The notes under the pieces: model-generated
Told to the model about the DNA's origin: nothing
What the model saw: the letters and a program-made list of their open reading frames with translations, nothing else
Databases searched by the model: none
In this document: positions 1-64,000 of the stretch, in pieces
How positions within the stretch are numbered: position 1 is the stretch's first letter
How the letters are laid out: every line of letters starts with the position of its first letter
Position numbers and translations under genes: made by a program
Assembly (NCBI GenBank): GCA_050250895.1
Contig: JBFWNU010000009.1
Coordinates: forward strand, 166,488-230,487
DNA from: Vulcanimicrobiota bacterium
GTDB taxonomy: Bacteria > Vulcanimicrobiota > Xenobia > Xenobiales > JADMJV01
Reading direction: 5' to 3'
DNA length: 64,000 nucleotides

Positions 1-1
1 C

Positions 2-394
2 TACGACCGTCCCTTCCAGTGGGGCTCCAAGCGCACCGGTCCCGACCTGCACCGAGTAGGCGGCAAATACCCCGACTCGTGGCACTACCTGCACATGCAG
101 AACCCGCGCAATATCAGCCCGGGTTCGATCATGCCGAACTATCCGTGGCTTGCCACCAACAAGCTCGACACCAGCTTGACCGTCAAGAAGATGCAGACCC
201 TGGCCCGACTGGGGACTCCTTATCCGCAGGAGGACCTCGACAACGCTCAGGCCTTGCTCAACGAACAGGCTCAGGCTATCGTCGAACGTCTCAAGGCCGA
301 CAAGGTCGACCAGGCCGAAGCCGACCAGGAGATGATCGCCCTGATTGCCTATCTGCAGCGACTGGGCAGCGACATCGGTTGGAGGAACAAATAA
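2..394 (+). CDS. ccoO: cbb3-type cytochrome c oxidase subunit II, C-terminal part (5' end outside window; may be a CcoNO fusion)
   Basis: Frame from position 2 reads YDRPFQWGSKRTGPDLHRVGGKYPDSWHYLHMQNPR...PGSIMPNYPWL...ALIAYLQRLG, the CcoO signature. Confidence 0.95.
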   Translation, partial: YDRPFQWGSKRTGPDLHRVGGKYPDSWHYLHMQNPRNISPGSIMPNYPWLATNKLDTSLTVKKMQTLARLGTPYPQEDLDNAQALLNEQAQAIVERLKADKVDQAEADQEMIALIAYLQRLGSDIGWRNK

Positions 395-549
395 TGGAAC
401 CTCTACCCTATCTCGACGTCATCAAGCAAGTCGTGACCGTGATGTTCAGCCTGTGCTTTACCGCCATCGTCCTGTGGACGATGTCCAGGGCCGGGGCCGA
501 AGCCGAGAACGACCGAAACCTGCCCTTCCTGGAGGATCACCATGGCTAA
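394..549 (+). CDS. ccoQ: cbb3-type oxidase small subunit CcoQ
   Basis: 51-aa ORF with one TM segment ending NLPFLED; GGAGG upstream; lies between ccoO and ccoP. Confidence 0.8.
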   Translation: MEPLPYLDVIKQVVTVMFSLCFTAIVLWTMSRAGAEAENDRNLPFLEDHHG

Positions 550-1048
550 ACTACTCGACCACGAAGTGGACGGAATTCAGGAATTCGACAACCCCCCTCC
601 GGCCTGGTTGGTGTGGCTGTTCAACTTCACCATCATCTTCTCGGTCATCTACGTGATCGTCTATCCGAGTACGTGGTTCTGGCAGGGCACGACCCAATGG
701 ACTTCGGGCCAACAGTACGAGAACCAGATGGCCCAGGCGCAGGAAATCTACGCTTCGGCCCAACCGGCCTCGATGCCGACCGACGGCCTGCCCACCGACC
801 CGGCCGCCCTGGAATTGGGTGCCCAGGTCTACAAGCTGCGCTGCGCACCCTGCCACGGCGATAACGCCGAAGGCAAGGTCGGGCCGAATTTGACCGACAG
901 CGAGTGGATCTATGGCAAAGAGCCCAATGATCTGGTCGAGACCATCACCAACGGCCGACCCAAAGGGATGCCGCCCTGGGGCAAAGTCCTCAGTCACGAA
1001 GAGGTCCTGCAGGTCGCCGGCTATGTAACCACTTTGGGAGGAGAGTAA
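542..1048 (+). CDS. ccoP: cbb3-type oxidase subunit III, short single-haem form
   Basis: N-terminal DHEVDGIQEFDNPPPAW (FixP_N motif), TM helix, one CAPCH haem motif, GPNLTD and GMPPW. Confidence 0.92.
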   Translation: MAKLLDHEVDGIQEFDNPPPAWLVWLFNFTIIFSVIYVIVYPSTWFWQGTTQWTSGQQYENQMAQAQEIYASAQPASMPTDGLPTDPAALELGAQVYKLRCAPCHGDNAEGKVGPNLTDSEWIYGKEPNDLVETITNGRPKGMPPWGKVLSHEEVLQVAGYVTTLGGE

Positions 1049-1051
1049 GTC

Positions 1052-1183
1052 ATGCTTGAGCAGATTTTGCACACCGAAGTCGGTTTTTACGGAGTGGCTG
1101 GTCTGATCTTGACGGTGCTGGTCGGCATCTGGCTCCACGCCTGGATCGTCAAGGAGATGGCCAAAGGAGATAGCGATGAGTAA
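1052..1183 (+). CDS. small single-TM membrane protein (DUF3149-like)
   Basis: Own translation: MLEQILHTEVGFYGVAGLILTVLVGIWLHAWIVKEMAKGDSDE (43 aa); fills the gap between ccoP and ccoG; absent from the ORF track. Confidence 0.7.
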   Translation: MLEQILHTEVGFYGVAGLILTVLVGIWLHAWIVKEMAKGDSDE

Positions 1184-2504
1184 GGTTTACCCACGAAATA
1201 GCCCGGGCCGCTTCCGCAATCTGCGGAACGTCGTCAGTGTGATGCTGCAGTCCATTCTGTTCATCACGCCCTGGCTGATGTGGGGGGGGCGTCAAGCCTT
1301 TCTAATGGATGTTCCGGCCCGGAAACTCCACCTGTTGCACTGGACTTTCTGGCCCCAGGAGACCTATTTCATCTTGCTGCTGCTGATCTCGGCAGCCCTG
1401 ACCCTGTTCCTGGTGACCTCACTGTTTGGCCGCGTCTGGTGTGGCTATGCTTGCCCCCAGACGCTGCTCAGCCAGGCCTTCATCATGGTCGAGCGCTTCA
1501 CTGAAGGCGATTCCTACCAGCGGGTCCGGCTGGACGACGGCCCCTGGAATGCCAACAAGCTCTCGCGCAAAACCGTTAAATGGTCGATCTGGCTGGGCAT
1601 GAGCCTGTTCTTGGGACTGACCTTCGCCGGCTACTTCACCCCCATACGGGGGTTGGCCGCCGACCTGCTCTCGGGACACGCTCAGACCGGTAGTCTGACG
1701 GTCATCGGATTCTTCACCCTGGTGTCGCTCGCGTTCTTCGGCAACATCCGAGGCCGATTCTGCACCACGATGTGCCCCTACGCCCGTTTTCAGGGCTCGA
1801 TGTTCGATGCCAACTCGCTCATCGTGGGCTATGACGCGACCCGCGGCGAGCCGCGCGGCAAGGCCAAGGACCCGAGCGCCGGCAGCTGTGTCGACTGCAA
1901 GATGTGTACCCAGGTCTGCCCGATGGGCATCGACATTCGTGAAGGACTGCAGTTCGAATGCATCACTTGCGCTGCCTGCATCGACGCCTGCGACACGGTG
2001 ATGGACAAACTGGGTCGCGAACGGGGACTGATTCGCTACGCCAGCGAGAACGAGCTCGAGGGCAAGTCCACCGGGCGGCTAATGCGTAGCCGCCCGGTGG
2101 TTTACGCGGTGCTCTTGACCGCGTGTATATCGATCCTGGGGGTCCTCCTCTGGAGGCGCCCGCCCATCGAGGTCGACGTGATGCGCGACGGAGTCAACGG
2201 ACCGTTCACCCGCACTGCCGACGGGCGGATCGCCAATCTCTACAACTTGCGCGTCATCAACAAGCAACTTGGCAACCGAGCCTACGCCTTCGAGATCAAG
2301 GGCATCGAGGGCGCCGAGTTGATGACCAGCGAAAACCCTATGCACATCCCCGGTGAGAGCGGCGTGGTCGACAAAGTCTTCGTGGCCGTACCCGAAGACG
2401 CCGTTTCCACCATCGTTCCCATCGAGTTTCGGGTCTGGGACATCGAGCATCCTGAGCGGGTGTTCGTCAGAAAGACCACCTTTGTGGCTGGAGGAAGCCG
2501 ATGA
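1176..2504 (+). CDS. ccoG: cytochrome c oxidase accessory protein CcoG (4Fe-4S membrane protein)
   Basis: GRVWCGYACPQT, CPYARFQ, CVDCKMCTQVCPMGIDIR and ECITCAACIDAC motifs; C-terminal Ig-like region. Confidence 0.95.
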   Translation: MSKVYPRNSPGRFRNLRNVVSVMLQSILFITPWLMWGGRQAFLMDVPARKLHLLHWTFWPQETYFILLLLISAALTLFLVTSLFGRVWCGYACPQTLLSQAFIMVERFTEGDSYQRVRLDDGPWNANKLSRKTVKWSIWLGMSLFLGLTFAGYFTPIRGLAADLLSGHAQTGSLTVIGFFTLVSLAFFGNIRGRFCTTMCPYARFQGSMFDANSLIVGYDATRGEPRGKAKDPSAGSCVDCKMCTQVCPMGIDIREGLQFECITCAACIDACDTVMDKLGRERGLIRYASENELEGKSTGRLMRSRPVVYAVLLTACISILGVLLWRRPPIEVDVMRDGVNGPFTRTADGRIANLYNLRVINKQLGNRAYAFEIKGIEGAELMTSENPMHIPGESGVVDKVFVAVPEDAVSTIVPIEFRVWDIEHPERVFVRKTTFVAGGSR

Positions 2505-2977
2505 CCAAAAAGAAGTTCAATCCCTGGCCGATGGGCCTGTTCCTATCGCTGGCGCTTTTCATTACCGTCCAACTATCGGTCGTAGGCCTGGCGGCGTCGA
2601 CCTTCGAAGGCCTCGATGACGTGGAGTATTACCGCCACGGCATCGAGTACGGGCAAGAGATCCAGCGCCAGAAGATGCAGAAGGATCTCGGCTGGCAGAT
2701 CGAGTTCAACCTGAAGGAAGGCATCCCCACCCGCCGCGAGTATCCCCTGCGGGTTCGCCTGCAAGACCGCGACGGCAAGCCGGTAGTGGGCGCCAAAGCC
2801 CACCTCAAGATGGGCCGTCCGGCCACCATTCGCGACGACCAGCAGTTCGACCTCAAGGAAGTGGGCCCCGGAATCCACGAGGTCGCCATTGTTCCCGGCC
2901 CCGGCGCCTGGCGCTTCGACCTCACCGTCGAAAAGGGCGAGACCGTGGTCAAGGCCACCAAGAGGCATCGGTTTTAA
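2501..2977 (+). CDS. ccoH: FixH/CcoH family protein
   Basis: N-terminal TM, YYRHGIEY..., RPATIRDD; position between ccoG and ccoI. Confidence 0.82.
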   Translation: MTKKKFNPWPMGLFLSLALFITVQLSVVGLAASTFEGLDDVEYYRHGIEYGQEIQRQKMQKDLGWQIEFNLKEGIPTRREYPLRVRLQDRDGKPVVGAKAHLKMGRPATIRDDQQFDLKEVGPGIHEVAIVPGPGAWRFDLTVEKGETVVKATKRHRF

Positions 2978-2981
2978 CCCC

Positions 2982-5285
2982 ATGGGCGCCTGCCGTCATT
3001 GCGGCCAACCCGCCAGCGACGAGTTCTGCTGCCCCGGTTGCGCGGCCGTCTACAACACCCTCCACGACGAGGGCCTGGACGGCTTCTATGGACTGAGGGC
3101 CCAGGCCGGACCCCCGGTGGCCTGGGATGCGACCGAAGCCCCGGATTGGCAGGCTGGCGCCGACCGCTTCGAACGTAGCCTGGGTGACGGTCTGGTGCGC
3201 ACCCGCTTCGCCCTCGAGGGCCTGCATTGCGGAGCCTGTATCTGGCTCATCGAAAAGGGCCTGACCGCGGTCGAGGGGGTGCGCTCGGCCCGCGTCCACC
3301 TGGGCGACTCGTGGGCGCAGGTCGACTACCTGCCGGTGGCCGTCAGCCTGAGCGAGCTGGTGGCTCGCCTGGGGCGCCTGGGTTATCGGGCCACACCCAT
3401 GGCTCCCAACGCGCGGGCTGACCGCCGTCCCGACCTGGAACTGCTGCTCAAGATGGCGGTGGCCGGCTTCGGAGCCGGCAACATCATGATGGTGGCGGCC
3501 GCCCTCTATCTGGGCCAGTTCCAGGGCATCGAAGCCACCTTCCTAAAGTTCTTTCACTGGATCTGCCTGCTGTTGGCCACTCCGGTAGTCCTCTACTCGG
3601 GCAGCCACTTCTTCGAGGGAGCCCGCCGAGCAGTGGTGGGACGCGCCCTGACCATGGACGTGCCCATCTCGATCGGCATCCTGGTCACCTACGGCTACAG
3701 CCTGCTGTCGCTGCGCGGCGGTCAGGTCTATTTCGACTCGGTGACGGTCTTCATCTTCGTGCTGTTGATCGGACGCTATCTCGAGTCGTCTTCACGCCGG
3801 CGCCTGGGTAGCGCGGCCGAGCACCTGCTCAGCCTGCGACCCGCCTGGGCCCGGCTCAGCGACGGCAGCCAGCTTGCCGCTGACCGCCTGGAACTCGGCC
3901 ACGAACTGCTCATTGGCGCTGGCGAAATCGTGCCCACCGATTGTCGGGTCAGCCACGGCAACGCCTCGGTCGACGAGTCGATGGTGACCGGTGAATCGGT
4001 GCCGGTCTGGCGGACCGCCGGCCAACCTCTCATGGGCGGCTCGAAACTGGTCGAGGGCGAGGTTCAGGCCCGAGTCGAGGCCATTGGCGAAGACACCATT
4101 CTGGCTCGGCTGGTCGATCTGGTCGAGCAGGCTCAGGCCTCGAAGAGCCGCACCCAGACGCTGCTCGACCGGGCCGCCGGCTATTTCGTGGCCGTCACTT
4201 TGAGTCTGGCCGCCGTCACGGCCGTGTGGTGGTGGCCGGCCGGCCCCGACCGGGCTCTGATGGTGGCCGTCTCGGTCTTGATCATCACCTGTCCCTGTGC
4301 CCTGGGTCTGGCCGCCCCGATGGCTCTGTGGCAATCGGCTCGGGTGGGTCTCGAGGCTGGCGTGCTGTTTCGCGACCTCGAAGTGATTGAAGATGCGGCC
4401 CGCATTACCGATGTGGTGCTCGACAAGACGGGAACCCTCACCAGCGGCCACTTTCAGGTGAGCGCCATCGAGAGCTGGGGCATGGAACAAACCCAGGTGC
4501 TGGCGCTGGCCGCCGCCGCCAACCGACTCAGCCAGCACCCGCTGGCGGTGGCCCTGTTGCGGGCCGGCGCTCCCCACCCTGAGGTCGAGGTGGTCGAGCA
4601 ACTACCCGGACGGGGGATGGTAGCTCGCTTTGCGGGTCAGCGTCTGCTGGTGGGCAGCGCCCGTTTGCTGGAAGATTTCGGGGTCGAAACGCCGGCTCGC
4701 CAGGGTCAAACCAGCCACGTCTGGGTGGCCCTGGGCCAGCAACTCGTGGGTCTGGTCGAGCTAGAAGACAGCCTGCGCCCCGAGGCCACCGAAGTGGTGG
4801 CTGCCCTGGCCGAATACAATCTGTGGCTGGCCTCTGGCGACCGCCCTGAACCGGTGGCCCGGGCCGCCCGTCGGCTGGCCCTCGACCACGTGTTGGCCGA
4901 GGCCGGACCCGAAGCCAAGCGTCAGCTGGTCGACCGCCTTCAGGAGCGCGGAGCCCACGTGGCCTTTCTGGGTGACGGTGTCAACGACGCGCCCGCCCTG
5001 GCCGCTGCCCGCGTCGGGGTGGCCGTGGCCGGCAGCACCAGCGTGGCCACCGGCACGGCCGATGTCGTCTTGCTTCGGCCCGGCCTCGAAGGGCTCGGGT
5101 CGGCCCTCAAGCTTGCCCGTGAAACCCGGCGCCGGATGGTGGGCAACCTGACCATCTCGGCCCTCTACAACTTGCTCGCCATTCCGGCCGCGATGGCCGG
5201 CTGGGTCACCCCGCTGGGCGCGGCCGTGGCCATGCCGGTGGCCTCGTTGCTGGTGGTAGCCAACTCTCTGCGGAGGTATCGATAA
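2982..5285 (+). CDS. ccoI: copper-translocating P1B-type ATPase CcoI/FixI
   Basis: CRHCG...FCCPGC N-terminus, LHCGAC HMA motif, TGES, CPC, DKTGT, GDGVND; ATG at 2982. Confidence 0.93.
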   Translation: MGACRHCGQPASDEFCCPGCAAVYNTLHDEGLDGFYGLRAQAGPPVAWDATEAPDWQAGADRFERSLGDGLVRTRFALEGLHCGACIWLIEKGLTAVEGVRSARVHLGDSWAQVDYLPVAVSLSELVARLGRLGYRATPMAPNARADRRPDLELLLKMAVAGFGAGNIMMVAAALYLGQFQGIEATFLKFFHWICLLLATPVVLYSGSHFFEGARRAVVGRALTMDVPISIGILVTYGYSLLSLRGGQVYFDSVTVFIFVLLIGRYLESSSRRRLGSAAEHLLSLRPAWARLSDGSQLAADRLELGHELLIGAGEIVPTDCRVSHGNASVDESMVTGESVPVWRTAGQPLMGGSKLVEGEVQARVEAIGEDTILARLVDLVEQAQASKSRTQTLLDRAAGYFVAVTLSLAAVTAVWWWPAGPDRALMVAVSVLIITCPCALGLAAPMALWQSARVGLEAGVLFRDLEVIEDAARITDVVLDKTGTLTSGHFQVSAIESWGMEQTQVLALAAAANRLSQHPLAVALLRAGAPHPEVEVVEQLPGRGMVARFAGQRLLVGSARLLEDFGVETPARQGQTSHVWVALGQQLVGLVELEDSLRPEATEVVAALAEYNLWLASGDRPEPVARAARRLALDHVLAEAGPEAKRQLVDRLQERGAHVAFLGDGVNDAPALAAARVGVAVAGSTSVATGTADVVLLRPGLEGLGSALKLARETRRRMVGNLTISALYNLLAIPAAMAGWVTPLGAAVAMPVASLLVVANSLRRYR

Positions 5286-5286
5286 C

Positions 5287-5430
5287 ATGGAAATTCTCTT
5301 CTTCCTGGTGCCCATCGCCCTGGCCCTGTCCGGGGTCGGTTTAGCCTGCTTCTTCTGGGCGGTCGGTAACGGCCAGTTCGACGATCTCGAAGGCGAGGCC
5401 AACCGTCTGTTGCTGGAGGAGCGGTCATGA
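5287..5430 (+). CDS. ccoS: cbb3 oxidase maturation protein CcoS/FixS
   Basis: Own translation MEILFFLVPIALALSGVGLACFFWAVGNGQFDDLEGEANRLLLEERS carries the WAV..GQFDDLE signature. Confidence 0.92.
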   Translation: MEILFFLVPIALALSGVGLACFFWAVGNGQFDDLEGEANRLLLEERS

Positions 5431-6059
5431 TCTACTCGAGCGCCTTCCTGTTGGGCTTTCTGGGCAGTCTTCACTGCCTGGGCATGTGTGGGGGCTTCGT
5501 CCTGGGGCTGGCCCGGGGCGAGCGGTATCGCCGCCACGTCCTGGCCTTTCAACTGGGCCGCCTGTTGACCTACGCCACCCTGGGTGCGGTCATCGGGATG
5601 GTCGGCTTATCGATCAAGACGATGCTTCCCCTGTGGGGACCGCGTTTGGCCCAGGGCCTGGCCGGAGCCGCCATGTTGGCCCTGGGCAGCGCCCTGCTCA
5701 AGCCCGGCAAAGGACTGCTGCCGGCTGGCTGGGTGTCGACCTCGGGCAAGTGCCTGCTGGGCGATGACCGGTCCGAGAGTTCGGTACTGCTGGGCGTGCT
5801 GGCCGGCTTTCTGCCCTGCGGCCTTCTCTACGCCGCCCTGGCCGGGGCGCTGGCCACCGGCAATCCCGTCTATGGCGGGTTGGTCATGGCGGCCTTCTGG
5901 GCCGGCACGGCTCCGGCCCTGGTCTGGTTGGGATTCATGAAGGGGCGTTTCGGAGGCGAGCGCGGCGAGCGGCTGGCCTCGCTGGTAACGATCGCTATCG
6001 GTATGGCCACACTCTATCGGGCGGCCTTCCCTCCCCTCACCCATTCTTGCTGCCATTGA
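5427..6059 (+). CDS. DsbD_2 / TauE-SafE-like membrane protein typical of cco operons
   Basis: SLHCLGMCGG and GFLPCGLLY motifs, multiple TMs, C-terminal HSCCH. Confidence 0.88.
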   Translation: MIYSSAFLLGFLGSLHCLGMCGGFVLGLARGERYRRHVLAFQLGRLLTYATLGAVIGMVGLSIKTMLPLWGPRLAQGLAGAAMLALGSALLKPGKGLLPAGWVSTSGKCLLGDDRSESSVLLGVLAGFLPCGLLYAALAGALATGNPVYGGLVMAAFWAGTAPALVWLGFMKGRFGGERGERLASLVTIAIGMATLYRAAFPPLTHSCCH

Positions 6060-6097
6060 TCTAGATCATAGCCATCATGGTCAAAACTATGTAGCAT
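6056..6097 (+). promoter_or_regulatory. candidate FNR/CRP-family box with class II -10 element
   Basis: TTGAT-CTAG-ATCAT (6056-6069), one mismatch to TTGAT-N4-ATCAA; TAGCAT at 6092-6097 fits a box centred at -41.5. Confidence 0.45.
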
Positions 6098-6103
6098 AGC
6101 CTT

Positions 6104-6216
6104 GACAGCGGTCCACTCGTCCACCCAAGACCGCCAGCCGCCTCTGGCGACCAGGAGTCACGCTGAGTTGGTGTCACCACAGGCGGTCCGAGCCCCCTTC
6201 GCGGGGGCTCTTTTCT
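6104..6216 (+). ncRNA. candidate structured sRNA or attenuator leader
   Basis: Lies between the predicted promoter and a strong terminator; GACCGCC (6129-6135) can pair with GGCGGTC (6182-6188); no ORF. Confidence 0.35.
6190..6216 (+). terminator. Rho-independent terminator
   Basis: GAGCCCCC-TTCGC-GGGGGCTC followed by TTTTCTT. Confidence 0.85.
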
Positions 6217-6254
6217 TATGAGGGGCAAACGCTTCCGACGGCGAAGGGAGACGG

Positions 6255-7550
6255 GTGAGTGACTCCCGCATCCGCCAGATCAATCGACTACTCGAGCTCG
6301 AGCCCGAGAACAACGAGCTTCTGCTCGAACTGGCTCGCCTTTATAACAACAAAGGTGAAGACCTACAGGTCACCCGGGTGCTCGAAAAGGTGGTCTTGCA
6401 CTCGCCCAAACTGCACCAGGCAAGTTTTGACCTGGGGCTGGCCTACACTCGCATGAAGAACTTCGAGAGCGCTCTCAAAGCCTGGGAACGCATGGTCGAT
6501 AGCGACGGCGACCTTTTGCTCGAACCGATCAACCGCAAGACCGCCGGCTCGGCCATCGGCATCTGGAACAGCTTTCTGGCCCGCAGCGACGGCTCGGTCT
6601 TCACCTACTATCGAGCCGGATTGGCCCTGCTGATTCTCAAGAAGCTCGACACAGCCGCCGAGGCCTTCGAGAAGGTGGTCACCATCAACGGCGAGTTCGA
6701 GCGGGTCATCTATTACCGGGCTCGCACCCTGATGGAACTCAAACGGCCGGGCGAGGCCATCGATGGCCTCAATTGGTGGCTGGGCCGCAATCCTCAGGAC
6801 GCCTTCTGCCATTATCTGCTCGGAGCTTGTCTGCTGGCCGTGGGCCGCGACCGCAACGCGGCTGAGCACTTCAAGAAGGTGGTCGGCATCAAGCCTCGCC
6901 ATCTCAAGACTCGCCTGCGCATGGCCGAGGCCTTTCTGGGACGCGAAGCCACCGAGCCGGCTTTGCGCGTGCTCGAAGAAGCCCTCGAGGTCGATCCCAG
7001 TTGTGTCGAGGCCTTCCTGATCAAGGCCGAAGTGCTCGAGAAAGCCTTTCGCATGGACGAGGCCGTCTGGGCTCTCGAGTGCGCCCTCAAACAGAACGGC
7101 AACTCGCGCGAGGCCCACCGGGCCCTGGGCATCCTCTTTCGCAAGCTGGCCCGGAACCGCGAAGCGGTGCGCCACCTGCAAAAGGCCACCCAGCTCGACT
7201 CCGACGACGCCGAAGGCCACTACTATCTGGGCATGGTGCTGGCCGATCTCAAGCAATCCGACGAGGCGGTCAAGGCCCTGCACGCGGCCCATCGCCTGGC
7301 CCCCGGCGACACCTTCATCGCCTTTGCCTTGAGCCAGACCCTGCTGGAACTGGGCCAGCACGCCGAGGCGGCCGGCATCCTCGACCACCTGCTGATCAGC
7401 AAGCCCAACGACCGCAAGATGCGCATGGCCCTGGGTCAGGCCTATCTGGGAATGAAACAGCCCGAGTTGGCTCGGGCCGAGTTCAACCGGCTCTTAGAGA
7501 CCAATCCTCACGATGATGCCGTGCTCAAGCTACTCGACCACTGCCGCTAA
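6255..7550 (+). CDS. tetratricopeptide repeat protein
   Basis: Repeated TPR-type helices (AEGHYYLGMVL, AHRALGILF, ALGQAYLGM). Confidence 0.9.
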   Translation: MSDSRIRQINRLLELEPENNELLLELARLYNNKGEDLQVTRVLEKVVLHSPKLHQASFDLGLAYTRMKNFESALKAWERMVDSDGDLLLEPINRKTAGSAIGIWNSFLARSDGSVFTYYRAGLALLILKKLDTAAEAFEKVVTINGEFERVIYYRARTLMELKRPGEAIDGLNWWLGRNPQDAFCHYLLGACLLAVGRDRNAAEHFKKVVGIKPRHLKTRLRMAEAFLGREATEPALRVLEEALEVDPSCVEAFLIKAEVLEKAFRMDEAVWALECALKQNGNSREAHRALGILFRKLARNREAVRHLQKATQLDSDDAEGHYYLGMVLADLKQSDEAVKALHAAHRLAPGDTFIAFALSQTLLELGQHAEAAGILDHLLISKPNDRKMRMALGQAYLGMKQPELARAEFNRLLETNPHDDAVLKLLDHCR

Positions 7551-7553
7551 TCC

Positions 7554-8477
7554 ATGTCCGTATTAAGCTCGCTACGCAATAACCTCGAGCAGGTCATTCT
7601 GGGCAAGCCGGCGGCTGTCGAGCACCTGCTGGTGGCCCTGGTGGCGGGTGGCCATGTGCTGATGGAAGACGTGCCCGGAGTGGGCAAGACCACCCTGGCC
7701 CGGGCCCTGGCCCAAACCATCGCCGGCGAATTCGCCCGCATTCAGTTCACTCCCGACCTGCTGCCGGCCGACGTGCTGGGCGTCTCGGTCTATAACGCCG
7801 CCGGCGGCACTTTCGACTTCAAGAAGGGACCGGTGTTCGCCAACATCTTGCTGGCCGACGAGATCAACCGCGCCTCTCCCCGCACCCAATCGGCCCTGCT
7901 GCAAGCCATGAGCGAGGCCCAGGCCACCGTCGACGGGACTACTTACGACCTGCCCTCGCCCTTCATGGTGCTGGCCACCCAGAACCCCATCGAGTTCCAC
8001 GGCACCTATCCCCTGCCCGAGGCGCAACTGGACCGTTTCTTGCTGCAAACCAGCCTGGGCTATCCCGATCCCGAGACCGAGGTCGAGGTGCTCTTTGGCC
8101 AGGCCCAACAGCACCCTCTCGAGCGTCTGCAGGCCGTGGTCGATACCACCCAGGTGCTGGAGCTGCAGGCCCAGGCCCGCCAGATCACGGTGGAGCGCTC
8201 GGTGGCCCGCTACATGGTCGACCTGGTCGAGGCCAGCCGACGCCACTCGGCCCTGTCGGTGGGAGCCAGCCCGCGCGGCAGTCTGGCCCTCTTCCGCTGC
8301 TGCCGAGCCCGGGCCCTCATCGACGGCCGCGACTATTGCCAGCCCGATGACGTCAAGGCTTTGGCCGAGGTGGTGTTGGCCCACCGCCTGGTGCTCGATG
8401 TCAAAGCCCGTTACGCCGGCACCACCGCGGCCGACGTGGTGGGCGAACTGCTGGCCCAGGTGGCTCCGCCCACGTGA
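7554..8477 (+). CDS. moxR: MoxR family AAA+ ATPase
   Basis: EDVPGVGKT, RIQFTPDLLPAD, LADEINRASPRTQSALL, TQNPIE..GTYPLPEAQLDRF. Confidence 0.95.
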   Translation: MSVLSSLRNNLEQVILGKPAAVEHLLVALVAGGHVLMEDVPGVGKTTLARALAQTIAGEFARIQFTPDLLPADVLGVSVYNAAGGTFDFKKGPVFANILLADEINRASPRTQSALLQAMSEAQATVDGTTYDLPSPFMVLATQNPIEFHGTYPLPEAQLDRFLLQTSLGYPDPETEVEVLFGQAQQHPLERLQAVVDTTQVLELQAQARQITVERSVARYMVDLVEASRRHSALSVGASPRGSLALFRCCRARALIDGRDYCQPDDVKALAEVVLAHRLVLDVKARYAGTTAADVVGELLAQVAPPT

Positions 8478-9640
8478 ACTGGCTGCGCCGGCTGACCCGC
8501 CGCTACCTCACCACCGGGGGTCGCATTTTGTTGGGGGCAGCCGCGGCCAGCGCCCTGGCGGGCCTGGATCCCTTTCGAACCCAGCTGGGCGGCCTGTTCG
8601 TCGTGATCGGCTCGTTAGCCGTCATCACTTTTCTCCTGGGCCTTTTCACCCGCCCGCGTCTGAGCGGCCAGTGGTCGGCCCCGGTCCGGGCCGTGGCCGG
8701 AGGCCGCTTTCGCCTCACCGTTCGCGTGCTCAACCAGGGGCGGCGACCGGCCTACGACTACGAGACCTATCTCGACCACTTGCCCGACGGGCTCAGCCAT
8801 GGCAAGGAAGCCCCCGAATCGCGCCACGACCTGCTCGAGCCCGGACATAGCCATGAGTTGCGCATCCCTGTCTGGGCCTGGCGTCGCGGGGCCTACGACC
8901 TGGGTCCGGTCTTCGTCGGCAGCACCTATCCCCTGGGCCTGTTGCGCCTGGGTCGCAAACTGGCGGGGCAACGGCGGGTGCTGGTGACTCCGCCCATCCA
9001 TCCCATCGCCCAACTCGAGTTGGCCTCGGGCCTTCGCTACCAGCCCGGGGGCGTGCCCCTGGCCAGCCAGACCGGAGAGTCGATGGAGTTCGTGGGGGTG
9101 CGCGAGTATCGCCACGGCGACAGCCTGCGCAAGTTGCACTGGAAGCTGTGGGCCCGGCGCGGCCAGCCGGTGGTGCGCGAATACAGCCAGGAATACTTTT
9201 CCCGGGTGGGGGTCATCCTCGACACCTACCGGCCCGGCGAACTCGAACCGGCCGTGGAAGTGGCCGCCTCGATCGCGGCCTATCTCGAGCGGCGTGACGC
9301 CATCGTCGACTTCTTTGCTGCCGGCGAGACCGTCTATACTCTTTCCGCCGGACGCCACGTCGGAGCCCTGCAGAGCATTCTCGATGTGCTGGCCTGCGTC
9401 ACCGCCTGCAAACAGCCCCCGTACGCCCGCCTCGAAGCCCAGCTCTCACGCATGCTGGCCGGCCTGTCGGCAGTGGTGGTGGTGACCTTCGCCCTCAATC
9501 CCGAGCGAGCCGACTTCCTCGAGCGCCTGCGAGTGCACGGCGCCCCCCTCAAAGTCATCGTGGTCGGCTCCGGCGAGTGCCCGCCCGAGGCCGTGCGCGT
9601 CAACCCGAAGGAGATGCCCGAGTGCTTGCAGCGCCTGTAA
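8474..9640 (+). CDS. DUF58 domain protein
   Basis: EFVGVREYRHGDSLRKLHWK...VVREY motif; follows moxR. Confidence 0.92.
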   Translation: MNWLRRLTRRYLTTGGRILLGAAAASALAGLDPFRTQLGGLFVVIGSLAVITFLLGLFTRPRLSGQWSAPVRAVAGGRFRLTVRVLNQGRRPAYDYETYLDHLPDGLSHGKEAPESRHDLLEPGHSHELRIPVWAWRRGAYDLGPVFVGSTYPLGLLRLGRKLAGQRRVLVTPPIHPIAQLELASGLRYQPGGVPLASQTGESMEFVGVREYRHGDSLRKLHWKLWARRGQPVVREYSQEYFSRVGVILDTYRPGELEPAVEVAASIAAYLERRDAIVDFFAAGETVYTLSAGRHVGALQSILDVLACVTACKQPPYARLEAQLSRMLAGLSAVVVVTFALNPERADFLERLRVHGAPLKVIVVGSGECPPEAVRVNPKEMPECLQRL

Positions 9641-9660
9641 ACCGCCTGCGCGGGCCCGAA

Positions 9661-11553
9661 ATGATCATGGCCCTGGTGGCCGCTCTCACCTTTGCGGTAG
9701 TGGCCGAAGGTTGGCGCTGGTTGACCCTGGCCCTGGCGCTGCTGGTGGTGGCCAGCTGGTGGACCCCCTGGCGCTACCACACCACCCCCGCCCGCCAGCG
9801 CCTCATCTTCTCGCTGGCCGGTCTGCCCTTTCTTATGGCCGGGCTCTATCATCTATCCACCGGTCGCGAGGCCATCATCACCGCCCAGCGCGTGGCCGTG
9901 CTGGGAGCCGTGTACGTCTTCGTGGGAGCGGTCATCGAACTGTATCGCGAGCCCGGTCTGGCCCGGGCCGGGGTCTTTCACGTCGGTTGCCTGACCCTGC
10001 TGATGCTGGGCGGCCTCAGCTATCTCAATCCCTACTATCCGCTCAGCCTGCTGGCCTATGCCACCGCCGTCGTCTTCTTCCTCCAGCACCCCTTTCCCGG
10101 AATGGAGGGCGAACTCGCACCCACCCGCTCGCGGGCCCCGGTGGCCGGCATCTGGCTGGCGCTGGTCCTGGCCTTCGCCCTGAGCTACTGGTCTTTTCGC
10201 CAATTGCCCCGGCTGGGTGCCAGTGTCTATCGGGCCTACGCCCGCACGCTGGTCTCGGATGTCCGGCCGGCCACCGGCTTCTTCGGTGCCACCACCGAAC
10301 TGTCAGACATCCAGGACCTGGCCGGCTCGCGCCAGGTGCTGGCCCGGGTCAACGGCCCCCAGACCCTGTTGCGAGGCCAGATCTACACCGTTTATCGCGG
10401 TGGCCGCTGGGCTAACCCCAGTACTCGCGAGACCCGCGAAATCATGAAATCAGACCAGGCGGAATATCAACTGCCCGGCCCGCCCCCCGAGCCCATGCTC
10501 GAATGGCGTATCGCTCCCGTCAAGACCGCCGCGGGCGCCCTCAACGCGCCTCCCGGTGTTTATCGCCTGGCCATCCAGGTGGACGAACTCGAGATCGACG
10601 CCTATGACGGCCTGGTGGCCGACAACCAGTATCCCTACACCGTCTGGGCCTCGGGAAGCCTCGGCCTGGGTCGCAGCCCGCGCCGGCTCGACCCCACCCA
10701 TCGCGAGTATGTCGACTTTCCCCCCGGCCTCAAAAACGCCTTGACCGAAGCCGCCCGGGCCCAACTCGAGCCGGGAATGACCCCCCGCCAACAGGCCCTG
10801 GCCCTCGAGAACTGGCTGTCTGAGCAGGGCCGCTATCAGCCCGACGCCGAGCGCCCCCGCGGAGTGGACCCCATCGCCCACTTCCTCTCCCACGGCCTGG
10901 CCGGCCACTGCGAGTTTTTCGCCAGCTCGATGGCCCTGATTCTGCGCTCTCAGGGCATTCCCAGCCGCTATGTGGTCGGCTTCAAACTCTACGAACGCAA
11001 CCCCTGGGGCGACTACTGGGTGGTCCGCGACCGCGACGCCCACGCCTGGGTCGAGGTCTATCTCGAAGGCGAAGGCTGGGTCACCTACGACCCCACTCCC
11101 CCCGGCGAGCAGGCCGCCACCCACCCCGAAGGTGATCGCACTTCCGGCCTGGACGCTCTCTGGGACGGCCTCAAAGCCCGCTTGAGTGGAGCCTGGCGCT
11201 GGCTGATGGAACGCAGCTGGGGGCGCGTCGGCGCCGCCCTCGGCGGGCTGACCCTGCTCACCCTCCTGGTGGGTGGGGGCTGGTGGCTGCGCCGCTATGG
11301 GCCGCAACTGCTGGCCAGTTCGCACCCCACCCACGAACTGCAACCGCTGTTGCTGCGCCTGGACCGCCACCTGGCCCGCAGCGGCCAGGAACGGCGCCCC
11401 CTCGAGACCCCGCTCGAGCTGGCCGAGCGCCTCGACCCCCTGGTCCCCGAGGCGGCCGCCTGGCTGCGGGCTTACTCTCAGGCCCGCTTCGGCCCCCCCG
11501 ATCCGGTCCGAATCGCCGAGCTAGAACAGGGGCTGTCCCGCTTGCTCAGGTAG
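9661..11553 (+). CDS. transglutaminase-like (TgpA/DUF3488) membrane protein with DUF4129-like C-terminus; start uncertain
   Basis: N-terminal TMs; Cys-His-Asp triad in GHCEFFAS / HAWVE / YDPT; ETPLELAER tail. Confidence 0.9.
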   Translation: MIMALVAALTFAVVAEGWRWLTLALALLVVASWWTPWRYHTTPARQRLIFSLAGLPFLMAGLYHLSTGREAIITAQRVAVLGAVYVFVGAVIELYREPGLARAGVFHVGCLTLLMLGGLSYLNPYYPLSLLAYATAVVFFLQHPFPGMEGELAPTRSRAPVAGIWLALVLAFALSYWSFRQLPRLGASVYRAYARTLVSDVRPATGFFGATTELSDIQDLAGSRQVLARVNGPQTLLRGQIYTVYRGGRWANPSTRETREIMKSDQAEYQLPGPPPEPMLEWRIAPVKTAAGALNAPPGVYRLAIQVDELEIDAYDGLVADNQYPYTVWASGSLGLGRSPRRLDPTHREYVDFPPGLKNALTEAARAQLEPGMTPRQQALALENWLSEQGRYQPDAERPRGVDPIAHFLSHGLAGHCEFFASSMALILRSQGIPSRYVVGFKLYERNPWGDYWVVRDRDAHAWVEVYLEGEGWVTYDPTPPGEQAATHPEGDRTSGLDALWDGLKARLSGAWRWLMERSWGRVGAALGGLTLLTLLVGGGWWLRRYGPQLLASSHPTHELQPLLLRLDRHLARSGQERRPLETPLELAERLDPLVPEAAAWLRAYSQARFGPPDPVRIAELEQGLSRLLR

Positions 11554-11723
11554 CGGCGGAGCACCCAGTCCCTCCCGTTGGGCCGCGAGAGCGAAATCGA
11601 CCGACACATCCTCATTGTCCTGGCCCAGCAAAGTGAAGCTGTCATAAAGCTTCTCTTCGCGTTCGCGCTCGAGTCTGAACACAAGACTCTCCACCAGCAA
11701 CTCGTTTAGACTCGAAGCGCGCT

Positions 11724-12170
11724 CTAGACGCGCTGCAGGTGGCTGGCGTCCATGCGCCAGCTGCGGCCGTCGAAGACCACCACGTAATAACCCGAAAGAT
11801 GGGCGGCCGTGCCGCTCGGCTGCAGGGCGGTCAGACTCACATCGACCCTGGCCTGGCCCGGCCCTACCGCGCGCACCCCGACCACCTGGGTTTCGAGATG
11901 GTCCAGGTTGCGAAAGCCTGATTCGAACTCGCCTCGGGGCAGAGCCTGTCGCCAGTTGGGAGAGAGTCGATCATAGGCGGCCTGGTAGGCCCCGCCGTCG
12001 ATGGCCCGGTGAAAATCAAGCACCGTCTGGGCTGCGTCTACCAGACGCGCTCCGTCATCGTTTTGACTGGCCCGCAAGACCCAATGGCCGAAGCCGAGCA
12101 CCACCATCAGCAGTGCCACCACGGCCATCGTCAAACTGAGTGAGGCGGCGTCGCGAAGTTTCCCCTGCAT
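11724..12170 (-). CDS. membrane-anchored hypothetical protein, paralog of the C-terminal domain of 12256..13071
   Basis: N-terminal TM; DFHRAIDGGAYQAAYDRLSPNWRQAL..GEFESGF; TATCCT 7 nt upstream of the ATG. Confidence 0.75.
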   Translation of the reverse strand: MQGKLRDAASLSLTMAVVALLMVVLGFGHWVLRASQNDDGARLVDAAQTVLDFHRAIDGGAYQAAYDRLSPNWRQALPRGEFESGFRNLDHLETQVVGVRAVGPGQARVDVSLTALQPSGTAAHLSGYYVVVFDGRSWRMDASHLQRV

Positions 12171-12255
12171 CCCCTTCAGGATATTCCCGAGATGTTTCCG
12201 AACTGTCTACTGGAGCGCCCACATGTTAACGAGGCATTGCCGGCTTGTTACAAGT

Positions 12256-13071
12256 TCACTGCGCGTAGACCAGATGGCAACGGTCGAGGTTCCAGTTAGC
12301 GCCATCATGGACTACCAGATAGTAGCCAACCAGGCGCTCTACCTGGTCCCCCGCGACCTTGTCGATGGTGACGGCTACGCGGGCGCTGGTATCGGTCTCG
12401 AACGTGACCTGTCCGGGATAACAGTAGACGCTATCCACTTTGCCATACCCCGATTCGAACTCGCCAAAATCGAGGGCCTCGCGCCAGGCCGGCGTCAGTC
12501 GCTGATAAGCGGCCTGATAGGCCTGGGCGTTGACGGCCTTATAAAAGTCACTGACTGACTGGGAGGCGTCGTCGGGACGAGGTTCGGTGCCGGCCGAGGC
12601 TTTGTGAACCGACAGACTCATCATGATCAGCACGAAGAAGAAGACCGACATCACGGTCACGGTGGCCAGTCCCCGGGCCAGGCTCTCGACGGCCTCCCGA
12701 AGACTGGGCAAAGGCCGGGCCTTTTCGCGGGCCCAGTCCCGACCCTTGGCGGTCTCGCTCGAAAGCCAGCCGAAAAACTCAGCGAAGAAGCGCTGGCCAA
12801 TCAACAGGGCGATCTTCAAGCGCAGGCCCGGAGGTGGTCCGGCGGGCTCGACCGGAAGGGGCGCCGGAGCCACGATCGTGATCTCCTCGCCGATCTCCAG
12901 TTCAAGGGCCTGCTCGTCGAGGCTCTCGGGAAGAGCATCTTTGGGCGCCTCTTCCCCCACCTCGGCGCAGCCCGACACCGTGCGATGTCGTTTGAGCGAA
13001 ATCGGGTGCGAGAACGTCTGCCCACAGCTACAGGCGTATTTCTTGGAACTCTTGGCTTTCAACTTGGGCAT
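12256..13071 (-). CDS. putative Zn-finger + TM + extracytoplasmic domain protein
   Basis: CSCGQTFSHPISLKRHRTVSGC; TM helix; DFYKAVNAQAYQAAYQRLTPAWREAL..GEFESGY. Confidence 0.75.
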   Translation of the reverse strand: MPKLKAKSSKKYACSCGQTFSHPISLKRHRTVSGCAEVGEEAPKDALPESLDEQALELEIGEEITIVAPAPLPVEPAGPPPGLRLKIALLIGQRFFAEFFGWLSSETAKGRDWAREKARPLPSLREAVESLARGLATVTVMSVFFFVLIMMSLSVHKASAGTEPRPDDASQSVSDFYKAVNAQAYQAAYQRLTPAWREALDFGEFESGYGKVDSVYCYPGQVTFETDTSARVAVTIDKVAGDQVERLVGYYLVVHDGANWNLDRCHLVYAQ

Positions 13072-13162
13072 GGTCTCAGTCTATTCAGGCAGGGCAGCGC
13101 CAGCGCAATCTAAGGGGGTCATTTGTTAACGATCGATGAACGGATTGTAAACAAATGGGCGG

Positions 13163-13484
13163 GTCGACGCTGCGCGTCGGCAGGGAGCGCCGACGTTGTC
13201 GGCGGGAAGAGGAGCCGGCGCTTCGCGCGGAGATATCGACGCTAGCGCGTCGACAGGGAGCGCCGACGTTGTCGGCGGGAGAAGGAGCCGGCGCTTCGCG
13301 CGGAGATATCGACGCTAGCGCGTCGACAGGGAGCGCCGACGTTGTCGGCGGGAAAGGAGCCGGCGCTTCGCGCGGAGATCTCGACGCTAGCGCGTCGACA
13401 GGGAGCAGCCTTCGGCTGATCCCGCGAGCGCAGCGAGCGCTCCTTATCCCGGCCGAAGGCCGCTCCTTCGCGAGCGAAGCGAGC
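13163..13484. repeat. REP-like palindromic tandem repeat (72-73 nt unit, 3 copies plus partial), family B
   Basis: TCGACGCT(A)GCGCGTCG starts at 13164, 13236, 13309 and 13381; the first three are each followed by GCCGACGTTGTCGGC and GCGCTTCGCGC hairpins. Confidence 0.9.
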
Positions 13485-13906
13485 TACTGCAACGGTGTCA
13501 TCTCGCCTTCCCAGCGAGCTCGCGAGAGGATGTCGTGGAAGGTCTCGCGGTCGAGGTCGCGGGTGTAGAGCATGATCACGCACTCGGGTTGGGACAGGCG
13601 CAGATGGGTCACCAGGGCCGGGGTGGAGCTGCCCAGGAACTGCGAAGCCCGAATGACTTTGACTTCCAGGCCGCAGAACTTGTCCTCCCACTCCTCTTCG
13701 CTCACCATCGGACCGCCGGGACGAGGCGGATAGGGCTTCCAGTAGAAGGCGTGCAGTTGGGCCCCCTGGCCGTTGCGCCAGCTCATCTGGTGTTCAGTTA
13801 CGGTGGTTCCGGGAATGAGCCCGGGCACTTCCTGGCGTGAATCGGCAACGCGCTCGAAGTCAGGGGGGAGGACCAGCGCCAGAAAGACGAAGAGCCAGGT
13901 CTTCAC
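13484..13906 (-). CDS. hypothetical exported protein
   Basis: GTG start overlaps the upstream stop (GTGA); MKTWLFVFLALVL hydrophobic N-terminus. Confidence 0.65.
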   Translation of the reverse strand: MKTWLFVFLALVLPPDFERVADSRQEVPGLIPGTTVTEHQMSWRNGQGAQLHAFYWKPYPPRPGGPMVSEEEWEDKFCGLEVKVIRASQFLGSSTPALVTHLRLSQPECVIMLYTRDLDRETFHDILSRARWEGEMTPLQ

Positions 13907-14523
13907 GAGCCCTGGTCGAGGCGCACCTTGCGATTGCGCATGCTGCCCCGACTGCGGATGCGGCAACCGTTCTTGTCGATCTGGAGGCCCTCGAAATCGG
14001 CGTCGGCGAAGCGCACCAGTTGGTCGCCACAATGATCTGGCGAAGGCAGGATCTCGACCTCATGAGCCTTGCACAGTTCCCAGAGTTGATTGAAGAAGTC
14101 GCGGTGACGGCTGTCCATGGCCCGAATCCAGACGTCGGGGCGAGAGATCGTCTGCAAGCGGCAGTTGAGACGGGCGTTGCGGCGGAAGAGTTCGCGATAG
14201 ACGAAGACGGGAATGCGCGCCTTTTCGGCCAGGTCGACCGTTTCCATCCCCTCGGAACTCTCGGGGTCGAGGATGGCCACCACCGCGGCCTCGGCCTGCT
14301 CGCTGAGATCGTCGATGGCCTCTTCACGCGAGGTATAGCGCAGACAAGGCACCCCCTGGCTCGAGGCCCATTGGGCGGCCCGCCCGGCCAAAGCGCCCTG
14401 GGCCGCCAGGCAAGCTACCTCTTGCACCTCGACTCCGCTGGCTTCAAGGGCCCGCTCGACCACGGTGGGGTCGGTGAGCACGGCCGGTCCGCACAAGAGC
14501 ACTCTCAAGTCAGGCGCTCCCAC
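13903..14523 (-). CDS. hypothetical protein with a degenerate SLOG/DUF2493-like N-terminal domain
   Basis: RVLLCG...VVERAL..SGVEVQEV...AAQWASSQGVP...VDLAEKARIPVFVY resembles the YspA/DUF2493 pattern. Confidence 0.55.
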   Translation of the reverse strand: MGAPDLRVLLCGPAVLTDPTVVERALEASGVEVQEVACLAAQGALAGRAAQWASSQGVPCLRYTSREEAIDDLSEQAEAAVVAILDPESSEGMETVDLAEKARIPVFVYRELFRRNARLNCRLQTISRPDVWIRAMDSRHRDFFNQLWELCKAHEVEILPSPDHCGDQLVRFADADFEGLQIDKNGCRIRSRGSMRNRKVRLDQGS

Positions 14524-14921
14524 ATTCGACGGTAGCGGGCCAGTCGTTCTAGCTCTTTGGGACCTAGCTCGCGCAGGCGGCGGACATCCATGTTGTCTTC
14601 GAGGTCGGCCCTCTTCACGGCGCGCGCGATAGGATTGGCCGCCGCCCGCTCGATGAACTCGTCGTAGCTCTCGTCAGCGCGTCGGGTCAAGCCGTCAACG
14701 GCCTCCACCACCTCGGCCGGAAACCCCTCGGCCATCAGTTGTTCGAGTGAAACTTCGGTGTCTTCCACCACATCATGAAGAACGGCGGCCATGCGAGCGT
14801 GCTCGCCGTCGACCGCCAGCATCATCCGAAGGGGATGAAGGATGTAGGGTTGCCCGGCCTTGTCTTTCTGACCGCGGTGGGCGGAGACGGCCAGAGCGAT
14901 CGCTTCTTCAAGCCCCGCCAT
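14505..14921 (-). CDS. stand-alone HD-domain protein (small alarmone hydrolase-like)
   Basis: AHRGQKDKAGQPYILHP, LHDVVEDT and VKRADLEDN match RelA/SpoT-type HD motifs. Confidence 0.88.
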   Translation of the reverse strand: MAGLEEAIALAVSAHRGQKDKAGQPYILHPLRMMLAVDGEHARMAAVLHDVVEDTEVSLEQLMAEGFPAEVVEAVDGLTRRADESYDEFIERAAANPIARAVKRADLEDNMDVRRLRELGPKELERLARYRRMWERLT

Positions 14922-15270
14922 CAGACTCCTCAGCGGGGGGCTCTTCGGTGGCCACGGCGGCTTTGGGCATCGGCCGGGTGGGAGCGTCGGCTTCGGGTGT
15001 CTCGAGGTCGGCGGTAGGCGAAACCGGTGCGGGCGCGGCGGGCGCCGGGGCGGGGGGAGCCACGGCCAGGGCGGCCGGCTGGGGCCGGTTGGCTTTGACC
15101 TCGCTTTCGACCACCTCGCTCACTTCGGCCTTGAGGTCGCTGGCTGCCTTGCGGAAGGCGCGCAAGCCTTCGCCGGCGGCTTTGGCAATCTCGGGCAGGC
15201 GCGAGGGCCCGAACACGAGCAGAGCCAGCAGGCCCAACAGCATCATTTCACTCGGTCCGATATTAAACAT
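14908..15270 (-). CDS. tatA: twin-arginine translocase TatA/TatB family subunit
   Basis: MFNIGPSE...LLVFGPSRLPEIAK, then an amphipathic helix and a Pro/Ala-rich tail. Confidence 0.88.
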   Translation of the reverse strand: MFNIGPSEMMLLGLLALLVFGPSRLPEIAKAAGEGLRAFRKAASDLKAEVSEVVESEVKANRPQPAALAVAPPAPAPAAPAPVSPTADLETPEADAPTRPMPKAAVATEEPPAEESDGGA

Positions 15271-15283
15271 GCTTAGCTATACC

Positions 15284-15499
15284 CTACTTCCGGCTCTTGC
15301 GAACCAACCCTTCGAGTGTGCGATGCGCGTTCAAACACTGAGCGTAGACTCGGTCGAGCACCGAAGGGGCTATGGGAGTATTCTCTCCTCCCCGGTCTAA
15401 CTCATCCAGGATGGCCACCGCCTGCCGCAATTCTACCAGAGTTTCGTCGAGCGCTTCCAGCCCGGACTGAAGGCACAGGTCGAGACCCTTACTCATCAT
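15284..15499 (-). CDS. small hypothetical protein
   Basis: 71-aa helical ORF; GGAGG-like site upstream; packed in operon order. Confidence 0.55.
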   Translation of the reverse strand: MMSKGLDLCLQSGLEALDETLVELRQAVAILDELDRGGENTPIAPSVLDRVYAQCLNAHRTLEGLVRKSRK

Positions 15500-16568
15500 G
15501 AACCGCCTTTTCTAGAGTTGGTTTCGTCAAGCGAAACTCCGCCCCCGAACGGGTAGTCACCACCACCGTACCGTCGTCGTCGCGCAGACTCATGCCGCTG
15601 GGGGTCTGAAGGCTCGAATAACTCCACTCCGGGCCGGCCTTGAGCATCGACGATCGGGTTTTCACCAAAAACTGGGCCGCCTGCCAAAAACCGTCGGTTT
15701 CACGCTGACCCTCGATCAACTTGTCGGCCGGCGGAAAGGTGGCGAGGGCGATGGCCTGGGCCAACTGCTCGGCACTCGGCATCAGCATGCGGCTGCGGGG
15801 TTGAGCGTTTTTGAGTTCGGTGAAAAAGTCTTTGACGGCGTTGCTTCCGGGCACCGACAGGGCCTGGCGCACGGCCCCGAGATAGGCCACGCTCAGGCGC
15901 CCGTAGTGCCTGTTGACTTCTTCTCTCTGGCCCGAACGCAGGCGAATCAGCAAGCCTTCAGGACCCTCGCCCGAGGCCGGTGGTTGCTCGCACAGTTCGC
16001 CAACCCGCTTGCGGGCTAGCGAGAGATCGTTGGTGAGCGAAATGGTGACCGGGGCCCGATGGGGGTCGATGGACTTCATGCCCGTGGTCAGTTTCTCGAC
16101 AGAGGCAACGTCGTCGACCTGGTTGAGCCAGGTGACCACGGCTCGCAGGGCCGAACGCTGGACGGCCATCCCGGCCAGTTGCTCGCCCGGCTTGCGGCGC
16201 ATTCGCAACTGTTGACCCAGCTCCAGGCTGGCCACGAGGTCGTCGACGGCGTCGGCCCTTCCCGTGGCGGCTCGAAAGAGAGCGCGCAAAGCCAGGGTTC
16301 TGGCCAAATCGCACCACCGCTCCAGACTCTGCTCGTTCAATATCGGAGAGGATCTCGACTTGCGGGCTTGCTCGAGGGCCGCGTCGTTGCGATCGAGGTG
16401 GCGCAGAGCGACCGGCGGAGCCTCGGACCAGCCGGCCCCCAACAGGCGCTCGAGTTCGGCTCGCGTGAGCTCGGCCTGGTAGGACGCTGCCACCGCCTCA
16501 TGGCTTGTTTCGCACCAGCCAGCCACGGCCAGTCCGAGCACGAACAAAATCGCGAACAAGCTACGCAT
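15489..16568 (-). CDS. exported hypothetical protein
   Basis: Signal-peptide-like N-terminus MRSLFAILFVLGLAVAG; GGAGG upstream. Confidence 0.7.
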   Translation of the reverse strand: MRSLFAILFVLGLAVAGWCETSHEAVAASYQAELTRAELERLLGAGWSEAPPVALRHLDRNDAALEQARKSRSSPILNEQSLERWCDLARTLALRALFRAATGRADAVDDLVASLELGQQLRMRRKPGEQLAGMAVQRSALRAVVTWLNQVDDVASVEKLTTGMKSIDPHRAPVTISLTNDLSLARKRVGELCEQPPASGEGPEGLLIRLRSGQREEVNRHYGRLSVAYLGAVRQALSVPGSNAVKDFFTELKNAQPRSRMLMPSAEQLAQAIALATFPPADKLIEGQRETDGFWQAAQFLVKTRSSMLKAGPEWSYSSLQTPSGMSLRDDDGTVVVTTRSGAEFRLTKPTLEKAVHDE

Positions 16569-16704
16569 TGCAACGCCTCCGTTTCCATCTTTCCCAAAGG
16601 ATAACCTCCGACAACCCTAGAAATTTCGTCGCAGTTAACGTTCTCCGGAAAGCCCCGGGAACATAGGCACACCCCTTCGAGCCGAGGGGTAGACAGGTGA
16701 ACTG

Positions 16705-18111
16705 ATGTCAGAGCCCCTCAAGCTGGGCAGTCGAGTAGAGATTGCCGTGCATGACGTGGCCGCCGGTGGCGAGGCCGTCGGCCGCCTAGATAATTTCGTG
16801 ATTTTCGTCCCCCACGCCGCCCCGGGCGACCTGCTCGAAGTGGAGATTACCCACCTCAAGAAGAGCTACGGCCGGGCCAGGATCTCGAAAATCGTCAAAC
16901 CCTCGCGGCGCCGGGTCGAGCCCCCCTGCCCGATCTACTACCAGTGTGGCGGCTGCCAGCTGCAGCATATCGACTATGACGCCCAGCTGTTTCATAAAAC
17001 CAAGATGGTCACCGATTCCATCGAGCACCTGAGCAACCTGGGCAACGTCAAAGTGATGCCCTGTCGCGGCATGGAAGACCCCTGGAACTATCGCAACAAG
17101 GCTCAGGCAGTGGTGGCCGCCCAACCCTTTCTCAAGGAACACAAGCCCACCGAGCGATTCCGGCCTTTCGTGGGGCTCTACGCCAAGGGTACCCACCGGG
17201 TGGTGAAGATCGACGACTGCATGATCCTCGATCCCCTCAACAACCAGATCCTGCGGGCCACCCGCGAGATCCTCGAGCGCCTTCAGTGGCCGGTCTACAA
17301 CGAAAAAGACGAGTCAGGAATCATCCGCTACCTGGTCACCCGAGCCTCCCTGTCCACCCGCGAGGCTCTGCTGGTGCTGGTCTCGGCCCAGCCGCGTCTG
17401 CCCCAGGTGCAAGAGTTCATCAACTTCATGCAGCGCCGGGTGCCCCAACTCAAGGGGGTGATGCTCAATCTCAATCCCCATCGCTCCAACGTCATCCTGG
17501 GCACCACCACCCGCACCCTGTGGGGCAAAGACCATCTCACCGAAGAGGTCGACGGTCTCAAGTTTCACATCTCGCCCACCTCGTTCTTCCAGGTCAACAC
17601 CTGGGGACTCAAGGCCCTCTACCAGGCCCTGGGCAAGTATTGCAACATCCGCCCCAAAGACGCCGTTCTCGATCTGTATTGCGGAGTCGGTTCGCTGACG
17701 CTGTTTCTGGCTCGCAAGGCCCGGCGGGTGGTGGGCATCGACTCGTCGGCGCCGGCCATCGAAGACGCGGTGGTCAACTCGGACCTCAATGAACTGGCCA
17801 ACACCACTTTCATGGCTGGCAATGTCGAGCGCCACCTGCCGCAGCTCTATCGCCAGGGCGAGCGCTTTTCGCTGGTAGTGCTGGATCCACCTCGAAAAGG
17901 TTGTGACGCCAGTCTCTTGAAGACCATAGCCCGCATGCGCATTCCGAACATCGTCTACGTCTCTTGCAACCCGTCCACGCTGGCCCGGGACCTCGGCTTG
18001 CTGGCCGAGCTCGGCTATCAGACCAACGAGATTCAGCCCATCGATATGTTTCCTCAGACCTACCATGTCGAGTGCGTAGCCCATGTCACGCTCAAAGGAG
18101 GCCGCCGTTAG
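16705..18111 (+). CDS. rlmD: 23S rRNA m5U1939 methyltransferase RlmD (TRAM + 4Fe-4S)
   Basis: TRAM domain, CPIYYQCGGCQLQH, SFFQVN, DLYCGVG, LDPPRKG, YVSCNPSTLARD, DMFPQTYHVE. Confidence 0.93.
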   Translation: MSEPLKLGSRVEIAVHDVAAGGEAVGRLDNFVIFVPHAAPGDLLEVEITHLKKSYGRARISKIVKPSRRRVEPPCPIYYQCGGCQLQHIDYDAQLFHKTKMVTDSIEHLSNLGNVKVMPCRGMEDPWNYRNKAQAVVAAQPFLKEHKPTERFRPFVGLYAKGTHRVVKIDDCMILDPLNNQILRATREILERLQWPVYNEKDESGIIRYLVTRASLSTREALLVLVSAQPRLPQVQEFINFMQRRVPQLKGVMLNLNPHRSNVILGTTTRTLWGKDHLTEEVDGLKFHISPTSFFQVNTWGLKALYQALGKYCNIRPKDAVLDLYCGVGSLTLFLARKARRVVGIDSSAPAIEDAVVNSDLNELANTTFMAGNVERHLPQLYRQGERFSLVVLDPPRKGCDASLLKTIARMRIPNIVYVSCNPSTLARDLGLLAELGYQTNEIQPIDMFPQTYHVECVAHVTLKGGRR

Positions 18112-20453
18112 TGGCCCTGCACCTGTCCGACACTTCCGAACAGGTCAAGCGCCGGGCCATGGACCTGACCCGAAAATGGAAGCACTTCTTCCTCAGCACC
18201 GAGCACTACCTCTGCGCCGCCTGCATCGAAGACCCGGGTTGTGAACGCTGGTTGACAGGCCAGGGCCTGAGCATCGAGGATTTCGAAGAGGCCGTGCTCA
18301 AGCTCGTGCCCGAGGGCGACGAGACTCCCATCTGGGAGGGCATTCCCGAGTCGCCGCGCATGCGCCGGGTATTGACCAAGCTGGCCCAGGCCGAAGCGGA
18401 GGCCCAAAAAGCCATGCGGGTCGAGCCTCGCCACATCATCGCTGGCATCATGCGCGACGGCAAAGGCATTGCCGTGCGGGTCATCGAGGAGTTGGGGCGC
18501 AACCCCAAGGCGGCGGTCGAGCAACTCGGCGGCGGTTCGTCGCCGGCTGGGGGCAACGGCTCGGGACGTCCGGCCGCGACCTCTGAGCCCGACCGCCGAG
18601 GTCGCGACGGCAACAAGAAAGAGAAGTTTCTCACCAAGTATTCGCGCGATCTCATCGAGGTAGCCCGCAACGGCAAGATGGATCCCGTCATCGGCCGCAA
18701 CGACGAGGTGCGGCGGGTGCTGCAGATCCTGACCCGCAAGACCAAGTCCAATCCTGTGCTCATCGGCGAAGCCGGAGTCGGCAAGACGGCCGTGGCCTGG
18801 GGTCTGGCCCAGCGTATCGTATCCGGGACCGTGCCCGACGCCCTCAAAGAGCGCCGCCTGCTCGAACTGAGCCTCTCCTCGATGGTGGCCGGGGCCAAGC
18901 ACCGGGGCGAATTCGAAGAGCGCCTCGAGGGAGTCGTCAAAGAGGTCCTCAACGACCCCTCCATCATCCTTTTCATCGACGAGATCCACCAGCTGGTAGG
19001 GGCCGGCGACTCGCGCGGGGGCATGGACGCCAGCAACATCCTCAAGCCTGCCCTGGCCCGGGGTGAGCTTTGTGTGCTGGGAGCCACCACTACCGACGAA
19101 TACCGACGCTACATCGAAAAGGATCCTGCCCTCGAGCGTCGCTTCCAACCGGTGCTGGTCAGCGAACCCTCAGAAGAGGACGCCCTGGAGATTCTCAAGG
19201 GTCTCAAAGGCCGCTACGAATCCCATCACGGAGCCACTTTCACCGACGAGGCCCTGCTAGCCGCGGTCAAGCTTTCGGTCCGTTTTTTGCCCGACCGCAA
19301 CCTGCCCGACAAGGCCATCGACCTCATCGACGAAGCCGCGGCGCGGGTCAAGACCCGCTCGGGAGTGTTCGGTCCCGAGGCTAAATTCGAGGTCACCGAT
19401 GATATTGTGGCCGAGGTGGTGGCCGACTGGACCGGCATCCCGGTCAGTCGCATGACGCAAGAAGAGTCAGCCCGCCTGCTCGACATGGAAAACCTGCTGG
19501 CCAAACGGGTGGTGGGCCAGGACCACGCCGTGATGGCAGTGGCTCAGACCATCCGGGTGGTGCGGGTGGGACTGACCTCGCCCAACCGACCCGGCGGAGT
19601 CTTCTTCTTCCTGGGTCCCAGCGGCGTGGGCAAGACCGAACTGGCCAAAGCTCTGGCCGAGTTTCTCTTCGGCAACGCCAACGAGATGGTGCGCCTGGAT
19701 ATGTCCGAGTACCACGACAAACACTCCATGTCGCGCCTGATCGGCTCGCCCCCTGGCTATGTGGGTCACGACGAAGAAGGCCAACTGACCCGGGCGGTGC
19801 GCACCAAACCCTACTCGGTGGTGCTGCTCGACGAGGTCGAAAAAGCCCATCCAGAGGTCTTCGACCTGTTTCTACAGGTGTTTGACGACGGACGCCTGAC
19901 CGACTCCAAGGGCCGCACCGTCAACTTCACCAACACCATTATCGTCATGACCTCGAACCTGGGAGCCCGCGAGGCCATGGAGCGGCAGGTTCCTAACCAG
20001 GGTTCCACCGGTCAACTCGACGAGATGCCCGGAGTCTATCAGAACGCACTGCGCAACCACTTTCGCCCCGAGTTTCTCAACCGAGTCGACGAGATCGTGG
20101 TCTTCCGAGCCCTCGAGCGCAAAGACCTGGTAGGCATCGTGCAGATCCATCTCGGTCGCCTGGTCAAGACCATCAAGGAACAGCGCAGCATTCACCTCGA
20201 CATCCGTCCCTCGGCAGTCGAGTTTATCCTGGAACACGGCTACCAGCCCCAGTTCGGAGCCCGACCCTTGCAGCGGGCCATCAACACGCACCTATCCCGG
20301 CCCCTGGCCGAAGAACTGCTGCGCAACCCCCCCGAAGCCGGCAGCACGCTGGTAGTCGAACGACAAGAGGACAAGCTGGTCTTCTTGCCCAACGCCCAGG
20401 CCAACTTCGAGGGTGACACCATCGGCCCGGGGGGCTTCGACGATGAGGATTAA
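18111..20453 (+). CDS. Hsp100/Clp ATPase (Clp N-domain plus two AAA+ modules)
   Basis: GEAGVGKT, FIDEIH, LPDKAIDLIDEA, GPSGVGKT, LLDEVEKAH, GARPL; GTG start overlaps the rlmD stop. Confidence 0.93.
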   Translation: MALHLSDTSEQVKRRAMDLTRKWKHFFLSTEHYLCAACIEDPGCERWLTGQGLSIEDFEEAVLKLVPEGDETPIWEGIPESPRMRRVLTKLAQAEAEAQKAMRVEPRHIIAGIMRDGKGIAVRVIEELGRNPKAAVEQLGGGSSPAGGNGSGRPAATSEPDRRGRDGNKKEKFLTKYSRDLIEVARNGKMDPVIGRNDEVRRVLQILTRKTKSNPVLIGEAGVGKTAVAWGLAQRIVSGTVPDALKERRLLELSLSSMVAGAKHRGEFEERLEGVVKEVLNDPSIILFIDEIHQLVGAGDSRGGMDASNILKPALARGELCVLGATTTDEYRRYIEKDPALERRFQPVLVSEPSEEDALEILKGLKGRYESHHGATFTDEALLAAVKLSVRFLPDRNLPDKAIDLIDEAAARVKTRSGVFGPEAKFEVTDDIVAEVVADWTGIPVSRMTQEESARLLDMENLLAKRVVGQDHAVMAVAQTIRVVRVGLTSPNRPGGVFFFLGPSGVGKTELAKALAEFLFGNANEMVRLDMSEYHDKHSMSRLIGSPPGYVGHDEEGQLTRAVRTKPYSVVLLDEVEKAHPEVFDLFLQVFDDGRLTDSKGRTVNFTNTIIVMTSNLGAREAMERQVPNQGSTGQLDEMPGVYQNALRNHFRPEFLNRVDEIVVFRALERKDLVGIVQIHLGRLVKTIKEQRSIHLDIRPSAVEFILEHGYQPQFGARPLQRAINTHLSRPLAEELLRNPPEAGSTLVVERQEDKLVFLPNAQANFEGDTIGPGGFDDED

Positions 20454-20727
20454 GCTCGAGGTACTCAGTGGTCCCATGGACGGCCACATTTTTCAGTTCA
20501 ACTCCAGCAGCGACATCGGGCGCGAGGGCCAGCTGAAGTTGCCCGTCGACCGCTTCATCTCGCGCCGCCACGCCCGCATTGAATTGCAGGGTCCGAACGT
20601 CTTTCTCGAGGACCTGCGCTCGACCAACGGCACCTTCATCGACGACGCCCGCCTCGAAGGCCGGGCCGAACTCTCCAATGGCAAAGTCTTCAGAATCGGA
20701 CGGACGTGGCTCGAGATTACCTGGTAA
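20443..20727 (+). CDS. stand-alone FHA domain protein
   Basis: IGR, SRRHARI and DLRSTNGTFI are the FHA core motifs. Confidence 0.92.
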   Translation: MRIKLEVLSGPMDGHIFQFNSSSDIGREGQLKLPVDRFISRRHARIELQGPNVFLEDLRSTNGTFIDDARLEGRAELSNGKVFRIGRTWLEITW

Positions 20728-22301
20728 AGCTGCTGTTGGGGGTCGCACTCCTGGGTCTGGCTCGCGCTGGTCAGGCCGACACTCTAGCTTATCGAGAAGC
20801 CGGACTGACCCGCCGCGAGGCGGCCGCTCATCTGCTCAGTCGCTTCACCTTCGGCGCCCGCCCCGGCGAGGTCGACCAGGTGCTGGCCATGGGCTTAGAC
20901 AAGTGGCTCGACCAGCAACTCGACGGGGACCAGCCCGAGCCGCCCTATCCCGGTACCGACAACAACTACGGCAATCTGCGTGGCAACAAGCTCAACCGGG
21001 CCCTCAACTCGCCCAACCAGCTGCGCGAGGTGCTCACCGACTTCTGGTTCAACCACTTCAACGTCTCGGCCCGCGGTCGGGTCAACCAGGTCGTCACCGA
21101 TTACGAAGCCCAGATCCGCAAAGCCAGCCTGGGCAACTTTCGCGAGCTGCTGGGCACCACCGCCCATCATCCGGCCATGCTGATCTATCTCAACAACGAC
21201 CAGTCACGCGCCCCGCCACCGGGCGAAACCCTGAGAGTCGAGGAGGACCCCTTCGGCTACGGGCCGGCCTCGCGGGCCCACCGGCGGCCCACCGACCCCC
21301 TCGGTTACGGCCCACCCAGGCGCGTCGAGGTCAGCCTGCCCAGCCTGACCACTCCCAACCGGCGAGGCATCAACGAGAACTATGCCCGCGAACTGATGGA
21401 GTTGCACACCCTCGGGGTCGACGGCGGCTATCGCCAGCAGGATGTCATCGAGGTGGCCCGGGTGCTGACCGGCTGGACGGTCGAGGGCACCCCCCCCACC
21501 TTTCGCTATAACGACGACCTTCACGACAACGGCACCAAGACGGTCCTGCACCGCACCATCCATCCGGCCGGCCAGAAGGAAGGCGAGCAGGTGCTCGACC
21601 TTCTTTGCGGCGATCAGGCCACCGCCCGTCACGTCTGCCGCAAACTGGCCGTGCGCTTTGTCTCGGACCACCCTTCCGAAGAGCTGGTGCGGCGCTTGGC
21701 CCGCCGCTATCTCGGTACCGGAGGCAACATTCGTCTGGTCCTTCGCGAACTGGTGGCCCAACCAGAGTTCTGGCGCTCGCGGCGCCAAAAGGTGAAGAGC
21801 CCCTTCGAGGTAGTGGCCAGCGCCCTGCGAGCCCTCGACGCCAGGGTCGACAACTATAACGCGGCCGTGTCGCAAGTCGAGCAGATGGGTCAGGCCCTCT
21901 ATCAATACGAGGCGCCCACGGGCTTCCCCGACCGGGCCGATTTCTGGATCAACCCCGGCTCGCTGGTGGCCCGCATGACCTTCGGCCTGGATCTGGCCGA
22001 AGGGCGGGTAGGCGGAACGAAGGTCGACCTCGAGAAGCTGGTCCCAGCCAAACAGGCCACTTCCGCCCGCGAGGCCCTGCGCTATCAGGCCGAGACCCTG
22101 TTGCCCGACCGCCCCATCGAACCCATGCTAAAAGACCTGGTTCCCTCGCTGGAAGACCCCGACTTTGCCCAACGAGTCCGCAACAAGCGCAAAGGCGCCA
22201 AGCCCTCGCCCCGCTCCAAGCAGCGCCCCAAGGCCAAAGATTTCGACTCCAAGCTCGTGCTCGGCATCCTGCTTGGCTCGCCCGAGTTTCAGCGACGCTA
22301 G
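20706..22301 (+). CDS. DUF1800 family protein
   Basis: HLLSRFTFG, FWFNHFNVS, AMLIYLNN, NENYARELMELHTLGV, C-terminal SPEFQRR. Confidence 0.92.
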   Translation: MARDYLVKLLLGVALLGLARAGQADTLAYREAGLTRREAAAHLLSRFTFGARPGEVDQVLAMGLDKWLDQQLDGDQPEPPYPGTDNNYGNLRGNKLNRALNSPNQLREVLTDFWFNHFNVSARGRVNQVVTDYEAQIRKASLGNFRELLGTTAHHPAMLIYLNNDQSRAPPPGETLRVEEDPFGYGPASRAHRRPTDPLGYGPPRRVEVSLPSLTTPNRRGINENYARELMELHTLGVDGGYRQQDVIEVARVLTGWTVEGTPPTFRYNDDLHDNGTKTVLHRTIHPAGQKEGEQVLDLLCGDQATARHVCRKLAVRFVSDHPSEELVRRLARRYLGTGGNIRLVLRELVAQPEFWRSRRQKVKSPFEVVASALRALDARVDNYNAAVSQVEQMGQALYQYEAPTGFPDRADFWINPGSLVARMTFGLDLAEGRVGGTKVDLEKLVPAKQATSAREALRYQAETLLPDRPIEPMLKDLVPSLEDPDFAQRVRNKRKGAKPSPRSKQRPKAKDFDSKLVLGILLGSPEFQRR

Positions 22302-22439
22302 CTCGGAGAGGCACCTCGCTGACGCTCGGAGAGGGGAGCCTCGCTGACGCTCGGAGAGGGGAGCCTCGCTGACGCTCGGAGAGGGGAGCCTCGCTGACGC
22401 TCGGAGAGGGGAGCCTCGCTGACGCTCGGAGGGGGGAGC
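22302..22439. repeat. 25-bp tandem repeat CTCGGAGAGGGGAGCCTCGCTGACG (4 perfect copies, 1 variant, 1 partial)
   Basis: Head-to-tail copies at 22325, 22350, 22375 and 22400; one further copy near 23482-23512. Confidence 0.92.
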
Positions 22440-22463
22440 GAAGCTCGCTTTGGCTCGCTTCGA

Positions 22464-22820
22464 GGATTGGACAGGCGGCCTGCGGCCGCAACCCTTCGGG
22501 CGGCGAAGCCGCCTCATAATTGACGACGCGCAGCGTCGAGTACCTCAAGAACTCGAGCCGTAGCGCAGCGTAGGCTCGCTCCCAACTCGAGGCGCAGCCT
22601 CGCTCCCATCTCCGGGCGCAGCCGGCTCCCATCTCGATGACAAAGTCATCGCTCCCCTCTCGAGGCAACCCTTCGGGCGGCGAAGCCGCCTCATAATTGA
22701 CGACGCGCAGCGTCGAGTATCTCAAAAACTCGAGCCGTAGCGCAGCGTAGGCTCGCTCCCATCTCTGGGCCCCAGCCCAGCTCCCATCTCGATGACAAAG
22801 TCATCGCTCCCCTCTCCGAC
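22464..22820. repeat. mosaic hairpin array, family B (left block)
   Basis: ~97-nt core GCAACCCTTCGGGCGGCGAAGCCGCC...GACGACGCGCAGCGTCGAG...GTAGGCTCGCTCCCA at 22488 and 22665, plus short hairpin modules. Confidence 0.9.
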
Positions 22821-23134
22821 CTCGCCTCTGCCGGTGAGAGCTTCTCATAGAGACTGAGCAAGCCCCGGACGGCGCGGCCTACCGTAAACTGCTGTTGATG
22901 TAAGTAAGCAATTCCGGCGTGCTCCCGATCGCCAGCTGCCATGGCGAGGAAATCCTCGTCCTGCGTAAACAGAATCCGGCCTTGGAGCCTGGCAAATTCC
23001 AGCTGATCGATGTCGGTTGCACTGATTCGTCCGGCCTCGCCCGTTGTGAGGACGTCTATTCCTCTTCGACGAAGACCTCCGGCCACAGCCGGGTCGACCA
23101 TTTCGTCGAGATAGAACCGAGGTTGGTCAGGCAC
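22691..23134 (-). CDS. DUF5615/PIN-like toxin; C-terminus runs into repeat DNA
   Basis: RFYLDEMVD...LRRRGIDVLT...DIDQLEFA...RILFTQDEDF...HAGIA; GTG at 23134 overlaps the partner gene. Confidence 0.85.
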   Translation of the reverse strand: MPDQPRFYLDEMVDPAVAGGLRRRGIDVLTTGEAGRISATDIDQLEFARLQGRILFTQDEDFLAMAAGDREHAGIAYLHQQQFTVGRAVRGLLSLYEKLSPAEARSERGAMTLSSRWELGWGPEMGASLRCATARVFEILDAARRQL

Positions 23135-23408
23135 TTCGTGAGTCGGGCATCGCTTCTGGGCGAAGCTGGTCGGCCACGTCGAGACTGCGACGGATGTCCT
23201 CGCGAATCTCGTCAAGGTTGGCAAAATAGTATGCTAAGGCAGCGTGGACCTGACTCAGGTCAAGTCCATACATGTGCGCGATCTCGTCAGGGCTCTTGCC
23301 ATGTCTTTCGCTCATCAGCGCGACATCTAGCACTCGAATTCTGTGGCCCTTTATGCAAGGACGACCTCCACACACGCCGGGAGTCCTGGTGATAAACTCT
23401 GACAACAT
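23127..23408 (-). CDS. DUF433 antitoxin
   Basis: ITRTPGVCGGRPCIKGHRIRV...EIA..YGLDLSQVHAALAYY; ATG at 23408 lies 7 nt after TGc-TACAAT. Confidence 0.92.
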   Translation of the reverse strand: MLSEFITRTPGVCGGRPCIKGHRIRVLDVALMSERHGKSPDEIAHMYGLDLSQVHAALAYYFANLDEIREDIRRSLDVADQLRPEAMPDSRSA

Positions 23409-23459
23409 TAGGCCCATTGTAGCATAAGACGACTACCTCGCACCTGGCTCCGGGCAGGA

Positions 23460-24444
23460 GAGGGGAGCCGGCCTGTGGCCGGAGGGGGGAGCCTCGCTGA
23501 CGCTCGGAGAGGGGATTGGACAGGCGGCCTGCGGCCGCAACCCTTCGGGCGGCGAAGCCGCCTCATAATTGACGACGCGCAGCGTCGAGTACCTCAAAAA
23601 CTCGAGCCGTAGCGCAGCGTAGGCTCGCTCCCAACTCGAGGCGCAGCCTCGCTCCCATCTCTGGGCCCCAGCCCAGCTCCCTTCTCGATGACAACGTCAT
23701 CGCTCCCCTCTCGAGGCCGCAACCCTTCGGGCGGCGAAGCCGCCTCATAATTGACGACGCGCAGCGTCGAGTACCTCAAAAACTCGAGCCGTAGCGCAGC
23801 GTAGGCTCGCTCCCATCTCGAGGCGTAGCCTCGTTCCCATCTCGAGGCGTAGCCTCGTTCCCATCTCGAGGCGCAGCCTCGCTCCCATCTCGATGACAAA
23901 GTCATCGCTCCCCTCTCGAGGCAACCCTTCGGGCGGCGAAGCCGCCCCATATTGACGACGCGCAGCGTCGAGTACCTCAAAAACTCGAGCCGTAGCGCAG
24001 CGTAGGCTCGCTCCCAACTCGAGGCGCAGCCTCGCTCCCATCTCCGGGCGCAGCCGGCTCCCATCTCCGGGCGCAGCCGGCTCCCATCTCGATGACAAAG
24101 TCATCGCTCCCCTCTCGAGGCAACCCTTCGGGCGGCGAAGCCGCCTCATAATTGACGACGCGCAGCGTCGAGTATCTCAAAAACTCGAGCCGTAGCGCAG
24201 CGTAGGCTCGCTCCCATCTCGAGGCGCAGCCTCGCTCCCATCTCCGGGCGCAGCCGGCTCCCATCTCGATGACAAAGTCATCGCTCCCCTCTCGAGGCCG
24301 CAGGCCTCGTCGCTCCCATCTCGAGGCGTAGCCTCGTTCCCATCTCGATGACACAGTCATCGCTCCCATCTCTGGGCCCCAGCCCAGCTCCCTTCTCGAT
24401 GACAACGTCATCGCTCCCCTCTCGAGGCCGCAGGCCTCGCTCCC
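23460..24444. repeat. mosaic hairpin array, family B (right block)
   Basis: Core at 23537, 23719, 23921 and 24120, separated by shuffled 23-26 nt hairpin modules. Confidence 0.92.
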
Positions 24445-24465
24445 AGCGGGCCCGAAAGCCGGCCC

Positions 24466-26934
24466 GTGTCAACCGCCCAGCGAATCGTGGACTGGTGCCG
24501 GCGCCATCCGGCCATTTTCTCGCTGCTGTTCTCACTGAGCCTGGCCCTGGCCCTGATGCACAAGTTGCTGCTCGGCCAGACCTATCTGCCCACCGACGTG
24601 CTGCTCGACTATCCTTTCTGGTATGACTGGGTGAGCCACCCCAAGAACTTCGACCTGTTCGACGTCATCATCTTGTTCTATCCCCACGATCTGGTCTATC
24701 ACCAGCAGTTGAACCAGGGCCACCTCTTCTTCTGGAACCCCTACAACTATCTTGGCCACCCGGTCTTCGCCGACGGCAAGTCGGCGATGCTCTATCCGGT
24801 CAGGGTTCTGCTCAACATGGTGTGGTCAACCCACCGAGCTCACGACCTCTATCTGCTGCTGCACCTGACTCTACTCGGAGTGGCCACCAGCTGGCTGTTA
24901 CGGCGGCTCGAGCTTTCGCTGTTCGGAGCCACGGTCGGGGCCAGCACCTGGATGCTCAGCGGCTTTGTCATGGGCTGGCTCGAGCACGAGCACGCGGTGA
25001 CCTTTTCGGCCTGGTTGCCGGTAGCGCTGGGCTTGTTGCACCAAGGTTTTAACGAGCGGCGACCAGCCCGATTGATGATGGCCTCGCTGGTGCTGGGCAT
25101 GCTCGGCTTTGCCGGCTCGGTCCAACTGGTGGCCTACGTGCTACTATTTTGCGGGTTCTGGGGGTTGTACTGGTGGTGGCAGAGCGGGCGCAAACCGGCT
25201 TTGCTGGCCTGGTTCGCCGTGGCTATGGCCCTGCCGCTGCCCCTGGCCGGGGTGCAACTGCTGCCGACCATGGAATTGGTGGCCCGTTGCTCACGGCCTC
25301 CGGCCCATCTCGAAATGCTCATCGCTGCCTACCGCCAGCTCTTGCTGGGCCTGCCGGCCAGCCTGCTCGCCCCCGATTTCATGGGCAACCCGGTGGACGG
25401 ATTCGCGCTGCGGCGCATCTGGGCCGGCAACTACTGGACCTACTCCGAGACCTATGCCTATGTGGGAGTGATGCCGCTGTTGCTGGCCGGACTGAGCTGG
25501 AGTTCACGGCGGGATCGAGCCTGGCGCTTTTTCGCCGCGGCCCTGGTGCTGCTGGTGGTGGTACCGGCCTCGCCGCTGTGGGCTGTTCCTTTCCACCTGC
25601 TGCCGGGTTTTCAGCAGACCATGCCCACTCGGCTGCTGATGTTCATCGACTTTTGCCTGGCCGTACTGGCCGCCTACGGAGCCCACGACCTGGTCGCCGG
25701 CAAAGCCCGCGGGATGGGCTCGATGGCCCTGGTGGCCTGCGGCTTCTGCCTGGCCTGGCTGGGAGTGGTGCAGTATGTGGTCTCGCACCTGAGGCCTTTC
25801 CTGGAATGGATGGTGCGCAGCGGGGCGGTGCGACTTCCCGACCCGGACGCGGCGGGTCCCAACTGGGTCCCGGCGGTGGTCTCGGAAGCCACCGGTTTTT
25901 ATTCATGGAGCAACCCCGTCCTGTGGCTTCCGGCCATGTGGTTGGGACTGGCCGCGTTGGTGCTTTTCTGCTGGTCGAGGAGCCTTTTCTCGCGCCAGTT
26001 CCTGATTCTGCTCACCCTCTTCCTGGTGGCGGCCGATCCGCTCTATTACGCTGTCCGCTTCAACGTGGCCAACCCCGTCGAGACCCTCTATCCGCCTACT
26101 CCGGTCAGTTCGTTTCTGCAACGACAACCCGGCTATCATCGCGTCATGGGGCTGGGCACGCTCAAGCCCAACACCGGTATGCCCTACGGTCTGCACGATG
26201 TGGGCGGGGTCGACTCGCTTTTTCCCGACCACATCACCAGGTTCGTCACCGCCCTCGAACTCGGGCCCGGGGCACCCCCTCGCAAGGTTTTCAACAACCA
26301 GCTGTTTCCCATCAGTAACGCTCACTCGCCCCTGCTCGATCTGGCCGGCGTACGCTTCTTGCTCACCTATCCCAGGCCCAACCTGCCGCCCAGATTCGAG
26401 CACCGCCACGGGCGCTATCTCCAGGTCTGGGAAAATCCCAACGCCCTGCCCATCGTGTGGTCGGCCCCCCGAGCCGTGCCGGTACAAAGCTTCGAGCAGG
26501 CACTCGACCAGCTCAACCGCGAGGGTCTCGACTATCGCCAGCAAGTGCTGGTCGAGGGGCTCGAGACCGAGGAATCCTCCCAGACTTTCGCGGTCGAGGT
26601 CCAGGAGTGGTCGCCGGGGCTCATGCGCTGCCGGGTCGAGGCTCCAGAAGGAGGCTGGCTGGTCTTTAGCGAGACTCACTATCCCGGTTGGAAGGCCTCT
26701 CTCGACGGCCAGCGGCTGCCGGTCTATCCAGCCAACGCCCTGTTCATGGCCACGCGCTTGCCTGCAGGCGCTCAGGGAACGGTGGAGTTTCGCTTCGAGC
26801 CCGATAGCTTCCGCCGTGGCCTGGTGGTCAGTGGCCTGGCGGGGCTGGTCTGGCTGGTGTTGCTGGGACTAGCGTTTCGGCTGACAGACCGAGTAGGTGA
26901 GCCTGGCTCCGCGCAGGCGAGTGTCGCGAGTTAG
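24466..26934 (+). CDS. YfhO-family polytopic membrane protein (GT-C-like)
   Basis: FFWNPYNYLGHP, many TMs, QLLPTMEL, C-terminal LVFSETHYPGWKA..DG...ANALF...VEFRFEP. Confidence 0.88.
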   Translation: MSTAQRIVDWCRRHPAIFSLLFSLSLALALMHKLLLGQTYLPTDVLLDYPFWYDWVSHPKNFDLFDVIILFYPHDLVYHQQLNQGHLFFWNPYNYLGHPVFADGKSAMLYPVRVLLNMVWSTHRAHDLYLLLHLTLLGVATSWLLRRLELSLFGATVGASTWMLSGFVMGWLEHEHAVTFSAWLPVALGLLHQGFNERRPARLMMASLVLGMLGFAGSVQLVAYVLLFCGFWGLYWWWQSGRKPALLAWFAVAMALPLPLAGVQLLPTMELVARCSRPPAHLEMLIAAYRQLLLGLPASLLAPDFMGNPVDGFALRRIWAGNYWTYSETYAYVGVMPLLLAGLSWSSRRDRAWRFFAAALVLLVVVPASPLWAVPFHLLPGFQQTMPTRLLMFIDFCLAVLAAYGAHDLVAGKARGMGSMALVACGFCLAWLGVVQYVVSHLRPFLEWMVRSGAVRLPDPDAAGPNWVPAVVSEATGFYSWSNPVLWLPAMWLGLAALVLFCWSRSLFSRQFLILLTLFLVAADPLYYAVRFNVANPVETLYPPTPVSSFLQRQPGYHRVMGLGTLKPNTGMPYGLHDVGGVDSLFPDHITRFVTALELGPGAPPRKVFNNQLFPISNAHSPLLDLAGVRFLLTYPRPNLPPRFEHRHGRYLQVWENPNALPIVWSAPRAVPVQSFEQALDQLNREGLDYRQQVLVEGLETEESSQTFAVEVQEWSPGLMRCRVEAPEGGWLVFSETHYPGWKASLDGQRLPVYPANALFMATRLPAGAQGTVEFRFEPDSFRRGLVVSGLAGLVWLVLLGLAFRLTDRVGEPGSAQASVAS

Positions 26935-27447
26935 CAAGCTCTGGCAGTCGTAAAGGCCTTCGAGGGGAGCCAGGTGGCCGCGGATGGGCCGAAAGATATA
27001 GTCGCCTCGATCCAGGTGAAGGAAGATGCGCTGAAACCAGTTCGAGCGCTCGGGGTCGGGGTCGACCACCCCCACCGGCCCGCCCACCAACCGGTGCAGG
27101 CGTTGGCCCAGTTGCCCGACCTGCTCTTCCGAAAGGTGATGCAGGGCGCACACCACCAGCGCCTTGGAATACTCGCCTTCGACCACCTGAATGTCGCCGT
27201 GGACGAAACTGACTCCGGGGCGGCCGTAGAGCTTGCGAGCATAGTCGATATAGCCCTCGTCGACGTCGAGCCCGACATATTCGACTCCGTTGCCGGCCAG
27301 ACAGCTGGCCTCCCCTACCCCACAACCCACATCCAGCAATCGGTCGCCGGGCCGCAACTCGAGTAAGCGGTGGAATTCGGCGAAATAGTTGCCGTTGACC
27401 AAACGGCGCAGATAGTGAAAGACGAACGGCACGTTTAGCAACTGCAT
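26869..27447 (-). CDS. class I SAM-dependent methyltransferase
   Basis: LLDVGCGVG, GLDVD, ALHHL. Confidence 0.85.
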   Translation of the reverse strand: MQLLNVPFVFHYLRRLVNGNYFAEFHRLLELRPGDRLLDVGCGVGEASCLAGNGVEYVGLDVDEGYIDYARKLYGRPGVSFVHGDIQVVEGEYSKALVVCALHHLSEEQVGQLGQRLHRLVGGPVGVVDPDPERSNWFQRIFLHLDRGDYIFRPIRGHLAPLEGLYDCQSLLTRDTRLRGARLTYSVCQPKR

Positions 27448-27500
27448 TCCGGGGCGTTCGGCGGTGAAGGGACCCTCTCCCGTTCGCAGAAAGCTGGCCC

Positions 27501-28295
27501 GTGGATCCCAAGATCTATAACGAGAACTACTTTCGCACCATGCGCGGCGAGAGCCAATATTATGAGGGCAAGGCCGAGATCAACCCCCTCTACCAAAAGG
27601 CTCTGCGGGTCATCGGGCGCCACTTTCGCCAGGGCACCGTGCTCGAGTTCGGCTGCGGCCGCGGCGAGATGCTCAAGTTCTGCCTCGACGAGGGGGCCGA
27701 GAAAGTGGTCGGAGTCGACTTTTCGCCGGTAGCTATCGAGCTTTCGGCCCAGCTACTGGCCGGATACGACCAACAGCGCTACGAGCTAAAAGAACAAGAC
27801 GCCGCCAAGTTCGCCTACGACCAGCCGGTCCGCCTGGTGCTGATGATGGATTTCGTCGAGCATGTCCCCGACAGCACCCTCGACCATGTCTTCTCGGTCT
27901 GCGCCCAGTGCCTCGAGCCCGACGGCCAGATCCTGGTCCACACCTTTCCCACCCGAGGGCCCAACAACATCTATCACTGGCTGGTGCGAAAAGGCGTGGT
28001 GGGCGGTTCGCTCGACCTGCAGTATCACGTCAACGTCCAGAGTCGAGCCAGTCTGCGGGCCACCCTCGAGCGGGCCGGTCTGGTCGTCGAGAAGATGTGG
28101 CTCGAAACCGGTTATCTCACCGAATCCAACGTCCTCTATAACCTCAACAAGAAGTATCCCTGGCTGGGCCAGCTGGTGGGCGTGGCCGAACGCTTTCTCA
28201 ATCTCGGCCCGGTCCGCGCGCTGGTGCGGGCCCTGGGCCTGGAAGAATACATCTACATGTCGATCTGGTCTTTGGTGCGCACGCCCAGGTCCTGA
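27501..28295 (+). CDS. class I SAM-dependent methyltransferase
   Basis: VLEFGCGRG, GVDFS, DFVEHV. Confidence 0.85.
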   Translation: MDPKIYNENYFRTMRGESQYYEGKAEINPLYQKALRVIGRHFRQGTVLEFGCGRGEMLKFCLDEGAEKVVGVDFSPVAIELSAQLLAGYDQQRYELKEQDAAKFAYDQPVRLVLMMDFVEHVPDSTLDHVFSVCAQCLEPDGQILVHTFPTRGPNNIYHWLVRKGVVGGSLDLQYHVNVQSRASLRATLERAGLVVEKMWLETGYLTESNVLYNLNKKYPWLGQLVGVAERFLNLGPVRALVRALGLEEYIYMSIWSLVRTPRS

Positions 28296-30460
28296 GAAAG
28301 CTGCTGGAAGTCCATTCCGATTTTCGAAATGCTGTGGTGGCGCTTGCCGGTGCGACCCAGCGGAATCTCCTCCACATACTCCACCTGGATGTCGGTGGTG
28401 CGCCCCAGATACTCGCGGATCAGGTCGACGATCTCCTCGAAAGCCGAGTCGCTATAACGCGGCCCCCGCACCACCAGAAAGCGCACTGCTCCGGCTTTCT
28501 CTTGCAAGATCTGGAAATGGCGCACCACGTGGTGATAGTCCTTGATGAGGTGGGCAAAGAACGTGCCCGGCACATAGGTGCCGTTGGCCCCCACGATGAT
28601 GGCCTGAACGCGCCCTTCGATATCGCCGATGCGCGGTAGCCCGCGCCCACAGCTGCAGACCTCGTCGGGGTCCACGGCTACGGCCAGATCGCCCACCCGA
28701 TACCGGATAAACGGCATGCAGTAGTTGTTGAGGTCGGTGATGACCACCTCGCCCATCTCGCCAGGAGCGGCCGGCTTGCCGCCCTTGAGGATCTCGACGA
28801 TATAGCTCTCGGCCACCACGTGGTGTCCCTGGTGGGCCTGGCACTCGTAGGCGATGCCCGAAAACTCGCGGCTGCCGTATTTGTCGAAGACCTGGCAGCC
28901 AAATTGCTCTTCGATAATGCGCCGGCTGGCGGCCGGCAGCGACTGGGCTGACGAGATGATGGCCCTGGGGCGAAAAGGCGGAATACCGTGCTCGCGCACA
29001 TAGTGAGCCAGAAAGTTGAACGACTCGGCGTAACCGTCGATGAGCACCGGATTGTAGGCGGCCAATTCGCGGATGAACTTCTCGAGCCGCTCGTCGGTTA
29101 GCTCGAAAGCCGGAATGAAGAGCCGCCGGCTCAGTCGCGCCGCCAGCTTCTCCTTGAAAGCCTGGCTCTGGCTCATGCCGATGGTCTGGTGCCACAGCCG
29201 CGCCTGGCGGTCGCCGAAACGATAGCCCGTCCACTCGGCGCTACGCTGGGTCGAGGCCCAGCGCATCTCCAGTTGAGCCGTGTCGACATAGCAGATGAAA
29301 GGCTCGCCGGTGGAGCCGCTGGTGGTGATCTGGTGAATATCGGCCTTGTTGTGGTTGTCAGACAACAAATCGAAGTAGAGATGCTCGCGCACGTCGTCCT
29401 TGCCCAGCAACGGCAGCTTCTGCAGGTCTTCAATCGTGCGGACGTCGCGCGGGCGCAAGCCCAGCCGGTCGAAGGTCTCGCGATAATAGCCCACGTGGCG
29501 ATAGGCGTGGTCGACCAGCTTTTGCAGCCGCAACTCCTGCAGCTCGCGCACCTGCGCGGGAGCCAGCCATTGGGTCTTCTTGAGCTCGTGGTAATAATCG
29601 GCCGCCCGCCTGGTGATGTTCCAGTGGTGCAGCGGTAAGGTCGAAACGTAGAAATTGAAGGCCTGGCGGCGCCACCCGGGCAACGTCTCTTCTTTCTCTT
29701 GCACCGGATGTTTGGCCAAAAAATCGCCCAGCACCCGGGTGCGGATACCCACCAGGCGGTATTCCACAAAGGCTTTGCCCAGGTCGACCAGCACTCCGCT
29801 GATGACTTTGAAGGGAAATTTAGCGATAAACGACTCGCCCACCAACCGGCTGTTGAACAGCGTCTCGACCTCGCGAATCGAATAGCCACGAGCGTTGGCC
29901 GCCACCGTGATCAGGGACTGAAAATAGGCGTAGTCGTAGCGGTGGCTCAGGATGTCGGCGAACACCTCGCGCCGGCACAGGATAAATCCCGACTTGTTGT
30001 CGCGCAGGTGCATCTTGAACAGCGAGTTGAGCAAGACATTGAGACCGATACTCAGAGTGTAGCGGTTGTCCTTCGAGCGCCCGATCGAGCTGCGCACCCC
30101 CTGCACCAGATCGGCCCCGCTATTTTGCAATTCGCGATAGAGCCGGCCCACGTCTTCGGGCAGATACTGCAAGTCGGCGTCGATGATGCAGACATAGTCG
30201 CCTTTCGAGGCCGCCAAACCCGAGCGCCAACCCGCCTCGATGCCCTGGTTGACGGCGTGGTGCACCCCCACAACCCGCTCATGCTGGTCGCTCAGTCGCT
30301 CGATCTCGGCCCCCGTGCCGTCCGAACTGCCGTCGTTGACCAGGACCACCTGGCCCGAAATCTCGCGCTTGTCAAAGACCGCTAGCAGACGGTCGACCAG
30401 TTCGGCCAGGTTTCCCTCCTCGTTGTAACAGGGGGCTATCACAGACAGGGTCGGTTTCAA
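28253..30460 (-). CDS. GT2 glycosyltransferase fused to a phenylacetate-CoA-ligase/CapK-like adenylate-forming domain
   Basis: N-terminal SVIAPCYNEE, NDGSSDG, IDADLQ; C-terminal TTSGSTGEP, YGSRE, PFIRYRVGD, IEGR, TGK; TTG start overlaps the upstream stop. Confidence 0.88.
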   Translation of the reverse strand: MKPTLSVIAPCYNEEGNLAELVDRLLAVFDKREISGQVVLVNDGSSDGTGAEIERLSDQHERVVGVHHAVNQGIEAGWRSGLAASKGDYVCIIDADLQYLPEDVGRLYRELQNSGADLVQGVRSSIGRSKDNRYTLSIGLNVLLNSLFKMHLRDNKSGFILCRREVFADILSHRYDYAYFQSLITVAANARGYSIREVETLFNSRLVGESFIAKFPFKVISGVLVDLGKAFVEYRLVGIRTRVLGDFLAKHPVQEKEETLPGWRRQAFNFYVSTLPLHHWNITRRAADYYHELKKTQWLAPAQVRELQELRLQKLVDHAYRHVGYYRETFDRLGLRPRDVRTIEDLQKLPLLGKDDVREHLYFDLLSDNHNKADIHQITTSGSTGEPFICYVDTAQLEMRWASTQRSAEWTGYRFGDRQARLWHQTIGMSQSQAFKEKLAARLSRRLFIPAFELTDERLEKFIRELAAYNPVLIDGYAESFNFLAHYVREHGIPPFRPRAIISSAQSLPAASRRIIEEQFGCQVFDKYGSREFSGIAYECQAHQGHHVVAESYIVEILKGGKPAAPGEMGEVVITDLNNYCMPFIRYRVGDLAVAVDPDEVCSCGRGLPRIGDIEGRVQAIIVGANGTYVPGTFFAHLIKDYHHVVRHFQILQEKAGAVRFLVVRGPRYSDSAFEEIVDLIREYLGRTTDIQVEYVEEIPLGRTGKRHHSISKIGMDFQQLSQDLGVRTKDQIDM

Positions 30461-31374
30461 GCTTGCTCCTTCATCCAGGCAAAGGTCCGGGCCAGCCCCT
30501 CTTCGAGGCTCACGGCCGGCTTCCACCCCAGTTGGCAAATTCGAGTATTGTCAGCCACCCGCGAGGTGCCAGCAGTGCCGTCGGCCGGCCCGAACACGGG
30601 CGCGAGGTCACTTCCCGCGGTTTTTAGCATGGCCTCGGTCAACTGGTTGACCGACAATCCCCGCCCGCTGCCCACATGCAAGACCTCCCCCGACTCGGGT
30701 CGTTGGCCGGCCAGCAAAGTCGCCTCGACCAGGTCGCCCACATAGGTGTAGTCGAGGCTCTGCTCGCCGTCGCCGAGCACCAGCGGCGGCTCTCCCCCCA
30801 GCAGGCGGGCAAAGTTTTTGTAAATGACCGACGGGTACCCCAGACCATAGAACTGCCCCGGCCCATAGGTAAAGAAATAGCGCAGGGCCGTGGTCGAGGC
30901 TCCGCCCTCTTTGTGATACCAATCCAACAAATGCTCGCCGGCCAGCTTCGAGATGCCGTAGACAGTGGTCGGCCTGGGCCGGTCGTCTTCGCGCAGGGGA
31001 GGCTGATGGCGCCCTCCATGGGCATAGAGCGACGAGGCGAAGACCAGCTTGCGCGCCCTGCCCTTCAGAGCCGCCTCGAGGAGCCGCTGGGTTCCCTGCA
31101 CATTCACTTCCAGGGTGCGGTCGGGCCGGTCCAGGGCCTGGTGGTGCTTGACGGCAGCCAGGTGGAAGATGACCTCGGCCTCGGCCAACTGCCTGGTCGC
31201 CGTCCAGAAGTCACCCCGGACCAGCTCGACGCTCACACTCTCGGCCCGGCCCGTGGAGAGATCGTCGACCACCACCACCTCGGCCCCCAGCTCGACCAGC
31301 CGCGCCACCAGGTGCTGACCGATGAAGCCGCAGCCTCCGGTCACGAGGGTCCTCACCCCCCGCCAGTCGCTCAA
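30457..31374 (-). CDS. NAD-dependent epimerase/dehydratase
   Basis: VTGGCGFIG, FHLAA, ASS, YGISK. Confidence 0.92.
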   Translation of the reverse strand: MSDWRGVRTLVTGGCGFIGQHLVARLVELGAEVVVVDDLSTGRAESVSVELVRGDFWTATRQLAEAEVIFHLAAVKHHQALDRPDRTLEVNVQGTQRLLEAALKGRARKLVFASSLYAHGGRHQPPLREDDRPRPTTVYGISKLAGEHLLDWYHKEGGASTTALRYFFTYGPGQFYGLGYPSVIYKNFARLLGGEPPLVLGDGEQSLDYTYVGDLVEATLLAGQRPESGEVLHVGSGRGLSVNQLTEAMLKTAGSDLAPVFGPADGTAGTSRVADNTRICQLGWKPAVSLEEGLARTFAWMKEQA

Positions 31375-32078
31375 GCGGCTCCTTTGCTACACGTCAACAA
31401 GAAGTGGAGAGGAAGGAAGAAGACCGGCAGGTTGTAGCCGCGCACCTCGATGGCTCCCAACTCCTGGGCCCATCCGCCCAAAATCTTGTTGTCGAGTTGG
31501 TGCAAGTGCCACTCATGCCCATCGTGACTGGGCTGGTGTCCGTCGGGTCCCGACTGCTCGAGCAGCCTTCCCAGCCCGAACTTTCTCACCAGGCTCTTGA
31601 GAAAGTGGATGAGCCCGTCGTTGGGCACGGTCAAAATCAGGGTCCCGCCGGGTTTTAGCACCCGTAGACACTCGGCCACCGCCGTACGCGGCTCGAGGGT
31701 GTGCTCGAGCACCTCGGTGCAAAAGACGGCGTCAAAGCGGCCATCCTCGTAGGGCAGCGCCTCGGCGCTACCCTGGCGAATCTCGGCCCGCTCGCCCAAC
31801 CGCTGGCGAGCCATTTCGACCAGGTGCTCGGAAAGGTCGATGCCGTAGACCTTCTGCCGGGGCACGGTAGCCAACACATAACCCGGCCCGCAGCCCACTT
31901 CGAGCACGCTGCCCTCGGCCGGCAAAGCCGCCACCACCCGTCGAATCCGCTGCCCTTGCAGCCAGCGAATGGGAAACCACGAGTTGGAATGATACTCGTC
32001 AAACCAATCGTAGCGACGAGCCATCTGCTCGTTCCAATCGGCATGCGAAAGACCCCCCAGGCGCTCGGTCGGCTGCAT
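31371..32078 (-). CDS. class I SAM-dependent methyltransferase
   Basis: VLEVGCGPG, GIDLS, EVLEH, RVLKPGG. Confidence 0.9.
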   Translation of the reverse strand: MQPTERLGGLSHADWNEQMARRYDWFDEYHSNSWFPIRWLQGQRIRRVVAALPAEGSVLEVGCGPGYVLATVPRQKVYGIDLSEHLVEMARQRLGERAEIRQGSAEALPYEDGRFDAVFCTEVLEHTLEPRTAVAECLRVLKPGGTLILTVPNDGLIHFLKSLVRKFGLGRLLEQSGPDGHQPSHDGHEWHLHQLDNKILGGWAQELGAIEVRGYNLPVFFLPLHFLLTCSKGAA

Positions 32079-32149
32079 CCGGCGCCTTTCGCGCTCAGGC
32101 CACCGGCCGCCTGCGGCGGCCTCGCTGTCGGGGTGCGCTGTCGAGCTTA

Positions 32150-32460
32150 CAGTGGGCGCTTGAGAAGTAAAACCGCGGAGATAAGGAGGGCGCGGAGGGG
32201 GTCGCGCAGGGCGTGGGGTGAGCGTCCTCGCGGATTTTATGGGTTGGGGCGTGGGACTCGTGAGGGTCCAGCCTGATTGTGGTCAGCCGAACTGGCTGTG
32301 GATTCGGCAGTACGTGCCGAGGTGGGCGCTCGAAAATCAACCGCGGAGATAAGGAGGGCACGGAGAGGGTCGCGCAGGCGTGGGGTGAGCGTCCTCGCGA
32401 ATTTATGGGTAGGCGTGGGAGACTCGTGGGGGTCCAGCGAGATTGGCCAGCCGAACTGGG
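32150..32460. repeat. duplicated ~120-nt element beginning AACCGCGGAG (related to family A)
   Basis: AACCGCGGAGATAAGGAGGGC.CGGAG.GGGTCGCGCAGG..GTGGGGTGAGCGTCCTCGCG at ~32171 and ~32339. Confidence 0.85.
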
Positions 32461-32673
32461 CCGGGTGGGGTTGCCGAGTCGGGGCCGGTTGGCCCTGCTC
32501 GGCTGGCCGAGGCCCAGCGGCGCGGCGGGTTGGGTCATTCGGCAGCGTGGTACGCCGAATTCGGCAGTGTGTGCTGCCGAATCTCCGGCCTGGGCGAGGC
32601 CGGGCCGGCAGCCCGGACTTCCGCGCGGAAGTTGGCCCAGTTCGGCCGGCCGAGGCTCGTCGGCGCTCCGAGA

Positions 32674-33345
32674 ACGCCAGCCCTGGCGGCGCAGCCGCCT
32701 AGGGATTACGACGCGAAGCGTCGAGTGCCTCAAAAACTCGAAGCGAGCCAAAGCGAGCTTCGCCCCTCCCTCGCCGACAAAGTCGGCGCTCCCATCTCCC
32801 GGGCGAAGCCACGGGCTCCCCTCTCCGGCCGCAGGCCGGCTCCTTGGCGAGCCAAAGCGAGATAGCGCTCCGAGCACGCCAGCCCTGGCGGCGCAGCCGC
32901 CTAGGGATTACGACGCGAAGCGTCGAGTGCCTCAAAAACTCGAAGCGAGCCAAAGCGAGCTTCGCCCCTCCCTCGCCGACAAAGTCGGCGCTCCCATCTC
33001 CCGGGCGAAGCCACGGGCTCCCCTCTCCGGCCGCAGGCCGGCTCCTTGGCGAGCCAAAGCGAGATAGCGCTCCGAGCACGCCAGCCCTGGCGGCGCAGCC
33101 GCCTAAGGATTACGACGCGAAGCGTCGAGTGCCTCAAAAACTCGAAGCGAGCCAAAGCGAGCTTCGCTCCTTCCTCGCCGACAAAGTCGGCGCTCCCATC
33201 TCCCGGGCGAAGCCACGGGCTCCCCTCTCCGGCCGCAGGCCGGCTCCTTGGCGAGCCTAAGCGAGATAGCGCTCCCATCTCCCGGGCGAAGCCACGGGCT
33301 CCCCTCTCCGGCCGCAGGCCGGCTCCTTGGCGAGCCAAAGCGAGC
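32674..33345. repeat. 202-bp tandem hairpin repeat (3 copies plus partial), family B
   Basis: Units start at 32674, 32876 and 33078; each contains GGCGGCGCAGCCGCC, CGACGCGAAGCGTCGAG and CTCAAAAACTCG. Confidence 0.93.
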
Positions 33346-33353
33346 GCGCCCCC

Positions 33354-33381
33354 TTGCGCTCTTCGTGAGAATCGGTATAAT
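33354..33381 (+). promoter_or_regulatory. sigma70-type promoter of rpmA-obgE
   Basis: TTGCGC-N16-TATAAT; GGAGG RBS downstream. Confidence 0.7.
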
Positions 33382-33415
33382 GGGAAGTCGAATCTTTAAA
33401 CCGTGGAGGTTTCCA

Positions 33416-33697
33416 ATGTTCTGGATGGACCTGACCCGCTTTGCCCACAAAAAGGGCATGGGTTCCACCAAAAACGGCCGTGATAGTAACGCCAAGCGAC
33501 TCGGTGTGAAGCGATACGGCGGTCAGGCTGTGCGCGCCGGCAACATTCTCGTTCGCCAGCGCGGCAACAAGTTCTACGCCGGAGACAACGTGATGGCTGG
33601 TCGTGACTTCACGCTCTTCGCCACCGTTGACGGTGTGGTGAAGTTCGAGACGCGCGCTGCCAAGCAGGTTGTCTCGGTCGTTCCTTCGGAAAACTAA
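33416..33697 (+). CDS. rpmA: 50S ribosomal protein L27 with N-terminal extension
   Basis: [32 protein letters not shown]...GNILVRQRG; GGAGG RBS. Confidence 0.97.
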
Positions 33698-33716
33698 GGA
33701 GCCCCCACCCGGTTGA

Positions 33717-35890
<2,174 letters not shown>

Positions 35891-37001
35891 CGCAGGCAAT
35901 GTCGGAAGGCGGTAACGCCAGTCATAGTCGACCTGGATAATGGCGTGCCAGCATGAAACGGTAAAGATGAATGCCAGGAGCATCCAGATCACCAGCGTCT
36001 GGCGTTGGCCAAGTCTCGACCCGGCCCACAATCTAACCAGTAGACACAGTACCCCCGCGTAGCACGGCAAGAAGAGGAACAAGTTTATGAGATTGTGCGA
36101 TAGACTGAAGCCCCTATAGACCGGGGCCCAAAACCAGAGCCATCGATCGAGCGTAATCTTTACCACGTCAAGTTTCGAAGCAGGCGGGGGGTGAGCCAAC
36201 TCAGGTCGGTCCCAGACGACTTCACCTAGATTGTAGTGGGCGGCCTGATGTTCGAGCTGACTCCTGAGGCTTATGGGTCTCGAAGAGACATCGCGCATCC
36301 AGTGGGCGTTCAATACGATCAAGAAGCATGCGGACAGAAGGCTGAGAGTCACAACCAGAGCGGGTCGAAAATGCGGTGGGAACTTGTCGCGCCGCTGAAA
36401 CAGGACGGCAAAGAGCGCCGTCGGCAACAACAGAAATCCCGTCGGTCGATAAAAAAACGCGATCAGGATGACGGCGCCTAGCTGAACCAGTCGAGCCCGT
36501 GTGCCTCCTTCGAGCACCACCAGCGAGGCTAACCAGAGACAAACTGTCGCCAAAGCGAGAAAAGTCGGGTCCGATAAGACATAGCGGCACCATTGAAAAA
36601 TATCGAAGCCCCCTAAAAACAGACAGAATGAAAAGAGAGTGGCCCTGGACGAGCCCGTCAGGCTCCAAACAAGACGGCACGCCAATCCGGTGACGAGACC
36701 AAACGCCAAGACATTCAACCCCACCAGGAAGGGTGCCCAATGGTCTGGCAAAGTCGTCTTGAGGAGGCCAAATAGCGTGATGACCCCCAGATATAACGCC
36801 GGTGGCGCGGTGGAGGTCGCCTCTCTCAAAAACGCAGGGTAGTTCCAGCCCTTAGAAATTAGCGAGTCAGCCCAAGCGGCAATAGTACGGCTGTCTGGCG
36901 ACAAATACACCCCCCTGCCCGCGCAGTAGAGCGATACGCTGCCTATCACCAACCCTAGGCAAACCCACTCGAGCTGTGGCCAACGAGTCTTCAAAACATG
37001 C

Positions 37002-37673
37002 CTACCGCTTTCTAAGCGAGCGGTTGGTGGCCGCTTCCGCCGCCATCTGCTTTTTGCTAGCAGCCCAGCTGCAGATGGGGCACTGGCTCAAATCGTGGTA
37101 AAGGGCGGGGCAGTATTCCCGGCCGAAGTAGATGATCTGCAAGTGCAGCTTGTTCCAGGTCTCCCGTGGGAACAGCTTTTTGAGGTCGGCCTCGGTGCGG
37201 GTGACGTTTTTGCCGTCCGACAGGCGCCAGCGGTGGGCCAGCCGGTGAATGTGGGTGTCGACTGGAAAGGCCGGCTGGTTGAAAGCCTGGCACATCACCA
37301 CCGAAGCCGTCTTGTGGCCCACTCCCGGCAAGGCCTCGAGTTCTTCCATGGTCTGGGGCACCTGGCCGTCGTGGCGCTCGAGCAAGAGCTGCGAGAGGGC
37401 CGCGATGTTCTTGGCCTTTTGAGGAGCCAGACCCAGCTGCCGGATGTGGTGGCGGATGACATCCACACCGAGGGCGGCCATTGCCTTCGGGTGGTTGGCG
37501 GCGGCGAAGAGTGCGGGAGTGACCTCGTTGACCTTTTTGTCGGTGGTCTGGGCTGACAACAAGACCGCGATCAGCAGAGTGAACGGGTCAGAATGGTCGA
37601 GTGGGATCGGAACCTCAGGATAGAGGTCCTCGAGAATTTCGTGGATTTTGGCGGCCCGCTCGGCCCGGGTCAT
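37002..37673 (-). CDS. nth: endonuclease III
   Basis: LLIAVLLSAQTTD, LPGVGHKTA (HhH), PVDTH; ATG at 37673 overlaps the ispH stop. Confidence 0.95.
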   Translation of the reverse strand: MTRAERAAKIHEILEDLYPEVPIPLDHSDPFTLLIAVLLSAQTTDKKVNEVTPALFAAANHPKAMAALGVDVIRHHIRQLGLAPQKAKNIAALSQLLLERHDGQVPQTMEELEALPGVGHKTASVVMCQAFNQPAFPVDTHIHRLAHRWRLSDGKNVTRTEADLKKLFPRETWNKLHLQIIYFGREYCPALYHDLSQCPICSWAASKKQMAAEAATNRSLRKR

Positions 37674-38608
37674 TTGGCGCGAGTGACTCCGGCCAGTTCG
37701 CGGGGCAGGGTGAACTGCACGTCTTCTTCCACCACGTCGAGATCGGCGAATTCGACCTCGAAGTGCTGCTCGAGCCAGCGCACCACATCTTGCACCAGCA
37801 CCTCGGGAGCCGAGGCTCCGGCGGTGATGCCCAGGTGCTCGACCCCTTCGAGCAACTGCACGTCGAGTTCGTCGCGGTCGTTGATCAGGCGCGAACGGCA
37901 ACCTTTGCCGATGGCCACCTCGACCAGACGGTTCGAGTTCGAAGAAGTGGGCGAGCCCAGTACCAGAATCATGTCACACTTGCGGGCCATCTCCTTGACC
38001 GCCGCCTGGCGGTTGGTGGTGGCGTAGCAAATGTCGTCTTTGGGCGGGCTCTCGATGTGCGGAAAGCGTACCCGCAGAGCATCGATCACGGCCTGAGTGT
38101 CGTCGATGGAGAGGGTGGTCTGGGTCAGATAAACCACCTTTTCGGGAAAGGGTAGCTGGACGTTCTCGACATCGGCCGGAGACTCGACCAGCACCATGGC
38201 CTCGGGAGCCTCGCCCATGGTGCCCTCGACCTCGACATGATTACGGTGGCCGATAAGCACGATGGAATAGCCCTTCTTGGCGTAGCGAATGGCCTCGAGA
38301 TGCACTTTGGTGACCAGCGGACAGGTGGCGTCGATGACCTTGAGGTTGCGCTCGGTGGCGGCCTGGCGCACCGCCGGCGAAACGCCGTGGGCACTGAAGA
38401 TGGTCACCGAACCGTCAGGAATCTCGCTGACATCGTCGAGAAAGACCGCCCCCTTTTCGCGCAACTCGCTGACAACGTGATCGTTGTGCACGATTTCATG
38501 GCGAACGTAGACGGGAGGCCCGTAGATATCGAGGGCGATTTCGACCACGTCGATGGCCCGGTCGACGCCGGCGCAGAAACCGCGTGGTTTAGCGAGATAG
38601 ACTTTCAT
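37670..38608 (-). CDS. ispH: 4-hydroxy-3-methylbut-2-enyl diphosphate reductase
   Basis: PRGFCAGVDRA, HEIVHN, SAHG, DATCPLV, QTTLS, ICYAT, SSNS, TAGASAPE. Confidence 0.98.
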   Translation of the reverse strand: MKVYLAKPRGFCAGVDRAIDVVEIALDIYGPPVYVRHEIVHNDHVVSELREKGAVFLDDVSEIPDGSVTIFSAHGVSPAVRQAATERNLKVIDATCPLVTKVHLEAIRYAKKGYSIVLIGHRNHVEVEGTMGEAPEAMVLVESPADVENVQLPFPEKVVYLTQTTLSIDDTQAVIDALRVRFPHIESPPKDDICYATTNRQAAVKEMARKCDMILVLGSPTSSNSNRLVEVAIGKGCRSRLINDRDELDVQLLEGVEHLGITAGASAPEVLVQDVVRWLEQHFEVEFADLDVVEEDVQFTLPRELAGVTRAK

Positions 38609-38690
38609 ATGGCCTCCAATGCCCGGCCGGTTCGACGTTGTCTGTCCTACCCCTGCAGGTCAAACCCCTCACCACGGGAATTAGGCAAGC

Positions 38691-39452
38691 ATGCGACGCA
38701 GCCTTCTTTTTCTCTTGTTGCTCAGCTGTCTGGCCGGGGCCGAGACGAGCTATCGCTTCGACACGCCACCGATCATGGTCAACCAGAAGATCACCCTGGC
38801 TCAGGTCGGCGAAAAGGGCCGCGTCCACATCCAGTATGACGTGCGCCGCATCGGCGCCGCGGGCCTGAAGGTCTATCTCTATCGTCACGACGACGACCCC
38901 AAAGGCGAGCCGCTGAAAACCTGGCACTTCACGCATCCCGAGGGCCGCGAGCGGATCTCGCTCAACGACCTGCCCGTCTCGGTCTATTTCGTGTGGGGCC
39001 AGGCAGTTGACGAAGCTGGCGAACCGGTGGCCACCCCGACCCGGATGACCACCGTCGAGTATGGCGGCTGGCGGGCCTGGGAAGAGTTTCAGCAACCGGA
39101 GAGCGCCAACGACCAGGCTCCCGCTTTCACCGAGATGCCGGTCAAGACCAACATCCAGGGCCGCGATGTGCAGGTCATCGTCAGCCCCGCCGCCGTCTTG
39201 CTCAACCCCAAAGAGAAGGTCGAATTCCGCGTATTCTTCCAGGGCCTGCCCGAGACCGACAAGGTCGAGTGGAAGCTCGAGGGCCCCGGCAACCTGACCA
39301 AGACCGAGGGCAACACCATCATCTACGAGGCTCCCGACCTGGTGGGCAGCAAAATGTTCCGCCTGCGCGCCATCAGCGAACGTCACCCCGAAATCGAAGG
39401 CGGAGCCTCGATCCTGGTCACCACCCAGTCCAAAGACGAATTCATGCGCTGA
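38691..39452 (+). CDS. exported hypothetical protein (beta-rich, Ig-like)
   Basis: Signal-peptide-like N-terminus; codon usage typical of the window. Confidence 0.7.
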   Translation: MRRSLLFLLLLSCLAGAETSYRFDTPPIMVNQKITLAQVGEKGRVHIQYDVRRIGAAGLKVYLYRHDDDPKGEPLKTWHFTHPEGRERISLNDLPVSVYFVWGQAVDEAGEPVATPTRMTTVEYGGWRAWEEFQQPESANDQAPAFTEMPVKTNIQGRDVQVIVSPAAVLLNPKEKVEFRVFFQGLPETDKVEWKLEGPGNLTKTEGNTIIYEAPDLVGSKMFRLRAISERHPEIEGGASILVTTQSKDEFMR

Positions 39453-39469
39453 CCCCGGTCTGCGCCCGG

Positions 39470-39830
39470 CAGGGAGCCGCTTCGCGGAGATGTCGATGCA
39501 GCGCGTCGACAGGGAGCCGCTGCGCGAAGATCTCGACGCTGCGCGTCGACAGGGAGCGCCGACTTCGTCGTCGGGAAAGGAGCCGGGCGCTTCGCGCGGA
39601 GAGTCGGCCTGCGGCCGATAGGTGGATCTCGTCAGGCAGGCTTCCCGAAACCACACCCGTATCTGTGGGTCGTCCTGCCCATCCCCGGGCCTTCGGATGG
39701 CCTCTCCCTCCGCTCACCCTCTCCCGAACTGAGCGACAACTCAGTTCGCTCCCATCCCGGCCGAAGGCCGCTCCTTCTCCCGGCCCAAAGGGCCGCTCCT
39801 TTCCCGCGAGCGTAGCGAGCGCTCCCCTCT
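39470..39830. repeat. degenerate family B repeat cluster
   Basis: TCGACGCTGCGCGTCGACAGGGAGCGCCGAC and ATCCCGGCCGAAGGCCGCTCCTT match the 13163-13484 block. Confidence 0.8.
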
Positions 39831-39881
39831 CTTTCATGGATTTTTCACCCGAGCCTGGTAGCTTCAGGCTAAGGGACCAGC

Positions 39882-41027
39882 ATGCGGATACATTCACTAA
39901 GACAACCAAGAGTTTTTGCCAAGACCGTCACCACCGAGACCGGTCGCGAGATTCCTTATCACGGGCCTGCCGACGGTCGGTCGCATCCCAACGAGGCCAT
40001 CAAGGCCGTGACGAAACCTGTCGCCAAAGGCCTGGTCAACCTCGTCTATCGGGTCGAGCGCGAGGGCGAGATGCCCGAGGGCGGCGGCCACGTGCTGGCG
40101 GTCACCCATCCCAGCATCTTCGATCCGCCGATGGTGGGAATTCATGCCAAGCACGACACCCGCTTCGTAGCCGACGTGGGGCTCTTCCGTAGCAGCCTGG
40201 GAGCCAAGATTTTAACCGGCTCGGGAGCCTTTCCCGTCAATCGACGCGCCCCCGGGCCCAGCACCATCGGCCACATGGTCGAGGTGGTCGAAACCGGAAA
40301 GGACCTGTGCGTCTTTCCCGAGGGCGGCATGGCCCTCTCGGAGAAGCACGGCAAGCTCGGCCCCATCAAAAAGGGCGCTGCTTTTGCCGCCATCCGAGGC
40401 GGGGCGAAATCGGTCGTTCCGATCTCCATCACCTATCAGGACAACACCCAGGCCCATCCGGGCGAGAAAAGAATCAACACCGCCGTGGCCACCGCCATCG
40501 CGGCCGGCACTGTGCTGGGAGCGACCCTGGGCGGCCCCACCACCCGGGCCATCAGCCTGGGACTGGGGGCGGGCCTGACCGCCGCGTTCGCCACTGGCAA
40601 GACCATCTCCAACAAGATGGTCAACAAGAAGTGGTTCAATCCGTCACCCAAGATCCTGGCCATTCTGGGCGGAAGTCTGGGGGCCGGCATCGCCGGCGGC
40701 ACCGTGGTCGGTCTGACCCAATCGCTGTTGCCGGCTCCGGTTGGCCTGGCCCTCGGCGTCGGCCTGGGGGTCGCGGGAGGACTGGCTGCCAAGGCCATCG
40801 GCGAAAGTTATATCGATCGGCGAGTGGCTAAGATGACCATTGGCGAAGAGATTCCGGTGGCTCCCTATCTCGCCCAGGAAGATTCTCGCCAGGCCGTCAA
40901 CGATCTGAGCGTCGAGATCCATCGGCGCCTCGGTCAACTCAAGGCCGACCAGAGCGGCGTGCCTTACGACGATGAAGCCAACAAGTTCCTCAAGGGATTT
41001 GTGCTCCACGCGGAACTAGGGCACTAG
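39882..41027 (+). CDS. PlsC-family acyltransferase with a long Gly/Ala-rich hydrophobic insertion
   Basis: THPSIFDP (HX4D), GAFPVNR, VFPEGG, VVPISI. Confidence 0.85.
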   Translation: MRIHSLRQPRVFAKTVTTETGREIPYHGPADGRSHPNEAIKAVTKPVAKGLVNLVYRVEREGEMPEGGGHVLAVTHPSIFDPPMVGIHAKHDTRFVADVGLFRSSLGAKILTGSGAFPVNRRAPGPSTIGHMVEVVETGKDLCVFPEGGMALSEKHGKLGPIKKGAAFAAIRGGAKSVVPISITYQDNTQAHPGEKRINTAVATAIAAGTVLGATLGGPTTRAISLGLGAGLTAAFATGKTISNKMVNKKWFNPSPKILAILGGSLGAGIAGGTVVGLTQSLLPAPVGLALGVGLGVAGGLAAKAIGESYIDRRVAKMTIGEEIPVAPYLAQEDSRQAVNDLSVEIHRRLGQLKADQSGVPYDDEANKFLKGFVLHAELGH

Positions 41028-42160
41028 TGCTGAGCCAGGGCGCTAACCACCTGAGCCTGTTCGCCCTCGGTCATGCCGGCAAACAGCGGTAGGGCCAGCG
41101 ACAGGCGATCGGCCAGCGTCGCTCCTGGAAACTGCTCGGGGCGAAGCCCGTATTTTTCGCGGTAGTAGCCCAGCAAAACGGGAGCGTGGGTCCCCTGGCG
41201 GGTCGAGACTCCCTTTGCTTCCAGGCTCTGCATCAGGCGATTTCGCCCAGAGTAAAGCTGGTCTAAGCTAGACAGTAGCGGCTCTTCGGGAGCGTACAGG
41301 GTCACGAAAGACTGCCAACTGTGGCCTTCGCCGGCCTGGGGCAAGCGCAGCCAGGGCAACTCGAGGCGCTCGAGATAGCCCGACGCCACCCGTTTTCGCT
41401 CAGCCAGCAGGTGGTCTGCCTGGCGTAGTTGGGCCAGACCAAGGGCGGCCTGCAAGTCGGTGAGGCGATAGTTGTAGCCCGCCTCGGGGTAGTCGGGCAG
41501 CAAAAAGGGAGCGCTGGCCGGTCCGGCCCCGTGGTTTCTCAGGCTGCGCAGGCGGCCCGCCAGGGCAGCGTCGTCGGTCACGATCATGCCGCCCTCCCCG
41601 GTGGTGATCGACTTGCGCGGGTGAAAACTGAAGCAGCCGGCTCGCCCGAGCGTTCCCGCCGGTTGTCCTTGATAGGTCGAGCCAAAGGCACAGGCCGCGT
41701 CCTCTACCAGCCAGAGGCCGCGCTGACTTGCGAGGACAAGCAGGGACTCGAGTGGGGCGCAAAGACCGAACAGATGGACCGGCAGCAGGCCGACCGTGTG
41801 GGGCGTGATGAGGCTCTCGACCTGAGCCACATCGAGGTTGAACGTGTCCAGATCGATGTCGCAGAAGACGGCTTTGCCCCCCAGGTGCTCGACCACATTG
41901 GCCGTCGAGCACCAGGTGAAGGCCGGCACGATGACCTCGTCACCGGGGCCTACCCCGAGGGCGGCCAGGGTCAGATGCAGGGCGGTGGTGCATGAGGTGA
42001 CGGCCACGCAGTGGGCAGCCTGGCAGAACTGGCCGAATTCTTGCTCGAACCGCTCGACCATCGGACCCTGGGCCACCCAGCCTGAACGCAGGGCCGCCAG
42101 CACCAGCTCCTCTTCCTCGGGGCCGAAGCTACAGCGGGCGATGGGAATCATGTCCGTCAC
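41024..42160 (-). CDS. DegT/DnrJ/EryC1/StrS sugar aminotransferase
   Basis: SCTTALHL, GPGDEVIVP, PVHLFG, VEDAA, FSFHPRKSITTGEGG. Confidence 0.95.
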   Translation of the reverse strand: MTDMIPIARCSFGPEEEELVLAALRSGWVAQGPMVERFEQEFGQFCQAAHCVAVTSCTTALHLTLAALGVGPGDEVIVPAFTWCSTANVVEHLGGKAVFCDIDLDTFNLDVAQVESLITPHTVGLLPVHLFGLCAPLESLLVLASQRGLWLVEDAACAFGSTYQGQPAGTLGRAGCFSFHPRKSITTGEGGMIVTDDAALAGRLRSLRNHGAGPASAPFLLPDYPEAGYNYRLTDLQAALGLAQLRQADHLLAERKRVASGYLERLELPWLRLPQAGEGHSWQSFVTLYAPEEPLLSSLDQLYSGRNRLMQSLEAKGVSTRQGTHAPVLLGYYREKYGLRPEQFPGATLADRLSLALPLFAGMTEGEQAQVVSALAQH

Positions 42161-43074
42161 TTCGAGCGGCTCGAGGCGGGGCCTTCACGAGCCAGATCCA
42201 ACACGATTCCGCGATGGTCCGAAGAAGTGGTGTCCAGAAGTCGCCACGACTGCGGCACCAGCTCTCGTGAACAAAAAACGTGGTCAAGACTCAGCACAGG
42301 AAACCGAGCAGGAAAGGTCTTATCCCAAAGGATTCCTCCGGCCACCCGAGTGTCTTGCAGGCGAGCCGCCAGTGGCACCACGGCGGGCGAGCGGGCGGGG
42401 GCGTTGAAGTCGCCTGCCACCACCACCGGGCCGGGGATCTGCTCGAGCAGACGCATCAGGGTCTCGATAGTGTCGGTCTGCTCGCGGATGGTGCGGTAGG
42501 GGTGGCGCATCCCCCGCAGCCCTCCGGTAGGGCGGTAGAGGTGGACGTTGACGATGGTCAGGCCGTCGTCTTGCTGGGCCACCAGCAATCCGGGGCGGCG
42601 GCAACCGGCGAATAGCCGCTTCAGGGGACGTCGCGAGAGGATTACCAGGTCGCAGCTCTCGGAGACGTCGGTGAACTCGGGACCGCCGGACACCGAGTGA
42701 AAATCGGGGAAGCGGTCCTGGATGGCCTCGTGGTTGGCTGGAAGCCACAGCTCTTGAAGCACCAGGACATCGGGCCGCTGCTCGACCAGTTGGCGGCCGA
42801 CCCCGTCGAGATCGCTCGACCAACTCTCGGCGTTGAGGCTGGCCACGCGAAACGTGGGAGTTAGACGTTGCGGCTTGACCAAAGGGACGACCTCGGCGGC
42901 GATCAATAAACCGAGAGAGAGAGTCCAGAAGAGCCCGCTCAGGGTAAGGACCCAACGGTTGGTGGCCCAGCCGGCCATGCCCAGCCCCACCCAGACCCCC
43001 AGGATAAGTACTCCCGGCAGATAGCAGAAGATGGAAAGCGGCCCCAGAGGAAAGCAAAAACCCAGGGCCACCAC
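42157..43074 (-). CDS. membrane-anchored endonuclease/exonuclease/phosphatase family protein (start uncertain)
   Basis: VASLN, DVLVLQE, NVHL, VAGDFN, LDHVF, SDHRG. Confidence 0.9.
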   Translation of the reverse strand: MVALGFCFPLGPLSIFCYLPGVLILGVWVGLGMAGWATNRWVLTLSGLFWTLSLGLLIAAEVVPLVKPQRLTPTFRVASLNAESWSSDLDGVGRQLVEQRPDVLVLQELWLPANHEAIQDRFPDFHSVSGGPEFTDVSESCDLVILSRRPLKRLFAGCRRPGLLVAQQDDGLTIVNVHLYRPTGGLRGMRHPYRTIREQTDTIETLMRLLEQIPGPVVVAGDFNAPARSPAVVPLAARLQDTRVAGGILWDKTFPARFPVLSLDHVFCSRELVPQSWRLLDTTSSDHRGIVLDLAREGPASSRSK

Positions 43075-43099
43075 CCCCCAGACCAGGGCCAGGACGTGA

Positions 43100-43642
43100 C
43101 TACTCTTCAGGCGCTTCTTCGGTCTCTTCGGCTTCTTCGTCTTCGACCGGAGCCGGCTCGACCGCCCCGTTGAGCCACTTGACGCTCAGCGTCATCGCCT
43201 TGAAGGCCTCGAGATCGCGGCCGAAGTCGGCTCGGGGCGAAAAGGCCCGAATCAGATACAGGTCTTTGCCCCGGGGCAAAAGGGCGCGAAAATAGCCGTT
43301 CTCACGGTCTTGAAAAATCAGTCGACGGCCGCGGGCGCCGTCTACGGTGAGCCCCGCGTCGGAGAGGATCTCGCCCCCCAGGCGAACGATCACATCATAG
43401 CGCAGCGAGTGCCAGGCGCCTTTGAGGGTGCGGCTGTCACCCAGATTCTCGATAGAGAAGAAGCCCTTGGCCGAGCGGTCTTTGGGAAAGACCCAGACCG
43501 CCGGGCCCTTTTCGGCCGGCGGATTGTCGACCACCCAACCGGTGCTGGGCACCACGCTCACTCCCACGGCGTCGGTTGCGACGGGCTCTTGAGCCAGAAC
43601 GGGAAGTGCCAACAGAAGCAGCAGGCAAAGGCGAACGATCAT
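43100..43642 (-). CDS. exported hypothetical protein (PsbP/Mog1-like fold possible)
   Basis: Signal peptide ending VLA-Q; acidic C-terminal tail. Confidence 0.65.
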   Translation of the reverse strand: MIVRLCLLLLLALPVLAQEPVATDAVGVSVVPSTGWVVDNPPAEKGPAVWVFPKDRSAKGFFSIENLGDSRTLKGAWHSLRYDVIVRLGGEILSDAGLTVDGARGRRLIFQDRENGYFRALLPRGKDLYLIRAFSPRADFGRDLEAFKAMTLSVKWLNGAVEPAPVEDEEAEETEEAPEE

Positions 43643-43678
43643 GCTCGGAAGTTTTTCCCGACGGGCGGATCTCCTGCC

Positions 43679-44989
43679 CTACTTCTTGGTCAACAGGGCC
43701 AGCAACTCGAGATGGCGAGTGTTGGGAAAGAAGTCGTAAGCGCGGCACTTCTCGACCCGGTAGCGCTGGCCCAGAGTGGCCAACTCGTCGACCAGGCGGG
43801 CCGGGTTGCACGAGATGTAAAGCAGCCGCTCGGGACCCTCCTGGGCCACCCGCTCGACCAACCTGGGATGGCAGCCCGAGCGGGGCGGGTCCAACACCAA
43901 CAGATCGCAGCCACCCAGGGGCCAGCGGCCGGCGTCGGCGCAGTGAAACTCGGCCTGGCGACCGTTGCGCAAAGCGCTGGCTCGGGCATCGTCGACGGCT
44001 GCCTCGACCGACTCGACACCGGTCAGGCGACCGGCCCCGCGGGTGAGAAAGAGCCCGATCGTGCCAATGCCGCAGAACAGGTCTAGCACACGCGTGTCCG
44101 GCTCGAGCTCAAGCCAGTCGCGGGCCTCGCCCAGCATCGCCTCGTAGGCCGGCGGGTTGGTCTGAAAGAACGACCGCCACGAGAGCTGGAACGAAAGATC
44201 CTCGAGTCGCTCTTCGATATATGGCTGTCCAGCCAGCAGGCGTTCGGAGTCGGGCACTACCGCCCCGGCCACCGAGGTCTGGCGAAGCAGCACCACGCCG
44301 GTGGCGCCCAGGCTCATCAGTTCGCCGGCCAGTTCTTCGAACGACGACTCGTCGGGCTGGGGAGTCACCACGAGGCAGGCCAACCATTGGCCCGTGGCCG
44401 ACGAGCGACGCAAGATCAGATAGCGCAGGTGGCCGGCGTGGCCGCGGGGGTCCCAGCCCCGCAAGCCATGGCGAGCGGCCCAGCTGCGCACCAGCGCCAG
44501 CACCTCGGCGTTCTCGGGCGGTCCGATGTAGCAGCGGGCCACCTCGACCAGCCAGTCGAACTTGCCACGGCGATTGAAGCCAACTTCGAGCCCGCGGCGA
44601 CTCTGCAGCAGGCTGAACTCGACCTTGCTGCGATAAAACCAGGGCGTGGGCGCGGCCACCGGGGGCAAACAGGGCACGTCGGGCAGCATCGAATAGACCT
44701 GAGCCGCTTTGTCGGCCAGTTGACGGGGATAGTCCAAATGCTGATGGGTGCAACCGCCACAGATGCCAAAGTGCGGGCAGCGAGGCTCGACCCGATCGGG
44801 GCTGGGCTCGAGCACCTCGCTAATCCAGGCCTGGCGGCCGCCTTTGCGCTTGCGACCAATCCAACAACGAGCCTGTTCGCCGGGCACTCCCCCGGCCGCC
44901 AGCACCGCGCCGTTCTGGCCCCGAGCCCGGGTTTCTCCGCGGGGGGACCAGTCGTCGAAAGTCACCAGTTGCGAGCGAAGTTTGCTCAC
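43679..44989 (-). CDS. second TrmA/RlmD-family RNA m5U methyltransferase
   Basis: CPHFGICGGC, SFFQTN, DLFCGIG, LDPPRSG, YISCNP, DFFPNTRHLE; GTG at 44989. Confidence 0.92.
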   Translation of the reverse strand: MSKLRSQLVTFDDWSPRGETRARGQNGAVLAAGGVPGEQARCWIGRKRKGGRQAWISEVLEPSPDRVEPRCPHFGICGGCTHQHLDYPRQLADKAAQVYSMLPDVPCLPPVAAPTPWFYRSKVEFSLLQSRRGLEVGFNRRGKFDWLVEVARCYIGPPENAEVLALVRSWAARHGLRGWDPRGHAGHLRYLILRRSSATGQWLACLVVTPQPDESSFEELAGELMSLGATGVVLLRQTSVAGAVVPDSERLLAGQPYIEERLEDLSFQLSWRSFFQTNPPAYEAMLGEARDWLELEPDTRVLDLFCGIGTIGLFLTRGAGRLTGVESVEAAVDDARASALRNGRQAEFHCADAGRWPLGGCDLLVLDPPRSGCHPRLVERVAQEGPERLLYISCNPARLVDELATLGQRYRVEKCRAYDFFPNTRHLELLALLTKK

Positions 44990-47019
44990 TCGCTGGCCGA
45001 CTCGGTCACGCTCACCACCGCATAACGCCGGGCCGAGGCAAAATCGCCTTTGTAGGCCGCCGCTGCTAGCAGGGTCGGCTTGATGGTGACCGCCTTCTCT
45101 TCGGCGTCGAGCGCCTCGAAGAGGCCGCTGAGCAAATCGCCGTTCGGCTGATAGAGCAAGTGCTGGCGCAGCCCTCCCGGCCACACCTGCCAGTGCTCGC
45201 CATCAAAGCGCAACACCGTCAGTTGATGAGTATAGTCGGGCAGTTCAGAGAGGTGGCCCAGGGTGGCGAAAGTGGGCTCGACGGCATGGCGACGAATCCA
45301 GGTGGCGCAATAGAGGTCACCGTCCCAGACCGTCACGTCCTGGCCCGACCCCGCCAGGCCGAGCGAAACGGTGGTGCGCGGCACCATCGTGCGGTCCTCG
45401 AGACCGCCTTCCAGACCGGGGATCTTGCCGATCACCTCGGGTGCTTCATAAGCCAGGCCTTTGGCCGGGTCGATCACCTGCCCGCCCTCGAGGGCGGTCA
45501 GAGCCAGGCGGGGTCGATGCTCGAAATCCCAATAGCCGGCCTGGCTCCAGTAGAAAATCTTGTCGCGATAAGCGACCAGCGAGTGGACCGGCGTTTCTTG
45601 ACTCGACACGCGGTTGAAGCCCTGGGGCACGGCCTTCACGATGCCTCGCTCGTCACCCTCATGAAAGGTATATAGTTCGCCGCTTTCGGTTGCCACCAGC
45701 ACCGACTTGTCACCCTCGGGACCCAACAGGACCTGGGGGGTGACGCTGGGATCGGCCTCGTTGACCCGCAGCATATCGGTCACTACCGACCATTTCTCGT
45801 CGCTGATGTCATAGCAGAGTACGGCCGGAGATTGATAGACGATCGACTCGTAGAGGGGCGTGCCAAACTCCTTCTGCTCGCCGCGCATGTCGACGTGTCC
45901 GTAGAAATAGTGGGTGGCGTGGCTATAGACCTTATCGCCCCGGGCGGCCAGGCCTTTGCCGTCGAGAGAATACCAGTTGAGGTAGATTTTGGGCTCGGTG
46001 ATCTCTTCCCAGGTGATGGTCAGCTCTTCGGGAGACTTGGCGATATCCCAGGCGCTACTCCAGGGCTTGGTGGTCAGGTCGGCCGTGAAATCGTCGTAGC
46101 TGCTCTTCCAGCGCACCGTCTTGAATTCGATGCTTTCGATGACCTTGCGACCGTCCTGAGTCTTGCCGCGCAACTGCAGGTCGAGCTTGTGCCAGGGCTC
46201 TTCGGGAGGCGCCTCCTCGGCGTCCTCAGGAAAGAGCGTGATGCGCGGCAGAGTGCGGGTGCCGTCGCTGTCCTCGACCAGACCGTTCCAGCTGCCCAGC
46301 TGGGGCCCGGGCTCGGGAATGTCGACCCACTGGGTGACGCCGCCATCGAGATTGAGATAAACCAGGTGCTCACCCGGCGGGCAGATCTCGAGGCGGACCT
46401 GAGGCCCGTCGATCGCCTCGCCGCTCTCGTCAAAAAATGGGAGGGTCGACAAAATCGCCGGCGGGCGCTCGGCCGTGTCGGGAGGCCCGAAGGAAAAGAG
46501 CGGACCGCCCGAGGCCGACAGGGGAGCATCCTTGCGAGGAACGGCTCCCAACGAATGCCAGCGAAAATCGGGAGTCAGCATGATCAACTCATCGTTCTTT
46601 GAATAGCTGAAGAAGTGCGGCTGCAGCCCATCATCGCGGGCGCGGGCCATACGGACCTCTTCCACCACGACTTTGCGCACCCGGGTCACCGGCCCGGCCC
46701 GGCCGGTGCCCACCAGCTCGTAGAGATAAGGGCTGCCGTCGGGATCGGCATAGGGGTGCACTTCGAGTTCCCAGCTGCCGGTGCCGATCTCTTCGCTGGC
46801 TCCGGTGAGCTTGGCCTCCCAATCGGGCTCGCTGCGCATTACGGCCAGACCGTAGTTGGTAGCCGCCCGGGCGGCCATCTGGGCCTGCAGCCGATGGTCC
46901 ACCGACAAAGCCAGAGTGATGTCCATACGGTTCTGGGCTACCAGCGCCACCGACAGAAAAAAGAGAAAGACCGACATGAAGATGGCCATTACCAGGATGT
47001 TGCCTCGCTCTTTTCTCAC
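44986..47019 (-). CDS. large protein with PilX/pseudopilin-like N-terminus
   Basis: RKERG-NILVMAIFMSVFLFFLSVAL...QAQMAARA; GTG at 47019 lies 6 nt after TACACT. Confidence 0.7.
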   Translation of the reverse strand: MRKERGNILVMAIFMSVFLFFLSVALVAQNRMDITLALSVDHRLQAQMAARAATNYGLAVMRSEPDWEAKLTGASEEIGTGSWELEVHPYADPDGSPYLYELVGTGRAGPVTRVRKVVVEEVRMARARDDGLQPHFFSYSKNDELIMLTPDFRWHSLGAVPRKDAPLSASGGPLFSFGPPDTAERPPAILSTLPFFDESGEAIDGPQVRLEICPPGEHLVYLNLDGGVTQWVDIPEPGPQLGSWNGLVEDSDGTRTLPRITLFPEDAEEAPPEEPWHKLDLQLRGKTQDGRKVIESIEFKTVRWKSSYDDFTADLTTKPWSSAWDIAKSPEELTITWEEITEPKIYLNWYSLDGKGLAARGDKVYSHATHYFYGHVDMRGEQKEFGTPLYESIVYQSPAVLCYDISDEKWSVVTDMLRVNEADPSVTPQVLLGPEGDKSVLVATESGELYTFHEGDERGIVKAVPQGFNRVSSQETPVHSLVAYRDKIFYWSQAGYWDFEHRPRLALTALEGGQVIDPAKGLAYEAPEVIGKIPGLEGGLEDRTMVPRTTVSLGLAGSGQDVTVWDGDLYCATWIRRHAVEPTFATLGHLSELPDYTHQLTVLRFDGEHWQVWPGGLRQHLLYQPNGDLLSGLFEALDAEEKAVTIKPTLLAAAAYKGDFASARRYAVVSVTESASE

Positions 47020-47070
47020 CTGACGAGTGTAACTCAAGGGATCGCATCACGCAACGCGAACGGGCCCTGC

Positions 47071-48345
47071 ATGCGCCGTGCTGGCGGGATCGTTCTGACC
47101 CGCGAAAAACAGGTCTTTCTGGCCCGCCGGGGAGGGCGAGCCCCTTTTCTGCCGGGCTTTCACGTCTTTCCGGGGGGAGCCATCGAGCCCCAAGACCAGG
47201 GTTCGACCCTGGCCTGCGCCGTGCGAGAACTCTACGAAGAGACGGGCATCCGCCTACCTCCAGGAGAACTTCAACCAGCCGGATTGATGGTAACCCCCGA
47301 CTACTCGCTGTTGCGATTCGAGGCCCAGTTCTATCTGGCCGAATGCCCTACCGGCCAGACTCCCCAAATGCTCACCGAAGAGCTGGTGGAAGGCGATTGG
47401 TACGAGCCGGCAGCGGCCTTGCAGGCCTGGGAAGAAGGCCACCTGCTGCTGGCTCCTCCCACCCTGGCCAGCCTGCGCGCCTTCGCCGCTCACGGATTCG
47501 AAGAGGGGGCCCGCCAACTGCAAGCGCTGGGCCCCAGCAACGGCCTTCCCGGGCTGGCCATTCCTATGGCCCCGGGGTTGGCCTACTTGCCACTGGTTTC
47601 CCCCACCTTGCCGCCGGCTCGCCACACCCTCACCTATGTGGTGGGGGGCGATCGCCTGCTGGTGGTCGACCCCGGCAGCCCCGAGGTCGAGCCCATCGTC
47701 GCCCATCTCAAGAGCCTCGAACCCGCCCGGCCCCTCGAAGTGGTGCTCACCCACCATCACCCCGACCACATCCAGGGCGCAACGCGCCTGGGCTTACCCG
47801 TCGCCGCCCACCCCGAGACGGCCAGGCGGCTTCCCTTCGCAGTGGATCGCCTCATCGAAGAGGGCGAGCGCTGGCAGTTGGGCCGTGGTTGGAACCTCGA
47901 AGCGTTGCACACGCCCGGCCACGCCCCCGGGCACATGGCCCTGTGGCAGCCCGAGCGTCGCTTTCTGCTGGCCGGAGACCTGGTCAGCAGCATCAGCACT
48001 ATCGTCATCGAGCCCGGCGAAGGAGACATGGCCGCCTATTTCGACAGCCTTGAGCGAGTGCGGGCGCTCGAGCCCAGACTGGTGCTACCCGCCCACGGGC
48101 CCCCGTTGGGGCCGGGCTCGGACCCCTTCGGCCACCTGCTGGCCCACCGGCGCAAGCGCGAAGCCAAAGTACTGGCCAGTCTAACTCAGACGCCCCAAAG
48201 CCTCGAGCAAATCTTGAGCGTGGTGTATGACGACAAACCGGGAGTCGAAACGATCGCCCGGCTGGCCCTCGAGAGCCATCTTGAAAAGCTGCTCCGCGAG
48301 GGGCTGGTCGTCGCCATCGACGGCGGCTGGACTATTTCCAGCTGA
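47071..48345 (+). CDS. NUDIX hydrolase::metallo-beta-lactamase-fold fusion
   Basis: FPGGAIE...AVRELYEETG (Nudix box); THHHPDH, HTPGHAPGH, AGD, PAHG; winged-helix-like tail. Confidence 0.9.
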   Translation: MRRAGGIVLTREKQVFLARRGGRAPFLPGFHVFPGGAIEPQDQGSTLACAVRELYEETGIRLPPGELQPAGLMVTPDYSLLRFEAQFYLAECPTGQTPQMLTEELVEGDWYEPAAALQAWEEGHLLLAPPTLASLRAFAAHGFEEGARQLQALGPSNGLPGLAIPMAPGLAYLPLVSPTLPPARHTLTYVVGGDRLLVVDPGSPEVEPIVAHLKSLEPARPLEVVLTHHHPDHIQGATRLGLPVAAHPETARRLPFAVDRLIEEGERWQLGRGWNLEALHTPGHAPGHMALWQPERRFLLAGDLVSSISTIVIEPGEGDMAAYFDSLERVRALEPRLVLPAHGPPLGPGSDPFGHLLAHRRKREAKVLASLTQTPQSLEQILSVVYDDKPGVETIARLALESHLEKLLREGLVVAIDGGWTISS

Positions 48346-49231
48346 CCCGCTTGTCGAGTTCGTCAAAGACCGGCTCGGTGCCCTCGACGGTGATGGGGAA
48401 GCCCAACCCCAACTCGAGGATCGCGTCGAAATTCTTTCGACCGATCTGACCTTCGAGACCGGCCTTTTGCAGCAGAGCATGGGCAGCCTGGACCGGGTTG
48501 GACTTGCGATAGACGTCGTTGAAAGTGATCACATAGATGCGACCGTCGCGGCCCCGCCCCAGTTTGGCCGTCTCGTATTCGATGCGAACCGGCCAGCCCA
48601 CCTGGACCTTCTCGTACAGCTCGCGCACGTTCTCGGGATACATCCGCATGCAGCCGTGGGTCACGCTGTTGCCGATATTGTAGGGGTCGTTGGTGCCGTG
48701 AAAGCCGGTGCGCTCGAGCGAGAGTCCGATCCAGCGGTCGCCCAGAGGGTTGTCGGGTCCCGGACCGACCGGTCCTTTGATCTCGGACCAGGAGGGCGGA
48801 TACCAGATGGGATTCTTCACCTTTTCGATCACGGCATAGCTGCCCCAGCGCGTCCAGAAGCGACCCTTCTGCTCGATCTCGTCCCCGATACTGATGGGAT
48901 AGAACCCGTCGTACTGGCCGTTGCGAAAAAGATAAACCCCGCGTTCAGGCAGGTTGACCACCAGCCCGTTGTGGGGCGGATTCGAGGGCAGCACCCTGGC
49001 AAAGGGCACGATCACCTTGGTGCCGGGCTTGGCCTTCATGGTGGTAATGGGAAAACCGTTGGCGTAGGCCAGGTGATCTACAGCCAGTCGGTTAGAAAAG
49101 GCGATGTCGAAAAGATCCTCGCCCTCTTTCACCACATGACCAATGACCTCGTCGGCCACCGGGCGAATGGTCTGGGCCCAGCCAGAAACGGTGAGCAGCA
49201 ATACTAGGCAAATCGCGGACAAGAGACGCAT
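48332..49231 (-). CDS. L,D-transpeptidase (ErfK/YkuD) with LysM-like domain
   Basis: Signal peptide, HVVKEGEDLFDIA, GPDNPLG, FHGTN...SVTHGCMRM. Confidence 0.93.
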   Translation of the reverse strand: MRLLSAICLVLLLTVSGWAQTIRPVADEVIGHVVKEGEDLFDIAFSNRLAVDHLAYANGFPITTMKAKPGTKVIVPFARVLPSNPPHNGLVVNLPERGVYLFRNGQYDGFYPISIGDEIEQKGRFWTRWGSYAVIEKVKNPIWYPPSWSEIKGPVGPGPDNPLGDRWIGLSLERTGFHGTNDPYNIGNSVTHGCMRMYPENVRELYEKVQVGWPVRIEYETAKLGRGRDGRIYVITFNDVYRKSNPVQAAHALLQKAGLEGQIGRKNFDAILELGLGFPITVEGTEPVFDELDKRVSWK

Positions 49232-49291
49232 TCGGTCTCATTCCCAGCCAGGAAAGAGGACTCCTTCCCCGGTCTGAAGTACAAAAGCGGC

Positions 49292-50362
49292 ATGAGACGG
49301 GGCATATCGTTACTGCTACTGCTTCTGTGCACCTGGCCCGGTTGGGCAGATGTCAACGGAACCACCGACCGTATCGTGCTCGAGTGCGAAGTCATCGGAC
49401 CGCGCCAGGTCAAGGCCAGTTGGAGGGTGCGCACGACCCAGCCCACCCAGGTGCGCATCCTGCGCACTCCCGCTCCCATCGACTGTAAGAACCTCTGGCA
49501 ATGGCGCTATCCCGTGCTCGAACTACCGCCGCCCCCCGGCACCGAGGGCGTCTATGTCGACGGCACCCTGGCCGAAGGCACCACCTATTACTACTGGGTT
49601 CAAGCCGAACTCGACGGAGTGATGCATTACAGCAAGCGGGCTAAGGTGACTCTGCCCAATCATCGCCTACCCCGCCTGTCTCGCCCCAGCTTTCTCATCG
49701 ACAAGCTCAACTACTACCTCGAGGTGCGCGACGGCTCGGCCGCGGTCAAGCGCTATCCCGTCTCGTTCGGACGCGACCCCCTGACTCGCAAACTGCACCA
49801 GGACAACAGCACCACCCCCGAAGGCACCTATCAGATCTGCGGCCTGCAGGACCCGGCCACCTATTATCGGGCCTTCGACCTCGATTATCCCAACGCGTTC
49901 GACAAAATCCGCTATCGCTTCGCCAAAAAGGCCGGCCTCTTGCCTCGCCGCGACCCCGAGATCGGGGGCGCCATCCAGATTCACGGCGACATCAAAGATC
50001 GAGTCGAGGTCTTCTCGAACTGGACCGAAGGCTGCATCGCGATGCGCAACGATGACCTCGACGAACTGTTCGCCGACCCCTCGATCTGTGAAGGCGTCTA
50101 CGTGTTCATCGTGGGCGAAAACTTGACCCGCGAGGATCTGGCCAGCATCCTCAAGCCGTGGAGCCGCGAAGACATGCTCTTCGTCGAGCGCAAGCTGCAG
50201 TGGTTGGGCTTTCCTCCTGGCGAAGTCGACGGCGAGCTAGATGAGGCCACGATGGAGGCCCTGGGCTGGTTTCAGCTACGCAACAGGCTGCCGCTGACCT
50301 GCGAACTCGATACCCGCACGGTGAAGCTACTCTGGACCGACCCGCCTACTGGGGGGCGCTAG
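49292..50362 (+). CDS. YkuD-family (L,D-transpeptidase-like) protein with FN3-like N-terminus and C-terminal peptidoglycan-binding domain
   Basis: TYYYWV, TPEGTY, IQIHG...WTEGCIAM, LQWLGF..GEVDG...T..AL..FQ. Confidence 0.88.
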   Translation: MRRGISLLLLLLCTWPGWADVNGTTDRIVLECEVIGPRQVKASWRVRTTQPTQVRILRTPAPIDCKNLWQWRYPVLELPPPPGTEGVYVDGTLAEGTTYYYWVQAELDGVMHYSKRAKVTLPNHRLPRLSRPSFLIDKLNYYLEVRDGSAAVKRYPVSFGRDPLTRKLHQDNSTTPEGTYQICGLQDPATYYRAFDLDYPNAFDKIRYRFAKKAGLLPRRDPEIGGAIQIHGDIKDRVEVFSNWTEGCIAMRNDDLDELFADPSICEGVYVFIVGENLTREDLASILKPWSREDMLFVERKLQWLGFPPGEVDGELDEATMEALGWFQLRNRLPLTCELDTRTVKLLWTDPPTGGR

Positions 50363-50369
50363 CTGAGGG

Positions 50370-51325
50370 GCGTTTGTTGAAACCGCAGAGGCACCGAGGC
50401 GCTGAGGGGCGCGTCTAATTCGGAACGGGGCGATAGAATGAACCGCGGGGTTCCGCGGGGGACGCGGGGAGGTGAGTGAGGCGTCAGGGGTGGCGCCCTC
50501 GTTGAAGGGTTGCGCTTCTGGTTCGTGGCTTGGTTAATGAGACTATTTGGAGGTGCTTGGCGGTGAGGGTCCTTCGATTTTTTCCCAGCGAGGAATTCCC
50601 TTACGGCTCGCCCACCCTCTGGGCCTTCGCGTCTCTGGCGGTTTCACGTCACGTCGACCACGGCGACGTGTAAACCGCAGAGGCACCGAGGCGCTGAGAG
50701 GGCGTCTTGAACCGGAACGGGGGCGATAGAATGAACCGCGGGGTTCCGCGGAGGACGCGGGGAGGTGAGTGAGGCGTCAGGGGTAGGTGGCGCTTTGTGG
50801 AAGGGTTGCGCTTCTGGTTTGTGGCTTTGTTAATAAAATTATTTGGAGGTGCTTGGTCCTGGTCGGTGAGCGTCCTTCGATTTTCGATTTTGAGCCAGCG
50901 AGCGTACACTCCGGCGGGAATGGTTCCCCTTACCCCCACGGCTCGCCGACCCCTTTGCGCCTTCGCGTATCTCGACGGTTTTCACGTCGACCGTCGACTG
51001 CGGCGAGGCCGTGTGTGTGTATGCGTCTTCGATGCTCCGAAGTGGCCCAGACCCAGGACGTTCCCGTCGTCGTTGAGCCGTGAGCCCTCGAGCCGCTCGG
51101 CCTCACCAAGCCGCGGGCCGAACGTTCGCTAGCTATCGCCCGGCGGGTGTGCGCCGCACAAGCGGATTTGGCCACGCCCGATCGAAAGCTCAAGCTCCTC
51201 GGCCAAACGCCCACTCCTCCGCGGCCCTCCGCGGAACTCCGCGGTTTCCTCAATTCGGGCGCCCACCCTTCGAGGTACACAGCCCCCTCGGCGCCTTCGC
51301 GAACTCGGCGGTTTTCACAACGCGC
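50370..51325. mobile_element. gene-less composite of family A repeats (MITE/REPIN-like)
   Basis: AAACCGCAGAGGCACCGAGGCGCTGAG at 50380 and 50672; inverted copies at 50615-50647, 50950-50985 and 51284-51318; two homologous units of ~270-315 nt. Confidence 0.7.
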
Positions 51326-51330
51326 ACCCC

Positions 51331-52425
51331 TCAGGGAGCGCAGGTCTGGTCGACGAGAGTCCGTTCGGCGGCGGTGAGTTGGGTGGGGGTTTTGGCGAAG
51401 AGCAAACTGGCCGCGCTCTCTTCGTCTAGCGGAGGCTCGGCCCAGAGCTTCCTTTCGCCCTTCCCGATTTTACAGTGCAGCAGAGTCTGGCCGGCTTGAT
51501 GGTGACCCACCATTGGTCCTGGCCCGGCCTCGAAGGTGAACTGGACCCGGCCCAACTGGAACCGGCCTTCGGAGTGGGAGATCTGGCCGCCCTCTTCCTC
51601 CACCACGCCGTAAATATGGGACAAGGCTTCTTCGCTTACGTAGTCGGCCGGAGAGAGGTTGCGGAAGGTCCAGCGACAGAAATCGTTGCGCGCGTCCAAG
51701 CTTAGAGTACCGTCGATGTCCGAGCCACGGACGGCCATTTGACCGGGAGCGTGGGAGTAGGTGAAGGTGGCGGCGACGGGTTTCAGCAAGCCCTCGAGGG
51801 CGGATGGTTCGACCTTGAAGGTGACGATGGCGGTCGATTCCGCTTCGGGAAACAGGGGTGCTTCGGTTGAGTCTTGCCAGTTGAAGTCGATACCGCTTCC
51901 TGCCAACTGAACCTCGTCGACAGTTGCTTGACCGTCGTGCGTTTCCAGGCCCAGAACCTTGAGATGGTCCAGATGGAACTCCACTCCTTCGAACGAGACA
52001 TCGGAGATCGTCAGTTCGTCGACCCGCACATCTCTTGTCTGCTTCTCGACCGAAGGAGAGTCGGACCGAGTGGGCGACTTTGGTCGCTCGGTCTCGTCCG
52101 GGTGGATCTGGAACGAGGCTCGTCCCACCTTGATCTGGTTGAGCACCAGGGTGTCCGAGCCGAACAATCCCCAGAAGCTCGGATATCGGAGGGCCATGTC
52201 TCCGAGTTCGATCCGCTGGTCGTCGGGCAGATAGAGCGTCACGCTGTCCACCTGGGGACCTGAGGCAATAGAGCCATGGCAGGCTCCCACATCGATCATG
52301 GAACTCTGGGACATCAGCCCTGCCAACAGGGTAAAGGGGACCGGTGTGTGCATGACCAGAACGTATAGACCCACCACGACCAGCACCAAGAAACCGAGAC
52401 ATCCGAGCAAGATGCGTTTTGCCAT
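51331..52425 (-). CDS. membrane-anchored beta-rich hypothetical protein (AsmA/TamB-like possible)
   Basis: N-terminal TM MAKRILLGCLGFLVLVVVGLYVLV followed by beta-strand-rich sequence. Confidence 0.65.
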   Translation of the reverse strand: MAKRILLGCLGFLVLVVVGLYVLVMHTPVPFTLLAGLMSQSSMIDVGACHGSIASGPQVDSVTLYLPDDQRIELGDMALRYPSFWGLFGSDTLVLNQIKVGRASFQIHPDETERPKSPTRSDSPSVEKQTRDVRVDELTISDVSFEGVEFHLDHLKVLGLETHDGQATVDEVQLAGSGIDFNWQDSTEAPLFPEAESTAIVTFKVEPSALEGLLKPVAATFTYSHAPGQMAVRGSDIDGTLSLDARNDFCRWTFRNLSPADYVSEEALSHIYGVVEEEGGQISHSEGRFQLGRVQFTFEAGPGPMVGHHQAGQTLLHCKIGKGERKLWAEPPLDEESAASLLFAKTPTQLTAAERTLVDQTCAP

Positions 52426-52523
52426 TGCTGCTCTATTCGCCAAGTTCGTGGCCCCGCCCTCGCCCCGGAGGAGTCCCGAGCTGGCTGGAGTAGTTGACCC
52501 CATCCCTTAAGGACGCAAACACT

Positions 52524-53597
52524 TTGGCTGATACCGTCGCCATCCTGGCGGGAGGCACCGGAACTCGCTTCTGGCCGGCTTCAAAGCAAGACAAACCCAA
52601 GCAGTTCCTGGCCCTGACCGGCCCCGAGACGATGCTTCAGCTGACTTACCAACGGGCCTGCGAACTGGTGGCCCCGGAGAGAATCCTGGTTTTGACCAAC
52701 CAGGACTATGTGCCCCTGGTGCGCGAGCAGCTTCCTCAGTTGCCCTCCAGCAACGTGGTGGGTGAGCCTTCGCGGCGGGATACGGCGGCGGCAGTCTGTC
52801 TGGCCAGTCTCATCGCCGAGCGTTGGGAGCCCGGGGGCGTGTTGGCCATCCTCACGGCCGACCACTGGATTCACCCCACCACCGCTTTTGTCCAGGCCAT
52901 CCGCTCGGCCAGCTGGGGGGCCCGCAAGTGGGAGTGCCTTTACACCTTCGGAGTGCGACCCGCCTATCCGGCCACCGGCTACGGCTATCTCGAGCTGGGT
53001 GAAGCGCTGGCTTCCGACAGCGACGAGCTCAAACATCACCGCCTGGCCGGTTTTAAAGAGAAGCCAAACCTGGCCACCGCGTCGAGCTACGTCGAATCTG
53101 GCCAATACTGCTGGAATAGCGGTATGTTCGTGTGGCGCACCAGCGATATCCTGGCTGAGTTTCGCAAGCATCTGCCGGCCCACCTCGAGCACCTCGAACC
53201 GATCATGCCGTTTTTGGCCACCTCAAAATTTGGTGCGGCTCTGTCGACAGCCTTCGACCCCTTGGAGCGGATCTCGGTGGATTATGCCATCCTGGAACGG
53301 GCCCGCCAGGTCCACACGGTGCTGGTCAACTTCGATTGGAGCGACCTGGGGGGCTGGTCGTCGCTGCGTCCGGTGCTGGCCTGCGACGCCTCTGGCAACG
53401 CCTATCGCGGCCGGATCTGTGCACTTCGAGCCGGCCAGAACATCGTCTTTTCGGAAGACGAAGACGAGCTGGTCGCCCTGATTGGCGTCTCCAATCTGGC
53501 CGTCGTGCGTAGTGAGAAAACCACTCTGGTGGCCTCGCTGGCCAACGTCGAAGAGGTCAAGCAACTGGTCGAGCGCCTGGAGTCACGCGATCGGTGA
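52524..53597 (+). CDS. manC: mannose-1-phosphate guanylyltransferase
   Basis: ILAGGTGTRFWPAS..KPKQFL, EPSRRDTA, TGYGY, FKEKP, WNSGMF, SVDYAILE, WSDLG. Confidence 0.95.
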   Translation: MADTVAILAGGTGTRFWPASKQDKPKQFLALTGPETMLQLTYQRACELVAPERILVLTNQDYVPLVREQLPQLPSSNVVGEPSRRDTAAAVCLASLIAERWEPGGVLAILTADHWIHPTTAFVQAIRSASWGARKWECLYTFGVRPAYPATGYGYLELGEALASDSDELKHHRLAGFKEKPNLATASSYVESGQYCWNSGMFVWRTSDILAEFRKHLPAHLEHLEPIMPFLATSKFGAALSTAFDPLERISVDYAILERARQVHTVLVNFDWSDLGGWSSLRPVLACDASGNAYRGRICALRAGQNIVFSEDEDELVALIGVSNLAVVRSEKTTLVASLANVEEVKQLVERLESRDR

Positions 53598-54961
53598 AGC
53601 CTGCTTGCTTCAAAACCTACGACATCCGTGGGCGAGTTCCATCCGAGTTCAACCAGCCTCTGGCCCAGCGCGTAGGCCGGGCCTTTGCCCGCCTGCTGAG
53701 CCCCACTCAGGTGGCCGTCGGCTGGGATGCGCGCCTCTCGAGCCCTGAGCTGGCCGAGGCCGTGACCGCCGGCTTGCGCTCGCAGGGCGTGAACGTGCTC
53801 AAACTCGGTCTGTGCGGAACCGAGACCGTCTATTTCGCGGTTCACAGCCTGAGCTTGGGCGGCGGCGTCATGGTCACCGCCAGCCACAACCCGGCCGACT
53901 ACAACGGCCTCAAGTTTGTTGGTCCCAGGGCGGTGCCGCTGAGCAACCAGCAGTTCGAGCAGCTGGCCGCAGCCACTCGGCAGGAATGGCCCGACACGAA
54001 CCGGGGCGGGGTGGAAGAACGCGATATCACCGACGCTTTCCTGGACCGACTGGTCGAACTCTTCGCCCCGGCCAGCCTGGGCGCCTGGAGAATCGTGGCC
54101 GACGCTGGCAACGGCGCCATCGGTCCCACCCTTTGTCACCTGGCCAAGCGCTATCCCGACCTTGAACTACTGGTCCTCCACGGTCAACCCGATGGCACGT
54201 TTCCCAACGGCGTGCCCAACCCGCTCTTGCCCGAAAACCGCGCCGCCACCGCCGCCGCCGTGCGCGAGCACCAGGCCGAGCTGGGGGTGGCCTGGGACGG
54301 CGATTTCGACCGCTGCTTTCTCTTCGACCACCGAGGAGAATTCGTCGACAACTATTACCTTCTGGCCGCCCTGGCCGGCCATTATCTCGAGCGCGAACCG
54401 GGCGGAATCATCGTCCACGACCCCCGCCTGACCTGGCACACCATCGAAGCCGTCACCCGGTTGGGTGGAACGCCGCGACTCAGTCGCACCGGGCACGCCT
54501 TCGTCAAGGCCGCCATGCGCGAGAGCGAGGCCATCTACGGAGCCGAGATGTCAGGCCATCACTACTTTCGCGACTTCGGCTACTGCGACTCGGGGCTGTT
54601 GCCTTTTCTGGCGACCCTGCAGATGCTGCACCGCCGGGGACGTAGCCTGGCCGACCTTTTGGACGGGGGCCGCGCAAGATTCCCTATCAGTGGCGAGATC
54701 AACCGCGAGGTAGCCGACTCCGAAGCCGTGCTGGCCGCGGCCGCGACCGAGTTCGGGCCTCAGGCCCTGCGCCGTTGCGACCTGGACGGTCTGAGCCTGG
54801 ACTTCGCCGATTGGCGCTTCAACCTGCGGCGCTCCAACACCGAACCCCTCATCCGTCTTAACGTCGAAAGCCGTGGGGACGCCGACCTGGTGGAGCGCAT
54901 GACGCAGAGGTTGCTGGCGCTGGTGGAGGGCGTCGGAAAGAATAAACCGCAGAGATTATGA
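53594..54961 (+). CDS. manB: phosphomannomutase
   Basis: FKTYDIRG, TASHNP, DGDFDR, EMSGH, FNLRRSNTEP. Confidence 0.95.
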   Translation: MKPACFKTYDIRGRVPSEFNQPLAQRVGRAFARLLSPTQVAVGWDARLSSPELAEAVTAGLRSQGVNVLKLGLCGTETVYFAVHSLSLGGGVMVTASHNPADYNGLKFVGPRAVPLSNQQFEQLAAATRQEWPDTNRGGVEERDITDAFLDRLVELFAPASLGAWRIVADAGNGAIGPTLCHLAKRYPDLELLVLHGQPDGTFPNGVPNPLLPENRAATAAAVREHQAELGVAWDGDFDRCFLFDHRGEFVDNYYLLAALAGHYLEREPGGIIVHDPRLTWHTIEAVTRLGGTPRLSRTGHAFVKAAMRESEAIYGAEMSGHHYFRDFGYCDSGLLPFLATLQMLHRRGRSLADLLDGGRARFPISGEINREVADSEAVLAAAATEFGPQALRRCDLDGLSLDFADWRFNLRRSNTEPLIRLNVESRGDADLVERMTQRLLALVEGVGKNKPQRL

Positions 54962-55511
54962 GGCGCTGAGGGGTGGAGTGAACTTCGGTGTCGTCGTTCT
55001 ATAGTTGAGGCTTGTAGTTATTGACTACGCGCTTGAGGCCCCGGCGCAGCGTGGGTTCGTGAAAATTCAGGAGTAGGCCAACCGAGCGTCCCGACAACTT
55101 CAAATAGGATAACAATTGAGCTTGATGAACGGCGTTCAGAGACTCGACGGCCTTCACTTCCACAACCAAAACATCGTCCACCAAAAGATCGATTCGATAA
55201 CCCGCGTCCAATTCAACGCCTTTATAAACTATTGGCAGCGGCACCTGTCTCGATGTTTGATGGCCCCTCAGAGAAAGTTCATAAGCCAGGCACTTTTCAT
55301 AGGCAGACTCTAGCAATCCCGGTCCCAGTTCTCGATGGACTTCAATGGCCCCACCGATCACGCTTTGAGTAATTTCATCGATGTCTCTCCTCTTGTTCAC
55401 GCCCCCAGCCTAACGGACCGTAGCGCGAGGAGCAGTGACCATCGACACCGTTCGGGCACCCAACCTTCCAGGTGCTCCGCCCCCCTCAGCGCCTCTGCGT
55501 CTCGGCGGTTT
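54944..55511. mobile_element. inverted-repeat-bounded cassette carrying the GxxExxY gene
   Basis: Left AAACCGCAGAGATTATGAGGCGCTGAGGGGTGGAG (54944-54978); right end (55475-55511) reverse-complements to AAACCGCCGAGACGCAGAGGCGCTGAGGGGGGCGGAG. Confidence 0.65.
54999..55400 (-). CDS. GxxExxY protein (PD-(D/E)XK nuclease superfamily)
   Basis: VHRELGPGLLESAYEKCL, YRIDLLV...VEVKAV, QLLSYLK..G..VGLLLNF; lower GC than its neighbours. Confidence 0.95.
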   Translation of the reverse strand: MNKRRDIDEITQSVIGGAIEVHRELGPGLLESAYEKCLAYELSLRGHQTSRQVPLPIVYKGVELDAGYRIDLLVDDVLVVEVKAVESLNAVHQAQLLSYLKLSGRSVGLLLNFHEPTLRRGLKRVVNNYKPQL

Positions 55512-55542
55512 CCCCATCGAGCGCTCACCCCGACGCGCCCAC

Positions 55543-56565
<1,023 letters not shown>

Positions 56566-56704
56566 GTTTTCACGTGGCCGACAGCTGGCACAGCTGAGTG
56601 GGGCGCGCCGGGCAGGGGCCCTCGACCGCGGTTAGGGTCAACTGAGCTGGCCCTCCGCGAACGGCATGCTGGGGTCGGTCAGGCCAAAGGCATCCGCCCT
56701 GGCT

Positions 56705-57030
56705 TTACTCGGAGGTTGCGCCGCCGCCCAACTCTTCCGGTCGCAGTCCCGTCATCCTGAGAGCTTCGTCTAAGGCCATTCCAGAGTCGACCAGCTTCTG
56801 GACCGTCTCGCGTAGCGCCAGCAATCGGCCCTCCTCGCGACCCTCCTTGAATCCTCTCTCGCGCCCGAGCAGCCTGGCCTCCTCCAGTTCGGTGGCAGCA
56901 TCGCACATCGCCCTGTGACGCGCTGCCATGATGTTTCGGACCTGCTCACTCGCGCTCGCTGAGCGCTTCGTTGTAAAGGCCACTTCAACGCCTCCTCTTC
57001 CTATCAGTGACTCCGGAATGGAGCCTTCTC
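56705..57030 (-). pseudogene. duplicated C-terminal segment of an Rpn-family protein
   Basis: SASASEQVR.IM.ARH.AMCDAAT.LEEAR...EGREEGRLLALRETVQKLVDSGMALDEALR.TGL is nearly identical to the tail of 57055..57550. Confidence 0.75.
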
Positions 57031-57054
57031 CGACTAGGGGATCCGACACTGGCT

Positions 57055-57550
57055 CTATCCGGGGCACCCAGAAGTTTCGCCGCCGCCCAAGTCCTCCGGT
57101 CGCAGTCCGGTGATCCTGAGAGCTTCGTCCAAGGCCATTCCAGAATCGACCAGCTTCTGGACCGTCTCGCGTAGCGCCAGCAATCGACCCTCCTCGCGGC
57201 CCTCCTCGCGGCCCTCCTCGCGCCCGCCCAGCCTGGCCTCCTCCAGTTGGGTGGCAGCATCGCACATCGCTTTGTGGCGCGCTTCCATGATCTCTCGAAC
57301 TTGCTCACTCGCGCTCGCCGAGCGCATCGTTCTCAGGGCCACTTCAATGCCCTCCTCTTCCTTGAGTGATTTCGGGATGGGAGCCTCCTCCCGAGTATAA
57401 AACTCGCCGAATTTCAAGACGTGCAACCACTTCTCGAAGGGCGACCTCAGACTGCGGGGCTTGTCCCTGCGAAACTTGGCTAGCTCGATGAAGTGGAACT
57501 CTAGTATATCAGACAAGACCAGGTCATGTTCGGGGTCGTGGAGTCGAAGG
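57055..57550 (-). pseudogene. Rpn / PD-(D/E)XK_2 family protein, C-terminal half only
   Basis: LEFHFIELAKF...EKWLHVL...GREEGREEG...TGL; the N-terminal catalytic part and a native start are absent. Confidence 0.8.
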
Positions 57551-58645
57551 CGTGTCACGCGTGGCCGACAGTTGGCACAGCTGAGGGTGGGGCGCGGCCC
57601 GCAAACCGGGCAGCGCCCAGCGCCGCAGTCGCTCGACCAGCCTGGGCCAACGAAGGTCACGCCGCCCCTGGCCGTCGCGGCGGATCATGAGCTGGACGTG
57701 GCGCAACTTGGTGCGCAAAGGGTCGGCCAGCCGATACTCCTGGCGAATCAGATAGTCCAGACTGAAATCTTGGCTCAGCACCCGCTGCAACATCTCGTAG
57801 AGGGTGTCCCTGCCGTCACGAACGGCCGAGAAGACCAGAAAGATGCAGACTCCCTCGGGTGCCAGGCGGGTCTCGAGGCCCTCGACCGCGGCCCGGGTCA
57901 ACTCGGGCGGTCCCACCGCGAACCGCATGGCCGGGTCGGCCAGGTCGGGCGGCAGGGCGGGAGGGTTGCCGATGATGAGTTGCCATTCCCCCTCGGCCTT
58001 CTGGTAGAGGTCGCTGACCTCGAATCTGGCCGAACTGTGGTTGAGTCGGGCGTTGGAGTAGGCCAGGGCGATGGCGTCGGTGTTGATGTCGAGTCCCACG
58101 ACTTCGGCGAAGCCCGGGGGCAGGGTCAAGCCCACCACCCCGCAGCCGCAGCAAAGGTCCAGCGCTCTACCGCGACCCCGGGGGAACTGTTCGAGAGCCA
58201 GCCGGCGCAAGTGAGCCGAATCATCGCCGAGATAGACGAACTCACCGGGAGAGCGTCCGGGGATCGAGCTGAGTATGTAGCGCCCGCCCACGCAGGTGAG
58301 TTGCACGATGGCCCGCACCCCCTCGGGCACCACCTCGAGAAAAGCCTCGGGAACCTGGCTACAGGCTTCGGGCTCGAGGGTGTGATGGAGGAAAAAGAGG
58401 CGAAAGAGAGTCCAGGCGGCCGGCTGCCGCTGAGAAAACTGACGATAAAGACGCTCGGGGAAGGCCACCATCGAGAGAGGCTCGACGCCCCCCTGGCGCC
58501 GCTCCCACCAGGTCCGCATCTCATGGATGGGATAGATCTTGCGGGTAGAATAGGCCGGCAACCCTTCGGTCAAGCCATAGCGACTCTCATCGAGCACCCC
58601 CCTCAGTTGCTCGAGCGCATCACCCCCAAAATCTCCCCAACTCAA
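57524..58645 (-). CDS. HemK/MTS-like class I methyltransferase
   Basis: VYLGDDS, ALDLCCGCG, GLDIN, SDLY, IIGNPP. Confidence 0.85.
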   Translation of the reverse strand: MSWGDFGGDALEQLRGVLDESRYGLTEGLPAYSTRKIYPIHEMRTWWERRQGGVEPLSMVAFPERLYRQFSQRQPAAWTLFRLFFLHHTLEPEACSQVPEAFLEVVPEGVRAIVQLTCVGGRYILSSIPGRSPGEFVYLGDDSAHLRRLALEQFPRGRGRALDLCCGCGVVGLTLPPGFAEVVGLDINTDAIALAYSNARLNHSSARFEVSDLYQKAEGEWQLIIGNPPALPPDLADPAMRFAVGPPELTRAAVEGLETRLAPEGVCIFLVFSAVRDGRDTLYEMLQRVLSQDFSLDYLIRQEYRLADPLRTKLRHVQLMIRRDGQGRRDLRWPRLVERLRRWALPGLRAAPHPQLCQLSATRDTPSTPRPRT

Positions 58646-58757
58646 AACTGCTACCGTCTACCGTCTGAAAACTACTGTCTGACTCTTTACCTTTGGTTCA
58701 CACCCTTTCCCAGGCTGCCAACTATGCTCCTGGATGGACGGAGGAATAGAAATAAAG

Positions 58758-60287
58758 ATGTCCATCAATATACAGACAAACAGATTAGCACGAAACGTGG
58801 TGGTGATGCCCACCAAAGCCCTGGATCGCGACCAGGCAAACCAGCAGCTCGAAGAAGCCCGCCCGATGATCGAGGATCTGGGTATCGAGATCACCCGCAG
58901 CCTCGCCTCGGCCGGCGCCGTGGCCGCCCGGGCTACCGAAGACCAGCAAGCGGCTCTCAAGAAGGCCGGCTTCCAGGTCATCAGCGACCAGAAGATTCGC
59001 CTGCTGCCCAAGGGCTGGCTCAAGAGCCCCAAAGCCCTCGAAGCCCTGGCAACCTTTGACTTTTTCGACCCCTTCGCTCCTTTCCGGCGCCCCGCGCCCC
59101 GGCCGGTCGAGCAGCCTCGCAGCGGCGAGGGCGCCAGCGACTATATCGGTGAACTGCCCACCAGCGGCAAAGGCATCGGCATCGCCATCATCGACTCGGG
59201 CGTAGAGGCTCATCCCGACTTCGGCGAGCGCTTCTTGGGCAACGTCAGCCCCATCCAGGCCAATCGTCCTTATAAGGTAGGCAAAGACCCGGTGGGGCAC
59301 GGCACCCACGTGGCCGGCGACGCGGCTGGCGATGGTCGCCTGTCGGGCGGTCGCTTTCGCGGACCGGCCCACGACGCCAACATCATCGGCATTCAGGTGC
59401 TCGACGAGAGCGAGTATCAGACCGACATGTCCCAGGCCCTCGAAGAGTTCACCTCGGGCATCGACTGGATGGTCAATAACCGCGAGAAATACAACATCAA
59501 GGTGGCCAACCTGTCCCTGAGCATGCCGTTGCTAGCCGAGGGCGGGGGTTTCTACGGCCCCGAACTGCTCTATGACCCCATCGGAGCGGCCATCAACCGG
59601 GCCGTCCAGGCCGGCATCACGGTGGTGGCCGCGGCCGGCAACTCGGGCCCCGACCAGGGGAGTATCGACGGCACCCCGGCCATCAATGACAACGTGATCA
59701 CGGTGGGTGCACTCGACACCAACGGCACGCCCCAGGACCGGCGCGACGACTCGGTGGCCGAGTTCTCGAGCCGCGGGCCCACTCCGGATGGCCGGCTCAA
59801 GCCTGATATTCTGGCTCCCGGCGTGAAAATCGTGGCCCCCAACGCGCCCGGCAGCGAGATCGATTCGCAGAACTCGCTGTTCGCCAAGGTGCGCGAGGCT
59901 GTGCCTCACATGAACGGCCGTCAATTGGCCGGGGTGGCCTACAAGATGGTTCAGGCCGGTGTGCTGCCCGAGGACGTCCTATATATGGACGTTCGTGACC
60001 TGCAAGACCTCTTCGCCTATGGCCTCGACGTGCAACCCACCGAGGGACAGTGGAAAGATGGAGCCGCCTATATCGGAATGGACGGCACTTCGATGGCTTC
60101 GCCGATCGTCACCGGTGTGGTGGCGGCCATGCTCGAAGCCAACCCTGACTTGACTCCGGCCCAGGTGAAGCAGATCCTGGTCGGCACCGCCGACCCGGTG
60201 GGCGGCGAGTCGCGGGTGGCTCAGGGCGCGGGAGCCATCAACGCTCGCAAGGCGGTGGAGGTGGCTCTGCGCAGCCGGGGAGCCTAG
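58758..60287 (+). CDS. S8 subtilisin-like serine protease
   Basis: IAIIDSG, GHGTHVAG, AAGNSG, KPDILAPG, GTSMASP. Confidence 0.95.
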   Translation: MSINIQTNRLARNVVVMPTKALDRDQANQQLEEARPMIEDLGIEITRSLASAGAVAARATEDQQAALKKAGFQVISDQKIRLLPKGWLKSPKALEALATFDFFDPFAPFRRPAPRPVEQPRSGEGASDYIGELPTSGKGIGIAIIDSGVEAHPDFGERFLGNVSPIQANRPYKVGKDPVGHGTHVAGDAAGDGRLSGGRFRGPAHDANIIGIQVLDESEYQTDMSQALEEFTSGIDWMVNNREKYNIKVANLSLSMPLLAEGGGFYGPELLYDPIGAAINRAVQAGITVVAAAGNSGPDQGSIDGTPAINDNVITVGALDTNGTPQDRRDDSVAEFSSRGPTPDGRLKPDILAPGVKIVAPNAPGSEIDSQNSLFAKVREAVPHMNGRQLAGVAYKMVQAGVLPEDVLYMDVRDLQDLFAYGLDVQPTEGQWKDGAAYIGMDGTSMASPIVTGVVAAMLEANPDLTPAQVKQILVGTADPVGGESRVAQGAGAINARKAVEVALRSRGA

Positions 60288-60329
60288 CCAGAAGGAGATT
60301 CCGCCCGCAAACACAAGGGTTGGGCCGTC

Positions 60330-60809
60330 ATGATAGGCAAGACCGAGAAGGGGGATCTGCTGCTGGGCCTGCTGGCGCTTTTGGTCGCCTCGGTTGCCCT
60401 CGGCGTGGGCAGCAACCATCTGGCGTCCGAGGACCGGTTGGCCCTCGGACGCCCCCTACCGGCCAAACGAAACTATGAGCTTTTTCCCGCGGTGGCCCTC
60501 GACTACAGCAAGAAAGAGACTTTTCTCTTTCTTGATGTGCGAGCTCGCCCCAACTATCTGCTCGGACACATCCCAGGAGCGATCAACGTGCCCGTCCACG
60601 AGCTTGGTCGAAAGTTCCCAGACCTTAAGCACCGTATCATGACCAGCGGCGTGGTCGTCTATTGCGACAATGCCCACTGCCCGAAGGCAGACCAGGCTCG
60701 GGCAGGACTGCGCCGGCTAGGGCGAGAGGGCACGATCTGGATTGTCCTGGGTGGTTTCGAGGCCTGGCAGAGGGCTGGGTATCCGATCGAGAGCGGAGAG
60801 CCGCGATGA
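60330..60809 (+). CDS. rhodanese-like domain protein with N-terminal TM
   Basis: LDVR...GHIPGAINVP, VVYC, GGFEAW..AGYP. Confidence 0.9.
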   Translation: MIGKTEKGDLLLGLLALLVASVALGVGSNHLASEDRLALGRPLPAKRNYELFPAVALDYSKKETFLFLDVRARPNYLLGHIPGAINVPVHELGRKFPDLKHRIMTSGVVVYCDNAHCPKADQARAGLRRLGREGTIWIVLGGFEAWQRAGYPIESGEPR

Positions 60810-61249
60810 AGCCTACGGCCATCACGGCGGTCAGAGCTGTTCTCGGTGGCCTTTTCGTTGCCAGCGGCTGGGAAAAGGTACACTACCCGTTTCTGTTCGC
60901 CAAGGCATTGGCCGACTACAGAATCCTGCCGGCGCGCTCCGTCACGCTGGTAGCGGTTACTTTGCCCTGGCTCGAGATTCTGGTGGGCTTGTGTTTGTTG
61001 ACGGGCTTTTTAATCCGAAGCGCGGCCGTGCTGGAAGTTGTGCTCAGCTCAGGATTCGCTTTCGCTGTTGGCTCGGCGGTAGTGCGAGGAAAAGTCGTTC
61101 CATGCGGCTGCTTCGTTTCGCTCGGCTGGGAAGTCAGCCCCCTCCATCTTGCGCTCGATCTAGTCCTGGTAGGCCTCGGCGTTCTAGCCTATCTGACCGC
61201 CGACCGTGGTCTGGGTATCGACGGCTGGACGCGCAAGGCGGACGAATAG
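60806..61249 (+). CDS. MauE/DoxX family membrane protein
   Basis: LGGLFVASG..K, LPWLEILVG, CGCF. Confidence 0.9.
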   Translation: MKPTAITAVRAVLGGLFVASGWEKVHYPFLFAKALADYRILPARSVTLVAVTLPWLEILVGLCLLTGFLIRSAAVLEVVLSSGFAFAVGSAVVRGKVVPCGCFVSLGWEVSPLHLALDLVLVGLGVLAYLTADRGLGIDGWTRKADE

Positions 61250-62155
61250 GTGCCTGCCTTCTTCTATAAAGGCTTTGGGCTCACGTTTTGCTCCGACCTG
61301 GAACTGCCGGAGCTACACCCGATAGAAGCGGTTGATTGCGATGTGGTCATCGAGCGCCAGCCCATCGAGGAGGAACTCGAACCGATCGACGGTCACAAGC
61401 TTCGCTACAAGGTCAGGAACGAAGAGATCTACCTGGGCCGTCCTAATCTGGGCCTCATTCGCATCGCAGGTGGGTCCATCCTGAACTATGACCCATCCCA
61501 GACCTGCTGCCGAAAACAGCTGCGAGCGGTCATCCTGGGCTCGGGGATTGCCGCCATCCTCTATCAGCGAGGGCAGCTCGCCCTCCACGCTAGCTGCGTG
61601 GTGGTCGACGGACAGGCCATTCTGCTGGCCGGCAACTCAGGAGTAGGCAAGTCCACCCTTGCGGCCGCCTTCCACCAGCGGGGCTATGCGGTCATCGCCG
61701 ATGACCTGCTGACCCTGCGGCCAGATGGTAACCGCCTTTTGGTAGAGCCTTCGGTGGTGCGGCTCAAGCTCTGGTCCGACAGCGCCAGAGCGCTCGGTAT
61801 CTCTACTTCCAGGCTCGAAGTCTTCAGCAACGGGCCGCGCCCCCGCTATCTCCTTCCCCTTCCGGCCACAGACCTCTCGTCAAAACCTGTGGCCGCGCTC
61901 GTGACTCTCGGACTTTCGGGTGACGGGAGTCTGGGGAGCGAGCGGGCCGAAGGGGCGCGCGTAGCTAATCTGCTGTACAGAATCACCTTCCGTCACGGGT
62001 TCTTGCGAACCCCACAGGTCCATCAAGAACACTTTCAAGCGGTGACCCAATGCGCCGAAAGATTGCGTTCCTATCTAGTCTGGAGACCTAATACCGGCTG
62101 GCCACCCGACCGATTGGTAGACTACATCCTGCACGTGATGGGCAAGGCTTCCTGA
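61250..62155 (+). CDS. HPr-kinase-like P-loop kinase
   Basis: LHASCV...GNSGVGKSTLAA...IADD, RLKLWSD. Confidence 0.88.
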   Translation: MPAFFYKGFGLTFCSDLELPELHPIEAVDCDVVIERQPIEEELEPIDGHKLRYKVRNEEIYLGRPNLGLIRIAGGSILNYDPSQTCCRKQLRAVILGSGIAAILYQRGQLALHASCVVVDGQAILLAGNSGVGKSTLAAAFHQRGYAVIADDLLTLRPDGNRLLVEPSVVRLKLWSDSARALGISTSRLEVFSNGPRPRYLLPLPATDLSSKPVAALVTLGLSGDGSLGSERAEGARVANLLYRITFRHGFLRTPQVHQEHFQAVTQCAERLRSYLVWRPNTGWPPDRLVDYILHVMGKAS

Positions 62156-62156
62156 C

Positions 62157-63953
62157 GTGATCTTCGCAGAGCTATGGCGACTGGTCTGGAGGGTCATCCC
62201 TCCGTCGGCCCGCCCCTATGCCGCGCTCTACCTGCCGGCCTCGCTGCTGTCCGGCTTGCTCGACCTGACCAGTGTGGCTATCTTCTTTCCGTTCCTGGTC
62301 GCCATCACCAATCGCCGCGCTCTCGAACACCACCGCTATTTCATCAAAATACAACAGGTGCTGGGGGTGAGTTCGAGCAAGGATTTGCTAGTCTTTCTCG
62401 GTGTGCTGATTCTGTTGTCCCTGGTGCTGCGCGAAGTCTACTCCGTCGTCCTCTCCTACTACACCGTCCGACTTAACGGGCAGATTCAGCACGCTCTGTC
62501 AGAGCGACTGCTGCAGGTCTACCTCACCCGCTCTTACCGCTTCTTTCTAACGCGCCACTCCAGCGACCTCAGCCAGAATGTTCTGGTTCGGGTCAACGGC
62601 TTTTTGACGGGAATCTTCCAGCCCATGCTGGCATTGGTCCAGTCGGTGGCGACATTTTTCGTTTTTTTGGCCGGCCTACTCTATCTTCAGCCGATCCTGG
62701 CCCTGATCAGCCTGGTCACCTTCGGCCTCATCCATCTGGCCATTCACCTTCGGCTCGAACCCTGGCTCACCGAGTTGGTCCGCCGGGTCAGAGACCTGAA
62801 CATGGCTCGCTACCGCACGGCCCAGGAGGTTATCCAGGGCATTCGAGAAGCCAAGCTACTGGGTTGCGAAGGCTTCTTTCTCGAATCTTTCGCCCGCTAC
62901 AACCAGGAAGTGCATACCTTGATGCTGCGGCGCACGCTGGTCAACCAATTGCCCCGCCTGGTCTCTCGAACGACCCTCATGCTATTGGTGGTGGCCGCCG
63001 CCCTCGGGTTGGTAGTGGCCGGACAAGAACAGCACCTCGTGCCGATCATGTTACTCTATGTGATGCTGCTGTTTCGCACGCTTCCGCGTATTCGCGGTCT
63101 TTTCGGCTCGTTTACGGGTCTTAAGACCGAAATGGCTCAACTGGAAGACATCGCCGCCGACCTGGGACTCGAGCGGCCCGATGATCGAGCCATCGCCGCC
63201 CCGGTTGAAGCGATGCCTTTTCACGGACGACTGGAACTGCGCGGTGTCGGACTGTCCTACGATCAAGCCCGCCGGGCCGCCCTGGCCGATGTCAATCTAA
63301 CTATCGAGGCTGGGCAGAAGGTAGCGGTCGTAGGCCGGACGGGAGCGGGGAAGACTACCCTTCTCGACATCCTGACCGGCCTGCTCGCTCCCTCTCAAGG
63401 TGAGGTATGGGTGGACGGAACGGTGCTGGCCGACGAACCCAAAGAGTGGCGGGCCAACATCGGCTATGTCTCTCAAGTGAACTACATCATCGACGCCCCA
63501 TTGGCCCACAACATCGCTTTTGGTGTCTCGGACGAAGCCATCGACCTCGACCGTGTTCGGCGCGCCTGTTGGTTGGCGGCCCTCGACGAGTTCGTCGAAA
63601 CCGAACTGCCCGAGGGATACAAAACCATAGTGGGTGACCGCGGGGTAGCCCTTAGCCAGGGTCAGCGCCAGCGCGTGGGAATCGCCCGGGCCCTCTACCG
63701 CGACCCCAGCGTGGTTGTGCTCGACGAGGCTACCAGCAACCTCGACCCCGTGACCGAACGCCTGGTGCTCGAACGGATCTCGGCGCTTGAGCCATCGCGA
63801 ACGGTCATCTTCGTCAGTCACCGCATCAAGACAGTGTTGCGGTTCGAGAGAATCTTCGTGGTGGTCGAAGGGCGACTGGTCGGTCAAGGCGACGAGGCTT
63901 CTCTAACACAGACCTGCCCCGAGTTCGTCGAACTGTTAGCCGGTTCGGACTGA
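62157..63953 (+). CDS. ABC exporter, fused permease + ATPase
   Basis: TM domain; GRTGAGKT, LSQGQRQR, VLDEATS, SHR. Confidence 0.95.
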   Translation: MIFAELWRLVWRVIPPSARPYAALYLPASLLSGLLDLTSVAIFFPFLVAITNRRALEHHRYFIKIQQVLGVSSSKDLLVFLGVLILLSLVLREVYSVVLSYYTVRLNGQIQHALSERLLQVYLTRSYRFFLTRHSSDLSQNVLVRVNGFLTGIFQPMLALVQSVATFFVFLAGLLYLQPILALISLVTFGLIHLAIHLRLEPWLTELVRRVRDLNMARYRTAQEVIQGIREAKLLGCEGFFLESFARYNQEVHTLMLRRTLVNQLPRLVSRTTLMLLVVAAALGLVVAGQEQHLVPIMLLYVMLLFRTLPRIRGLFGSFTGLKTEMAQLEDIAADLGLERPDDRAIAAPVEAMPFHGRLELRGVGLSYDQARRAALADVNLTIEAGQKVAVVGRTGAGKTTLLDILTGLLAPSQGEVWVDGTVLADEPKEWRANIGYVSQVNYIIDAPLAHNIAFGVSDEAIDLDRVRRACWLAALDEFVETELPEGYKTIVGDRGVALSQGQRQRVGIARALYRDPSVVVLDEATSNLDPVTERLVLERISALEPSRTVIFVSHRIKTVLRFERIFVVVEGRLVGQGDEASLTQTCPEFVELLAGSD

Positions 63954-64000
63954 AGGAATTTTCGAGCAGGTCTGGCAACTAGGTGGCCCGATGAGCTTTC

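Follow-up and report, generated by a model that had tools for sequence, protein, structure and literature searches.

Introduction

REP and REPIN sequences and the RAYT enzymes that accompany them have been defined in previous work (PMC3116915, PMC3733652). A REP is a palindrome of 20-40 nt with a GTAG or CGTC tag. REPs with a CGTC tag, with stems of 8-9 bp and loops of 4-5 nt, were reported to lack a dedicated transposase (Di Nocera et al. 2013, PMC3733652). The papers found on the GxxExxY family (PF13366) assigned no function to it. Literature searches, which covered papers without their supplements, gave no published account of an association between GxxExxY genes and repeats.

Proteins with a PD-(D/E)XK fold are tied to DNA rearrangement in TnsA of Tn7, in Rpn/PDDEXK_2 (PF12784), a 'nuclease family transposase', and in XisH. 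We know of no dependent repeat population for TnsA, Rpn/PDDEXK_2 or XisH. The intervening sequences of 23S rRNA encode a four-helix-bundle protein (TIGR02436 family).

In this study, we analyzed a GxxExxY gene from a Vulcanimicrobiota genome, which lies between short inverted repeats (arms) in the window, that is, the whole stretch of 64,000 nucleotides under analysis. An earlier note on this DNA had proposed that the gene and the repeat might form an autonomous and non-autonomous element pair similar to the RAYT/REPIN system. This interpretation as a whole was partly supported, and the majority of the computational checks suggested in the note gave favourable results.

Results

The GxxExxY gene and its arms

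The features of the window are listed in Table 1. The protein was a full-length member of its family, matching TIGR04256 (GxxExxY) over profile positions 1-116 of 116 (E 1.8e-43, 147.6 bits, cut-off 35) and PF13366 PDDEXK_3 (E 1.2e-42, 145.4 bits, cut-off 22). G28, E31 and Y34 of the GxxExxY motif were all present, together with D71, E81 and K83. Across 46 sequences, E31, Y34, D71, E81 and K83 were invariant and G28 was kept in at least 90%, and the mean protein identity among the aligned homologues was approximately 61%. The predicted PD-(D/E)XK catalytic residues E31, D71, E81 and K83 were intact. The AF2 model (pLDDT 93, pTM 0.87) predicted a restriction-endonuclease-like alpha/beta fold. 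Its best structural matches were mostly PD-(D/E)XK nucleases, with 3ijm and Cas4 4ic1 at Z 7.8 and Hjc at Z 6.0, and XisH-family structures were also among the matches. Since these Z values were middling (at most 7.8), no closer nuclease family could be named. A sequence search of solved structures gave no match at E<=1. PADLOC gave only a weak Cas4(-core) similarity (E 0.002), and PHROGs gave only weak matches of unknown function. Homologues were present in 8 of 72,556 plasmid records and in none of the phage records searched.

Table 1. Coordinates of the cassette, its host genes and related repeats in the window
Feature	Position	Strand	Basis or description
Related but distinct repeat	32160-32500	+	two direct ~170-bp units, arm-like heads
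Gene-less element 1	50374-50646		arm (+) 50374-50411, arm (-) 50612-50646, ~200 nt between
Gene-less element 2, tandem copy of element 1	50668-50986		arm (+) 50668-50702, arm (-) 50947-50986
Further arm, CCGCGG-hairpin variant	51214-51253	-	arm profile, E 0.041
Further arm, best-scoring of the window	51281-51320	-	arm profile, E 3.3e-09
manB, phosphomannomutase domains I-IV	53594-54961	+	ORF and domain profiles
Left arm of cassette	54944-54973	+	inverted alignment, degenerate 30-mer pattern
GxxExxY / PDDEXK_3 gene	54999-55400	-	133 aa, 402 bp; profile matches
Extended repeat homology around right arm	55452-55542		genomic copies, 78-86% identity
Right arm of cassette	55482-55511	-	inverted alignment, arm profile E 1e-05, 30-mer pattern
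gmd, GDP-mannose 4,6-dehydratase	55543-56529	-	ORF and domain profiles

The imperfect inverted repeats described around the gene were confirmed. The two arms were 30 nt each, inverted, 83% complementary and separated by 508 nt. In the 150-nt flanks of the gene, the best inverted alignment scored 35, and none of 1000 shuffles was as high (maximum 33). When a 402-bp pseudo-gene was placed at random in the window 1000 times, the same score was attained in 6 cases. A degenerate 30-mer with at most three mismatches gave four matches in the window (50380, 50672, 54944 and, on the minus strand, 55482) and zero matches in 100 shuffles of it. The right arm, which read ACC...GAG on the minus strand, was a typical member of the arm family of the genome, and together with approximately 30 nt on each side it had at least 10 other genomic copies at the identity given in Table 1. 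The left arm had three units of approximately 8 nt and was degenerate in the middle unit; this degenerate copy was missed by the arm profile (nhmmer) even at E<=10. An inner 8-nt inverted pair, which had also been pointed out, was present at 54986-54993 and 55443-55450. However, it carried no weight because approximately 0.3 such pairs are expected by chance between two flanks of ~150 nt.

The surroundings of the cassette were also as first described. The manB (+) and gmd (-) genes were convergent, with gmd upstream of the GxxExxY gene and in the same direction. The manB stop codon (54959-54961) fell within the left arm, and the final manB codons and the stop were repeat-derived. GC was 0.49-0.52 over the GxxExxY gene, compared to 0.62-0.68 around it, with 0.63-0.66 in the flanks, and this base composition was foreign. 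The drop in GC, together with nearest relatives in other phyla, suggested that the gene was horizontally acquired. No promoter-like site was found upstream of the gene in the cassette, where the single such site lay downstream of it, and a search for terminator-like sites in the cassette found none. An Rfam search of the window region gave no family matches. A PDDEXK_2 fragment was located 1.5 kb from the cassette.

A search for empty sites between manB and gmd in relatives had been suggested. In 30 relatives, manB and gmd matches were on separate contigs or ~31-33 kb apart, and an empty manB-gmd site could not be read because the two genes were not adjacent there. The homology of the arm family reached ~20 nt outside the arm. 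Since the repeat continued past the arm and relatives offered no empty site, the ends of the element could not be fixed in the window. However, an empty site was found for a cassette in another genome. Two genes that were 15 nt apart in G043 were ~510 nt apart in G048, with an arm-bounded cassette between them, and this difference was one insertion/empty-site polymorphism.

Arms without the gene in the same genome

The GxxExxY gene was single-copy in the 9.5-Mb genome by PF13366 search. A search for Y1_Tnp (PF01797, RAYT) across the whole genome, which was 99.6% complete, gave no match. The genome-wide count proposed in the earlier note showed that the arms were enriched, with 39 matches of the strict detector, 66 of the generic detector and 54-88 by profile. 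Reversed-pattern controls of the strict and generic detectors gave no matches. The unit in the arm subfamily of the window was ACC-RC-N-RAG, followed by two CRCNRAG units. The gene-less copies reported at 50380, 50615-50647, 50672, 50950-50985 and 51284-51318 were all recovered by the arm profile. Convergent arm pairs that lacked the gene and were separated by 170-296 nt occurred nine times in the genome, and divergent arm pairs were only 12-22 nt apart, which indicated tandem elements. In a BLAST search of the cassette against its own genome, the arm region was the sole match. None of the stop-free frames in 11 other arm-bounded stretches was GxxExxY-like by eye. The relatives placed at ~32171 and ~32339 were indeed related. 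However, they belonged to a distinct repeat with tandem ~170-bp units, which was conserved in approximately 30 copies across the genome and lacked an inverted partner at the site in the window.

In addition, three four-helix-bundle genes of the genome (IVS-protein family) were flanked by inverted unit arrays, and these arrays were also dispersed gene-less in the genome.

Arms at homologues in other genomes

The flanks of homologues were compared across assemblies, with one locus per assembly. A locus was counted when the inverted repeat in its flanks scored higher than every one of 100 shuffles. Among 59 assemblies, which came from many phyla, 45 had a homologue flanked by inverted arms, compared to 3 of 111 control placements. 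Exact tandem 5-mers were present in 31 of those 45 assemblies and in none of the controls, and a per-locus detector was positive at 34 of 77 loci compared to 0 of 147 controls. By record label, the system was found in at least eight phylum-level groups. It was the inverted tandem-unit architecture that was conserved, and not the literal motif AACCGCNGAG that the earlier note had proposed to test for in the flanks. The arms were 26-45 nt in length and consisted of approximately three tandem units of 7-9 nt, inverted on the two sides of the gene. They abutted the ORF, often at a distance of 0-30 nt. The unit sequence varied between lineages and between paralogues of one genome. In the case of G018, the paralogues L096 and L101 had different units, and the same was observed for paralogues in G048. 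Other clades had quite different units and kept the inverted tandem design. The arm type was specific to the cassette, not to the host.

Mismatches between the arms comprised 62 G:U-compatible and 72 other transitions on the sense strand and 113 transversions, showing no G:U bias. They were often at the free unit position or in spacers when read by eye. The absence of a G:U bias and the mismatch positions were more in keeping with a motif array than with an RNA stem under selection. The repeated unit cores were better preserved than the arm-to-arm complementarity. In 40 of 44 loci, the sense strand of the upstream arm was rich in purines. An Rfam search of 20 loci gave only sub-threshold matches to generic hairpins (miRNA precursors) and one tRNA. 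Within operons, cassettes and hairpins were located in narrow intergenic gaps, and twice it was an arm that supplied the stop codon of a neighbouring gene. The upstream neighbour was co-directional in 36 of 50 loci. Co-direction at roughly this rate is usual for adjacent bacterial genes, so no orientation bias was concluded. A conserved insertion locus was considered and rejected, since the sampled neighbours (24 ORFs beside 16 loci) were diverse housekeeping genes and not transposases.

Gene-less arms and gene counts

The presence of the gene correlated with that of the arms, as predicted. In a phylum sample of 301 genomes, in which those with the gene had 1-9 matches each, ACC-type arms were present in 9 of 18 gene-positive genomes compared to 14 of 283 gene-negative ones (odds ratio 19, Fisher p 5e-07, for genomes that are not phylogenetically independent). 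Arms in the absence of any PF13366 match numbered 17 in G034, 8 in G103 and 4 in G033, and those of G034 stood alone or formed short hairpins, next to ordinary genes. Few spare arms were found in G031, which had 4 genes and 7 arms. G045, G054 and G057 had 9, 6 and 3 gene matches with 21, 11 and 17 arms, respectively. The arms and PF13366 matches were 60 and 2 in G302, 87 and 2 in G303, 128 and 2 in G304, 55 and 4 in G305, and 179 and 5 in G306, and the arm controls gave 0 in each of these five genomes. The 55 arms of G305 included 13 tight +/- doublets.

G048 had 521 arms and five PF13366 matches, two of which were full-length and intact. In G048 as in G302-G306, arms without the gene were thus in large excess over genes. 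Its hairpins were ~70 nt in length with a conserved left/right asymmetry, and neither a target duplication nor a TIR outside the arms was found in six hairpins of one type. The commonest arm type of G048 (39 ACCACGAAG-like among 100 arms listed) was without a cognate intact gene in the assembly. When Limnospira-like relatives were compared for the presence or absence of hairpins, synteny was broken at the arm.

In the case of a deltaproteobacterial MAG, the arm-gene-arm core was nested in elements of ~590 bp with an outer TIR of 23 nt. This outer TIR was shared by the 16 aligned copies that kept the left end, and 9-bp target duplications were present at the three loci read in detail (L011-L013). 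An outer TIR with 9-bp duplications is the signature of a DDE transposon, and the gene looked like a passenger in this MAG.

Discussion

The results pointed to a two-part system. The cassette would be the gene-bearing member, consisting of an arm, the GxxExxY nuclease gene and an inverted arm, and the second part would be the population of gene-less arms, hairpins and arm pairs of ~250-350 bp. We suggest that the nuclease would bind those unit arrays that match its arm type, most likely once the two inverted arms have folded up or come together, and would cut at the outer edges of the arms. This might allow the excision of arm-bounded DNA, with or without the gene, and its copying into other intergenic positions, with host replication or repair functions assisting. 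GxxExxY may in this way recognize and propagate the repeat, as the earlier note inferred from sequence. We give an even chance to this being a REPIN/RAYT-like pair in which a PD-(D/E)XK nuclease acts as the enzyme. To our knowledge, PD-(D/E)XK enzymes work by hydrolysis and are not known to carry out strand transfer, and mobilization would therefore require additional factors. In addition, the unit sequences vary greatly among proteins of the average identity given above, which would demand a quickly shifting specificity.

The arms might instead be miniature transposon ends that are moved in trans by an unrelated host or IS transposase. In that case GxxExxY would be cargo, for instance a nuclease for addiction or defence, and the copies without the gene would be ordinary MITEs. 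We consider this rather unlikely. The outer TIR and target duplications of the deltaproteobacterial elements, the arms in 14 of 283 genomes with no PF13366 match, and the fact that a hydrolytic nuclease alone cannot join DNA are consistent with it. However, GxxExxY was the sole component seen travelling with the arms across phyla, and paralogues in one genome differed in arm type. The six G048 hairpins lacked a target duplication or TIR outside the arms, the sampled neighbours were not transposases, the PF01797 search found no RAYT in this genome, and PADLOC showed just the weak Cas4 similarity. By chance, a repeat common in its genome could also come to flank a small gene to which it has no relation, and the random placements in the window that reached the observed score allow for this. 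Such a coincidence is hardly credible and was refuted by the recurrence of the arrangement at homologues in most assemblies compared to the controls.

A role of the arms chiefly in RNA or host functions is unlikely. In this view they would be REP-like hairpins for the termination, insulation or stabilization of transcripts, or would bring the 5' and 3' ends of the cassette transcript together for processing, in the manner of rRNA intervening sequences. The link to the gene would then reflect shared tolerance inside operons and not the recognition of a substrate by its enzyme. The tight operon positions, the arm-supplied stop codons, the purine-rich upstream arm, the absence of promoter-like and terminator-like sites at the positions searched in the cassette and the inverted unit arrays at the three four-helix-bundle genes all fit this reading. 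The mismatches do not, because they showed no G:U-compatible excess and many transversions, and the unit cores were better kept than the complementarity of the arms. There were no Rfam family matches, and hundreds of dispersed copies with cassette-specific unit types would be left unexplained. Still less probable is a free-standing homing endonuclease that cuts empty hairpins and is copied in by repair, with the gene-less hairpins as targets and not dependants. The gene does sit at the loop position of a hairpin element, small PD-(D/E)XK homing endonucleases exist, and horizontal spread is indicated by the GC of the gene and by nearest relatives that belong to other phyla. However, genomes with tens to hundreds of hairpins held only 1-5 genes, with paralogues differing in arms, and the one genome with many identical gene copies owed them to the element with the outer TIR and target duplications. 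Arms of 26-30 nt are also short for recombinational repair.

Returning to the REPIN/RAYT-like pair, we tentatively propose, at somewhat less than even confidence, that GxxExxY proteins are a second enzyme class, unrelated to HUH transposases, that founds and maintains palindromic repeat populations in bacterial genomes, whose ends are approximately three tandem heptamer-like units co-evolving with each gene copy. PF13366/GxxExxY is a large, widely transferred family, and the link to repeats, which was reproducible across phyla, would give it a testable function. Short palindromic repeats are abundant in many bacterial genomes, and a set of orphan ones would gain a candidate enzyme. A hydrolytic PD-(D/E)XK nuclease would be added to the short list of proteins that sustain non-autonomous repeat populations. 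There are practical effects as well, since arms break assemblies, with many of them located at contig ends, and change the 3' ends of adjacent genes. The principle proposed for the GxxExxY cassettes may extend to the four-helix-bundle 'IVS protein' genes of this genome. If so, small genes with self-specific unit arrays would be a general and overlooked kind of bacterial mobile DNA.

Comparison with known systems

The 23S rRNA intervening sequences resemble the cassette in that inverted sequence brackets a small ORF that has been transferred widely, and the three copies in this genome have their own inverted unit arrays that also occur gene-less. However, the protein fold is different, the repeat is different (GAGAnGGAGC units with small hairpins) and the purine-rich strand runs the other way with respect to the gene. 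TnsA, Rpn/PDDEXK_2 and XisH share the nuclease superfamily and the proposed DNA-moving role, but they are other families with similarity at the fold level only (Z at most 7.8). MITEs and DDE-type IS elements are similar as short non-coding elements with terminal inverted repeats, and in one MAG the cassette is nested inside an outer element that has a TIR and 9-bp duplications. They differ in that the six G048 hairpins had no target duplication, no DDE transposase was linked to the arms and the ends here are tandem-unit arrays.

The CGTC REPs are likewise abundant palindromic extragenic repeats without a known RAYT partner, but the arms here are much longer and built of tandem units. Compared with the RAYT/REPIN system, the enzyme here is a PF13366 (PD-(D/E)XK) protein and not an HUH/Y1 IS200-like one, with no PF01797 match in the genome. 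The GxxExxY gene looks horizontally acquired and, although single-copy here, is often multi-copy in other genomes. The arms, at 26-45 nt with approximately three tandem units, depart from the REP palindrome; they begin with ACC and have no GTAG or CGTC tag beside a short palindrome. The likeness lies in the organization. In both cases a low-copy gene is flanked by short repeats that are also dispersed gene-less in extragenic space, inverted doublets or hairpins are formed by these repeats, and one genome can hold more than one repeat family together with the gene belonging to each. The six G048 hairpins also resemble REPs in showing no evident target duplication.

The GxxExxY cassette of the window

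The gene of the cassette covered the whole TIGR04256 'GxxExxY protein' profile (E 1.8e-43) and matched PF13366 PDDEXK_3 (E 1.2e-42). A repeat search recovered the inverted repeats that the earlier note had described around it. These arms were 83% complementary and separated by 508 nt. The two 150-nt flanks scored 35 as an inverted repeat. No shuffle out of 1000 reached this value; 6 of 1000 random placements within the window did. A degenerate 30-mer pattern of the arm matched at four positions of the window, and 100 shuffles yielded no match. Also present was the inner 8-nt inverted pair of the same note, but chance alone would account for it. The left arm was degenerate and was missed by the arm profile, and the right arm, together with some 30 nt to each side, matched other genomic copies at 78-86%.

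The lower GC claimed for the cassette was confirmed, with 0.49-0.52 over the gene versus 0.62-0.68 in the surroundings; the gene is compositionally foreign. Its nearest relatives (59-64% identity), among the best 80 of 292, were labelled as other phyla. One promoter-like site was found downstream of the gene and none upstream, and no terminator-like site was found at the cassette. The manB stop codon had been attributed to the left repeat, and it did lie inside the left arm; the final codons and stop of manB (window 54925-54961) derive from the repeat. A TsaE-like ORF in a Limnospira-labelled genome also reads through an arm (L154:2029-2076). The arms rewrite the 3' ends of these adjoining genes. 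Just past gmd lay the C-terminal part (profile positions 130-229 of 229, E 8.7e-12) of a PDDEXK_2 'PD-(D/E)XK nuclease family transposase'.

Among 46 aligned GxxExxY sequences (mean column identity 61%), E31, D71, E81 and K83 were invariant, as were H22, G26, Y34, C37, E41, P56, Y59, R69, Y99, F113, G121 and R124. The AlphaFold2 model of the window protein was confident (pLDDT 93, pTM 0.87). Foldseek returned weak matches only (best E 0.013), to Cas4 SSO0001, Hjc, splicing endonucleases and lambda exonuclease. A wide structural search gave Z values up to 7.8, mostly to restriction-endonuclease-like folds (3ijm, Cas4, CinB, R.SwaI; Hjc at Z 6.0). The modelled protein is a minimal PD-(D/E)XK nuclease, probably an active one, without a close characterised relative.

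Coordinates of the features (G000, host genome; C, its contigs; L, homologue loci; MAG, metagenome-assembled genome)
Feature	Location	Strand	Remarks
GxxExxY / PDDEXK_3 gene	window 54999-55400	-	133 aa; TIGR04256 and PF13366 profile matches
manB	window 53594-54961	+	neighbour of cassette; Pfam-confirmed
gmd	window 55543-56529	-	neighbour of cassette; Pfam-confirmed
Left arm of cassette	window 54944-54973		30 nt; repeat search
Right arm of cassette	window 55482-55511		30 nt; repeat search
PDDEXK_2 C-terminal fragment and adjacent paralogous, partly duplicated ORF with EEGR repeats	window 57055-57660 and 56705-57265	both -	beyond gmd
Related repeat	window 32160-32500		two direct ~170-bp units; ~30 conserved copies genome-wide
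GCTCCnnTCTC-type arrays	window 22329-24413 and 33192-33298
Four-helix-bundle genes	G000 C2:653025-653345, C8:174186-174503, C6:48743-49060		TIGR02436, 23S-IVS protein family
Elements of the deltaproteobacterial MAG	L005, L006, L009, L011-L015, L019, L023, L024, L026-L028, L031, L035, L041

Arms around homologues in other phyla

The homologue search confirmed 292 relatives, and the best 80 were used. They came mostly from MAGs (17 loci from a single one) and were labelled Anaerolineae, Deltaproteobacteria, Planctomycetota, Acidobacteriota, Cyanobacteria, Bacteroidota, Ignavibacteriota, Gammaproteobacteria, Verrucomicrobiota and others. One locus per assembly was kept, giving 61 assemblies, and two were left out for short flanks. 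The inverted repeats predicted for the flanks of GxxExxY genes across genomes were found, with scores above those of all 100 shuffles, in 45 of 59 assemblies, versus 3 of 111 controls placed 800 nt away. An exact 5-mer was repeated at 7-10-nt spacing inside the arm in 31 of these 45 and in no control. A stricter per-locus detector was positive at 34 of 77 loci versus 0 of 147 controls.

The arms mostly adjoined the ORF directly. Their consensus was ACC-(A/G)C-N-(A/G)AG followed by two or three further units, with the variants CACAGAG, CACGAAG, CACCAAG, CGCAGAG, CGCCGAG and CACGGAG. The design was kept with GGAGAT, GGGAAT and GGGGAC units at more distant homologues in relatives of the host genome, and with GTCTGAAC followed by GGAT units in another clade. 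Paralogues in one genome had different arms, which meant that the arm type belongs to the cassette and not to the host. Near-identical arms, equal distances from the gene and adjoining ORFs at identical coordinates were seen at L003 and L004, in two MAGs labelled Anaerolineales and Planctomycetota; either a larger block was transferred very recently, or the likeness stems from faulty binning or labelling.

Gene-less arm populations

The host genome (9.50 Mb, 17 contigs, ~63% GC, 99.6% complete) contained one PF13366 gene and no Y1_Tnp/RAYT gene. Its arms consisted of three ~8-nt CGCNGAG-like units after an AAACC head. AAACCGCNGAG occurred 133 times. The motif proposed as dispersed was counted 39 times as a strict three-unit pattern (reversed control 0) and 66 times as a generic one (ACCRCNRAG and two CRCNRAG units; control 0), and the arm profile gave 54 matches at E<=0.01 and 88 at E<=1. 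Nine adjacent pairs were convergent at 170-296 nt, and divergent pairs were spaced by only 12-22 nt. Paired arms are gene-less elements of ~250-350 bp, often in tandem, and the gene-less copies reported at 50.4-51.3 kb proved to be of this type. Since the repeat family reaches ~20 nt beyond the arm, the true element ends and any target duplication could not be fixed in this genome. Arm clusters were also seen at many contig ends (C8:199-682, C5:3804-4163, C14:59634-59700) and at contig starts of two compared genomes, G004 and G018. Arms appear to break assemblies, so the number counted in a draft genome is a minimum.

A ACCGCGGAG head was common to two related repeat types in the host genome. 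In the repeat at 32 kb its conserved ~55 nt comprised a stop-rich prefix, then ACCGCGGAG, TCAGGAG and GCACGGAG units; neither an inverted partner nor an associated gene was found for this repeat. The three TIGR02436 genes each lay between inverted arrays of another kind, GCTCCnnTCTC units alternating with small hairpins upstream and the complement downstream. Such units formed 62 clusters genome-wide, the majority distant from any TIGR02436 gene. The arrangement looks like a second gene-plus-repeat system, in parallel to that of GxxExxY.

Among 301 genomes of the phylum, the generic pattern occurred in 23 (reversed control almost nowhere) and PF13366 in 18: both in 9, pattern only in 14, gene only in 9 and neither in 269. 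The suggested correlation between gene and repeat was thus observed, with an odds ratio of 19 and a Fisher p of 5e-07, which overstates the significance, the genomes being related. G048 of this sample carried 521 arms, divided among four or more types (39, 29, 20 and 12 among 100 listed, by our own count), two full-length PF13366 genes and three fragments. One full-length gene had CGC-type arms directly on both flanks, the other a ACCGCAAAG-type arm at the 3' end only. Six hairpins of one arm type were ~70 nt long (arm, 15-27-nt AT-rich loop, arm); their left/right differences were constant among copies, and no target duplication was seen at them. Five genomes of other phyla, picked because their gene has ACC-type arms, contained 60, 87, 128, 55 and 179 arms for 2, 2, 2, 4 and 5 genes, with 0 control matches; in G305, 26 of 55 arms formed 13 tight doublets (own count). 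However, there were counter-examples. G034 had 17 arms, solo or as short hairpins beside ordinary genes, and 0 PF13366 matches; G031 had 7 arms for 4 genes; and G045, G054 and G057 had 21, 11 and 17 arms for 9, 6 and 3 gene matches.

Evidence for movement and interpretation

In G048, a cassette lay between HdrA-like and MvhD-like genes ~510 nt apart, whereas the same pair in G043 (70% nt identity) was 15 nt apart. The extra DNA was the arm-gene-arm unit with at most ~20 nt per side, and divergence was too great for a footprint to be read. The sampled neighbours were diverse housekeeping genes, which indicated that insertion is not locus-specific. One deltaproteobacterial MAG contained at least 17 near-identical ~590-bp elements, each with a GxxExxY gene and inner unit arms nested inside. 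Their ends were sharp and carried an outer 23-nt TIR; 16 of 17 aligned copies retained the left one. The three loci read in detail (L011-L013) had 9-bp target-site duplications. These elements represent real transposition.

The simplest account of these observations is an enzyme/repeat partnership like RAYT/REPIN. The chances are about even that the nuclease acts on its arms, mobilising or maintaining them; it would cut the arms, and host-assisted joining or copying would then be needed. The cassette may instead be carried as cargo by a MITE that another transposase moves. The outer TIR and 9-bp duplications bear the signature of a DDE enzyme working on the outer ends, so the deltaproteobacterial case supports this alternative as much as the nuclease partnership; overall we consider it unlikely. 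It is somewhat less likely again that the arms work chiefly at the level of RNA or the host. Across 44 loci, 62 arm-to-arm transitions would produce G:U in sense RNA versus 72 in antisense RNA, and there were 113 transversions; many differences lay, by reading, at the free unit position or in spacers. This favoured recognition-motif arrays over a stem under pairing selection, while leaving room for an RNA role; no Rfam family covered the arms in the window region and loci searched. Homing of the gene into hairpins is improbable, and chance as the source of the gene-repeat arrangement hardly deserves credence.

Comparison with known systems

One published paper reports a GxxExxY domain adjoining a reverse transcriptase, and another gives the function of the family as unknown, with multiple transfers. 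The repeats described in a REP survey (PMC3733652) differ from these arms. Full-text searches, with subscription journals, supplements and unindexed articles outside their scope, found neither the arm repeat strings in print nor literature linking REPIN/RAYT with PDDEXK in a relevant way; within these searches only, the GxxExxY-arm association is undescribed. The cassette system resembles RAYT/REPIN in that a gene present in few copies lies between arms of its own type and is accompanied by a far larger gene-less arm population. However, the enzyme is not HUH/Y1, and the arms have neither a GTAG/CGTC tag nor a short stem. The cassette system is not a member of the RAYT/REPIN family.
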